From an uncultured Bacteroidales bacterium (GTDB lineage Bacteria; Bacteroidota; Bacteroidia; Bacteroidales; JBBRXJ01), in contig CAYMKE010000002.1 in NCBI GenBank assembly GCA_964390955.1, positions 1 to 43,321 of the forward strand: DNA of 43,321 nucleotides, read 5' to 3'. A model generated the notes under the pieces. It worked only from the letters and a program-made list of their open reading frames with translations, had not been told where the DNA came from and ran no database searches. Both the position numbers and the translations under genes were made by a program. Shown here piece by piece: positions 1 through 43,321 of this stretch; the stretch's first letter is position 1, and every line of letters starts with the position of its first letter.

Positions 1-150
1 GAAGATTTCAATATAGAGGAAAAAGAAATACATCGTTATTAACTTTTATACCCAACTTAGGTTTAAAACGTCATATAATCAGGATGAAATGAATAGTTAA
101 GCGGACTTTTTATTGTTTCACAAAGCATTTGTTTTATTGAATTTTCCGGG

Positions 151-1287
151 TTAATATCTGTATACAACTGCCATCTCTTTCCCGGGTTGTGGCATCTCTT
201 CCGGGTTTAACAAAATGATGTTACTATTATGCGTTAAAGCATTTATTGCTGTATAATTGATTAATTCAATATCCGAGGGTTGTTTATTCTCATGAATTTC
301 AACTTTATTATTCTCCTCATCAAAATAACCCCATAATTTAGTATTATAGTTCACATATAATTTTTCTGTCCTGCCCGCTACTGTATTTTTTAATATCTCT
401 TCGGGGATGTCTGATTTATTTTTTGTTTCATGATATTGTTTTATCGCTTCTTTTTTATCTTTCTCATAATAAGTTTTAAGAATATTCAAGGCCTGCTCCT
501 TTAATTCATGAGGAGTATGTCCTTTAGGGCTTTGTCTGATATGATCATTCGCTATAGTCTTATATGATGAAATATTTTTATATTTATAAAATATGTGATC
601 AACACATTCAATAATTAAAGGAATCCCTTTATTTTTGATAGCTTTCATAATTTCAGCATCCACATATCTTAAAAACTCTTCAATTTCTTTATTGTTTTCC
701 TCTGCTCCTCTGAACTGTCCCTGCTGTTTAATCCCTCCCTGAAGATGGGCTCCTTTATTCCGGAACATTTCATTTTTATAATTCTGCCATCCAAGAGCTG
801 TTTCTAATTTTTGAGGAATAAAATTTTCTATTTCTATTCTTGAAATATTATATTTATCGCCTTTATACAGATGAACTCCATGCAAACTCAAAGAAAGAAT
901 ATAATACGTTATGTTATTGTATGCTGTCTCAAGAAATGGCAATATATAAAATTCTTTTCCGACATACGTAAAGTTATTTTGTATTTTAGGAATCATATAA
1001 TATTCAAAAATGTTATTATTCAAAAATATAGCAAGCCCATCCCATGTTTGATATAACAAAAGAGCATCTGATAATAAATCATATGCCGGTGCTAAATAAT
1101 TATCAATATCTTTTTGTTGCATCCCTTTTTTCAGCAATTGTTTTTTTGCTTCTTTCAACTGATTACTTAATTTTTGAGCATTCGTTGCATCTTTAACCTC
1201 TTTAAATGAAGATATATATATTGATACTGAATACGGTTGTTTTTGTTGTACTAATTGTTTTAATGCTTCACTATTAATGTACTTCAT
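151..1287 (-). CDS. eRF1/Pelota-like protein (bacterial archaeo-eukaryotic release-factor-like, baeRF type), tentative
   Basis: 378-aa ATG ORF with no competing frame. It has an N-terminal 'PYSVSIYISS' strand. The central loop 'HLQGGIKQQGQFRG' (residues 181-194) lies where eRF1 carries its GGQ loop, and is followed by the helix 'EIEEFLRYVDAEI'. The C-terminus '...MAVVYRY' resembles the G-x-x-A-[IL]-L-R-[FY] tail of eRF1/Pelota domain 3. The assignment is from remembered family features, not a search. Confidence 0.5.
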   Translation of the reverse strand: MKYINSEALKQLVQQKQPYSVSIYISSFKEVKDATNAQKLSNQLKEAKKQLLKKGMQQKDIDNYLAPAYDLLSDALLLYQTWDGLAIFLNNNIFEYYMIPKIQNNFTYVGKEFYILPFLETAYNNITYYILSLSLHGVHLYKGDKYNISRIEIENFIPQKLETALGWQNYKNEMFRNKGAHLQGGIKQQGQFRGAEENNKEIEEFLRYVDAEIMKAIKNKGIPLIIECVDHIFYKYKNISSYKTIANDHIRQSPKGHTPHELKEQALNILKTYYEKDKKEAIKQYHETKNKSDIPEEILKNTVAGRTEKLYVNYNTKLWGYFDEENNKVEIHENKQPSDIELINYTAINALTHNSNIILLNPEEMPQPGKEMAVVYRY

Positions 1288-1330
1288 AATTTTATCTATT
1301 TATAATTAAATTTTTCAATGTTTGTATTTG

Positions 1331-2395
1331 TTATATTATTTTTAATATTTCTTCTCTTATTTGTTTTAACCCCTCGTTTATGTCTTTATTGACAGTTTCT
1401 AAAGGCAATTTTTTAATTGTGGCAATCTCTTGCCTGCTCATTTGTTCAAGCAAAAACAAATCGACAATATTATGTTTGGAAGGTGGCATTTTGGACATTT
1501 CCCTTTTGATAACCTGATCAATTTCTTTCCTGTTAATTGATGCATAAATACTGTTGATCTGCTCATCATCTACCACCCCGGTTAACACTTCGTCTATACC
1601 GTACATTTCAATTGTTTTATCTGTTCTCATGCCTTCCAACTCTTCATATGGCATCATTTTCCCTTCTGTATTGACACCATAATTTTCCCGCATTGATTCA
1701 TATTCTTTATCCACATATTCATCCAAATCAATGAATTCCTCATTTGCATTGATTTCTTCTTTCAATTTTTCTTTAAATACTTCATCTGCTTTTTGATAAA
1801 TCCAGGAGATGACATCCATATCTTCAGGTTTTGTATCAAAATGGTTATAAAGATTTAAATATAACTCATCGATAATATCTTTTGCATTAAACTCCCCTTT
1901 ATGGATATTCACTGTTTGTTCTGCAATAAATATCCGCCTTGATATATATGCCTCCAATCCCGGAAGCAGTGCTTCCAGTAATTTATTAAACGATAAAATA
2001 TCTTTTTCTGTCCTGATTTCATCTATCTGAGCTGCATAATCAATAATGGCATCAGACACCTTTTTTTTTCGCTGCGAAATTGTTTCTTTGCGTATGTTCC
2101 GTTGTTGACTGATGATTTTATTTTTCAACTCCTCAAATCCCCTGTTGACTGTTTTAATAACATCACTCCCACTGTCTTTAACATAAATCAATTTATCAGG
2201 CATATTAATGGTCATAGAAACGGATATACGGTCATTTTTAACTTCTGAAAAATGAATTTTTACTATGGCAGATTGGGGATGTATCACAAAATATTGATCA
2301 AGCTGTTTCGACTTTTCGTCCATCAATTGTAGTACTTCATTTTTTTCTACCGGGCTTAATATTTCAATATTTGAATATTCAAAATTCATAGGCAT
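1331..2395 (-). CDS. HPF/RaiA-like (S30AE fold) N-terminal domain fused to ECF-type sigma-70 regions 2 and 4
   Basis: 354-aa ORF, 43 nt upstream of the eRF1-like gene on the same strand. Residues ~3-100 ('SPVEKNEVLQLMDEKSKQLDQYF ... IVKIHFSEV ... ISVSMTINMPDKLIYVKDSGSDVIKTVNRGFEELKNKI') follow the HPF/YfiA beta-alpha-beta-beta-beta-alpha pattern. Residues ~135-212 ('LEAYISRRI ... AKDIIDELYLNLYNHF ... ISWIYQKADEVFKEKL') look like ECF sigma region 2. Residues ~305-352 ('IVDLFLLEQMSRQEIATIKKLPLETVNKDINEGLKQIREEIL') look like a region 4 HTH. Confidence 0.55.
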   Translation of the reverse strand: MPMNFEYSNIEILSPVEKNEVLQLMDEKSKQLDQYFVIHPQSAIVKIHFSEVKNDRISVSMTINMPDKLIYVKDSGSDVIKTVNRGFEELKNKIISQQRNIRKETISQRKKKVSDAIIDYAAQIDEIRTEKDILSFNKLLEALLPGLEAYISRRIFIAEQTVNIHKGEFNAKDIIDELYLNLYNHFDTKPEDMDVISWIYQKADEVFKEKLKEEINANEEFIDLDEYVDKEYESMRENYGVNTEGKMMPYEELEGMRTDKTIEMYGIDEVLTGVVDDEQINSIYASINRKEIDQVIKREMSKMPPSKHNIVDLFLLEQMSRQEIATIKKLPLETVNKDINEGLKQIREEILKII

Positions 2396-2607
2396 CTGTA
2401 TTTTTAAATATTTTCAATAAAAATTATTGCAATTAATATGCCATAAATACGATCCGGAAACAATAAATAAATTGATGGTTAATAAGGAATTCAGGGGGGC
2501 TGATGAGGAACTGCCCGATTTTAATTTACATCGTAAAAGCGACCATGTGTTTCTTAAAACACAATTCTTTAAATCTATCAACCATTTATTAGAATAGAGC
2601 CAAACAT

Positions 2608-3735
2608 TTATATCATTCCTTTGGTAGAGGGAAGTCCTCCTTTAAATACATCTCTTCTGACAGCCATCTTAATGGCCCTGCCCAATCCTTTAAAAATAGC
2701 TTCTATCTTATGATGTTCGTTTTCTCCTTCTGCTTTAATATTTAAATTGCATTTAGCGCCATCAGCAAATGATTTAAAAAAATGGGAAACCATTTCTGTG
2801 GGCATCTCCCCAATCTTTTCCCGTTTAAATACTGCATCCCATTCCAACCAGCTTCTTCCTCCGAAATCAAGTACTACTTGAGCAAGGGCATCATCCATGG
2901 GCAATACATATCCATAACGTTCTATTCCACGTTTGTCTCCAAGGGCTTTATGGAATGCTTCTCCAAGGGTAATGGCTGTATCTTCAATGGTATGATGTTT
3001 ATCTACATGCAAATCTCCTTTGACCTGAATGGATATATCTGCTCCCGAATGTCTTGCAATTTGTTCCAACATATGGTCAAAAAAACCGATCCCTGTTGAT
3101 ATATCAGCTTTGCCTGACCCATCCACCGTAACGTTTACGTTTATTTGGGTTTCTTTTGTTTTCCGGTTCACTTCAGCGCTACGCTCTGCATGAAATAAAT
3201 AATCACTGATTTCTTTCCAATGTTCGGTGATTAATACACAATGTTCGAGCAGCCCCTTTTCTATGAGTTCTTCTTTTAAATGTGGTTTATTCAACAAGAT
3301 GGCTTTGCTTCCCAAATTTTTAGCCAATTCCACATCGCTTATCCGGTCTCCTATTACAATGCTGTTGGCCAGGTCATAATCTCCCTCCATATACTTTTTA
3401 AGCAAGCCCGTACGGGGTTTGCGTGTAGGTGCATTATCTTTTTCCCATGAACTGTCAATCAATACATCATCAAATACAATGCCTTCATTGCCAAGCGCCT
3501 GTGTGATTTTGACCTGCACTTTATCAAACACATCTTTCGGATATTTTTCTGACCCCAGGCCATCCTGGTTGGAAACCATCACCAATTCATAATCCAATGC
3601 ATTGCTTATCAACTGTAAATATTTAAAAACATAAGGATAAAATTCCAATTCGTCAAGCGAGTTTATCTGAAACGTAATGGGTGGTTCTATCACCAAAGTA
3701 CCATCCCTGTCTAAAAACAATGCCTTTTTGCTCAT
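2608..3735 (-). CDS. hisB: bifunctional histidinol-phosphatase / imidazoleglycerol-phosphate dehydratase
   Basis: The HAD motif '[11 protein letters not shown]' follows directly after 'MSKK', matching the E. coli HisB N-terminus. IGPD motifs '[17 protein letters not shown]' and '[12 protein letters not shown]' are present. The track ORF starts at a TTG (3756), and I prefer the ATG at 3735. A minus-strand TACCTTTG -7 box overlaps the TTG. Confidence 0.93.
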
Positions 3736-3753
3736 TTGGTGTAATTTTTGTAA

Positions 3754-3761
3754 CAAAGGTA
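3754..3761 (-). promoter_or_regulatory. candidate Bacteroidota sigma-A -7 box (TACCTTTG) for hisB
   Basis: The minus-strand sequence matches TAnnTTTG. The G lies 18 nt upstream of the ATG at 3735. Confidence 0.35.
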
Positions 3762-3850
3762 GTAAAAAGGGATGAACTATTAAAAAATCAGCTAATGTGA
3801 AATCAGTTAAAAATTTATGATTTTATTACATCTAAATATATAGATATGTT

Positions 3851-3858
3851 TATATTTG
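3851..3858 (+). promoter_or_regulatory. candidate -7 box (TATATTTG) for the CoADR-fusion gene
   Basis: Matches TAnnTTTG, 26 nt upstream of the ATG at 3885. It is divergent from the hisB box. Confidence 0.4.
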
Positions 3859-3884
3859 TATTTTAAAATTAATCTTTATAAGCC

Positions 3885-6359
3885 ATGAAGAAAAAAATAT
3901 TGATAATAGGTGGTGTTGCCGGGGGAGCAACCACGGCAGCCCGGTTAAGAAGGCTTGACGAACAAGCGGAAATCATTTTATTAGAACGGGGAAAAGAAAT
4001 CTCATATGCCAATTGTGGCCTCCCATATTATATTGGAGATATCATTAAAGACCGGAACAAACTCCTGGTACAGACTCCCGAATCGTTTGGCACCCGGTTT
4101 AATATAGATGTAAGAGTACAAAATGAAGTGGTATTTATTCATCCTAAAGAAAAAAAGGTTGCGATATCTGATCATACTTCAGGTAAACAATATGAAGAAA
4201 CATATGATAAGCTGGTGCTTTCACCGGGAGCAGAACCGCTAAAACCCCCGATCCCGGGAATTAATCAGGAAGGGGTATTCACCCTGCGGAATGTCGCAGA
4301 TACAGATAATATCAAATCATTTATTGATGACCGGGCACCGAAAAGAGCCATTGTAGTCGGCGCCGGTTTTATTGGCCTGGAAATGGCAGAAAACCTGTAT
4401 CATAAAGGCATATTTGTGACCATTGTAGAAATGGCCGAACAAGTGATGACGCCACTGGATTATGAAATGGCAGCAGAAGTTCACCAACACCTGAAAACCA
4501 AACACGTGGAATTTTATCTTAAAGATGGTGTTTCATCATTTCAAAATGATGAACATAAGCTACAGGTAACACTAAACAGTGGCCGGAACCTGGAAGCAGA
4601 TATGGTAATCTTATCCATCGGTGTAAGGCCGGAAACACAACTTGCAAAAGAAGCCGGGCTGGAAATCGGAAACGCCGGGGGAATAAAAGTCAACAGCTAT
4701 TTGCAAACCTCAGACCCGGACATCTATGCCGTGGGAGATGCCATTGAATTTCCAAATCCGATTACAGGGAACAGTTACACTACATATTTAGCCGGGCCAG
4801 CCAACAAGCAGGGGCGCATTGTAGCCGGTAACATTGTACGGGGCAACCAAAAAGAATACACCGGAAGCATTGCCACCGCCATTGCCAAAGTATTTGACAT
4901 TACCGTGGCTTCCTGCGGATTATCTGAAAAGACACTCAAAAAAGAGGGGATCCCCTATCATGCTTCCATTACTCATGGCTCTTCACATGCCGGTTATTAC
5001 CCGGATGCATTTCCTCTTACCATAAAAATCCAATTCGACCCTGATAAAGGTACTCTATTTGGTGCTCAGATTGTGGGGTATGAAGGCGTTGATAAACGCA
5101 TTGACATGATCTCTACAGTGATTAAAAAGAATGGGACCATTTATGATCTCCAGGAAATAGAGCATGCTTATGCACCTCCTTATTCATCAGCGAAAGACCC
5201 GGCCAATATTGCAGGGTTTGCTGCTGAAAATATTTTGAATAACGATGTGAAAATTGTTCACTGGTATGAATTACAATCTTTGCAGGAACGGGAAATTTTT
5301 TTGTTGGATGTGAGAACCCGTGAAGAATTTGATCTGGATACCATAGATGGGGCTGTAAATATTCCTGTTGATGAACTCCGGAAAAGAATTGATGAGGTAC
5401 CTCAAAACAAAAAAGTTATTGTGTTCTGTAGTGTGGGATTACGTGGCTATGTTGCATGCAGGATACTCATGCAACATGACATTACTGAAGCATATAACCT
5501 GACCGGGGGGTATAAAACATACCAACATGCAACGCAAAAACAAAGCAATGAAGACATTTTTGAACGTGATACCATCGGCAAAGACGATCATATCTATCAA
5601 TACGACCCTGAATCATCCACTCCTCCCATCGAAACAAAAACCATTGATGTGGATGCCTGTGGATTACAATGCCCCGGCCCCATCATGAAACTCAAACAGG
5701 AGATGGACAAAATCAGCTATGGTGAAAAAATCAAAGAAACGGCAACAGACCCGGGATTTTATAAAGACGTTCGATCATGGGCTGCCATGACAGGAAATAA
5801 AGTCATTTCAATCGATCAAACCCAGGGGAAAGTGACGGCCGTGATTGAAAAACAAAAACCCAAAGAAAAACCGGCAACTGGCATGCAAAGCAACAACCAA
5901 ACTATGGTAGTGTTTAGTGATGACTTTGACAGGGCCCTGGCTTCATTCGTCATTGCAAACGGAGCTGCTTCAGCAGGCAAAAAAGTCACCATGTTTTTCA
6001 CATTTTGGGGGCTCAGTGTCATCAAGAAAAAAGACAAACCACGGGTAAAAAAAGACTTCATGGGCAGGATGTTTGGCATGATGCTGCCCTCCGGGAGCCA
6101 TAAACTCAAGCTTTCTTCGCTGAACATGTGGAACATGGGCCGGTGGATGATGAAAAAACGCATGAAGTCAAAACGCGTTGATTCATTGGAAACCATGATA
6201 CAACAAGCACTCGACAATGGAGTAGAACTCATTGCCTGCCAAATGTCTATGGACATCATGGGCATTAAAAAAGAAGAATTGCTTGATAATGTTAACATAG
6301 GAGGTGTGGCCACATATTTGCAGGTAGCCGATACTGCGAATGTGAATTTGTTTATTTAG
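3885..6359 (+). CDS. CoA-disulfide/persulfide reductase-like flavoprotein fused to rhodanese, TusA/SirA and DsrE-like domains
   Basis: 824 aa. FAD motif 'ILIIGGVAGGATTA'. Redox Cys 'SYANCGLPYY'. NAD motif 'AIVVGAGFIGLE'. Rhodanese active site 'VFCSVGLRG'. TusA motif 'CGLQCPGPIMKLK'. C-terminal ~160 aa is DsrE/DrsE-like ('VVFSDDFDRALASFVIANGAASAGKKVTMFFTFWG ... LIACQMSMD'). Confidence 0.85.
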   Translation: MKKKILIIGGVAGGATTAARLRRLDEQAEIILLERGKEISYANCGLPYYIGDIIKDRNKLLVQTPESFGTRFNIDVRVQNEVVFIHPKEKKVAISDHTSGKQYEETYDKLVLSPGAEPLKPPIPGINQEGVFTLRNVADTDNIKSFIDDRAPKRAIVVGAGFIGLEMAENLYHKGIFVTIVEMAEQVMTPLDYEMAAEVHQHLKTKHVEFYLKDGVSSFQNDEHKLQVTLNSGRNLEADMVILSIGVRPETQLAKEAGLEIGNAGGIKVNSYLQTSDPDIYAVGDAIEFPNPITGNSYTTYLAGPANKQGRIVAGNIVRGNQKEYTGSIATAIAKVFDITVASCGLSEKTLKKEGIPYHASITHGSSHAGYYPDAFPLTIKIQFDPDKGTLFGAQIVGYEGVDKRIDMISTVIKKNGTIYDLQEIEHAYAPPYSSAKDPANIAGFAAENILNNDVKIVHWYELQSLQEREIFLLDVRTREEFDLDTIDGAVNIPVDELRKRIDEVPQNKKVIVFCSVGLRGYVACRILMQHDITEAYNLTGGYKTYQHATQKQSNEDIFERDTIGKDDHIYQYDPESSTPPIETKTIDVDACGLQCPGPIMKLKQEMDKISYGEKIKETATDPGFYKDVRSWAAMTGNKVISIDQTQGKVTAVIEKQKPKEKPATGMQSNNQTMVVFSDDFDRALASFVIANGAASAGKKVTMFFTFWGLSVIKKKDKPRVKKDFMGRMFGMMLPSGSHKLKLSSLNMWNMGRWMMKKRMKSKRVDSLETMIQQALDNGVELIACQMSMDIMGIKKEELLDNVNIGGVATYLQVADTANVNLFI

Positions 6360-6366
6360 TAATTTT

Positions 6367-6473
6367 CCATTATGTCCACTGACTTCTTTACACTTTCCTC
6401 AAAAATGCACATTGACATCAGTAACCTGCACATTTTGAGGCTTAAATGCCTCGCTAAACGAACATAATGTTCC
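6367..6473. repeat. imperfect palindromic intergenic element, family P, copy 1
   Basis: Starts 8 nt after the stop of the 3885-6359 CDS. Outer arms are 'cattatgt' / 'acataatg'. The central stem is 'cctcaaaa' (6397-6404) / 'ttttgagg' (6433-6440). There is a nested hairpin 'gaggc-ttaaat-gcctc'. The arm 'gaggcttaaatgcctcgctaaacgaacataatgttcc' resembles the reverse complement of the left arm of the 20220-20342 copy. Confidence 0.75.
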
Positions 6474-6548
6474 TAAAATCTTACATCCCTAAACAAATAA
6501 ATACACTCATTAAATTCATTTTTTAACTGCACTTTTTAAAAAAATTCG

Positions 6549-6556
6549 TATTTTTG
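6549..6556 (+). promoter_or_regulatory. candidate -7 box (TATTTTTG) for the 1522-aa T9SS cargo gene
   Basis: Matches TAnnTTTG, 36 nt upstream of the ATG at 6593. Confidence 0.4.
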
Positions 6557-6592
6557 TTCTATAAATATTTATAATTCGTTAATTTTTTAAAC

Positions 6593-9500
6593 ATGAAAAT
6601 CATGAAGAGAATAAAATGTGCATTCATTGTATTGTTATTATTTGCTATTTCTGCATTTTCCCAAACAGATAATAAATTTTGGTTTGTTGCCCCGGATATT
6701 ACTTCCGGGCATGATGCAAATCCACCATATGTTGGTGGAGAACCGATTTATTTAGTATTGACATCTACGGGAACTCCTGTTGAAGTCCGGGTACACCAAC
6801 CAGCCAATACCTCATTTGACACTATTTTTGTACCCATTGCAGCTGGAGAATCTAAAAAAATTGAATTAACATCTCAAATTGATTATATCGAGAATTTTCC
6901 TTCAAGCAATGTGAATAATAAAGGCTTATTAATCGAATCCAAAGGCGGGGACATTACTGCTTATTATGAAGTCGGGACAGTAAACAATCCCGACCTGTTT
7001 GCCCTGAAAGGAAAAAATGCACTGGGATATGAATTTGTAGTGCCATCCCAAAATATATGGGAAAACAATACCTGGTGGTATGATCCAGCCCCCCAGCATT
7101 CCATTCATATCGTGGCTACGGTAGACAATACAGTAATTCAAATTACCCCTACCCAGGATGCTGAAGGGCACACGGCAGACTCTACTTCTGAAATAACTTT
7201 AAACAAAGGACAAACGTATAATTTGAAAGGAACAGGCTCAACAGGCCCGGAACACCTGGCCGGCACTAAAATTGAAGTGGTCTCCGGGGGAAAGATAGCT
7301 ATAACATTGTCTGATGACTCTATACCCAGGAAATCATGTGCCGACCTGAATGGTGATCAAATGATTCCCGTGGATTTGATTGGGAAAGAATACCTGGTGA
7401 TAAAAGGAGAAGTCAACACCCCCGGTGACCTCCCTGAAATGGTATTCATCACTGCCGTGGAAGACAGCACAGACATTTACATCAATGGTGCATTGAAGGC
7501 AAACATCAATGCATTTGAAACCTTTGCTGATACATTAATCACCAACACAAGCTATATCGAAGCCTCAAAAGATATTTATGTATACCACCTGGCTGGTTTT
7601 AGTTGTGAAATGGGAGGAGCTGTATTGCCCACCATTGAAGGATGTATCGGTTCTCATAGTGTAAGTTTTACCCGCTCACTCCCCCGCCCGTTTTATCTAA
7701 ACCTGATGGTCAGGGATGGCGGACAGGATGAGTTTACGCTCCATTATGAAGACGGAACCACCTGGCACCTGCCAGATACCCTGTTTGAAAAGGAACCCAT
7801 TTCAAGGTGGTGGACAATAAAAAACACCCATGAATTATTTGTTGACGGGAAAGATGGAGGAATCCCAACCGGGGAGAACGTAACCATTACCAACGATACG
7901 CTTTTTCACCTGGGATTAGTAAACGGAGAACATAACAGGGGATGCAACTATGGCTATTTTTCAAATTTTGCTGTTGATATGGGATCTGTAGAAATCATTA
8001 GTAAAACATATGATCAAAACTCCAATCTACAAGTTCTATGCCCTGGAGAAACCTCTACATTTAAAGCTACAGGAGGCTACAAGTATGAATGGACTCCCCA
8101 TGACCATCTAGATGACCCGTACAGTGCAACACCTACCGCTTCTCCTCCAGAAGGCACTCATGAATATACTGCTCACATTTACCGGGAATGTTTTTCTGAT
8201 ACATTTAGAAAGGTGACAGTTGTTGTATTTCCTGTGGCCAACCCTCATTTCACCGTTGACATAACCCGTGGATGTACCTCCCATGAAGCATTGTTCATGA
8301 ATGATTCAAGCGGTGCAAATGACTACAAATGGGATTTTGATGGTGATGGAATATTTGATTTTACAGATACTGTATTTCATGATACGCTGCGTTATACCTA
8401 TACCAATACCGGAACAGAAGACAGTATTTTTTATCCTCGCTTAATAAATTCTTACCATGGTTTTTGTGCACATGAACATGTTGATACCATTATCATCCCT
8501 CCCCGGCCCCGGGCTGGTTTTACCGTATCTGATTCTGTCATTGAATCAAGGCAAATGCTTACATTTGTCAATAATGCAACAGGATTTTACGAGGAATGCA
8601 CTTTGTCATTTGGTGATAACATCATATCAACAACGTGTGATACAGTTAACCACACGTATTACAACCAAACTTATTCAGATACAACATATATGGCTCAATG
8701 GATTGTCCGTAATCAACATTGTGCAGATACAGCCACAAAAGAAATCCATGTAAAAGGTGAATTTTCTCATATCACACCTCCTGCTGTCAATCAATCAACA
8801 CAACAATTCTGGTTTGTTGCCCCGGACATTACTTCCGGGCATGATCCTAATCCCCCGTACCTTGGCGGAGAGCCGATATTTTTGGTATTAACATCTACTG
8901 GAAACCCTGTTGAAGTGAGTATACATCAGCCTGCAAACCCCCTTTTTGACACCATTAATTTAGACATTCCTGCCGGTGAATCCAGAAAAATTGAGTTAAC
9001 ATCTCAAATTGATTATATCGAGAATTTTCCTTCAAATTCAATAAATAATAAGGGTATCCTGATCGAATCCAAAGGCGGGGACATTACTGCTTATTATGAA
9101 GTAGGAACAGTAAACAATGCCGACCTGTTTGCCCTGAAAGGAAAAAATGCACTGGGATATGAATTCATTGTGCCTTCCCAAAATATATGGGAAAATAACA
9201 CGTGGTGGTATAGCCCAGACCCCTATCAATCCATTCATATCGTGGCTACGGTAGACAATACAGTAATTCAAATTACCCCTACCCAGGATGCTGAAGGGCA
9301 CACGGCAGACTCTACTTCTGAAATAACTTTAAACAAAGGACAAACGTATAATTTGAAAGGAACAGGCTCAACAGGCCCGGAACACCTGGCCGGCACTAAA
9401 ATTAAAGTGGTCTCCGGGGGAAAGATAGCTGTAACATTGGCTGATGACTCTATATACAGGGAGTCATGTGCCGACCTGAATGGTGATCAAATGATCCCTG

Positions 9501-11161
9501 TGGATTTGATCGGAAAAAAATACCTGGTGATAAAAGGAGAAGTCAACACCCCCAATGACCTTGTTGAAATGGTATTCATCACTGCCGTGGAAGACAGCAC
9601 AGACATTTACATTAATGGTGCATTGAAGGCAAATATCAATGCATTTGAAACCTTTGCAGATACATTAATCACCAACACAAGCTATATTGAAGCCTCAAAA
9701 GACATTTATGTATACCACCTGGCTGGTTTTAACTGTAATATGGGAGGAGCTGTATTGCCCACCATTGAAGGTTGCACTGGCTCTCATAGTGTAAGTTTTA
9801 CCCGCTCACTCCCCCGCCCGTTTTATCTAAACCTGATGGTCAGGGATGGCGGACAGGATGAGTTTACGCTCCATTATGAAGACGGAACCACCTGGCACCT
9901 GCCAGATACCCTGTTTGAACAGGAACCCATTTCAGGTTGGTGGACATTAAAAGATGACCATGAATTGTTTGCTGACGGGAAAGGTGGAGGAATCCCAACC
10001 GGGAAGAACGTAACCATTACCAACAATACACTTTTTCACATGGGATTTGTAAATGGTGAGCACAACCAAGGATGCAGCTATGGTTATTTTTCAAATTTTG
10101 CCGAAGATCCCGGCAGTGCAAAAGTTATTGCTACCGGCACAAATTTAATCTCCCGCTGTTATGGCAAAAAGGTTGCATTACAAGCCTCCGGAGGTTACGC
10201 GTATGAATGGACACCACAGGATTATTTTGATGATCCATATAGTGCTTTCCCCATTGCAACACCACCAAAAAGAGGTCAAATATATACAGTAAACATTTCC
10301 AATGAATGCAGCGGGGATACAGCTATACAGGTTACCATTCTGCCAATGCCACAAGCCCATGTATCCATACAAGATACTACAGGATGCAGCCCGGTCACTA
10401 CTGCTTTATACAACCAGTCTGTCGGTGCAAACCTGTTTAAATGGGATTTTGATGGAGACGGACTTTTTGATTCGGTATATTATGACACGGCATATACAAA
10501 CCACACAGATACTTTAGTATATTCGTACACGAATAATACAAACGATACAACCCGGATACACCCGGTATTGGTTGCCTCCTATAACGATAAGTGCCCCAGC
10601 CATGATTCTACCGAAATTTTGCTTTATCCTTATATAAAAGCAGATATTACCATTTCGGATACGCTCCTGGACTCAAGTGCCGTTGTTACAATAACAAATG
10701 AATCAATCGGAGCCAACTCATTCATGCATATTTTTGGCGATGGAGATACTTCTTATACCGCTACTTATCAATTTTTACATTCCTATGACAATCCAAGTAC
10801 GTATGACACCATTTACACGTATCAATTGATTGCTTCTAATCGTCGTTGTTTTGATACTGCATCCCAGGATATTCTTGTAAAAGGAAAGCCTTTGCAAATC
10901 AAAGCAGTAAAACAAGAAACCCTTTCGGTTTATCCAACCCTCTTAGAGGATGAAGAAATGCTGCATGTAAACAATTCATCAGGCGAAAGATTGAAATATA
11001 ATATTTACAACATGCAAGGGCTTAAAATGATTTCCGGGTCTGTTCAAGGAAAGCATGCGCAAATTTCAACAAAAACGCTTATCCCGGGGAGTTATTTAAT
11101 CACGTTTACTGACCCGTCCGGGAATGTATGGATCACAACAAAACAAATTGTCGTACAATAA
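6593..11161 (+). CDS. large secreted T9SS cargo protein (type A C-terminal sorting domain) with an internally duplicated ~710-aa module and PKD-like repeats
   Basis: 1522 aa. Signal peptide 'MKRIKCAFIVLLLFAISAFSQ'. Two modules each begin 'FWFVAPDITSGHD'. PKD-type motifs 'KWDFDGDG' occur near nt 8326 and 10438. The C-terminal ~80 aa ('LSVYPTLL ... YNIYNMQGLKM ... LIPGSYLITF ... IVVQ') match the Por/T9SS type A sorting domain pattern. Confidence 0.85.
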   Translation: MKIMKRIKCAFIVLLLFAISAFSQTDNKFWFVAPDITSGHDANPPYVGGEPIYLVLTSTGTPVEVRVHQPANTSFDTIFVPIAAGESKKIELTSQIDYIENFPSSNVNNKGLLIESKGGDITAYYEVGTVNNPDLFALKGKNALGYEFVVPSQNIWENNTWWYDPAPQHSIHIVATVDNTVIQITPTQDAEGHTADSTSEITLNKGQTYNLKGTGSTGPEHLAGTKIEVVSGGKIAITLSDDSIPRKSCADLNGDQMIPVDLIGKEYLVIKGEVNTPGDLPEMVFITAVEDSTDIYINGALKANINAFETFADTLITNTSYIEASKDIYVYHLAGFSCEMGGAVLPTIEGCIGSHSVSFTRSLPRPFYLNLMVRDGGQDEFTLHYEDGTTWHLPDTLFEKEPISRWWTIKNTHELFVDGKDGGIPTGENVTITNDTLFHLGLVNGEHNRGCNYGYFSNFAVDMGSVEIISKTYDQNSNLQVLCPGETSTFKATGGYKYEWTPHDHLDDPYSATPTASPPEGTHEYTAHIYRECFSDTFRKVTVVVFPVANPHFTVDITRGCTSHEALFMNDSSGANDYKWDFDGDGIFDFTDTVFHDTLRYTYTNTGTEDSIFYPRLINSYHGFCAHEHVDTIIIPPRPRAGFTVSDSVIESRQMLTFVNNATGFYEECTLSFGDNIISTTCDTVNHTYYNQTYSDTTYMAQWIVRNQHCADTATKEIHVKGEFSHITPPAVNQSTQQFWFVAPDITSGHDPNPPYLGGEPIFLVLTSTGNPVEVSIHQPANPLFDTINLDIPAGESRKIELTSQIDYIENFPSNSINNKGILIESKGGDITAYYEVGTVNNADLFALKGKNALGYEFIVPSQNIWENNTWWYSPDPYQSIHIVATVDNTVIQITPTQDAEGHTADSTSEITLNKGQTYNLKGTGSTGPEHLAGTKIKVVSGGKIAVTLADDSIYRESCADLNGDQMIPVDLIGKKYLVIKGEVNTPNDLVEMVFITAVEDSTDIYINGALKANINAFETFADTLITNTSYIEASKDIYVYHLAGFNCNMGGAVLPTIEGCTGSHSVSFTRSLPRPFYLNLMVRDGGQDEFTLHYEDGTTWHLPDTLFEQEPISGWWTLKDDHELFADGKGGGIPTGKNVTITNNTLFHMGFVNGEHNQGCSYGYFSNFAEDPGSAKVIATGTNLISRCYGKKVALQASGGYAYEWTPQDYFDDPYSAFPIATPPKRGQIYTVNISNECSGDTAIQVTILPMPQAHVSIQDTTGCSPVTTALYNQSVGANLFKWDFDGDGLFDSVYYDTAYTNHTDTLVYSYTNNTNDTTRIHPVLVASYNDKCPSHDSTEILLYPYIKADITISDTLLDSSAVVTITNESIGANSFMHIFGDGDTSYTATYQFLHSYDNPSTYDTIYTYQLIASNRRCFDTASQDILVKGKPLQIKAVKQETLSVYPTLLEDEEMLHVNNSSGERLKYNIYNMQGLKMISGSVQGKHAQISTKTLIPGSYLITFTDPSGNVWITTKQIVVQ
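6677..8806 (+). repeat. intragenic tandem duplication, unit 1 (2130 nt, 710 codons)
   Basis: Constant offset of exactly 2130 nt to unit 2 at every anchor I checked: 6871/9001, 6941/9071, 7171/9301 and 7681/9811. Identical runs: 7111-7273 = 9241-9403 and 7652-7789 = 9782-9919. Confidence 0.95.
8807..10936 (+). repeat. intragenic tandem duplication, unit 2
   Basis: See unit 1. The first ~1.3 kb of each unit is near-identical at nucleotide level. The last ~0.8 kb (PKD-like part) is recognisable mainly at protein-motif level. Confidence 0.95.
10922..11158 (+). other. T9SS type A C-terminal sorting domain (sub-feature of the 6593-11161 CDS)
   Basis: 'LSVYPTLLEDEEMLHVNNSSGERLKYNIYNMQGLKMISGSVQGKHAQISTKTLIPGSYLITFTDPSGNVWITTKQIVVQ' has the typical '-YPNP-like ... 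-Y-[ILV]-x-N-x-x-G ... GxYxx' architecture, positioned at the extreme C-terminus. Confidence 0.8.
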
Positions 11162-11204
11162 AAATAAATTGCATAAATTGTTCAACCATGAATACTTGAT
11201 TTAT

Positions 11205-11212
11205 TAGTTTTG
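11205..11212 (+). promoter_or_regulatory. candidate -7 box (TAGTTTTG) for the nitroreductase/PatB pair
   Basis: Matches TAnnTTTG, 28 nt upstream of the ATG at 11241. Confidence 0.4.
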
Positions 11213-11240
11213 CACATGTATCAATTAAAAAAATAGCATT

Positions 11241-11765
11241 ATGGCATTCCTTGATTTGGCAAAACAACGGTATTCATCAAGAAAATACCAGGACAAACCT
11301 GTAGAAAAAGAAAAAATTAATTATGTGCTGGAAGCTGCACAAGCTGCCCCGTCAGCAAAGAATTTACAACCGATTCAATTGGTCGTGGCAACCGATAAAG
11401 AACAACTGGAAAAAGCACAAAGCTGTTATGGCCTGCCATGGATTAAAACAGCGCCTGTCATCATCATCGTTTGTGGTGACCATAGACAGGCTTGGCGGCG
11501 GGGCGACGGGAAAATCCACACAGACATTGATGCAGCCATTGCCATTGATCATATGACACTTGCAGCAACTGATGCAGGATTGGCTACCTGCTGGATTTGT
11601 AAATTTGATGCCCTGAAATGCAGCGAGCTGTTTGTTTTGCCTGAAGGCCTGGAACCCATTGCAATGCTTCCCCTGGGATACCCTGATGACCAACCAAACA
11701 CTGAACGGCATAACAAACGAAAGCCTCTCGATGAATTGGTTCATTGGAACACATTGAAAAAATAA
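11241..11765 (+). CDS. nitroreductase family protein
   Basis: 174 aa. N-terminus 'LDLAKQRYSSRKYQDKPVEKEKINYVLEAAQAAPSAKNLQP' is the classic nitroreductase opening (R-x-S-x-R ... P-S-x-x-N-x-Q-P). 'IAIDHMTLAATDAGLATCW' is consistent with the family core. Confidence 0.85.
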   Translation: MAFLDLAKQRYSSRKYQDKPVEKEKINYVLEAAQAAPSAKNLQPIQLVVATDKEQLEKAQSCYGLPWIKTAPVIIIVCGDHRQAWRRGDGKIHTDIDAAIAIDHMTLAATDAGLATCWICKFDALKCSELFVLPEGLEPIAMLPLGYPDDQPNTERHNKRKPLDELVHWNTLKK

Positions 11766-11780
11766 ACCCCTTCTTCCCCA

Positions 11781-12968
11781 ATGCAATATAATTTTGATGA
11801 ATTCATTGACCGGAATCATACTTCTTGCATGAAATACGATATGCGGGAAAGATTATTTGGAACCTCCGGTGTCATCCCACTGTGGGTAGCAGACATGGAT
11901 TTTAAAACACCTGATTTTATCACCAATGCCCTGCAAAAACGGCTTGACCATCCAATTTACGGGTATTCATTTCGTCCTTCTGGTTTTTATGATTCTGCTG
12001 TTTCATGGATGCAGGAAAGGCATCAATGGAAAATAACACGTGAAGACATGGTGTTCAGTCCTGGTGTAGTGCCAGCACTCAACTTTGCAGTGGAACTATA
12101 TACTTCGCCCGGGGACAGTGTTATCGTTCAGCCTCCCGTGTATTTCCCATTTTTTTCTGCCATTAAAAACCAGGGCCGGAATATCATTTACAACGAGTTG
12201 CAGTTAAAAGACGGTAGGTATTTTATGGATCTTGATGATCTGAAAAAACAAATTGGCCACAGAACCAAAATGATTTTTTTGTGCAATCCTCATAACCCGG
12301 GTGGAATGGTGTGGACGAAAGAAGAACTTACAGAACTGGCCACGATTTGCCTGCAACACAACATCCTGATCATATCAGATGAAATCCATTCCGATCTTAT
12401 ATTTCCGGGGCACAAGCACATCCCGATGGCCTCATTATCAGAGGAGGTTACCAATCATACCATCACCTTCATGGCTCCCAGCAAGACATTTAACCTGGCA
12501 GGCCTCTCTACATCCATTGCCATAATCCAAAACAAAGCATTAAGAGAACAGTTTAACAATGCTATACACCAAATGCATTTACATAATGGCAATATCTTTG
12601 GCAATGTAGCGCTTGAAGCAGCTTATTCGCATGGCAGCGACTGGGTTGACCAACTCATGCAATACCTGGACAACAACCTGAATTTCATGAAAGACTTCAT
12701 TCAATCCCGGATTCCTGCCATTGAATTGATCAGGCCCGAAGCAACATATCTTGTTTGGTTAAATTGCAAAGGCCTGCAAATGAACAATAAAACATTAAAA
12801 GACTTCATGATCCACCAGGCTGGCTTAGGACTCAGCGATGGTGTTTTATTTGGCCCCGGCGGCAGTGGTTTTCAACGAATAAATATCGGGTGCCCTGCTA
12901 AACAACTGAAAAAAGCATTGGAACAATTGGAACAGGCAGTGAATAATCTTCAATTACAACAAAGATAA
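11781..12968 (+). CDS. MalY/PatB-type PLP-dependent C-S lyase (class I/II aminotransferase fold)
   Basis: 395 aa. 'YNFDEFIDRNHTSCMKYD' and 'IPLWVADMDFKTP' are typical of PatB/MalY. PLP-lysine motif 'APSKTFNLAGL'. 'LCNPHNPGG' is also present. Confidence 0.87.
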   Translation: MQYNFDEFIDRNHTSCMKYDMRERLFGTSGVIPLWVADMDFKTPDFITNALQKRLDHPIYGYSFRPSGFYDSAVSWMQERHQWKITREDMVFSPGVVPALNFAVELYTSPGDSVIVQPPVYFPFFSAIKNQGRNIIYNELQLKDGRYFMDLDDLKKQIGHRTKMIFLCNPHNPGGMVWTKEELTELATICLQHNILIISDEIHSDLIFPGHKHIPMASLSEEVTNHTITFMAPSKTFNLAGLSTSIAIIQNKALREQFNNAIHQMHLHNGNIFGNVALEAAYSHGSDWVDQLMQYLDNNLNFMKDFIQSRIPAIELIRPEATYLVWLNCKGLQMNNKTLKDFMIHQAGLGLSDGVLFGPGGSGFQRINIGCPAKQLKKALEQLEQAVNNLQLQQR

Positions 12969-13008
12969 TGTTGTTAATAAATATTATGACTATAGAAAAA
13001 AATGATGC

Positions 13009-13101
13009 TTTGGTAACGTAGTGCTTGAAGCAGCTTATTTGCATGGCGGCGACCGGGTTAACCAACTCATGCAGTCTCTGAACAACAACCTGAATTAAAT
13101 G
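13009..13101 (+). pseudogene. 31-codon relic of a MalY/PatB-type gene (copy of nt ~12597-12685 of the upstream gene)
   Basis: 'FGNVVLEAAYLHGGDRVNQLMQSLNNNLN*' aligns with 'FGNVALEAAYSHGSDWVDQLMQYLDNNLN' in the intact gene. The nucleotide alignment over ~88 nt has roughly a dozen mismatches. The fragment is bounded by stops upstream (TGA 13003-13005) and at its end. Confidence 0.6.
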
Positions 13102-13383
13102 AGAAAAATTTTTCAAATACATGTTATACCACAAAGCGGTTAACTTTTATTATTAAAATATACTCCTGATCCATTTTTATTACTATATTTGCTCACGTAT
13201 ACCGGATGATTGGAACCGGATCAACCTGAAAATAATATTTTTTAAAAATGAATTCCCGATTCATTTTTTGAACCCGGGTTTTATTGTTTTTGTCTTGTAT
13301 AAAAGCTTAGCAGAGTATTCTTTTTTTACTTCTGATCTCAAATCATAAACTTACTTTTTAAATTTTTAAACTGTACATTAAGT

Positions 13384-13773
13384 ATGTGTAAAAAAATCTT
13401 AACAGGATTCTTTTTTTCTGTTGTATTTATGAATCTGTATTCCCAGGATACAGCAAGAACAAGGTGTATTAACTATAAATCTATGATGGGCTGCCCGTTT
13501 GGTACCAGTTGTTATTACAATAAGGACAAAAATGTGTGTATTAAACCTGATAATGATACCGGTAAAGGGTTGGTTGAATGGATCAATGCATTAAAAATAG
13601 ACGGTAAATTAGAATATAATGAAGACGTTGAAACCATTTCACGAAGAAATTTCTTATTGTATATTTATGAAGACACTGAAGCACCCCTTCCACAGACAGA
13701 AGAAATTTACCTGGATTGTCCCGGTTGCAAAAGATTTTATGATTTATGTCTTGATTCCGTTTTGATTGAGTAA
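13384..13773 (+). CDS. hypothetical small secreted Cys-rich protein
   Basis: 129-aa ATG ORF. Signal-like N-terminus 'MCKKILTGFFFSVVFMNLYSQ'. Nine Cys residues. I recognise no family. Confidence 0.55.
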   Translation: MCKKILTGFFFSVVFMNLYSQDTARTRCINYKSMMGCPFGTSCYYNKDKNVCIKPDNDTGKGLVEWINALKIDGKLEYNEDVETISRRNFLLYIYEDTEAPLPQTEEIYLDCPGCKRFYDLCLDSVLIE

Positions 13774-14113
13774 TCAATAAAATCCTGTTGTACCTGCTTC
13801 TTTCTTATCTGGCACATTACCAGTCCGGGATTAAATGTATTGCCGTCATCGGGCTTGTATGTTCGTTTTCTGAATTCCATTATAAAACGAAGGGTAAAAA
13901 AATTTTCTATTTCTCATGTTGAAGCATTCAGTTTTAAAAATCTTGCCGAAAATAAAATTTACACCCAAAACAAAAATAATGCGGTTTAAATAAACTTATC
14001 TATGTACTCAATATAGAAGGCATTTTAAAAGATATATTAATAAGTAGTTGTAGTATCATTTTTTTTATTATATTTATATGTAATAAAAATTTCTTTGCTA
14101 AAATGGATGTTAT

Positions 14114-14121
14114 TATATTTG
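14114..14121 (+). promoter_or_regulatory. candidate -7 box (TATATTTG) for the type B cargo / PorP operon
   Basis: Matches TAnnTTTG, 25 nt upstream of the ATG at 14147. Confidence 0.4.
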
Positions 14122-14146
14122 ACAGTCCAATACAGAATTAAAATTA

Positions 14147-17100
14147 ATGAATAAACTTAAATATTATATTATTTTATTAGTTGCTTTGTTATCAAACCTA
14201 CAAAGCCGTTGCGATGTGTTTTTTGTAAGTGATTCGATACCAAATTTTTACACAAAAGTTACAAGCATAAACCAGTCTGACTCTGCAACGATTGATAGTG
14301 TGAAAGTAAGTAATACGGGTTTATTCTCTGAAAATGATTTAGCGCTGTTAATACAAATGAAAGGAGCAGAAATTGATTTGTCCACACAAATTGTTACAAA
14401 CATTCATAATAGCGGGAAATATGAAATATTGAAAATTAATGATGTAGATGATGTTAATGGGTATATAGTTTTTTCATCAAATTTGATTAATAAATATGAT
14501 CCTCAGCAAGCAGTTCAATTGATTCATATTCCCACGCATTATAATGCAACCCTTGAAAAAGATATTACGTGTAAAAAATGGGACGGGCAAACAGGTGGAG
14601 TACTTGCTTTATTTGCTGAAAATAAACTGGTACTTGATGCTGATATTGATGTAAGTGGAAAAGGGTTCAGGGGTGCTGATCCGGCAGGGGATGTGTATAA
14701 TGGTGATTGTTCTTCTGTAGATTCTGCCGGATATAGCCGGTTGTATTATACTTCTTCAGCCGTAGACAGTGCAGGGAAAAAAGGAGAGGGAATTATTAAT
14801 ACCGGATTTCAGTATACAAAAGGAATGGGAAGTGCAATTAATGGAGGAGGTGGTGGCAATGGAATGCTTGCTGGCGGGTACGGAGGTGGCAATTATAATT
14901 ATGGAGGCTCAGGAGGAGACGAATATATAATGTGTAATACAATTTATAATAAACCTCAAAGCGCTAAAATACCCAGCGGATATTATACAAATAATGCACC
15001 CCATAAAAACAGGGTGTTTTTAGGCGGCGGTGGTGGATGCGGAACACAAACAGTTGCAGGAAGTGCCACCAAAGGAGGAGATGGCGGTGGAATTGTAATT
15101 ATAATTACAGACTCTTTGGTAACCAATAATCATAATATTATATCGAATGGACAAAATGTAACAGATACAGCCAATGATTTTGGTGGAGCAGGTGGAGGTG
15201 GAGCAGGTGGCACCATTGTTTTAGATGCAAAATCAATTACAGGTAAATTAAATATTCAAGCAAAAGGCGGTAATGGAGGTTACACAAAAGGAAGTAATTG
15301 TACAGGCCCTGGCAGTGGAGGAGGAGGTGGTTTGTTTTGGCATAGTGGTTCTTTACCTTCTGAAGATTCATTAAATATACTGTTGGATGGAGGCCGGCAG
15401 GGCCGGACGAGTGATTGCGGGTCTCATGGAACAACTACAGGCTCTAAAGGTGATACAATGAATCAATTGATTCCTCCATTAAATGGATTTTTATATAATT
15501 ATATCAAAGAAAAAGCCAAAGAAATATGCCAGGGAGACATTCCCACATCGTTTACAGGAACCACACCTAAAGGCGGAGAAGGCACATATTCTTTTATCTG
15601 GCAGCATAAAAGCACCAGTGGTGATTGGGAACCGGCTACTGAAGGTACTTATTTACAGAAAGACCTTGTATTTAACGACCCGTTAAGTGATACTTTGCAA
15701 TACAGAAGGATCGTTACCTCGGGAGGATATAATGATACAAGTGAAATTGTTCAAATAAATGTGATTCCTTCCATACAACATAACAATATTATTAACAATC
15801 AGACCATTTGTCTTGGTAATAAAGCCGATACACTAAAGCAGGGAATAATACCTCTTGATGGCGGAACCGGAACATACCGGTTTCAATGGGAATATTCTGA
15901 GAATGGAAGCCTTTGGGACACGGTAAATGAGGCAGGAGATCAATCTTTTTATTTACCAGGTGCATCAATGGATACCATACTCTATAGGAGAAAAGTAATA
16001 TCAGGAGTTTGTAACGATATCAGCGATACAATAACCATCACTGTATTGCCTGTCATATCAAATAACACGATATCAGATGAACAGTATGTTTGTGGCCCCG
16101 GCCAACCCGATACAATTACAGGCAGTAACCCTGCCGGAGGAGATGGGGGAACATATTCATATATGTGGATGAAAACAACGGATACATCTATGAATTGGGA
16201 CACAGTGCACGGACAAAACAAAAAATCATTATACCTTCCGGGAATCATATCTGATACCATTTATTACAAAAGAATTGTATATTCAGGGACAAACAATGCC
16301 TGTATAGATACAACAAATATTCATGCAGCAAACGTCATCCCGCCATTAGAAGATAATGTGCTGGCTGTTCATGCTGATACTGTGTGTAAACATGCTATAT
16401 GTGATACGATAAAGGCATCAGTCCCTCAAAAAGGAGGAGGCATGTCAACATATCAATACGAATGGATAAAAAGTTATAATGGAATGGATTGGGAAATAAC
16501 AGCGTGTACAACACGACATTACCCTCCGGAAATGATATCGGAACCCATACTTTTCAAACGCATTGTCCATTCCTATACATGCCACGATACAAGTAATAAT
16601 ATGAATTTTTCTTTATATCCATCACCCAATGCTGTACTTGTTTCAATGGATACGAATATTTGCAGCGGAGACAGCGTTGAACTATCTGTTAGTGTATCAG
16701 GACAATACAGCCCATGGAGTATTGTATATTCAGGCGGTTACGGGACATTTGATTCAGTGAAAAATATTTATAATGATACATCGGCCTTTATTACTCCTGA
16801 AACAACAGATAGTAATACACAATTCAGATATAAAATAACAACAATAACCAACAGGTTAGGTTGTTCAACATCCGATACAAATAATATTGAAGGAACTGCT
16901 GTTGTTAATACATTTGGTTGGCCAACACCAAATGCCGGGCCCGACATGGAATTTTGTGATACAACCGGGGTGATGAATGCGATACGAAGTTTTGGAAACA
17001 CCCACTGGCAAAATTTAAACGGAAACGATTCTGTTGTGATTGAACAACCGGATAAACCAGACACCAGGGTAAATGTTAATATTACAAATGAAGAGACATT

Positions 17101-17692
17101 CAGGTTTCTTTGGCAAGAAACCAACTGGCAATGCCAACGTCAGGATACCGTTAATGTAAGCTTTTATCTCCCTCCCCAACCCGATGCAGGAGAAGATATC
17201 GTATTAATGTTTAAACGGGATACTGTGTTAAATGCAGATTCACCCGGTCATAATGAAACAGCTTTTTGGGATATTATTAAAGGATCGGGGTTTATTGAAA
17301 ATGATTCGTCATCGTCTGCTGAAATCCATGATCTATCATATGATGAAACGAATTACATTACCTGGAATGTAAAAAAAGGAGTTTGTGATTTGGCCTCCGA
17401 TACAATAAAAATTACCATATTAGACATGGAAATACCTACCGGATTTTCTCCAAATAACGATGGAGTAAATGATCAATTTTTTATTAGAGGGCTTAATGAA
17501 TCATATAAAAATGAATTAATCGTATTCAATAAATGGGGAAATATTGTATATTCTTCAAAAAATTATCAAAATGATTGGGGAGGATATAATAAACATAATA
17601 AACAATTGATGGAAGGTACTTACTTTTATTTTTTAAAAGTAAAAGGAGAAATATCATCAGAGAAAAGTGGATTTATTGTAATAAAAAGATAA
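14147..17692 (+). CDS. T9SS type B (gliding-motility-associated) C-terminal-domain cargo protein with a glycine-rich N-terminal region and four ~95-aa tandem modules
   Basis: 1181 aa. Signal peptide 'MNKLKYYIILLVALLSNLQS'. Gly-rich repeats include 'GGGGGNGMLAGGYGGGNYNYGGSGG' and 'GGAGGGGAGGTIVLDA'. Four modules carry C-x(n)-GG-x-GTY-x-[FY]-x-W ... W. The C-terminus 'PTGFSPNNDGVNDQFFIRGL ... LIVFNKWGNIVYSS ... GTYFYFLKV' matches the type B CTD. Confidence 0.88.
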   Translation: MNKLKYYIILLVALLSNLQSRCDVFFVSDSIPNFYTKVTSINQSDSATIDSVKVSNTGLFSENDLALLIQMKGAEIDLSTQIVTNIHNSGKYEILKINDVDDVNGYIVFSSNLINKYDPQQAVQLIHIPTHYNATLEKDITCKKWDGQTGGVLALFAENKLVLDADIDVSGKGFRGADPAGDVYNGDCSSVDSAGYSRLYYTSSAVDSAGKKGEGIINTGFQYTKGMGSAINGGGGGNGMLAGGYGGGNYNYGGSGGDEYIMCNTIYNKPQSAKIPSGYYTNNAPHKNRVFLGGGGGCGTQTVAGSATKGGDGGGIVIIITDSLVTNNHNIISNGQNVTDTANDFGGAGGGGAGGTIVLDAKSITGKLNIQAKGGNGGYTKGSNCTGPGSGGGGGLFWHSGSLPSEDSLNILLDGGRQGRTSDCGSHGTTTGSKGDTMNQLIPPLNGFLYNYIKEKAKEICQGDIPTSFTGTTPKGGEGTYSFIWQHKSTSGDWEPATEGTYLQKDLVFNDPLSDTLQYRRIVTSGGYNDTSEIVQINVIPSIQHNNIINNQTICLGNKADTLKQGIIPLDGGTGTYRFQWEYSENGSLWDTVNEAGDQSFYLPGASMDTILYRRKVISGVCNDISDTITITVLPVISNNTISDEQYVCGPGQPDTITGSNPAGGDGGTYSYMWMKTTDTSMNWDTVHGQNKKSLYLPGIISDTIYYKRIVYSGTNNACIDTTNIHAANVIPPLEDNVLAVHADTVCKHAICDTIKASVPQKGGGMSTYQYEWIKSYNGMDWEITACTTRHYPPEMISEPILFKRIVHSYTCHDTSNNMNFSLYPSPNAVLVSMDTNICSGDSVELSVSVSGQYSPWSIVYSGGYGTFDSVKNIYNDTSAFITPETTDSNTQFRYKITTITNRLGCSTSDTNNIEGTAVVNTFGWPTPNAGPDMEFCDTTGVMNAIRSFGNTHWQNLNGNDSVVIEQPDKPDTRVNVNITNEETFRFLWQETNWQCQRQDTVNVSFYLPPQPDAGEDIVLMFKRDTVLNADSPGHNETAFWDIIKGSGFIENDSSSSAEIHDLSYDETNYITWNVKKGVCDLASDTIKITILDMEIPTGFSPNNDGVNDQFFIRGLNESYKNELIVFNKWGNIVYSSKNYQNDWGGYNKHNKQLMEGTYFYFLKVKGEISSEKSGFIVIKR
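17426..17689 (+). other. T9SS type B C-terminal sorting domain (sub-feature of the 14147-17692 CDS)
   Basis: The motif series 'P-x-[AG]-F-[ST]-P-N-x-D-G-x-N-D', 'F-[NDS]-[RK]-W-G' and 'G-T-Y-[FY]-Y' sits in the last 88 residues. Confidence 0.85.
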
Positions 17693-17701
17693 AAGTAGAG
17701 A

Positions 17702-18619
17702 ATGAAATTCATTGGGTTTAAAATTATAATTTTTACTTTATATATTCAGCTAAATGCTCAAACGAGTTCTTTGGTCAGCCAGCATATGTTTTCCGGGTCT
17801 ATATACAATCCGGCATATACAGGAAGCAATGAAGCCCTTTCAGCATCTGTGATTCATAAAAACCAATGGGTCGGGATTGAAGGAGCACCTGTTACAGAGC
17901 TTTTTACACTACATACGCCTTTAAAGAAGTACCGTTTTGCATTAGGCCTTGCTTTTACACACGAAAGCATCGGGATATTCAACAAAAGCAGATTATTACT
18001 TAATTATGCATACCGCATACCTGCAGGCAATGGGAAGTTTGCAATGGGGATGTCAGCCGGATTCATCAACACCAGTGCACATTATCATAAAATTCACCTG
18101 ATTGAAGATAATGACAGGGCATATACCGGGCAAGCAACGTCATATTTATATCCGAATGTTGGACTTGGTTGTTATTATTATTCCGGCCTTTTTTATTGGG
18201 GATTCTCAATACCTTCAATAGGGAATGTACAAAGTGCAAAAAATGGGTATAATATGTCACTGAACTTTTCTCCGGTAAACTATACATATATGTTTGCTAC
18301 AGGATGGAAAATGTTTAATAAAAACGATAATTTTACATTAAACCCTTCAGTTTTATTAAAATACAATAATAATTTTAGTTTTCAATACGATTTAACATTA
18401 TTTGGGATTTTTCATAATAAAGTTTGGTTGGGAACGACTTACCGGATAAAAAATAATTTTGTAGTACTCGCAAAATATCATATTAATAATCAATTAAGTA
18501 TTGGATATGCATATGACATGGGAATCGGAGAACTAAGCAACGCAAATAGCGGGTCTCATGAGATTATGTTACAATATGTGTTTAATTATTTGGTAAAAGC
18601 TGTAAGCCCCAGATTATGA
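17702..18619 (+). CDS. PorP/SprF family type IX secretion system membrane protein
   Basis: 305 aa, starting 9 nt after the type B cargo gene. Signal peptide, then 'SQHMFSGSIYNPAYTG'. 'ASVIHKNQWVGIEGAP' and the C-terminal 'GSHEIMLQYVF' fit the family pattern. Confidence 0.88.
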   Translation: MKFIGFKIIIFTLYIQLNAQTSSLVSQHMFSGSIYNPAYTGSNEALSASVIHKNQWVGIEGAPVTELFTLHTPLKKYRFALGLAFTHESIGIFNKSRLLLNYAYRIPAGNGKFAMGMSAGFINTSAHYHKIHLIEDNDRAYTGQATSYLYPNVGLGCYYYSGLFYWGFSIPSIGNVQSAKNGYNMSLNFSPVNYTYMFATGWKMFNKNDNFTLNPSVLLKYNNNFSFQYDLTLFGIFHNKVWLGTTYRIKNNFVVLAKYHINNQLSIGYAYDMGIGELSNANSGSHEIMLQYVFNYLVKAVSPRL

Positions 18620-18658
18620 ATTTACAAATAACTATTTGTATTAATAAAAAATAAACAT

Positions 18659-18779
18659 ATGAACCGAGCATATAAAAAATAATCATTTTTTGCACACACG
18701 AGAATGATTGTTTTTTACATGCGAGCTCCATATGGCCATTGAACTAAGCATAGCAATCTCATAAACGAAGTGAGTAAAA
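18659..18779 (+). repeat. intergenic repeat family U, longest copy (upstream of the PD40/PKD gene)
   Basis: The 3' 85 nt (18695-18779) align with 42277-42360. That includes a 43-nt stretch 'ccattgaactaagcatagcRatctcatRaacgaagtgagtaaaa' with 2 mismatches. The 5' ~50 nt (18659-18709) align with 36381-36427 ('atgaaccgag ... cacacacg.g.atgatt'). Confidence 0.8.
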
Positions 18780-18794
18780 TTTAAAAATAAACAG

Positions 18795-20201
18795 ATGAAA
18801 GTGATCCTTAGAATTTTTTTTCTTATCCTTTTTGAATCCATTCTTTATCATTCTTATTCACAATTCAGAACAAACAATTATAGTTTGGAAAGACTCCCTT
18901 TTAATACAGATCAATTCAATGAATTTTCCCCTGCCATGTATAATAATGGGTTGGTATTTTGTTCTGATCGCGAAAAAGGTGAATTTATAAGATATTCTAC
19001 ACCTGATAATAAATCTGTATTTGATTTATTTTATATAAAAAAGACACTGGAAGGTTGGGGAGACGTAGAAATTTTTTCTAAAAACCTTGATTTTCCTGCA
19101 CATAAAGGGCCATTAACATTTTCAAAAGATAAAAAAACCATATATTATACCCGGAATATTTATAAAAATAAAAAAGGCAGTGATAATAAGCTGGGAATTT
19201 TTATTGCACAATTTATAGACGGACAATGGATAGAAAAATATCCGTTTAAATACAATCAGGATACATTTAATGTACAACATCCTGCATTGAATTTTGATGG
19301 AGATGAACTTTTTTTTGTTTCCGATATGCCCGGCGGAGTTGGTGGGAAAGATATATATGTGTGTAAAAAACAAGCGAATGAATGGCTGCCGCCCAAAAAT
19401 CTTGGAGACGTAATTAATACGGAAGGGAATGAATTGTACCCGTTTGTAACTGAAAATGGCAGAATATTTTTTACTTCGGATAAACATGATAAAATAGGAA
19501 GACTTGATATATTTTTTTCAGACAGAAGTAAAGAAAAATGGAGTAACCCCACTAAACTCCCCGCTCCATTCAATTCTTTTGCAGACGATTTTGGATATGT
19601 ATCTAACAGCAATAATGAAATAGGGTACTTTTCTTCTAATCGTGAGGGCAGTGATGACATTTACTCATTTACGGTTCCTTTCCCCGAATTTGAAAATTGT
19701 GATTCAGTAAAAGAAGAAGATTACTGCATTGAAGTATTTGAAAAAGGTGCAATGGAACTGGGAACCACATCATTTAAATATGAATGGGATTTTGGTGACG
19801 GAACAACAAAACGCGGCTTAAAGACTGAACATTGTTATAGCGGCCCCGGAAAATATATCATTGAACTAAATGTTATTGATACAATAACAAACCAGGTGTT
19901 TATGAATGAGGCAACGTATACTTTAGAACTGGAGCAAATAAAACAGGTTTATATCAATGCGCCGGATACATTTTATGTGAATAAAAAAATTGAGTTGACA
20001 GGGCAACCCATGAACCTGGACTTTGAAATTAGCGATTATTATTGGTTTTTAGGAGATGAAACGCAAAGAAGAGGGAAAAAAATTTATCATAAATACAAAA
20101 AAAAGGGAGATTATAAAATTATTTTAGGCGTAAAATCCAAAGAAGATGATGAATACTCAAAAAGATGCAATTATAAAATGATAAAAATATTACCTAAATA
20201 G
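18795..20201 (+). CDS. PD40/TolB-like beta-propeller repeat protein with C-terminal PKD-like domains
   Basis: 468 aa. Signal peptide. PD40-type repeats: 'EFSPAMYNNGLVFCSDR', 'VQHPALNFDGDELFFVSDMPGGVGGKDIY', 'GNELYPFVTENGRIFFTSDK' and 'IGYFSSNREGSDDIY'. PKD motif 'YEWDFGDGTTKRGLKTEHCYSGPGKYIIELNV', plus a second degenerate copy 'YWFLGDETQRRGKKIYHKYKKKGDYKIILGV'. Confidence 0.75.
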   Translation: MKVILRIFFLILFESILYHSYSQFRTNNYSLERLPFNTDQFNEFSPAMYNNGLVFCSDREKGEFIRYSTPDNKSVFDLFYIKKTLEGWGDVEIFSKNLDFPAHKGPLTFSKDKKTIYYTRNIYKNKKGSDNKLGIFIAQFIDGQWIEKYPFKYNQDTFNVQHPALNFDGDELFFVSDMPGGVGGKDIYVCKKQANEWLPPKNLGDVINTEGNELYPFVTENGRIFFTSDKHDKIGRLDIFFSDRSKEKWSNPTKLPAPFNSFADDFGYVSNSNNEIGYFSSNREGSDDIYSFTVPFPEFENCDSVKEEDYCIEVFEKGAMELGTTSFKYEWDFGDGTTKRGLKTEHCYSGPGKYIIELNVIDTITNQVFMNEATYTLELEQIKQVYINAPDTFYVNKKIELTGQPMNLDFEISDYYWFLGDETQRRGKKIYHKYKKKGDYKIILGVKSKEDDEYSKRCNYKMIKILPK

Positions 20202-20220
20202 TGTCCGTCTATAAAGTCAA
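20199..20220 (+). repeat. 22-nt stop-codon-overlapping motif 'tagtgtcYgtctataaagtca', copy 1
   Basis: Identical to 43255-43276 except for one C/T difference. In both copies the first three bases are the TAG stop of the upstream CDS. Confidence 0.8.
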
Positions 20221-20342
20221 GTGTTTGGATCATAATGTTCGATAACGAGGCTTGCGAAGCCCCAAAATGCGCAGTTTACTGGCGTAAATGAGCAATTTTG
20301 GGGCAAGCGTAACGAAGTTAGCGGACATTATGGACAAACACT
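20220..20342. repeat. imperfect palindromic intergenic element, family P, copy 2
   Basis: 'agtgtttgg ... ccaaacact'-type arms. The left arm 'agtgtttggatcataatgttcg' pairs with the right arm 'cggacattatggacaaacact'. The central 10-bp stem is 'gccccaaaat' (20259-20268) / 'attttggggc' (20295-20304). An 11-nt direct repeat 'ctaaatagtgt' flanks it at 20194-20204 and 20341-20351. Confidence 0.8.
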
Positions 20343-20445
20343 AAATAGTGTTTTTTATATACACTATTTTTTTTAATTTATTCGTATAATAAATAAAAAA
20401 AAAGTGTATATTACAAACAGAATTGTGAAAGTAAATTGTATAGCG

Positions 20446-21408
20446 ATGATTAGATGTGTATTGATTGTTTTTCTTTTTAATATATTGCTGAATACATCAG
20501 GGCAGCCTGTTCCTGCAGAAGAAGAAAACATACCCTATTTGATGACATTTGGCCCGGAAGCTTCGACAAAATGGGGAGATGATGATTATGCACAAATATT
20601 TTTCTTTCTTGTGCCTAAACATTTTTCAATGCCCCTTTTTATCAGGATTTATGACCCGGATGTTGGAGGACAAATAGATGAAGCCAATGGGGATTTCAAT
20701 ACAACAATGAGTTATTCAATATATGGAGGCCAGGGAGCTTATTCAAACAAAGATGCACAAAGCCCGGAACCAACCGGCAATTATAATAGCGGGAATTTAT
20801 TGGATGCCAGGACATTCAGAAATGACGGGCAGTTTGATGAAAAATGGTTTACATTTGGCCCGTTCAATCCAACTGAAGGAGAATTTATAAAAAAATTTGA
20901 CGGATATATATTCAAAATTATTGTCCAGGGAGAAAGTGGAGATGATGGAAATTTATACCGGTTTTTCCTTAGTACTCAAATGAATGAAAACAAACGAATT
21001 GAAGGAGCCAATGCATTTGCTTATGAATATTCTTTTAGAATGCACAACGATCCTAATGAAGTTTCTCATATTTATCCTTATATAGATGATAAAACCATTT
21101 CTGTTAAACAATCTAATTTTGACTGGGATAACGATGGGCATATCAGAATTGTTTCTGTTGCCCGAAGAGGAACATTCGTTAAAGCATCAGGGGATAATGA
21201 GTGGGTAACAACAGAATTTAAAATTAAAGAAGAGGAAAAAGGAACATCTTTAGATTTCCAGTTTATTAAAAACAAGACAACACCTATTAAAAATAATAAT
21301 GTTGTAATATATGTAACAAATCAATATGGTGAGCTTTTACCCTTTTATACTATTCCCATTGGTGGTGTACCTAAATATAAATATCAAATTGGGGTGAAAA
21401 GAAAGTAA
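20446..21408 (+). CDS. hypothetical secreted protein, family not recognised
   Basis: The track ORF begins at a GTG (20404). I prefer the ATG at 20446, which gives the signal peptide 'MIRCVLIVFLFNILLNTSGQ'. The mature part is beta-rich and has an acidic motif 'IRIYDPDVGGQIDEANGDF'. Confidence 0.6.
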   Translation: MIRCVLIVFLFNILLNTSGQPVPAEEENIPYLMTFGPEASTKWGDDDYAQIFFFLVPKHFSMPLFIRIYDPDVGGQIDEANGDFNTTMSYSIYGGQGAYSNKDAQSPEPTGNYNSGNLLDARTFRNDGQFDEKWFTFGPFNPTEGEFIKKFDGYIFKIIVQGESGDDGNLYRFFLSTQMNENKRIEGANAFAYEYSFRMHNDPNEVSHIYPYIDDKTISVKQSNFDWDNDGHIRIVSVARRGTFVKASGDNEWVTTEFKIKEEEKGTSLDFQFIKNKTTPIKNNNVVIYVTNQYGELLPFYTIPIGGVPKYKYQIGVKRK

Positions 21409-21472
21409 AAAGAAACCTGTTTTTTTACAAAAAATGTATCCATAATTGAAATTTTGCGTAAAATAAATTATC

Positions 21473-21480
21473 TAAATTTG
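21473..21480 (+). promoter_or_regulatory. candidate -7 box (TAAATTTG) for the sensor phosphatase gene
   Basis: Matches TAnnTTTG, 23 nt upstream of the ATG at 21504. Confidence 0.4.
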
Positions 21481-21503
21481 TTCAATACATATTTTATAAA
21501 ATA

Positions 21504-24500
21504 ATGAGATACAGAATTGTTCATGCTCTTATAGTTTTTTTTGTAAGTGTACTTATTGTCTTTTCACAAAATTACAATTTCACACATTATAATATTGAAG
21601 ACGGCCTTTGTCATAGATTCATATATACCATACATCAGGATAACGACGGGTATATGTGGCTGGGTACAGGGGAAGGCCTCTGTAAGTTTGACGGGATTAA
21701 ATTTTCAAGTGAAATAAAAGGTGATTCTATTTCTTCTGATTACATCACTTATAGTTATAAAGACAAGCAGGAGGGGATTTGGTTTGGACATAATGACGGA
21801 AGCATTTCTTTTTTTAAAAATGGTATCTTTCACAGGATCAATACAACCCCTTACTTTAAAAGCAAAGTAAATGCTATTACAGAAGATAATCAAAATAATA
21901 TTTATGCATTGTCTCAAAATGAGGGAATCGTTAAAATAAACAAACATCACGAAATACAAGTTATATCAACCGGGCTCAATAATATATTATTTTATTCTTT
22001 TGTATTATATAATAAAAATCAATTGTTATTAGGAACCAATGAGGGGTTATTCTTTGGAAATATCAATAATACCAACTTATTGGCACATAAAATAGATGAG
22101 TTTCCTTCAACAAAAATTACAAGTATAATCCCCTCCAAAACAATGGATGGTTTCTGGGTTGCAACCAGTACGGATGGATTGTATTTTGTTCGTAATATCA
22201 ATACAAAGCAAATTGAAGTAAACAATGTTGGAAATACATTAAATCTTGAAAATGTAAATATACAATACTTAACCCATGACAGGCATCATAATTTATGGAT
22301 AGCAACATTTGGCAATGGGGCATATAAAATGAGTTATTCAGAAAACGAAAAAAAATATGATCAAATAGTTCACTATAATCAGAGTAATGGATTGGGAAGT
22401 CAATATGTAAAACATATTTTTGAAGACAAGGAAGGCAATATATGGTTTGCAACATATGGATCGGGATTGGCAGGGTTGGTTATGAATGCCTATAAATTTT
22501 TTAATTATGAAGATCACCCCTTAAATAATAATGCTTTATCCATTGAAAAAAATGATAGCATTTATTGGATTGGAGGAGAAAAAGGGCTTTTAAAGGTTGT
22601 ATCACAGTCCGGTGGCGGATTTAAATATCTTTCTTTTGATAAAAAAAACGGACTGCCTGAAGACAGGATAATATCTTTGTATATTGATAAAGAAAATACT
22701 CTTTGGGTGGGAACCTCACAATATGGGCTATACAAAAAAGAACAAAACCAAAATTATTTTACACAATATTTTATTTCAAATAATTCATTAGCAAATAAAG
22801 TCACGGATATTACCGGAGATGATTCAACATTATATTGTGCAACACATAATGGAGTGTATGTTTTTAATACAAGAAATAATGAAAAAAAGCATTATAATAC
22901 TTTGAATGGCCTTCCTCACAATAAAATAAATGATATATGTAAAAAGGGAAATAATACTATTTATATTGCAACAAAAAGCAATGGCATTTATACTTTAAAC
23001 GGAGATGAAGCTTTCGCCCTTAAATCTAATGTTCAACTCGAATTTACATGCCTCACAATTGATCAAAATGGAGTATTATGGGCAGGAACATATGGCGACG
23101 GAGTGTTTAAATTTACCAGCGACTCATTGATCAATTATTCAACAAACAAAGGATTGAAATCAAATTATTGTTATAGTATTGGCCAGGATGCCAAAGAAAC
23201 TATTTGGGTTGGACATCGGTTGGGGTTGAGCAGAATCTATTCAAATCAGAAAATTGAACAATATGGGCCAAAAAAAGGGTTTAAAGGAGATTGCAATCCT
23301 AATGCCATCATTAAAGAAAATCCTCTTTTTTTTATTGGTACCAACCAGGGAATGATATGCATTAACAGTGATAAAGAACAGCCCAATAAAACCCCGCCCA
23401 ATACAAATATTATATCAGTTATTATAAATGATAAACCCTATGACCCGGCAGAATCCATTAAACTTCCTTATGGGTCGTATAAAGTTGATTTTAAATATAT
23501 TGGTGTCAATCTTACAGCCCCTGAAGATGTAACATATTCCTATAAATTAGATGGATTTGACCTTGGATGGAATCAGGCAGGCAATAATCGTATTGCTAAA
23601 TACAGCAGACTGGATGATGGGAATTATACGTTTTTGGTGAAATCATGTAATGAAAATGGAATCTGCAATACAGAACCAACAACCTTTAATTTAAAAATTA
23701 GTATACCATTTTGGAAAACATGGTGGTTTATATTGGGGGTAATCATCCTTTTAATTTTACTGGTCATACTTATCATTGCCATTCGAGAACGAAATCACCG
23801 GAAATTACAGGAATACCTCGAAACGCAATTGGACTTAAGGACTAAAGAAGTGCAGATGCAAAAAAAAGAACTTGAAATTAAAAACAAAAACATCACTGAC
23901 AGTATTAACTATGCCAGGAGAATACAATCGGGTATGCTTCCTTCGTTATCAAGGATTCATCAAACAGTAAAAGACGCTTTTGTATTTTACCTGCCACGTG
24001 ATATTGTAAGCGGTGATTTTTTCTGGTTTAATCAGAATAAAAACGGTGACTATATTATTGTATGTGCTGATTGTACCGGACATGGGGTGCCAGGGTCAAT
24101 GCTGTCAATGATAGGAATGACCCTGTTAAAAGATATTTGCAATCGAACCGATGTCAAAACCCCTTCTGATATTCTGTCTCACCTCGAAAAAGAGATACAA
24201 AATATTTTGAATCAAAACGAGGATACTCAATCCAATGATGGTATGGATATGACCATTGTCCAACTCAACCCGAAAACAAATAAAGCACTTATTTCTTCTG
24301 CAATGCAGACCTTTATCATTGTAAAAAACAATGAATTATTGAAATTAAAAGGTGAAAGCGTACCCATTGGTGGAGATCCTTTGATAAGAAAAAAAATGAA
24401 AAAAGATTTTAAAACAATGGAAATACAATTAAATGAACAAGATATTATTTATATGTTTTCCGATGGATTTGTTGACCAGTTTGGAGGGGAAAAAGAAGAT

Positions 24501-24653
24501 AAATTCAAAATAAGGCGAATGATGAGCCTTATAAGTGAAATACATCAAAAACCAATGAACGAACAAAAAATATTGATTGAGAAAAAATTTTATGCGTGGA
24601 AAGGAGATAACAGCCAGGTAGACGATATTTTATTTATGGGAATCAGGCTATAA
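21504..24653 (+). CDS. transmembrane sensor: periplasmic two-component-regulator propeller repeats plus Y_Y_Y domain, TM helix, cytoplasmic PP2C/SpoIIE phosphatase
   Basis: 1049 aa. Repeated 'D..G.(I/L)W(I/F/V)(G/A)T..G(L/V)' propeller blades. Y_Y_Y-like 'YSYKLDGFDLGWNQAGNNRIAKYSRLDDGNYTFLVKSCNENG'. TM helix 'WWFILGVIILLILLVILIIAI'. SpoIIE motifs 'SGDFFWF', 'DCTGHGVPGSMLSMIG', 'DGMDMTIV', 'FSDGFVDQFGG' and 'DDILFMGIRL'. Confidence 0.87.
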   Translation: MRYRIVHALIVFFVSVLIVFSQNYNFTHYNIEDGLCHRFIYTIHQDNDGYMWLGTGEGLCKFDGIKFSSEIKGDSISSDYITYSYKDKQEGIWFGHNDGSISFFKNGIFHRINTTPYFKSKVNAITEDNQNNIYALSQNEGIVKINKHHEIQVISTGLNNILFYSFVLYNKNQLLLGTNEGLFFGNINNTNLLAHKIDEFPSTKITSIIPSKTMDGFWVATSTDGLYFVRNINTKQIEVNNVGNTLNLENVNIQYLTHDRHHNLWIATFGNGAYKMSYSENEKKYDQIVHYNQSNGLGSQYVKHIFEDKEGNIWFATYGSGLAGLVMNAYKFFNYEDHPLNNNALSIEKNDSIYWIGGEKGLLKVVSQSGGGFKYLSFDKKNGLPEDRIISLYIDKENTLWVGTSQYGLYKKEQNQNYFTQYFISNNSLANKVTDITGDDSTLYCATHNGVYVFNTRNNEKKHYNTLNGLPHNKINDICKKGNNTIYIATKSNGIYTLNGDEAFALKSNVQLEFTCLTIDQNGVLWAGTYGDGVFKFTSDSLINYSTNKGLKSNYCYSIGQDAKETIWVGHRLGLSRIYSNQKIEQYGPKKGFKGDCNPNAIIKENPLFFIGTNQGMICINSDKEQPNKTPPNTNIISVIINDKPYDPAESIKLPYGSYKVDFKYIGVNLTAPEDVTYSYKLDGFDLGWNQAGNNRIAKYSRLDDGNYTFLVKSCNENGICNTEPTTFNLKISIPFWKTWWFILGVIILLILLVILIIAIRERNHRKLQEYLETQLDLRTKEVQMQKKELEIKNKNITDSINYARRIQSGMLPSLSRIHQTVKDAFVFYLPRDIVSGDFFWFNQNKNGDYIIVCADCTGHGVPGSMLSMIGMTLLKDICNRTDVKTPSDILSHLEKEIQNILNQNEDTQSNDGMDMTIVQLNPKTNKALISSAMQTFIIVKNNELLKLKGESVPIGGDPLIRKKMKKDFKTMEIQLNEQDIIYMFSDGFVDQFGGEKEDKFKIRRMMSLISEIHQKPMNEQKILIEKKFYAWKGDNSQVDDILFMGIRL

Positions 24654-24658
24654 CATTT

Positions 24659-25564
24659 CTAATATTCCAATCCAAGATTTTCTCTTAATTTCCTGTCAGA
24701 CTTTTTGTTTTTATTCCAATAATCAATCATCACTGTTTCCTTTAATGTTGCCTTTGTCGTCATTCCATCATATTTATCCTCCCATGATAAAATATGATAT
24801 GGGAATGTATTTTTAAAACGAATGGATAATGTCCTCTCCAAAGTTTTGTATGTAATTGAATAAATTGAAATAGATTGATCTGCTTTCAATACATTTAATT
24901 CTCCGGTTGCTTCGTAAACATTATATTCACAATGTGATAAACGTTGAAAAAGGGTGCCGGGGATAACCTTGAATTGTCCTTTAGGAAGTTTTTCCGGTGC
25001 AAGCCTTATCATTGTCCATATCTCGTCTTCCGGCATAGCATTTTTTAATATAAACTCCTGATCGCCTTCTTTTTCAAAATAAGAAAACAAATGCCCTTTG
25101 TACCCATCCTCAATCCTGTTCATTTGAGTAAATGTGTGTCCGCACCACTCCTGAGAAGCAGCAGTGATTTTCATGGTTGGATTGTTTTGTTTCTGGTGGA
25201 CAGGCGTAAAAACAGAAGCCATCACAGAATAGGGATACATTCCGGTAATGAATTTTTTGGTTAGATTTAATTTTAAAACCTTTTCAGCATCATTTCCTGC
25301 TTGTCTGGGATTATCCAACTTTACTTGCTTTTTCTTTGACAAATCTTCTGTCACAAAAATTAATATGGCATGGCCATCTCTTAGTTCTCCATATCTTGCT
25401 TGTTTGAGGTTATAGCTCGTTATTTCTGCTTCTCCACGATACCAATAAGCGCTGAACTCTGCATTTGTGTAACCAAAAAACTCTTCTCTATTTGCAGTTA
25501 ATGAGCAGCCGATATGCTGGATGCTTAAAAAAAACAATGAGGCAATTAAAAAGATACGTATCAT
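24659..25564 (-). CDS. hypothetical lipoprotein
   Basis: 301-aa ATG ORF, convergent with the phosphatase gene (5-nt gap). Signal peptide with a lipobox-like 'SIQHIGCS'. I recognise no family. Confidence 0.65.
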   Translation of the reverse strand: MIRIFLIASLFFLSIQHIGCSLTANREEFFGYTNAEFSAYWYRGEAEITSYNLKQARYGELRDGHAILIFVTEDLSKKKQVKLDNPRQAGNDAEKVLKLNLTKKFITGMYPYSVMASVFTPVHQKQNNPTMKITAASQEWCGHTFTQMNRIEDGYKGHLFSYFEKEGDQEFILKNAMPEDEIWTMIRLAPEKLPKGQFKVIPGTLFQRLSHCEYNVYEATGELNVLKADQSISIYSITYKTLERTLSIRFKNTFPYHILSWEDKYDGMTTKATLKETVMIDYWNKNKKSDRKLRENLGLEY

Positions 25565-25595
25565 AATTTATATAGTTATGTTATTTTTTATAAAT

Positions 25596-25603
25596 CAAAT
25601 ATA
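25596..25603 (-). promoter_or_regulatory. candidate -7 box (TATATTTG) for the lipoprotein gene
   Basis: The minus-strand sequence matches TAnnTTTG, 31 nt upstream of the ATG at 25564. A second identical box lies at 25639-25646. Confidence 0.3.
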
Positions 25604-25784
25604 AGGGGGCTTCTATTAATTATTTTCTTTCAAAAAAACAAATATAATGAATAAGATACAAGGAAAAAATAATTATAATCGTGTGTACAAAAAATGTTTA
25701 TTTTTTATATACCCGTTTCATTGATTTGTTTTGATTTGTATGTATATATCTTTATATTTACATTCATATTTTAATAATCTTAAT

Positions 25785-27074
25785 ATGCAACACATTGCAA
25801 TCATTGGCAACGGCATAGCCGGTACCACCATTGCCAGGTATATCCGCAAGAAAGAGAAAACAAAATACAACATCACGCTCATTTCCGATGAGACAGCCCA
25901 TTTTTATTCACGGCCTGCCTTAATGTATTTATATATGGGGCATATGAAATTTAAGAACATAAAACCATATGAAGACTGGTTTTGGGGTAAAAATGATATA
26001 AGGTTAATAAAGGCAAGAGTTAATGAGATCAACACCAATACGAAAAAGCTGATACTTGATAACGGAGCTGATATTGAATATGATAAGTTGGTGATAGCCA
26101 GTGGGTCAAAGCCAAGAAAAGCAGGATGGCCGGGACAGGATTTGAATGGAGTAGGGGGAATGTATTTTTTACAAGACGTAGACTACATGGAACAACTAAC
26201 CCCGAATATTAAACGTGCCGTAATTGTGGGCGGCGGGTTGATCGGAATTGAAATGACTGAAATGTTTCGCACCCGTCAAATTCCCGTTTCCCTTATGGTT
26301 CGTGAAAAAGGATACTGGGGAAAAGTGCTTCCATATGAAGAGTCAATGCTCATCAACAAACATATTCGGGAACATCATGTTGACCTACACCTGGAAACAG
26401 AATTAGAAGAGATTCTTGGAGATGGCAATGGTAACGTAAAAGGAGTGAGAACAAAAGAAGGAAAGGAAATCGCGTGCGAATTTGTAGGTTTGGCTATTGG
26501 AGTTGTTCCAAATATAGATTTTGTGAAATCATCAGGGATCAAAACAGATAAAGGCATCCTTGTCAATGAATATCTTGAAACCAATATTCCCGATGTATAT
26601 GCTGCAGGAGATTGTGCTCAACACCAAAACCCCTTATCATATCGAAAACCAGTTGAACAAGTATGGTATACAGCCAGGATGATGGGAGAAGTGCTTGCCG
26701 AAACCTTATGTGGAAACAAAACAGCCTACTGTCCCGGAATTTGGTTTAATTCTGCTAAATTTTTTGATATAGAATATCAAAATTATGGATGGGTATTTCC
26801 AGATATAGAAGAACACCATACTACATTCTATTGGGAACATAAACATGGGAAAAAAGCGTTGAGGTTTGTTTATGATAAAAATAACGGGGCTGTGTTTGGT
26901 ATAAACGCATTTGGAATGCGCCTCCGACATGAGGTTTGCGAACAATGGATTAAAGAAAGGGTGCCTGTTAACGTGGCCATTGAAAATTTGAACGAAGCAA
27001 GATTTGACCCGGAATATTATCAGCATCATGAACAGGAAATACAACATGCATTTAATGATTTTAAACATAAATAA
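25785..27074 (+). CDS. NAD(P)/FAD-dependent pyridine-nucleotide-disulfide-family oxidoreductase
   Basis: The track ORF starts at a TTG (25731). The ATG at 25785 gives 'MQHIAIIGNGIAGTT' (Rossmann GxGxxG). Second dinucleotide motif 'AVIVGGGLIGIEM'. 'YAAGDCAQ' is the FAD-binding motif near the C-terminal third. Confidence 0.85.
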   Translation: MQHIAIIGNGIAGTTIARYIRKKEKTKYNITLISDETAHFYSRPALMYLYMGHMKFKNIKPYEDWFWGKNDIRLIKARVNEINTNTKKLILDNGADIEYDKLVIASGSKPRKAGWPGQDLNGVGGMYFLQDVDYMEQLTPNIKRAVIVGGGLIGIEMTEMFRTRQIPVSLMVREKGYWGKVLPYEESMLINKHIREHHVDLHLETELEEILGDGNGNVKGVRTKEGKEIACEFVGLAIGVVPNIDFVKSSGIKTDKGILVNEYLETNIPDVYAAGDCAQHQNPLSYRKPVEQVWYTARMMGEVLAETLCGNKTAYCPGIWFNSAKFFDIEYQNYGWVFPDIEEHHTTFYWEHKHGKKALRFVYDKNNGAVFGINAFGMRLRHEVCEQWIKERVPVNVAIENLNEARFDPEYYQHHEQEIQHAFNDFKHK

Positions 27075-27209
27075 AGAATAAACTGTATAAATACAAATTA
27101 TATAAACCATTGCTACTCGTCAGACATACTGACTTTCTTTTGCACCCTTGAAACCCGGGTGAAATTATAATAAAATGTCACATTAATTTAACAGATTTAA
27201 AATTTTCGA

Positions 27210-28784
27210 ATGAAACAGACTAAAACAACAGGAATCATTTTATTTTTAGTGGGAATGGCTGTGCTCATTGCAACTCTGGGAATAAATAATTATAAACTAA
27301 CAGGAGATTCTTTGGATAAAGCAGTTTCACAAAAACAACATATCAAGTTACTATCTCCTGTTTTGGATGATATAAAGGATAAAGAATTTACATCTAAAAT
27401 AAAATTTATTCATGCATTCAATAAGCGATTCAAACAATTAAATGAACAATTTAAAAAAAATCAGGAATGGGATAAAGTAATATGGAAAGATTATACATTC
27501 CCTGTTGTTAAACATTCAAGTACAGGGCTACTTTTAAATAACAATTGGTGGTTTTTTATTTTTAGTTTTGGCTTGGTAATTCTCGGGGCATTCATGTATA
27601 TCCTGCCCAAACGATGGGAGTCACCCGCTGGCATTAAAAATGACCATATCTTTTTTAATCCCCTTTTATCAAGAGGTTTTATTGGAATTGTACTCGGATT
27701 CGTGCTCATCGGGTTTTACATTTTTCTTTATTGGTACCCCGAATACATTGTGAACTGGACGATTATGCTCGACCCGTTAAGCAAAATGATTAGCGGGAAT
27801 CCCGCCAGCCAATGGTTTTTTTATGGATTCATTTATACACTTGCCATTTTGATCATGGGCATCAGGATGCTGATCAACTACAGGCATAACCGTTATCAAA
27901 TGCTCAGAACCGGTTCCGTTATGTTTTTTCAGTTGTCTTTTGCATTCCTCATTCCCAATATTTTGGTTGCCTTGAATCAACCTTATCAAGACCTGAAAAA
28001 CGCCTGGCCATTGGATTACGATTTCTTTTTCGGGTGGCATTTAGATCAACTTGTTGCCAGTGGAACATTCGGGATTTTTATCTTAGTCTGGGGTATTGTC
28101 CTGGCTATCGTTGCTGTACCCGTATTAGCTTTCTTTTTAGGAAAACGCTGGTACTGCTCATGGGTTTGCGGTTGCGGAGGGCTGGCAGAAACCCTGGGCG
28201 ACCCGTTCAGGCATTTGTCAGACAAATCTTTGCGCGCTTGGCAGGTAGAACGGTGGATGGTGCATTCTGTACTGGTTATTATTGTCATAGTTACCGGTGT
28301 AACGTTGGTTAATTTTTTTACAGAAGGAAATATGTTTGGGAAATTAACCAACAACCTTCAAAAATGGTATGGATTCTTTATCGGTGCAATATTTTCAGGA
28401 GTCATTGGTGTTGGGTTCTATCCTTGGATGGGAAACAGGGTGTGGTGCCGATTTGCGTGCCCCCTTGCTGCACACCTGGGGCTTGTTCAGCGCTTTAAAT
28501 CAAAATTCCGAATCACAACCAATGGAGGACAATGCATGAGTTGTGGAAATTGTTCAACCTATTGTGAAATGGGGATTGATGTGAGATGGTATGCACAACG
28601 TGGACAGAACATAATCCGTGCATCATGTGTAGGATGTGGTATTTGTGCGGCAGTATGCCCACGGGGTGTACTACGACTGGAAAATAAACAAGTAAAAGGC
28701 CGGTTTGGGATTAAACGAGTCATGCCCGGCAATGACAGTTTTAAAGAACATACATTTCATGAATGCAAGCATTCAGAGCAATAA
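27210..28784 (+). CDS. polytopic membrane iron-sulfur protein (NapH/MauN/CcoG-like polyferredoxin)
   Basis: 524 aa with multiple TM segments. Two CxxxCP-like motifs, 'CSWVCGCGG' and 'CRFACPLAA'. Two 4Fe-4S ferredoxin motifs, 'CMSCGNCSTYCEMG' and 'CVGCGICAAVCPRG'. Confidence 0.8.
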   Translation: MKQTKTTGIILFLVGMAVLIATLGINNYKLTGDSLDKAVSQKQHIKLLSPVLDDIKDKEFTSKIKFIHAFNKRFKQLNEQFKKNQEWDKVIWKDYTFPVVKHSSTGLLLNNNWWFFIFSFGLVILGAFMYILPKRWESPAGIKNDHIFFNPLLSRGFIGIVLGFVLIGFYIFLYWYPEYIVNWTIMLDPLSKMISGNPASQWFFYGFIYTLAILIMGIRMLINYRHNRYQMLRTGSVMFFQLSFAFLIPNILVALNQPYQDLKNAWPLDYDFFFGWHLDQLVASGTFGIFILVWGIVLAIVAVPVLAFFLGKRWYCSWVCGCGGLAETLGDPFRHLSDKSLRAWQVERWMVHSVLVIIVIVTGVTLVNFFTEGNMFGKLTNNLQKWYGFFIGAIFSGVIGVGFYPWMGNRVWCRFACPLAAHLGLVQRFKSKFRITTNGGQCMSCGNCSTYCEMGIDVRWYAQRGQNIIRASCVGCGICAAVCPRGVLRLENKQVKGRFGIKRVMPGNDSFKEHTFHECKHSEQ

Positions 28785-28806
28785 AATAGTGATAGATCCA
28801 ACAAAT

Positions 28807-29493
28807 ATGCATAAAGTTACTGTTATCATACCTGCTTTTAATGAAGAACATTCCATTGGGAACGTGCTGAATGATATACCAGGGGATTTGGTTCATGAAG
28901 TTATTGTAGTAGATAATAACTCGACGGACAAAACAACTGAGGAAGCCAAAAAAGCCGGGGCAACAGTACTATCAGAACCCAAACAAGGTTATGGATATGC
29001 ATGTTTAAAAGGCATACATTACGTGCAGTCAAATACTATTAAACCGGATATAATCGTATTTATGGATGCCGATTACTCGGATTATCCCGGTGAATTAGTG
29101 AACGTCATTCAGCCTATCATTAAAGATGATTATGATTTTGTAGTCGGTTCCCGTGCATTAGGAAAAAAAGAAAAAGGTGCCATGATGCCTCAACAAATAT
29201 TTGGGAATTGGCTTGCTACCCGCCTTATGAAAATTTTGTATGATGGAAAATTTACAGACTTAGGGCCGTTCAGGGCCATTAAGTTTGATAAATTATTACA
29301 TTTGCACATGCAGGATAAAACATACGGATGGACAATTGAAATGCAATTAAAAGCAATTAAACACAATCTAACATATTGTGAAGTCCCTGTAAATTACAAA
29401 AAACGAATTGGCAAATCGAAAGTAACGGGTACGTTAAAAGGCTCTGTTTTGGCAGGGATAAAAATATTATATTCGCTTTATAAATACAGATAA
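28807..29493 (+). CDS. family 2 glycosyltransferase, polyprenyl-phosphate sugar synthase (DPM1/ArnC)-like
   Basis: The track ORF begins at a TTG (28705) overlapping the previous gene. The ATG at 28807 gives 'MHKVTVIIPAFNEE'. Also present: 'VIVVDNNSTD', 'FMDADYSD' and a C-terminal amphipathic/TM tail. Confidence 0.85.
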   Translation: MHKVTVIIPAFNEEHSIGNVLNDIPGDLVHEVIVVDNNSTDKTTEEAKKAGATVLSEPKQGYGYACLKGIHYVQSNTIKPDIIVFMDADYSDYPGELVNVIQPIIKDDYDFVVGSRALGKKEKGAMMPQQIFGNWLATRLMKILYDGKFTDLGPFRAIKFDKLLHLHMQDKTYGWTIEMQLKAIKHNLTYCEVPVNYKKRIGKSKVTGTLKGSVLAGIKILYSLYKYR

Positions 29494-29495
29494 AA

Positions 29496-30986
29496 ATGGC
29501 CTGGATAATAATCATGTTGTATGGAGCCGCGTTGGGAATAATCCTTTTTTACGGGTTGTTTCAGTTTACATTGATCAGTCATGCGCGAAAATACAAACGT
29601 AAATCAGAAACCACACAGCATCCTGTATTAAATATTGAACAACCTCAAAATGTCCCTTTTGTTACAGTACAGTTACCGGTATATAATGAATATTATGTTG
29701 TGGAACGGTTGATCGATGCTGTAGCATCTCTTCACTATCCTAAAGAAAGACTGGAAATACAAGTGCTTGACGACAGCACGGATGATACATATGATATCAT
29801 TAAGCGTAAAGTAAAGGAAATACAGCAGTCTGAAATAAATATAAAACACCTTTATCGAAATGACCGGATAGGATACAAGGCAGGCGCTTTGCAATATGGA
29901 TTAAATCAAGCAGAAGGAGAATTTATTGCCATTTTTGATGCAGATTTTGTTCCTGAACCGGATTTTCTTATTAATACTCTTCCACAATTTGATAATGAAC
30001 AGGTTGGGATGGTACAAACCCGCTGGGGGCATATAAACGAAAATTATTCATTGCTCACCCGCATGCAGGCTTTTGGACTCAATGCGCATTTTAAAATTGA
30101 ACAGACCGGCAGGTATCACGGTGGAAGATTTCTTAATTTTAACGGGACAGGAGGGGTCTGGCGTAAATCGTGCATAGAAGATGCCGGCGGTTGGCAGCAT
30201 GATACAATCGCCGAAGACCTTGACCTGAGCTACCGGGCACAACTTAAAGGATGGAAATTTGTGTATTTGGATCATGTAGAGGCTCCTGCCGAATTGCCTG
30301 TGGTAATAAGTGGATTAAAAAGCCAGCAATTCAGGTGGACCAAAGGAGGAGCTGAAAATTTTAGGAAACTGTCTTCTAAAATAATTTCTGCCAAAGAATT
30401 TTCACTTAAAACCAGACTGTTTGCTTTGTCTCATTTAATGAATAATTCCTTGTTTATAATGATTTTTTTAGCCGGATTCCTCAGTGTTCCAGCGTTATTT
30501 ATAAAAAACATACATACACATTATAAGATCATTTTTAATATGGGGACGGTGTTTTTGTTCGCTACATTGATTTTTTCGTGGTTTTATTGGAATGCGTATC
30601 AATATACCAAAAAGAAAAAAATATTTAAACCTTTAGCTTTTATTTACGATTTTATTTTATTCTTATCCTTTTCTATGGGCCTTTCACTTCATAATACTGT
30701 TGCTGTGATTGAAGGATATACTGGCAGAAAATCGTCCTTTATCCGTACCCCTAAGTATAATATTAGCTCAGGTAAACAAAACAAGACTATCACCCGGTAT
30801 CTAACCCCAAAAATTAACTGGACAACATGGGCTGAAGGCATATTAACATTTTATTTTTTAGCAGGAATTATTACAGGTATAAGGTTAAACGACTTTGCAT
30901 TATTTCCTTTCCATACTATGTTTGCTTTCGGATTTGGGATGATTTTTTACTATTCTATAGAACAGGTTTGGCGAAAAACGATATAA
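29496..30986 (+). CDS. membrane-embedded processive family 2 beta-glycosyltransferase (cellulose-synthase/CslA-like)
   Basis: 496 aa, starting 2 nt after the previous stop. It has an N-terminal TM segment. Motifs: 'QLPVYNE', 'QVLDDSTD', 'IFDADFVP', 'QTRWGH', 'EDLDLSYR' and 'QQFRWTKG' (the D,D,D,QxxRW signature). Several C-terminal TM helices. Confidence 0.87.
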   Translation: MAWIIIMLYGAALGIILFYGLFQFTLISHARKYKRKSETTQHPVLNIEQPQNVPFVTVQLPVYNEYYVVERLIDAVASLHYPKERLEIQVLDDSTDDTYDIIKRKVKEIQQSEINIKHLYRNDRIGYKAGALQYGLNQAEGEFIAIFDADFVPEPDFLINTLPQFDNEQVGMVQTRWGHINENYSLLTRMQAFGLNAHFKIEQTGRYHGGRFLNFNGTGGVWRKSCIEDAGGWQHDTIAEDLDLSYRAQLKGWKFVYLDHVEAPAELPVVISGLKSQQFRWTKGGAENFRKLSSKIISAKEFSLKTRLFALSHLMNNSLFIMIFLAGFLSVPALFIKNIHTHYKIIFNMGTVFLFATLIFSWFYWNAYQYTKKKKIFKPLAFIYDFILFLSFSMGLSLHNTVAVIEGYTGRKSSFIRTPKYNISSGKQNKTITRYLTPKINWTTWAEGILTFYFLAGIITGIRLNDFALFPFHTMFAFGFGMIFYYSIEQVWRKTI

Positions 30987-31619
30987 GTTATATCAATAAT
31001 TGAAAGAAAAGATGGTACTACTGCAATTATTGTGGAAAAAGTAATATTAGAATACAGAAGTCAGAAAAATCATTGAAGCTTATAATAAAACTATTCTGAA
31101 TTCCGGATACTCAGAATCAACTTCCACTAAAATGGTAGTATAACCGATTTTGATATATTTTTGGATGAAGGCCCTGACTATTTTAACCCGGAGGAAACGC
31201 CCCTGGAAAACAGGTAGGGATACCGGTGTTACGCCACATTGGAACACCGCCATCCTGGCGGTAATAACAAAGCCGGCAAGATGCCGGCGGTACAGGGAAC
31301 CCCACCGTAAACTATATAACATTTTTCTGCTATCGTACCCGATATCTTCCGCCAGTAAGCAATAGTTCTGAAGAAATTACTTTGGTTGCTATATGTTTAA
31401 GATTCTTTTTGGTTCTCTTTTCTATTTCATTATCAATAGTAATTGCATCATAATTTTCAACCTTATCATATGTTAATCCAACAGCATTCTCTACTAATTT
31501 TCGCTAAACTTTATTTAATATATGTGTCATAAGCTGCTAAAATTTAAGGACATATATTTATATATTACAAATATAAAAAATAATTTACTTTTTCAAAACA
31601 AAAATTAATTACTTAATCT

Positions 31620-31627
31620 TATTTTTG
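31620..31627 (+). promoter_or_regulatory. candidate -7 box (TATTTTTG) for the GT-C-like membrane protein gene
   Basis: Matches TAnnTTTG, 35 nt upstream of the GTG at 31663. Confidence 0.35.
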
Positions 31628-31662
31628 GATAATATCTGAATTATTTGTAAAAAAATAAACAA

Positions 31663-32985
31663 GTGAAAAATCACCACCAATATATATTTATTTTTGTTAT
31701 CATCATTTCAATCCTCTTATATTTATACATAGGATATTGGATTGATCGTTCTGAATTTATTCATTTATTATTGCTTGATACCATCTTATTTCTCTGTTTT
31801 TTTTATTTTTTTAAGTATTTTCAAAAAAGATTTCATTTTCTTCATATTTTAGGATTAGGCGTTTTTTTCAGAGTTCTTTTTTTGTATTCTACTCCGGAAT
31901 TATCAAATGATTTTTACCGGTTTTTATGGGATGGGCACCTGATGCGTATCGGGATTAATCCATTCTTGCATACCCCTTCTCAGATTTTCGATACAATCAC
32001 GTTTCCCCTTGCAGATTCACTGTATGAGGGAATGGGAAGTTTGTCACAAAGCAATTATACATGCTATCCGCCGCTGCACCAATTCTTTTTTCTTTTGGCT
32101 GCCTGGGTATCTCCTTTTAGTATCAATGGGAGCCTGATTTTTTTACATGTTATCATGATATTGGCTTCAGTAGGGAATACTTTTCTGATTTATAAATTGC
32201 TTAAAAAATGGAATATAGCTCGATCTAACCTGGTGTTATTTGCACTGAACCCTTTTATCATCATTGAATTAACAGGCAATTTACATTTTGAAGGAATCAT
32301 GATCTTTTTCATAGTATATAGTTTGTATTTGCTTGTAAAAAACAAATATTTTTTAGCTGCTGTTATGTTCGGCCTTGCCATATCCATAAAGCTGGTCCCA
32401 TTAATATTGATTCCGTTAATAATTCATAAACTGAAGATTAAAAAAGGCATGGTGTTTTCTGTTGTATCCGGAGTTACATTCATCATTCTATTCCTGCCCT
32501 TTTTCAACCACGGGATGATCAATCATTTTTTCACCAGCCTGGAATTATATTTTCAATCATTTGAATTCAATGCAAGTCTTTATTATATCATTCGAAGCAT
32601 AGGTTATGCCATTACAGGGCACAATATCATCCGGACAGCCGGCCTTGTTCTTGCTGCCGCATCATTTTTAACGATCCTTCTAATTGCTTTTAAATCCAAT
32701 ACAACACAGTGGAAACAGGTCATCCAGGCTATGATGTTTACAATGACAGTCTTTTATATATTTTCAACCACTGTTCATCCCTGGTATATTGCGCCTATTG
32801 TCGTTTTATCTGTTTTTACTCCATACCGGTTTGTTATTGTGTGGAGTTTTTTGATCATCCTTTCTTACATAGCATATTCCAATCCCGGGTTTAAAGAAAA
32901 TATTTGGTTGATAGGATTTGAATATGTTACTGTTTTAATCACGTTCTTTGTAGAATACAAAAATCGTCTTAAAAGAGTCTGTTAA
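31663..32985 (+). CDS. polytopic membrane protein, GT-C-fold glycosyltransferase-like (DUF2029/PIG-M-like), tentative
   Basis: 440 aa with a GTG start and no nearby in-frame ATG. At least 10 hydrophobic segments. The first-loop motif 'SNDFYRFLWDGHLMRIGINPF' resembles the D-x-x-[RY]-...-G-x-[NS]-P-[YF] loop of PIG-M/GT87-type mannosyltransferases. Confidence 0.5.
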   Translation: MKNHHQYIFIFVIIISILLYLYIGYWIDRSEFIHLLLLDTILFLCFFYFFKYFQKRFHFLHILGLGVFFRVLFLYSTPELSNDFYRFLWDGHLMRIGINPFLHTPSQIFDTITFPLADSLYEGMGSLSQSNYTCYPPLHQFFFLLAAWVSPFSINGSLIFLHVIMILASVGNTFLIYKLLKKWNIARSNLVLFALNPFIIIELTGNLHFEGIMIFFIVYSLYLLVKNKYFLAAVMFGLAISIKLVPLILIPLIIHKLKIKKGMVFSVVSGVTFIILFLPFFNHGMINHFFTSLELYFQSFEFNASLYYIIRSIGYAITGHNIIRTAGLVLAAASFLTILLIAFKSNTTQWKQVIQAMMFTMTVFYIFSTTVHPWYIAPIVVLSVFTPYRFVIVWSFLIILSYIAYSNPGFKENIWLIGFEYVTVLITFFVEYKNRLKRVC

Positions 32986-33023
32986 TCAATCCTTGTATCT
33001 ATGAGTGTGTTATAACTTTTTCA

Positions 33024-33719
33024 TCAAAATTGATTATTATGATTATTATTTTGAACAAAGACACTTAAAAATTCTTTTTGTACAAAATGTATAATTTCAG
33101 GTATTTCAATTTTTTCCCCTAATTCTTTTTCCATCGAGGTAACCGATTTATCTGTAAAACCACATGGATTAATGTAATTGAAATAATTTAGATCTGTGTT
33201 TATATTAAAAGCAAATCCATGCATGGTAATGCTTCTGCTGGCTCTTACGCCGATAGCACATATTTTTCTGGCTTTATCAGGCGATTGTGTGTCAAGCCAT
33301 ACTCCGGTTGCGCCTTGCATTCGTTCCCCATGTATGTTATAGTTTTTTAAAACATTAATAATGACTTCTTCCAGATTTTCGATGTACTTCTTAATAGACA
33401 AGTTGAAATTTTCAAGGTCAATAATTGGATAACCAACAAGTTGGCCAGGCCCATGATATGTGATATCACCGCCCCTGTTGATTTTATAATAATGTGCATT
33501 TATTTTTTTTAAAAAATCATCATTGATCAAGAGATTATTTCTGTCACCGCTTTTCCCCAGGGTATATACATGAGGGTGCTCACATAATATGAAATAATTA
33601 GGAGTAGGTTGGTTGTTTAATTTAAGGTTGAGTATACGGTTAAATAATTCTTCCTGATAATCCCAGCATTCTTTAAAATCAATTAATTCAATCTCTTTAA
33701 AAATGATATTATTCGACAT
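33024..33719 (-). CDS. lipB: lipoyl(octanoyl) transferase
   Basis: 231 aa. 'HPHVYTLGKSG', 'INRGGDITYHGPGQLVGYPI' and 'KICAIGVRASRSITMHGFAFN' (catalytic K/C region) are present. Confidence 0.92.
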   Translation of the reverse strand: MSNNIIFKEIELIDFKECWDYQEELFNRILNLKLNNQPTPNYFILCEHPHVYTLGKSGDRNNLLINDDFLKKINAHYYKINRGGDITYHGPGQLVGYPIIDLENFNLSIKKYIENLEEVIINVLKNYNIHGERMQGATGVWLDTQSPDKARKICAIGVRASRSITMHGFAFNINTDLNYFNYINPCGFTDKSVTSMEKELGEKIEIPEIIHFVQKEFLSVFVQNNNHNNQF

Positions 33720-33724
33720 GATAT

Positions 33725-34594
33725 TTATTTATCTATATGAATATGTTTTTCCGCGTGGTAAGATGAGCGTACCAGGGGAGCGCTTTCAACAAATGAAAAT
33801 CCTTTTTTTAAACCTGTTTCTTTGTATGCATTGAATTGTTCGGGTGGTACAAATCTTTGTACTTCAATGTTTTTTTTAGATGGCTGAAGATATTGGCCAA
33901 TAGTGAATACATTGCATCCTGCTTTTAGCGAATCATCCATTGTATGGTAAACTTCGTCATCTGATTCCCCCAATCCCACCATGATCCCTGTTTTTGTAAT
34001 AATACCGGAATTACTGATCTGCTTCAAAACATCCAGGCTCCTTAGATATTGGGCTTTTGAACGAATTTCAGGTGTAAGCCGCTCAACGGTTTCAAGGTTA
34101 TGTGAAATCACTTCGGGGTTCTCTGCAATAATTTTTTCAATAAAACGCTCTTTCCCGTTAAAATCGGGGATCAATACTTCCATTGTAATATCCGGGTTTA
34201 CAGATTTAACCGTATGGATGGTTTCTGCCCAAAACCCGGCTCCGAAGTCATCCAGGTCATCCCGGTCAACCGAGGTGATGACACAGTGTTGTATGTTCAT
34301 TAACCTGATTGACCCGGCCAGGCGCTGTGGTTCTTGCTGGTCAGGTGAATTTGGTTTGCCGCTCTGTACACCACAGTATTTACAAGAACGGGTACAAATG
34401 TCACCGAGTATCATGAAGGTGGCTGTCCCATTTCCCCAGCATTCACCAATGTTAGGACATGTTCCGCTTGTACATATGGTATGCAGCTGATGTTGGTTGA
34501 CAATATTTTTCGTGTTGGAATATTTTTCCCCTTTTGGAAGTTTTACTTTCATCCATCGTGGCAAATGAGGTTTTTTGTGATTTTTACATCCCAT
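33725..34594 (-). CDS. lipA: lipoyl synthase (radical SAM)
   Basis: 289 aa. N-terminal cluster motif 'CTSGTCPNIGECW'. Radical SAM motif 'CTRSCKYCGV'. 'VITSVDRDDL' and 'SYHA' near the C-terminus. Located 5 nt upstream of lipB. Confidence 0.95.
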   Translation of the reverse strand: MGCKNHKKPHLPRWMKVKLPKGEKYSNTKNIVNQHQLHTICTSGTCPNIGECWGNGTATFMILGDICTRSCKYCGVQSGKPNSPDQQEPQRLAGSIRLMNIQHCVITSVDRDDLDDFGAGFWAETIHTVKSVNPDITMEVLIPDFNGKERFIEKIIAENPEVISHNLETVERLTPEIRSKAQYLRSLDVLKQISNSGIITKTGIMVGLGESDDEVYHTMDDSLKAGCNVFTIGQYLQPSKKNIEVQRFVPPEQFNAYKETGLKKGFSFVESAPLVRSSYHAEKHIHIDK

Positions 34595-34746
34595 ATATCT
34601 TTGTTGGTTTTAATTTAAACCGAAATTTTATAGGTTTTACGATAAAATTCTTTTTTAAAATGCAAGTTTACAGAAAATTTAAATACAGAAAAATCTGTAA
34701 ATGGAAAATATTTAACATAGTGATTTTGTTTTACATAAAAATTCAA

Positions 34747-34754
34747 TATTTTTG
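34747..34754 (+). promoter_or_regulatory. candidate -7 box (TATTTTTG) for tRNA-Leu
   Basis: Matches TAnnTTTG, 23 nt upstream of tRNA position 1 (34778). Confidence 0.4.
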
Positions 34755-34777
34755 CATCATCTTTTAGAGACATTTAT

Positions 34778-34861
34778 GCGGACGTGGCGGAATTGGCAGA
34801 CGCGCTAGACTTAGAATCTAGTGCCTTCACCGGCATGAGGGTTCGAGTCCCTCCGTCCGCA
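34778..34861 (+). tRNA. tRNA-Leu (anticodon UAG)
   Basis: Acceptor stem GCGGACG/CGTCCGC with discriminator A. Anticodon stem CTAGA/TCTAG with loop C-T-TAG-A-A. Long variable arm (TGCC-ttcacc-GGCA). T arm GAGGG-TTCGAGT-CCCTC. No CCA is encoded. Confidence 0.93.
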
Positions 34862-34963
34862 CTACTTTTTGTTTTCAAAGAAAAAAGGATAGAACGAACA
34901 AACGCATCAACCCCTTTTTATTAATTTTTAAAAATTTATCATACAGATTAAAAAATAAAGCGA

Positions 34964-36322
34964 ATGAACATTACCAAAGAAAAAATTGACGATTTAAACG
35001 CAGTGCTTAGAGTGAAAATTGAAAAAAATGATTATGAAGAGAGTGTTAAAAATGTGTTGTCTGACTACCGGAAAAAGGCTCAAATAAATGGCTTTAGGCC
35101 TGGCAAGGTGCCATTCGGCCTCATTAAAAAAATGTATGGTAAACAGACCAGAGTAAGTGAAGTCAATAAATTGGTGTCCGAATCCATTGCAACATATCTG
35201 GATGAGCAAAATATTCAAATTCTTGGTGAACCAATGATCAAAGAAGAAGAACAGCCAACAATTGACTGGGAAAATGAGGAAGATTTTGAATTTGTATTTG
35301 ATCTGGGGTTATCTCCGGAAATGAATATTGATTTTAACAGCAAGATCAAAGTACCTTATTACATCATTAAAGTAGATGATAAACAGATTGATGAATTCAT
35401 AGACGAATATTCCCGCAGGTTCGGGCAATTTATAGATACGGATGAGGTCAAAGGAGAAGAAATTATCAAAGGCGACATACAGGAGTTGAATAAAGACAAA
35501 GAACCGAAAGAAGAAGGTGTAAAAGCCGATGATGTCACGATAGGAATGGATATCATTAAAGATGATAACATAAAAGCACTTTTTAACGGTGCAAAGGTGA
35601 ATGAAACGATCCGGTTTAATTTAAAAAAAGCATACCCGAATGAAACGGAAATTGCTTCATTATTAAATATTTCAAAAGAACAAGTCCCTGAATTATCAGA
35701 AGAATTTTCTTTTTCTATCAAAGAAATAAAAAGTTTTCAGCCTGCAGAAATTAATCAGGAACTATTTGATAACATATATGGAGAAGGTAATGTGAAATCT
35801 GTTGAAGAATTCAGAGAAAAAGTAGCTGAGGATATTGAGCGGATGAATGAGCAGCGAAGCGAATATAAATTGCACATAGATATTAAAAATAAATTTCTTA
35901 AAAAAGCTGACATTGAGCTGCCTTCAGAATTTCTAAAGCGTTGGATATTATCAACAAACAAAGATATTACAAAAGAAAAGATTGACGAAGACTTTTCAAA
36001 ACATGAAGATGACCTCAAATGGCAGGTTATAAAAAATAATATAGAACGGGAACATGATATTAAGATCACCAAAGAAGAAATCGAAGAATTTGCCAAACAA
36101 TATGCTTTAATGCAATTACAGCAATACGGCATCTCAAGCCTACCGGATGAACAACTTCAGAATTTTGTCAATGAAATGTTGAGCAAAGAAGATGAAAGCA
36201 AACGCATCGTTGACAGTAAACGCAATGAAAAGATCATGGAATTCATTAAAGAAAAAATTACATATGATGAAAAGAAAGTTTCAAAAGATGAGTTCAATAA
36301 AATGTTAGAAAAACAACAATGA
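34964..36322 (+). CDS. tig: trigger factor
   Basis: 452 aa. The N-terminus contains the ribosome-binding signature 'GFRPGKVP'. Position upstream of clpP-clpX is the classic arrangement. Confidence 0.92.
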   Translation: MNITKEKIDDLNAVLRVKIEKNDYEESVKNVLSDYRKKAQINGFRPGKVPFGLIKKMYGKQTRVSEVNKLVSESIATYLDEQNIQILGEPMIKEEEQPTIDWENEEDFEFVFDLGLSPEMNIDFNSKIKVPYYIIKVDDKQIDEFIDEYSRRFGQFIDTDEVKGEEIIKGDIQELNKDKEPKEEGVKADDVTIGMDIIKDDNIKALFNGAKVNETIRFNLKKAYPNETEIASLLNISKEQVPELSEEFSFSIKEIKSFQPAEINQELFDNIYGEGNVKSVEEFREKVAEDIERMNEQRSEYKLHIDIKNKFLKKADIELPSEFLKRWILSTNKDITKEKIDEDFSKHEDDLKWQVIKNNIEREHDIKITKEEIEEFAKQYALMQLQQYGISSLPDEQLQNFVNEMLSKEDESKRIVDSKRNEKIMEFIKEKITYDEKKVSKDEFNKMLEKQQ

Positions 36323-36380
36323 TCATTGTTTTATTCCGTTTTTTAATTTAATTTTAAATTTTTAAAAATATTGAAATGTG

Positions 36381-36427
36381 ATGAACCGAGGCATGACAAA
36401 ATTTTTACCACACACGCGCATGATTAT
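36381..36427 (+). repeat. intergenic repeat family U, partial (5' part only) copy upstream of clpP
   Basis: 'atgaaccgaggcatgacaaaatttttaccacacacgcgcatgattat' versus 'atgaaccgagcatataaaaaataatcattttttgcacacacgagaatgattg' at 18659. The similarity is patchy. Confidence 0.5.
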
Positions 36428-36502
36428 AAAAGATTTTATCTATACCGGGTTGAATGATAATCTCAATTAACCCAATTAACTTAGTAACTTAACAATAAAC
36501 AG

Positions 36503-37201
36503 ATGAAGAATATGGAAAATGATTTTAAAAATTATGCAACCAAACATATGGGCATAAACAGTATGGTATACGATCAGTTTACCTCTGTTTACAATAATTA
36601 TATATCTCCGACCATCATTGAAGAAAGACAATTGAACATTGCTTCAATGGATGTTTTTTCACGCTTAATGATGGACAGGATCATTTTTTTGGGGGTGCCT
36701 ATTAATGATTATGTAGCAAATATAGTTCAGGCACAATTATTATATCTTGATTCTGCTGATCCGGGGAAGGATATCCAGTTATATATTAATACCCCCGGTG
36801 GAGCTGTACATTCAGGACTTGGCATTTATGATACCATGCAATGGATCAGAAGCGATGTTTCAACCATTTGTACAAGCATGGCCGCTTCAATGGGTGCTGT
36901 ATTGCTTGCTGCCGGAACAAAAAATAAGCGCAGCGCATTAAAACATGCCAGAGTTATGATCCATCAGCCTATTGGAGGAGCTCAGGGACAGGCAGCAGAT
37001 ATTGAAATAACTGCCCGGGAAATTTTAAAGCTGAAAAAAGAACTTTACGAAATTTTAGCCCAACATAGTGGCAATTCTTATAAAAAAATAGAAAAAGACT
37101 CTGACAGGGATTACTGGATGACTGCTCAGGAAGCAAAAGAGTATGGTATGATTGACAATCTTCTTGAGAAAAAAGAAAAACCTGCGGATGAAGAATTGTA
37201 A
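36503..37201 (+). CDS. clpP: ATP-dependent Clp protease proteolytic subunit
   Basis: 232 aa. 'DRIIFLG', 'YINTPGG', the catalytic Ser context '[18 protein letters not shown]' and the His context '[10 protein letters not shown]' are present. Confidence 0.95.
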
Positions 37202-37256
37202 AGGTCATGTTGACAAGGTGGATATAAAAATGTACGACAAATAAAAACAATCAGAT

Positions 37257-38480
37257 ATGGAAAAATGTTCTTTTTGCGGACGATATAAAAAAGACACAAA
37301 ACTACTGATTGCCGGAGTTTCAGCACATATCTGCGATAAATGTGCTGAACAGGCAAATGACATTGTTAAGGAAGAAAATAAGAAAACATCAAAAGAATTT
37401 AGCTTAAATGATATCAACTTACATAAACCTGTTGAAATCAAAGATTTTCTTGATCAGTATGTGATCGGACAGGACAATGCAAAAAAATATTTATCAGTTG
37501 CTGTATATAATCATTATAAGCGAATAAAGTACGATACCAGGCATCAGAATGACGTGGAAATTGACAAATCCAATGTTATTTTGGTGGGGGAAACAGGGAC
37601 TGGTAAAACACTCCTGGCTCGCACCATTGCCAGAATGCTGAATGTCCCGTTTACCATTGTTGATGCCACCATTCTTACAGAAGCCGGTTACGTGGGTGAA
37701 GACATTGAAAGTATCCTTAGCAGGCTTTTGCAGGTAGCCAATTATAATGTTGAAGCAGCAGAAAAAGGTATTGTCTTCATAGATGAAATTGATAAAATAT
37801 CAAGAAAAAGTGACAATCCTTCCATCACACGGGATGTGTCAGGCGAAGGTGTTCAACAGGGTCTGTTGAAACTGCTTGAAGGTTCAGATGTGAATGTCCC
37901 ACCCCAAGGCGGACGTAAACATCCTGATCAGAAAATGGTTAATATTAATACCAAGAATATCTTGTTTATATGTGGCGGCGCTTTTGACGGGATCGAAAAA
38001 AAGATATCGCAACGACTGAATACCAATAGGGTAGGTTTCAATGCACAACAGGAAGCCGCAAAAATTGACCGGAATAATTTGTTACAATATATTGCCCCAC
38101 AAGATTTGAAAGCATTCGGACTGATTCCTGAGATTATCGGGCGACTGCCTGTTATAACACATTTGGATCAGCTGGACAGGAATGCATTGCGAAAAATCCT
38201 GGAAGAACCAAAAAATTCTATCATCAAACAATACAAAAAACTTTTTGAATTAGAGGAAATACAACTACATTTTGATGCCGAAGCGTTGGATTATATTGTG
38301 GAGAAATCCATAGAATATAAACTCGGGGCAAGAGGACTGCGCTCAATTTGCGAAGTCATCATGTCAGACCTGATGTTTGACATTCCTTCGAAAAAAGATA
38401 TTGAAGAAGTGACCGTATCAAAAGAGTATGCCAAATCAAAAATTGAAAAATTCAATTTGAATAAGTTGCAGGCAGCGTAA
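37257..38480 (+). CDS. clpX: ATP-dependent Clp protease ATP-binding subunit ClpX
   Basis: 407 aa. Zinc-finger 'CSFCGR ... ICDKC'. Walker A 'GETGTGKT'. Walker B 'IVFIDEIDKI'. 'GYVGEDIE' pore loop. 'GARGLR' sensor. Confidence 0.96.
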   Translation: MEKCSFCGRYKKDTKLLIAGVSAHICDKCAEQANDIVKEENKKTSKEFSLNDINLHKPVEIKDFLDQYVIGQDNAKKYLSVAVYNHYKRIKYDTRHQNDVEIDKSNVILVGETGTGKTLLARTIARMLNVPFTIVDATILTEAGYVGEDIESILSRLLQVANYNVEAAEKGIVFIDEIDKISRKSDNPSITRDVSGEGVQQGLLKLLEGSDVNVPPQGGRKHPDQKMVNINTKNILFICGGAFDGIEKKISQRLNTNRVGFNAQQEAAKIDRNNLLQYIAPQDLKAFGLIPEIIGRLPVITHLDQLDRNALRKILEEPKNSIIKQYKKLFELEEIQLHFDAEALDYIVEKSIEYKLGARGLRSICEVIMSDLMFDIPSKKDIEEVTVSKEYAKSKIEKFNLNKLQAA

Positions 38481-38513
38481 TTTAATGGTCTGTGCTTTGA
38501 GCACTATTATATA

Positions 38514-38816
38514 TCACAACGCGAATTTCATGATAGCGCTTGCAATGGCCAGAAAAACTGTTATGAATAAAACACCTCTTGCAGTCCTTAAAAAATTGAG
38601 CCATATAAAAATAAAAAAAGGTGCCAGGTTTGGAATGATGCACAGTGAAAGAATTTTTCCAAGCATAGGCCCTTTGAATATGGCCTCAAATAAATATTCA
38701 TTCCGGATGTATGGTTCCAATTTCACGTAGTAAAAAATCCAAAATGATATGAAGGGTATTACCAGTCCTACGATTATCCCAAATAATAATGAATCGAATT
38801 TTGATATTTTGCTCAT
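38514..38816 (-). CDS. hypothetical small membrane protein
   Basis: 100-aa ATG ORF, 23 nt downstream of surE on the same strand. It has three hydrophobic segments. I recognise no family. Confidence 0.55.
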   Translation of the reverse strand: MSKISKFDSLLFGIIVGLVIPFISFWIFYYVKLEPYIRNEYLFEAIFKGPMLGKILSLCIIPNLAPFFIFIWLNFLRTARGVLFITVFLAIASAIMKFAL

Positions 38817-38839
38817 GTTTTTAAAATTTATATGTTCAG

Positions 38840-39646
38840 TTATTCTTCATCCCAGGACCAGTGTTTCATATGTTCAAGCGCCCTGTACGCTGTTAAATCG
38901 CTATGCAATGGCACCACCGAAACATAATTGTGTTTCAATGCCCATTCATCAGAATCTTCTGCATTATGCTCATCATTTCGGAAACTTCCGGTTAGCCAGT
39001 AATATTCCCTTTTACCCGGGTCAATGCGTTTGTCAAATTCTTCAATCCACAACCCTTTAGTCTGCCTGCAGCTTCGGATACCTTTGATTTTATCCAGTGG
39101 AACATTGGGAATATTCACATTCAAACAAATTTCTCTCGGAAGGTTTGTGTGGATAACCGTGTTTATGATTTTTTTGACATATACATTGGCAGCTGAAAAA
39201 TCTGCATGTGCAGAATGATTGAGCAATGAAAAGCCAACAGAAGCAATGTCATTAATGCCGCCTTCAAGAGCCGCTGCAATGGTGCCTGAATAAATTGCAC
39301 TCACCGAAGCGTTTGATCCGTGGTTAATACCTGAAACCAGCAAATCGGGTTTGCGGTCTAATATTTGGTCCATGGCTATTTTTACACAATCAACAGGTGT
39401 TCCCGAACATTTATAAAATGTTAAATTTTCAGTGTCTTTAATTTTATTTAGCCGTATCGGATGGTTGATGGTGATTGCATGCGACATCCCTGAAAAAGCT
39501 GTTTCAGGTGCAACACATACAATTTTTCCAAATCCTGAAAGGGCTTCAATAAGGTTTCTCAAACCTTTTGCATCAAATCCATCATCATTGGTGGCTAAAA
39601 TTAATCGTTCCGTTTCTTTTTTCACATTTAAGTTCTTTTTATTCAA
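38840..39646 (-). CDS. surE: 5'/3'-nucleotidase SurE
   Basis: 268 aa. 'ILATNDDGFDAKGL', 'VAPETAFSG' and 'LLVSGINHGSN' are canonical SurE motifs. Confidence 0.93.
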   Translation of the reverse strand: MNKKNLNVKKETERLILATNDDGFDAKGLRNLIEALSGFGKIVCVAPETAFSGMSHAITINHPIRLNKIKDTENLTFYKCSGTPVDCVKIAMDQILDRKPDLLVSGINHGSNASVSAIYSGTIAAALEGGINDIASVGFSLLNHSAHADFSAANVYVKKIINTVIHTNLPREICLNVNIPNVPLDKIKGIRSCRQTKGLWIEEFDKRIDPGKREYYWLTGSFRNDEHNAEDSDEWALKHNYVSVVPLHSDLTAYRALEHMKHWSWDEE

Positions 39647-39704
39647 ATTGCAAAGCTATAAATTATACACTAAAGAAACTTTTAAGATGCAAAAAAAATT
39701 TATT

Positions 39705-39712
39705 TACTTTTG
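39705..39712 (+). promoter_or_regulatory. candidate -7 box (TACTTTTG) for pheT
   Basis: Matches TAnnTTTG, 34 nt upstream of the ATG at 39747. Confidence 0.4.
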
Positions 39713-39746
39713 TCTTTTAAATCGGACTAACAAATAAAAGGGTTTT

Positions 39747-42206
39747 ATGAAGATATCATATCAATGGCTGAAACAGTATCTTAACACGGACTTATCACCG
39801 GAAGCATTATCGGAGATCATGACCAATACCGGGCTTGAGGTAGAAAGCCTGGAATCTTATTCCCCTGTAAAAGGAGGATTGAAAGGTATTGTTGTAGGAG
39901 AGGTGATGAATTGTGAAAAACATCCCCAGGCAGATAAGCTGTCGGTTACAAAAGTGAATATAGGAAATGAGCAGGTTGTACCCATCGTATGCGGCGCTCC
40001 AAATGTAAAAGCAGGACAAAAGGTGCCGGTAGCCACCGTGGGAACAGTTTTATATAAAGGAGAAGAACAACTTACAATAAGAAAAGCCAGGCTTCGCGGG
40101 GAAACTTCGGAAGGGATGATCTGCGCTGAAGATGAAATTGGGATGGGAAACAGTCATCAGGGCATTATGGAATTAGACCCGGATGCTGTTCCCGGCACAC
40201 CGGCAAATGAATATTTTAATATAGAAGAAGATGCCATTTTTGATATTGATTTAACACCCAACAGGATAGATGCGGCTTCTCATTTTGGGGCAGCCAGAGA
40301 TTTAGCTGCTGCATTGCATCAACAAAATAAAAAAGCCTCCCTTGCTAAACCTTCTGTAGATGATTTTGTGCCTGATGAACTCACATTAAAAGCAGAAGTG
40401 ATTATTGAGGAACCTGAAGCATGCCCCCGGTATGCAGGAGTTTGTATCGCTGATGTAGAAGTAAAAGAATCTCCCCGATGGCTTCAGAACAGGCTTAAGG
40501 CAATAGGCCTGAATCCTATTAATAATATTGTAGACATTACAAATTACGTGTTGCATGAAACCGGACAACCCCTGCATGCATTTGATCTGGAAAAAATCAG
40601 GGGAAATAAAATTATTGTCAAATGTTTGCCTCAGGAGACAGAATTTGTCACACTCGATGAAGTGAAGAGAACACTATCGGCAGATGACCTGATGATATGT
40701 AATGCAGAAGAAGGAATGGCCATGGCCGGGATATTTGGTGGAATGGATTCCGGGGTAACCGCTAAAACAAAGAATGTATTCATTGAAAGCGCTTATTTTA
40801 ATCCTATGTATATCCGAAAAACAGCTAAACGGCATGGAATCAGAACCGATTCTTCATTTCGCTTTGAACGGGGCGCTGACCCTGAAAATACCCTTTATGC
40901 CCTTAAACGTGCGGCGTTGCTGATGAAAGAAATTGGCGGCGGAACCATTGCATCCGGTATTATTGATGAATACCCGCATCCGGTATATCCTCAACAAGTT
41001 CAATTATCCATATTGCAATTGAATAAATTCATCGGACAGGAAATTCCGGTCAATACAATTAAACAAATACTTCTTGATCTTGATTTTGAAATATTAAATG
41101 AATCAAATGGGGCATTTGAGCTTAAAGCGCCACTATACAGGGCAGATGTAACAAGAGAAGCGGATGTGATTGAAGAAATATTGAGAATCTATGGATATAA
41201 TAATATTGAGGCCCCGGAAAAACTAAATACCAATTTATCTTTTGCACCCCCTGTGGAGGATGAAGAAATACAAAACAATATTTCACATTTGCTCACGTCA
41301 AATGGATTCAATGAAATAATGGTCAATTCACTGACTAAATCATCATATTATGAACATTTATCATCATACCCTCAGGCACAATGCGTGCAGATTGTGAATC
41401 CGTTAAGCAGTGATTTGAATGTTTTACGCCAAACATTATTATTTGGTGGATTGGAAACCATATCACATAATATAAAACATAAAAATCCAAATTTAAAACT
41501 TTATGAATTCGGGAATTGTTATGCTTATATTCCTGCTGACAAAATCAATAATGAACCCCTGTCCGCATATCGCGAAGGATTGCATTTAGGGTTCTTTTTA
41601 AGTGGTGATCATGACATTCCGAACTGGGCTACAAAACAAAAGCCATCTGATTTTTTTCATATCAAATCTTATACTGAATTAATTTTAGAACGCCTGGGTT
41701 TGTTGGATATGGGATTTGAATTAAATGAGTTTGTCTCGGACATTTTTTTTGAAGCGCTTCAATATAAATATGATAACAAACCAATTGCTGAAACAGGAAA
41801 AATAAAAAAAAGTATTCTTGATAAGTTTGAGATCGAATCCATAGACGTGTATTTTTCTGATATTCATTGGTATAATGTATTGCAATTGTTAAAAGGGAAA
41901 TCCATTACATATAAAGAAATCCCCAAATACCCCGGGGTAAAAAGAGATTTGTCATTACTATTAAATAAAAACATAAAATATCAGCAAATTAAAGAATTGG
42001 CATTTAAGACTGAACAACGGATACTTAAAGATATTACTTTATTTGATATTTATGAAAGCGATAAAATTGGGAAAGACAATAAATCATACGCGGTCAGCTT
42101 CACCTTTCAAAAAGAAAATAAAACGTTGACAGATAAAGAAGTGGATAAGATCATGAACAAGCTGATGAACGTGTTTGAGAAAGAGATGGATGCCAAAATC
42201 AGGTAA
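39747..42206 (+). CDS. pheT: phenylalanine--tRNA ligase beta subunit
   Basis: 819 aa. 'MKISYQWLKQYL', tRNA-binding domain 'VVGEVMNCEKHPQADKLSVTKVNIG', B3/4 'NNIVDITNYVLHETGQPLHAFD', B5 and a C-terminal FDX-ACB-like domain 'YPGVKRDLSLLL'. Confidence 0.96.
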   Translation: MKISYQWLKQYLNTDLSPEALSEIMTNTGLEVESLESYSPVKGGLKGIVVGEVMNCEKHPQADKLSVTKVNIGNEQVVPIVCGAPNVKAGQKVPVATVGTVLYKGEEQLTIRKARLRGETSEGMICAEDEIGMGNSHQGIMELDPDAVPGTPANEYFNIEEDAIFDIDLTPNRIDAASHFGAARDLAAALHQQNKKASLAKPSVDDFVPDELTLKAEVIIEEPEACPRYAGVCIADVEVKESPRWLQNRLKAIGLNPINNIVDITNYVLHETGQPLHAFDLEKIRGNKIIVKCLPQETEFVTLDEVKRTLSADDLMICNAEEGMAMAGIFGGMDSGVTAKTKNVFIESAYFNPMYIRKTAKRHGIRTDSSFRFERGADPENTLYALKRAALLMKEIGGGTIASGIIDEYPHPVYPQQVQLSILQLNKFIGQEIPVNTIKQILLDLDFEILNESNGAFELKAPLYRADVTREADVIEEILRIYGYNNIEAPEKLNTNLSFAPPVEDEEIQNNISHLLTSNGFNEIMVNSLTKSSYYEHLSSYPQAQCVQIVNPLSSDLNVLRQTLLFGGLETISHNIKHKNPNLKLYEFGNCYAYIPADKINNEPLSAYREGLHLGFFLSGDHDIPNWATKQKPSDFFHIKSYTELILERLGLLDMGFELNEFVSDIFFEALQYKYDNKPIAETGKIKKSILDKFEIESIDVYFSDIHWYNVLQLLKGKSITYKEIPKYPGVKRDLSLLLNKNIKYQQIKELAFKTEQRILKDITLFDIYESDKIGKDNKSYAVSFTFQKENKTLTDKEVDKIMNKLMNVFEKEMDAKIR

Positions 42207-42276
42207 ATAATTTTTGTGGTCTTTGACCGGGAAAACGGTGATATTTATAATTCATTATTAAAAAAATTATTAAACT

Positions 42277-42360
42277 CACACGAGAATGATTATTTTAATT
42301 ATGCGGTTCCATATGACCATTGAACTAAGCATAGCGATCTCATGAACGAAGTGAGTAAAA
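42277..42360 (+). repeat. intergenic repeat family U, copy upstream of the UbiA-family gene
   Basis: Same orientation as 18695-18779. It ends 15 nt before the ATG at 42376. An indel ('gcgagctcc' vs 'gcggttcc') breaks any common + strand reading frame. Confidence 0.8.
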
Positions 42361-42375
42361 ATAAAATATAAACAT

Positions 42376-43257
42376 ATGAATAAAAACTCCGGTGCTGTCA
42401 AAAAATATATATCCCTCATTAAATTTGAGCATACACTTTTTGCAATGCCCTTTGCTATCATTGGTTTTTTTCTTGCTTTATACCGGACGAATGCAGAATT
42501 TCAATGGGAGTTGCTGTTGTATGTATTATTATGCATGATATTTGCACGGAATGCTGCCATGGCATTCAACAGGTATATTGACAGGGCCACAGATAAAGAA
42601 AATCCGAGAACATCCGGGAGAGAACTTCCAGGAGGATTACTGAACCCGGGAGCTGTTTTGATGTTTGTAATAATTAATTGCATTTTATTTATAGGCACTA
42701 CGTTTTTTATTAATACAATGGTTTTGTACCTTTCGCCATTAGCCCTGGCAATTGTGTTAGGATATAATGTTGTAAAAAAGCATACCATATTCGGGCATTT
42801 TGTTTTGGGGCTGGGTTTATCCCTGGCTCCCATTGGAGCGTACCTGTCTGTTACAGGGGCCTTTGACCTGCTGCCTGTATTGTTTTCTGTTATTGTTATC
42901 TTTTGGGTGAGTGGATTTGATATCATTTATTCTTTGCAGGATGAGCAATTTGACAAAACACATGCAATAAAGTCTATCCCGGCAAGAATAGGCCAAAAAA
43001 AAGCACTCATCGTGTCTGTTTCACTTCATTTTATATGCGTGTTGTTGGTGTTATACACAGGATATTACGCAGGTTTTGGAGTTTTATACTGGATCGGTGC
43101 CCTGATTTTTTCTGTCTTGCTTTTTTATCAGCACATCATTATCAAGCCAAATTATTTTAAAAAAATAAGCCTTGCTTTTTTTGTGTCAAACAGCCTTGCC
43201 AGCAGTATCTTTGCAATTTTTACCGTGCTTGATCTTTTACCCCTGTTTTTTAATTAG
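42376..43257 (+). CDS. UbiA-family aromatic prenyltransferase (4-hydroxybenzoate polyprenyltransferase-like)
   Basis: 293 aa, polytopic. First Asp-rich motif 'NRYIDRATDKENPRT'. Second motif 'DIIYSLQDEQFD'. Confidence 0.85.
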   Translation: MNKNSGAVKKYISLIKFEHTLFAMPFAIIGFFLALYRTNAEFQWELLLYVLLCMIFARNAAMAFNRYIDRATDKENPRTSGRELPGGLLNPGAVLMFVIINCILFIGTTFFINTMVLYLSPLALAIVLGYNVVKKHTIFGHFVLGLGLSLAPIGAYLSVTGAFDLLPVLFSVIVIFWVSGFDIIYSLQDEQFDKTHAIKSIPARIGQKKALIVSVSLHFICVLLVLYTGYYAGFGVLYWIGALIFSVLLFYQHIIIKPNYFKKISLAFFVSNSLASSIFAIFTVLDLLPLFFN

Positions 43258-43276
43258 TGTCTGTCTATAAAGTCAC
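43255..43276 (+). repeat. 22-nt stop-codon-overlapping motif 'tagtgtcYgtctataaagtca', copy 2
   Basis: See 20199-20220. Here it overlaps the TAG stop of the UbiA-family gene. The downstream sequence differs from copy 1 and runs off the window. Confidence 0.8.
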
Positions 43277-43301
43277 TTTTTTGCGATTAAAGCACCAAAT
43301 C

Positions 43302-43321
43302 ACAAATTACAAATTACAAAT
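43302..43321 (+). repeat. tandem heptamer (ACAAATT) x ~3, truncated by the window end
   Basis: 'acaaatt acaaatt acaaat', preceded by the related 'accaaat c'. Confidence 0.6.

Follow-up and report, generated by a model that had tools for sequence, protein, structure and literature searches.

A putative ribosome-hibernation operon of Bacteroidota encoding a Balon-family protein and a chimeric HPF–sigma-like protein

A two-gene module at the edge of a Bacteroidota contig is, in our judgment, probably a stress-induced ribosome-hibernation operon. By profile and predicted fold, one gene encodes a 378-aa protein of the Balon family (baeRF), and the other encodes a chimera that joins an HPF fold to sigma regions 2 and 4 of the ECF type. 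In the mechanism we propose, the 378-aa product would act as a Balon-type hibernation factor, and the N-terminal domain of the chimera, with its RaiA/HPF fold, would plug the decoding region and the mRNA channel of the 30S subunit. Because Balon and RaiA are known to occupy a single ribosome simultaneously, the two products most likely cooperate on one and the same ribosome. In the chimera, the dimerisation domain that long HPF carries would have given way to sigma region 2, an acidic insert of 70 aa and sigma region 4. The main role of this sigma-like tail would lie in protein-protein interaction or in regulation, its partner being RNA polymerase core or some other protein. Expression of the operon would be driven by a sigma-54-type promoter.

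Organization and conservation of the gene pair

The window, by which we mean the whole stretch of DNA analysed, is an entire contig of 43,321 nt. As the original prediction stated, only 150 nt lie between the 3' side of the operon and the window edge. The features of the locus are as follows:

151..1287, minus strand: Balon-family (baeRF) gene, 378 aa (ORF, Pfam, profile A4, AF2 model, Foldseek)
1288..1330, minus strand: intergenic spacer of 43 nt, without a terminator-like site
1331..2395, minus strand: chimeric HPF–sigma-like gene, 354 aa, or 352 aa from the probable start at 2389 (ORF, AF2 model, Foldseek)
1334..1531, minus strand: helix-turn-helix resembling sigma region 4, aa 289-354; recognition helix non-basic (Foldseek, profile)
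1532..1741, minus strand: acidic insert between sigma regions 2 and 4, aa 219-288 (AF2 model, charge)
1742..2008, minus strand: sigma region 2-like domain, aa 130-218 (TIGR02937, profile A6)
2009..2101, minus strand: basic helical extension of HPF helix alpha-2, or linker, aa 99-129 (AF2 model, charge)
2102..2386, minus strand: HPF/RaiA-type N-terminal domain, aa 4-98, beta-alpha-beta-beta-beta-alpha (profile, Foldseek, PF02482 in relatives)
2428..2443, minus strand: sigma-54-type (-24/-12) promoter-like motif, TGGCATATTAATTGCA, 33 nt upstream of the ATG at 2395
2608..3756, minus strand: hisB (IGPD and HAD phosphatase)

The coordinates of the two co-directional ORFs and the 43 nt between them agree with those given originally, as do the 212 nt between the hisB stop and the chimeric gene; the identity of hisB is confirmed by its IGPD and HAD phosphatase content. 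No terminator-like site was found in the spacer (1288..1330), and the two genes are therefore probably carried on one transcript. The true start of the chimeric gene is probably the second ATG (2389, 352 aa), because the database copy of the protein begins there and Met1 of 95% of the homologues aligns to M3 of the chimera. The G+C content of the module (0.27-0.33) is lower than that of its neighbours (0.38-0.46).

Conservation of the pair, on which the proposed link between the two genes depended, holds for the closest relatives and fails for more distant family members. The pair is present in the loci of the window's subfamily (L001, L003 and L004-6), with differing wider flanks, and in the close relatives it lies at a contig end in all cases. 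In two relatives the fusion gene is disrupted or truncated and Balon is intact, and one orthologue contains an insertion element. No Balon gene was present within 5 kb of any of the more distant members examined, an absence that we count against the hibernation operon. The family as a whole thus does not depend on Balon, and Balon adjacency is confined to the window's own subfamily.

The low G+C content relative to the flanks, the variable surroundings at contig ends and the insertion element could also be read as marks of mobile DNA. The module would then be a conflict or defence cassette directed at translation, or a toxin-antitoxin-like one, in keeping with an earlier proposal that baeRF families answer ribosome-targeting conflicts (PMC6514570). 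This alternative, which had been raised originally, found no support, and we consider it highly improbable. PADLOC gave no match for either protein, and neither has a domain of the nuclease, toxin or NTPase type. Across the family, the adjacent genes encode chaperones, proteases and stress proteins, and Balon has been established experimentally as a hibernation factor (PMC10901736).

The Balon-family protein and the HPF domain of the chimera

The placement of the downstream ORF in the eRF1/Pelota superfamily is upheld by both sequence and structure comparisons. The 378-aa protein matches the Pfam models baeRF_family7 (4e-30) and baeRF_family3 (4e-29), with families 6, 8 and 11 also above threshold, and its family profile (A4) aligns over the full length to Balon in PDB 8rd8_B (E = 2.3e-29). 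It also aligns over the full length to NCBIfam NF052287 (6e-27) at 95 bits, where the equivalog cut-off is 330; by the NCBI standard it is therefore a homologue and not an equivalog, and this shortfall weighs against the hibernation operon. The AF2 model (pLDDT 81) has the aeRF1-like three-domain fold, including a hairpin in the C-domain (strands 319-323 and 328-332), and its nearest solved structures are those of Balon. In Foldseek it matches ribosome-bound Balon (8rd8_B, 8rdw_B and 8rdv_B) with E about 1e-18 (5e-19 for 8rd8_B) and TM 0.68-0.73, and Msmeg1130 with TM 0.72, as against 0.25-0.48 for aRF1/eRF1 and 0.19-0.36 for Pelota.

The protein thus resembles Balon (Psychrobacter urativorans AOC03_06830; mycobacterial Msmeg1130/Rv2629; PDB 8rd8, 8rdv, 8rdw and 8v9j-l) in its full-length alignment, in a superposition clearly better than that on aRF1/eRF1 or Pelota, and in the position of its gene next to one for an HPF/RaiA domain, which is the commonest context of Balon. 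It differs in that the structural alignments give just 12-16% identity and in that its HPF partner bears a sigma-like tail. Neither the GGQ motif for peptide release nor the NIKS motif for stop codon recognition is present in the 378-aa protein; the loop reads QGGIKQQGQ. A GGQ tripeptide occurs sporadically in three relatives, in a column that is not conserved. [quoted passage not shown] The decoding-centre 'HP motif' may therefore not be conserved in the 378-aa protein, a further point counted against the preferred reading. The statement that baeRF families have no assigned function is out of date, since Balon was characterised in 2024 as a hibernation factor that binds the same ribosome together with RaiA, and raiA is the commonest neighbour of Balon genes (PMC10901736). 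A neighbourhood of baeRF and HPF genes had been reported in 2019 (PMC6514570).

An HPF-like N-terminus was likewise predicted for the upstream ORF. Pfam PF02482 does not match the chimera sequence alone, which we count against the hibernation operon, and the assignment is sustained by the family profile, by relatives and by fold. PF02482 matches 19 of 65 family members, and the family profile (A3) matches HPF structures in the PDB (8uu4_w, 2.5e-5; 6qbz_A, 6e-5; 5nd8_v, 1.2e-4). The AF2 model of the chimera (pLDDT 89.6, pTM 0.81) finds HPF N-terminal domains as well as ECF sigma factors in Foldseek. Its N-terminus superposes on ribosome-bound HPF (8uu7_w) at a target-normalised TM of 0.73, and also matches 2ywq, 3tqm, 6h4n, protein Y of 4v4g and RafH (8wi7_w); the secondary structure of the model fits HPF over residues 4-119. 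From its fold the chimera is predicted to bind in the decoding region and mRNA channel of the 30S subunit.

The HPF domain is followed by a linker (aa 99-129) of net charge +2 (family median, +3), which is spanned in the model by helices 79-119 and 121-129. This segment is kept in a short class of the family that lacks the HPF domain, whose matches start at about query residues 105-135. The C-terminal dimerisation domain of long HPF, which serves 100S formation, is absent from the chimera, and residues 130-354 form the sigma-like module. An HPF N-terminal domain joined through a linker to a C-terminal module is also found in long HPF, in RafH of mycobacteria and in the archaeal HibA with its CBS domains (PMC13324472). 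The chimera differs from these proteins in having an ECF-sigma-like two-domain unit as its C-terminal module, where they have a dimerisation, duplicated or CBS domain.

The sigma-like tail

The presence of sigma-70 regions 2 and 4 in the upstream ORF is borne out. The chimera scores 48.6 bits against TIGR02937 (sigma70-ECF), above the cut-off of 42.9, and profile A6 aligns to both regions of AlgU (6e-15), SigW and sigmaE. Pfam Sigma70_r4 and r4_2 fall slightly under threshold for the chimera. The sigma-like part of the model matches 1or7, 6in7, 5wuq and 5uxx in Foldseek, and sigmaE region 4 (2h27) with TM 0.87. In the family alignment W198 is conserved in 95% of sequences and DE at 176-177 is conserved in region 2; the sigma-like module is conserved as well as the HPF domain, or better. 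Such conservation in a module that passes the ECF model is counted against the hibernation operon as we have framed it.

The architecture of region 2 and region 4 is common, by sequence and fold, to the chimera and to the ECF (group IV) sigma factors (sigmaE, AlgU, SigW and SigH). The chimera differs from them by its N-terminal HPF domain and by the insert of about 70 aa, which replaces the short ECF linker and has no counterpart in canonical ECF proteins. The insert has a net charge of -15, is partly of low confidence in the AF2 model, and shows the family consensus DAxGxxxxxEELDD. Its recognition helix has also lost the basic residues and reads V-N-K-D-I-N-E-G-L in place of V-R-S-R-I-F-R-A-R of sigmaE and AlgU. 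Residues R171, R173 and R176 of sigmaE, which we take from the 2H27 work to be those that contact -35 DNA, align to N336, D338 and E341 of the chimera. The family columns at these positions are mostly E, I/T and E, and the median net charge of the helix in the family is 0. No anti-sigma gene was seen at the operon or in the inspected loci of relatives, and no ECF-type autoregulatory -35/-10 promoter was found, the sole shared upstream motif being of the -24/-12 type. Given the loss of the DNA-contacting arginines from the recognition helix, we consider it likelier that the tail mediates protein interactions than that it acts as a classical promoter-specific sigma factor.

The same tail might nevertheless belong to a working ECF-type sigma factor gated by the ribosome, in which the HPF domain would dock the sigma module on vacant or hibernating ribosomes, or release it from them, so that ribosome occupancy would set the activity of a stress regulon (Balon, Hsp20, YfdX, DnaJ and others). 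We regard this mechanism, which is the one originally proposed, as rather unlikely. The TIGR02937 score, the alignment and fold matches to solved ECF sigma factors, and the good conservation of the sigma-like part all speak for it, and the homologues are annotated in their sources as sigma-70 family sigma factors. The positions of the -35-contacting arginines of sigmaE, AlgU and SigW speak against it, since in the family they vary and mostly hold acidic or aliphatic residues, as do the charged insert in place of a short linker and the lack of an adjacent anti-sigma gene. The two relatives that retain Balon with a damaged fusion gene argue in the same direction.

A degenerate DNA-reading surface on a sigma-like fold is also known from PhyR, the anti-anti-sigma mimic of the alphaproteobacterial general stress response, and the chimera could likewise be a mimic or decoy. 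Without binding DNA, it would titrate an anti-sigma-like partner or RNA polymerase core, coupling hibernation to a change in transcription or to its shutdown. Some members of the family do match the PhyR sigma-like Pfam domain (9 of 65 in each length class, best 2e-10), and the family profile matches PhyR structures. The compact model (pTM 0.81) superposes best on closed, anti-sigma-bound ECF proteins (5uxx, EcfG/NepR, TM 0.70; 5wuq, SigW/RsiW, TM 0.67). The chimera itself has no PhyR match (PF22233) at E <= 1, its matches to ECF sigma factors are much stronger than those to PhyR, and it has neither a receiver domain nor a gene for NepR or another anti-sigma protein nearby. The decoy is decidedly improbable in our estimate. 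It is unlikely, in turn, that the tail binds RNA polymerase core by its region 2 and region 4 surfaces without reading promoters and so tethers or sequesters the polymerase on ribosomes silenced by Balon and HPF, or that it releases an active sigma factor by ribosome occupancy; if either were true, the chimera would be a direct protein bridge from the shutdown of translation to the shutdown or reprogramming of transcription in dormancy.

Promoter-like motif, family context and significance

Judging from the motif upstream of the chimeric gene, transcription of the operon probably starts at a sigma-54-type promoter. TGGCATATTAATTGCA fits TGGCAC-N5-TTGCW, with its GG and GC one helical turn apart. 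The strict form TGGCAYN5TTGC occurs twice in the window (0.21 expected) and four times in 365 kb of fetched loci, where two of the four lie upstream of fusion genes. The orthologue in GCA_964549265.1 (L031) is preceded by the identical 16-mer and that in L003 by an identical or almost identical motif; a related -24/-12 motif precedes hsp20 and yfdX genes that adjoin homologous fusion genes in relatives. There is no second conserved element about 17 bp from the motif. The only motif shared by the fusion and stress genes has sigma-54 geometry, which argues further against a working ECF-type sigma factor. In many relatives the -12 position is A and not C, and the motif is absent from proteobacterial, Chitinophagales and some other family loci; both observations count against the hibernation operon.

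The sigma-like family occurs with and without the HPF domain and comprises at least 227 clusters at 50% identity. Its neighbours are genes of proteostasis and stress (Hsp20, HtrA, YfdX, DnaJ/CbpA, OsmC and Usp). ECF sigma factors usually adjoin their targets, and this context is one that a ribosome-gated sigma factor would also have. On the alphaproteobacterial plasmid pOANT01 of Brucella anthropi, the gene order is Hsp20-FtsH-ClpK-like-fusion-HdeD-YfdX1/2, which by our own reading of the gene content is a heat-resistance island of the LHR/tLST type (sHsp20, ClpK/ClpG, FtsH, YfdX1/2 and HdeD). The fusion protein of pOANT01 matches the HMMs of both halves of the Bacteroidota family, and some 30 further plasmids carry its gene, in many cases annotated as overlapping an HdeD gene. 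A homologous fusion gene lies among three Hsp20 genes on a betaproteobacterial (Paraburkholderia) plasmid. Bacteroidota relatives resemble such islands in adjoining Hsp20, HtrA, YfdX and DnaJ; the copy in the window differs in being paired with Balon beside hisB, outside an island of this kind.

The pairing with Balon and the fusion of HPF to a sigma-like module have both been described recently, and the operon is a further example of them. A 2025 preprint reports 'SigE–HPF' chimeras that lack the C-terminal domain of long HPF and are often found beside Balon, at a variable locus, with a patchy and probably horizontal spread that includes plasmids; it offers neither a mechanism nor experimental work on the chimera (10.1101/2025.11.04.686544). 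The chimera of the operon agrees with these isoforms, as described there, in having an HPF N-terminal domain and a SigE-like domain in place of the dimerisation domain, and its family matches them in patchy distribution, plasmid occurrence and Balon adjacency. A DNA-level search of E. coli genomes with the Brucella homologue, made for the preprint example pEc78, found nothing. The degenerate recognition helix, the short class without HPF and the -24/-12 motif go beyond what the accessible part of the preprint mentions. Further additions made here are the context of stress genes and heat-resistance islands and the restriction of Balon adjacency to the window's subfamily.

Ribosome hibernation determines bacterial survival of starvation, cold and antibiotics. 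Balon and the chimeric HPFs are recent additions to it, and their biology has barely been explored outside Psychrobacter and mycobacteria. The operon offers a clean case in Bacteroidota of a co-encoded Balon and chimeric HPF. It also points to a widespread family whose genes accompany those for chaperones and proteases and, on at least one proteobacterial plasmid, form part of a heat-resistance island. The shared sigma-54-type motif also hints at a stress regulon in Bacteroidota that could be tested; we know of no heat-shock or stationary-phase regulatory circuit that has been well described in this phylum. The central question posed by the operon is what job a sigma-factor-like module performs on a protein predicted to bind the ribosome. 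If the module contacts RNA polymerase, it would directly tie together the resting states of the two machines at the core of gene expression.

Layout and architecture of the gene pair

The two genes and a promoter-like motif lie at one end of the window:

151..1287, minus strand: Balon-family gene (378 aa)
1331..2395, minus strand: fusion gene (354 aa)
2428-2443, minus strand: sigma-54-type -24/-12 motif TGGCATATTAATTGCA, 33 nt upstream of the ATG at 2395

The original prediction described two co-directional ORFs 43 nt apart and 212 nt from hisB, and these positions were reproduced; Pfam confirms the identity of hisB, downstream of which the pair lies. No terminator-like site was found between the fusion gene and the Balon gene. 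Translation of the fusion gene probably begins at its second ATG (2389). Beyond the Balon gene only 150 nt remain, and no sequence follows them because the window spans the whole of a 43,321-nt contig from a metagenome-assembled genome of Bacteroidota. The G+C content of the two-gene module is 0.27-0.33 (window 1-2500), versus 0.38-0.46 in hisB and the following genes (2500-6000). The low G+C content, together with a contig-end position with varied flanks, is consistent with horizontal acquisition. Four of four close relatives likewise have the pair at a contig end or close to one, with differing flanks. An Rfam scan of the window returned nothing except one tRNA. Divergent from hisB, at 3885-6359 (+), is a gene for a single 824-aa sulfur-transfer fusion protein comprising a CoA-disulfide-reductase-like pyridine nucleotide-disulfide oxidoreductase, rhodanese, TusA and DsrE-like domains. 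The ORF at 11241-11765, considered as an in-window ECF sigma factor for reference, was rejected, as it encodes a nitroreductase.

The fusion protein consists of an HPF N-terminal domain joined to an ECF-sigma-like module. On the 354-aa sequence alone, Pfam PF02482 gave no match and Sigma70_r4 fell marginally under threshold; the general ECF model TIGR02937 was passed (48.6 bits, cut-off 42.9). A word-indexed protein search returned only two matches, and the family became visible by exhaustive HMMER search, which gave 227 clusters at 50% identity (E <= 1e-3). Members of the long class (~350 aa) align with the fusion protein over its full length; alignments of the short class (~250 aa) begin at query residues ~105-135. 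Among 65 long-class members, PF02482 is matched by 19, Sigma70_r4_2 by 42, Sigma70_r2 by 11 and the PhyR sigma-like domain by 9. Alongside these last matches, the sigma-like tail could be read as a PhyR-like mimic, which we consider improbable. Solved HPFs are matched by a profile built from the first 135 residues (8uu4_w at 2.5e-5, also 6qbz_A and 5nd8_v), and a short-class profile matches AlgU (6e-15), SigW, sigmaE and SigH, each in regions 2 and 4. The AlphaFold2 model of the fusion protein is confident (pLDDT 89.6, pTM 0.81) and is divided as follows:

residues 4-98: HPF fold, beta-alpha-beta-beta-beta-alpha
to residue 119: extension of the last HPF helix
residues 130-218: region 2, helical
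residues 219-288: insert, partly disordered
residues 289-354: region 4

Foldseek matches to this model include ECF sigma factors as well as N-terminal domains of HPF (8uu7_w, TM 0.73 normalised to target). Between them, TIGR02937, the family profiles and Foldseek bear out the fusion of HPF with sigma regions 2 and 4 that had been proposed from motifs.

Short-class proteins (P0030-P0159) have the sigma-like module, with a basic N-terminal helix and the acidic insert, and lack the HPF domain. Their genes have neighbours encoding DnaJ/CbpA-MerR_2, Hsp20, thioredoxin-like, OsmC and Usp proteins (L025, L027). In a Rosetta-stone test, no free-standing HPF was found beside short-class genes.

The Balon-family protein and its pairing with the chimera

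The 378-aa protein is a Balon-family factor. It matches Pfam baeRF_family7 (4e-30) and family3 (4e-29), as well as families 6, 8 and 11, and NCBIfam NF052287 ('AOC03_06830 family ribosome hibernation factor') aligns with it end to end (6e-27), its score of 95 bits being far under the equivalog cut-off of 330. The sole PDB sequence matched by a profile of ten relatives is chain B of 8rd8/8rdv/8rdw, the Balon of Psychrobacter urativorans (2.3e-29, full length). Foldseek places the AlphaFold2 model (pLDDT 81) closest to ribosome-bound Balon (E ~1e-18, TM 0.68-0.73), with TM-scores of 0.72 for mycobacterial Msmeg1130, 0.25-0.48 for aRF1/eRF1 and 0.19-0.36 for Pelota. The eRF1/Pelota-like character predicted for the downstream ORF is therefore borne out by baeRF matches and a Balon-like predicted fold. 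Neither the GGQ nor the NIKS motif is present. The segment aligned to Balon THREHP reads SSFKEVKDA; the decoding-centre 'HP motif' may therefore not be kept.

In relatives, the pair is conserved within the subfamily of the window. A narrower-alignment genome scan yielded two loci and a metagenome scan five, so that context statistics rest on roughly 15 independent loci. In L003 a 352-aa fusion orthologue precedes a Balon gene (43% and 49% identity, respectively). GCA_964549265.1 also has the pair (74% identity for the fusion, which is the closest orthologue, and 70% for Balon), with a mobile element cutting the fusion gene after about residue 100, right behind the HPF domain (L031 2081-2142, L001 1-62). 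The element is bordered on both sides by the 8-bp target duplication CAGGTTCG and has imperfect terminal inverted repeats, GGATCAGTAGAAGATTAGGGTGG / GGATCAATGAAAGATTCGGGTTGG; the split yields two ORFs, one HPF-like and free-standing (102 aa) and one sigma-like (217 aa). In GCA_054919355.1 (L004 1-847; also L005 and L006) the fusion gene is reduced to its last 180 codons ahead of an intact Balon gene, the sequence upstream of them is full of stops, and three assemblies break nearby. The split orthologue and the remnant suggest retention of Balon alongside a fusion gene that is dispensable or frequently lost. The wider flanks of the pair differ in each close relative.

At 37% and 30% identity, farther homologues of Balon are preceded by genes other than the fusion gene. 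The 30%-identity homologue (L008-L010, 4163-6164) follows, after an 8-nt gap, a gene whose product has a weak Pfam match to PRC-barrel, with no HPF gene; a PRC-barrel-like partner was not found among those named in the two Balon/baeRF papers covered. Conservation of the pair holds within the window's own subfamily and does not extend to more distant fusion-family members: no Balon gene was found within 5 kb of them in L011-L028, an absence that says little in those of these loci whose contigs are very short.

These distant members lie beside stress genes, encoding Hsp20 (L014, L015-18, L019, L027), HtrA (L019, L020), YfdX (L019, L021), DnaJ/CbpA (L019, L025, L027) and OsmC with Usp (L025). Plasmids of alpha- and betaproteobacteria carry a homologue to which the Bacteroidota family models match in both halves. 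On Brucella anthropi pOANT01 (L030, NC_009669.1 6046-18819) it has 390 aa, with PF02482 above threshold, and lies in a heat-resistance island in the order Hsp20, MarR, FtsH, ClpK-like AAA+ protein, fusion gene, HdeD, YfdX1, YfdX2. On a Paraburkholderia plasmid (L029) it is ~2.5 kb from three Hsp20 genes, with PF02482 marginally under threshold. By tblastn it occurs on 31 plasmids of alpha- and betaproteobacteria, in many cases overlapping a gene annotated as HdeD, and its annotations vary (sigma-70 family factor, FliA, hypothetical). DNA similarity searches with the Brucella homologue across 5,426 E. coli genomes, aimed at pEc78, the E. coli example of a preprint on HPF chimeras (10.1101/2025.11.04.686544), yielded no match.

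The sigma-like module and the promoter-like motif

Conserved no less strongly than the HPF domain, the sigma-like module keeps its fold and hydrophobic core (LP...R, EIA, W198). The best TM-scores of the fusion model are with anti-sigma-bound, closed ECF forms (5uxx 0.70, 5wuq 0.67). Between regions 2 and 4 lies an insert of ~70 aa with a net charge of -15, both in the window protein and as the family median, within which a DAxGxxxxxEELDD-type motif is conserved. The region 4 recognition helix of AlgU, sigmaE and SigW reads V-R/K-S/T-R-I-F/H-R-A/G-R; the aligned residues of the window protein are V-N-K-D-I-N-E-G-L. In sigmaE, the arginines of this helix are what we take to contact the -35 element (sigmaE region 4/DNA structure, 2H27). 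Family members vary in the three arginine columns, where E, I/T and E predominate.

The motif TGGCATATTAATTGCA has one mismatch to the sigma-54 consensus TGGCAC-N5-TTGCW. The strict pattern TGGCAYN5TTGC occurs twice in the window (0.21 expected); the second exact match, at 23293-23307 (-), is antisense inside the gene for a 1049-aa Reg_prop/Y_Y_Y/SpoIIE regulator (21504-24653) and is probably due to chance. In 365 kb of fetched loci the strict pattern occurs only four times, two of them upstream of fusion genes (the window and L003, at 3758-3773), and a 16-mer identical to TGGCATATTAATTGCA precedes the orthologue in GCA_964549265.1 (L031 1728-1743). A relaxed form, TGGYATAT-N2-TTTGAW, has 20 matches in the fetched loci, ~15 in promoter position: upstream of fusion genes (L011, L014, L015, L021, L022), hsp20 (L014, L015, L019, L027), yfdX (L021) and three further genes (L011, L022, L027). 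No second conserved element was seen near it, and the Bacteroidota housekeeping -7 element TAnnTTTG was absent upstream of all genes examined. The proteobacterial plasmid loci lack the -24/-12 motif, as do L012, L013, L020 and L025; the motif is therefore limited by lineage. Its sharing between fusion genes and neighbouring hsp20 and yfdX genes suggests, from the sequences compared, a lineage-specific stress regulon of sigma-54 type in these Bacteroidota.

These features bear on whether the chimera is a true ribosome-gated sigma factor. The sigma fold is kept; the DNA-reading residues of the recognition helix are not conserved, the tail carries a long acidic insert, no anti-sigma gene is present and the shared promoter motif is of sigma-54 type. 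For these reasons a classical promoter-specific sigma factor is the less likely reading, and ribosome gating of a true sigma factor appears unlikely. More probably the sigma-like tail serves in protein interaction or regulation, RNA polymerase core being the obvious candidate partner.

A proposed stress-induced hibernation operon

Much of the setting of this gene pair was already on record. Balon, a hibernation factor characterised by experiment, binds in the A site together with EF-Tu and can occupy a ribosome alongside RaiA; its genes lie 'most frequently' next to raiA, and other neighbours include 'alternative sigma70 factors', Hsp20, DnaK/J, HdeD and OsmC/Y (PMC10901736). The baeRF-HPF neighbourhood has been known since 2019 (PMC6514570). 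A 2025 preprint describes HPF isoforms in which the C-terminal domain is swapped for Csp, SigE or CBS domains, reports that those with SigE-like domains are often neighbours of Balon, and gives the SigE portion no mechanism (10.1101/2025.11.04.686544). IMG names some family members 'sigma24 family protein/ribosome-associated ...', and no paper testing the HPF-sigma-like chimera was found. The original prediction is partly supported: its domain assignments are right, and its claims of novelty are out of date, both for baeRF proteins as a family with no assigned function (PMC10901736) and for the HPF-sigma/baeRF pairing (PMC10901736, PMC6514570, 10.1101/2025.11.04.686544).

The best-supported reading of the gene pair is a stress-induced ribosome-hibernation operon. 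On one ribosome, arranged as in 'state 1' of the Balon study, the Balon-family product would occupy the A site and the chimera's HPF domain the decoding channel, with the sigma-like tail standing in for the long-HPF dimerisation domain. PADLOC had no match for either protein; a defence-system reading was therefore set aside, and the translation-targeting conflict once offered as an alternative is likewise unsupported. What makes the locus of further interest is its sigma-like module, together with a possible sigma-54 stress regulon.
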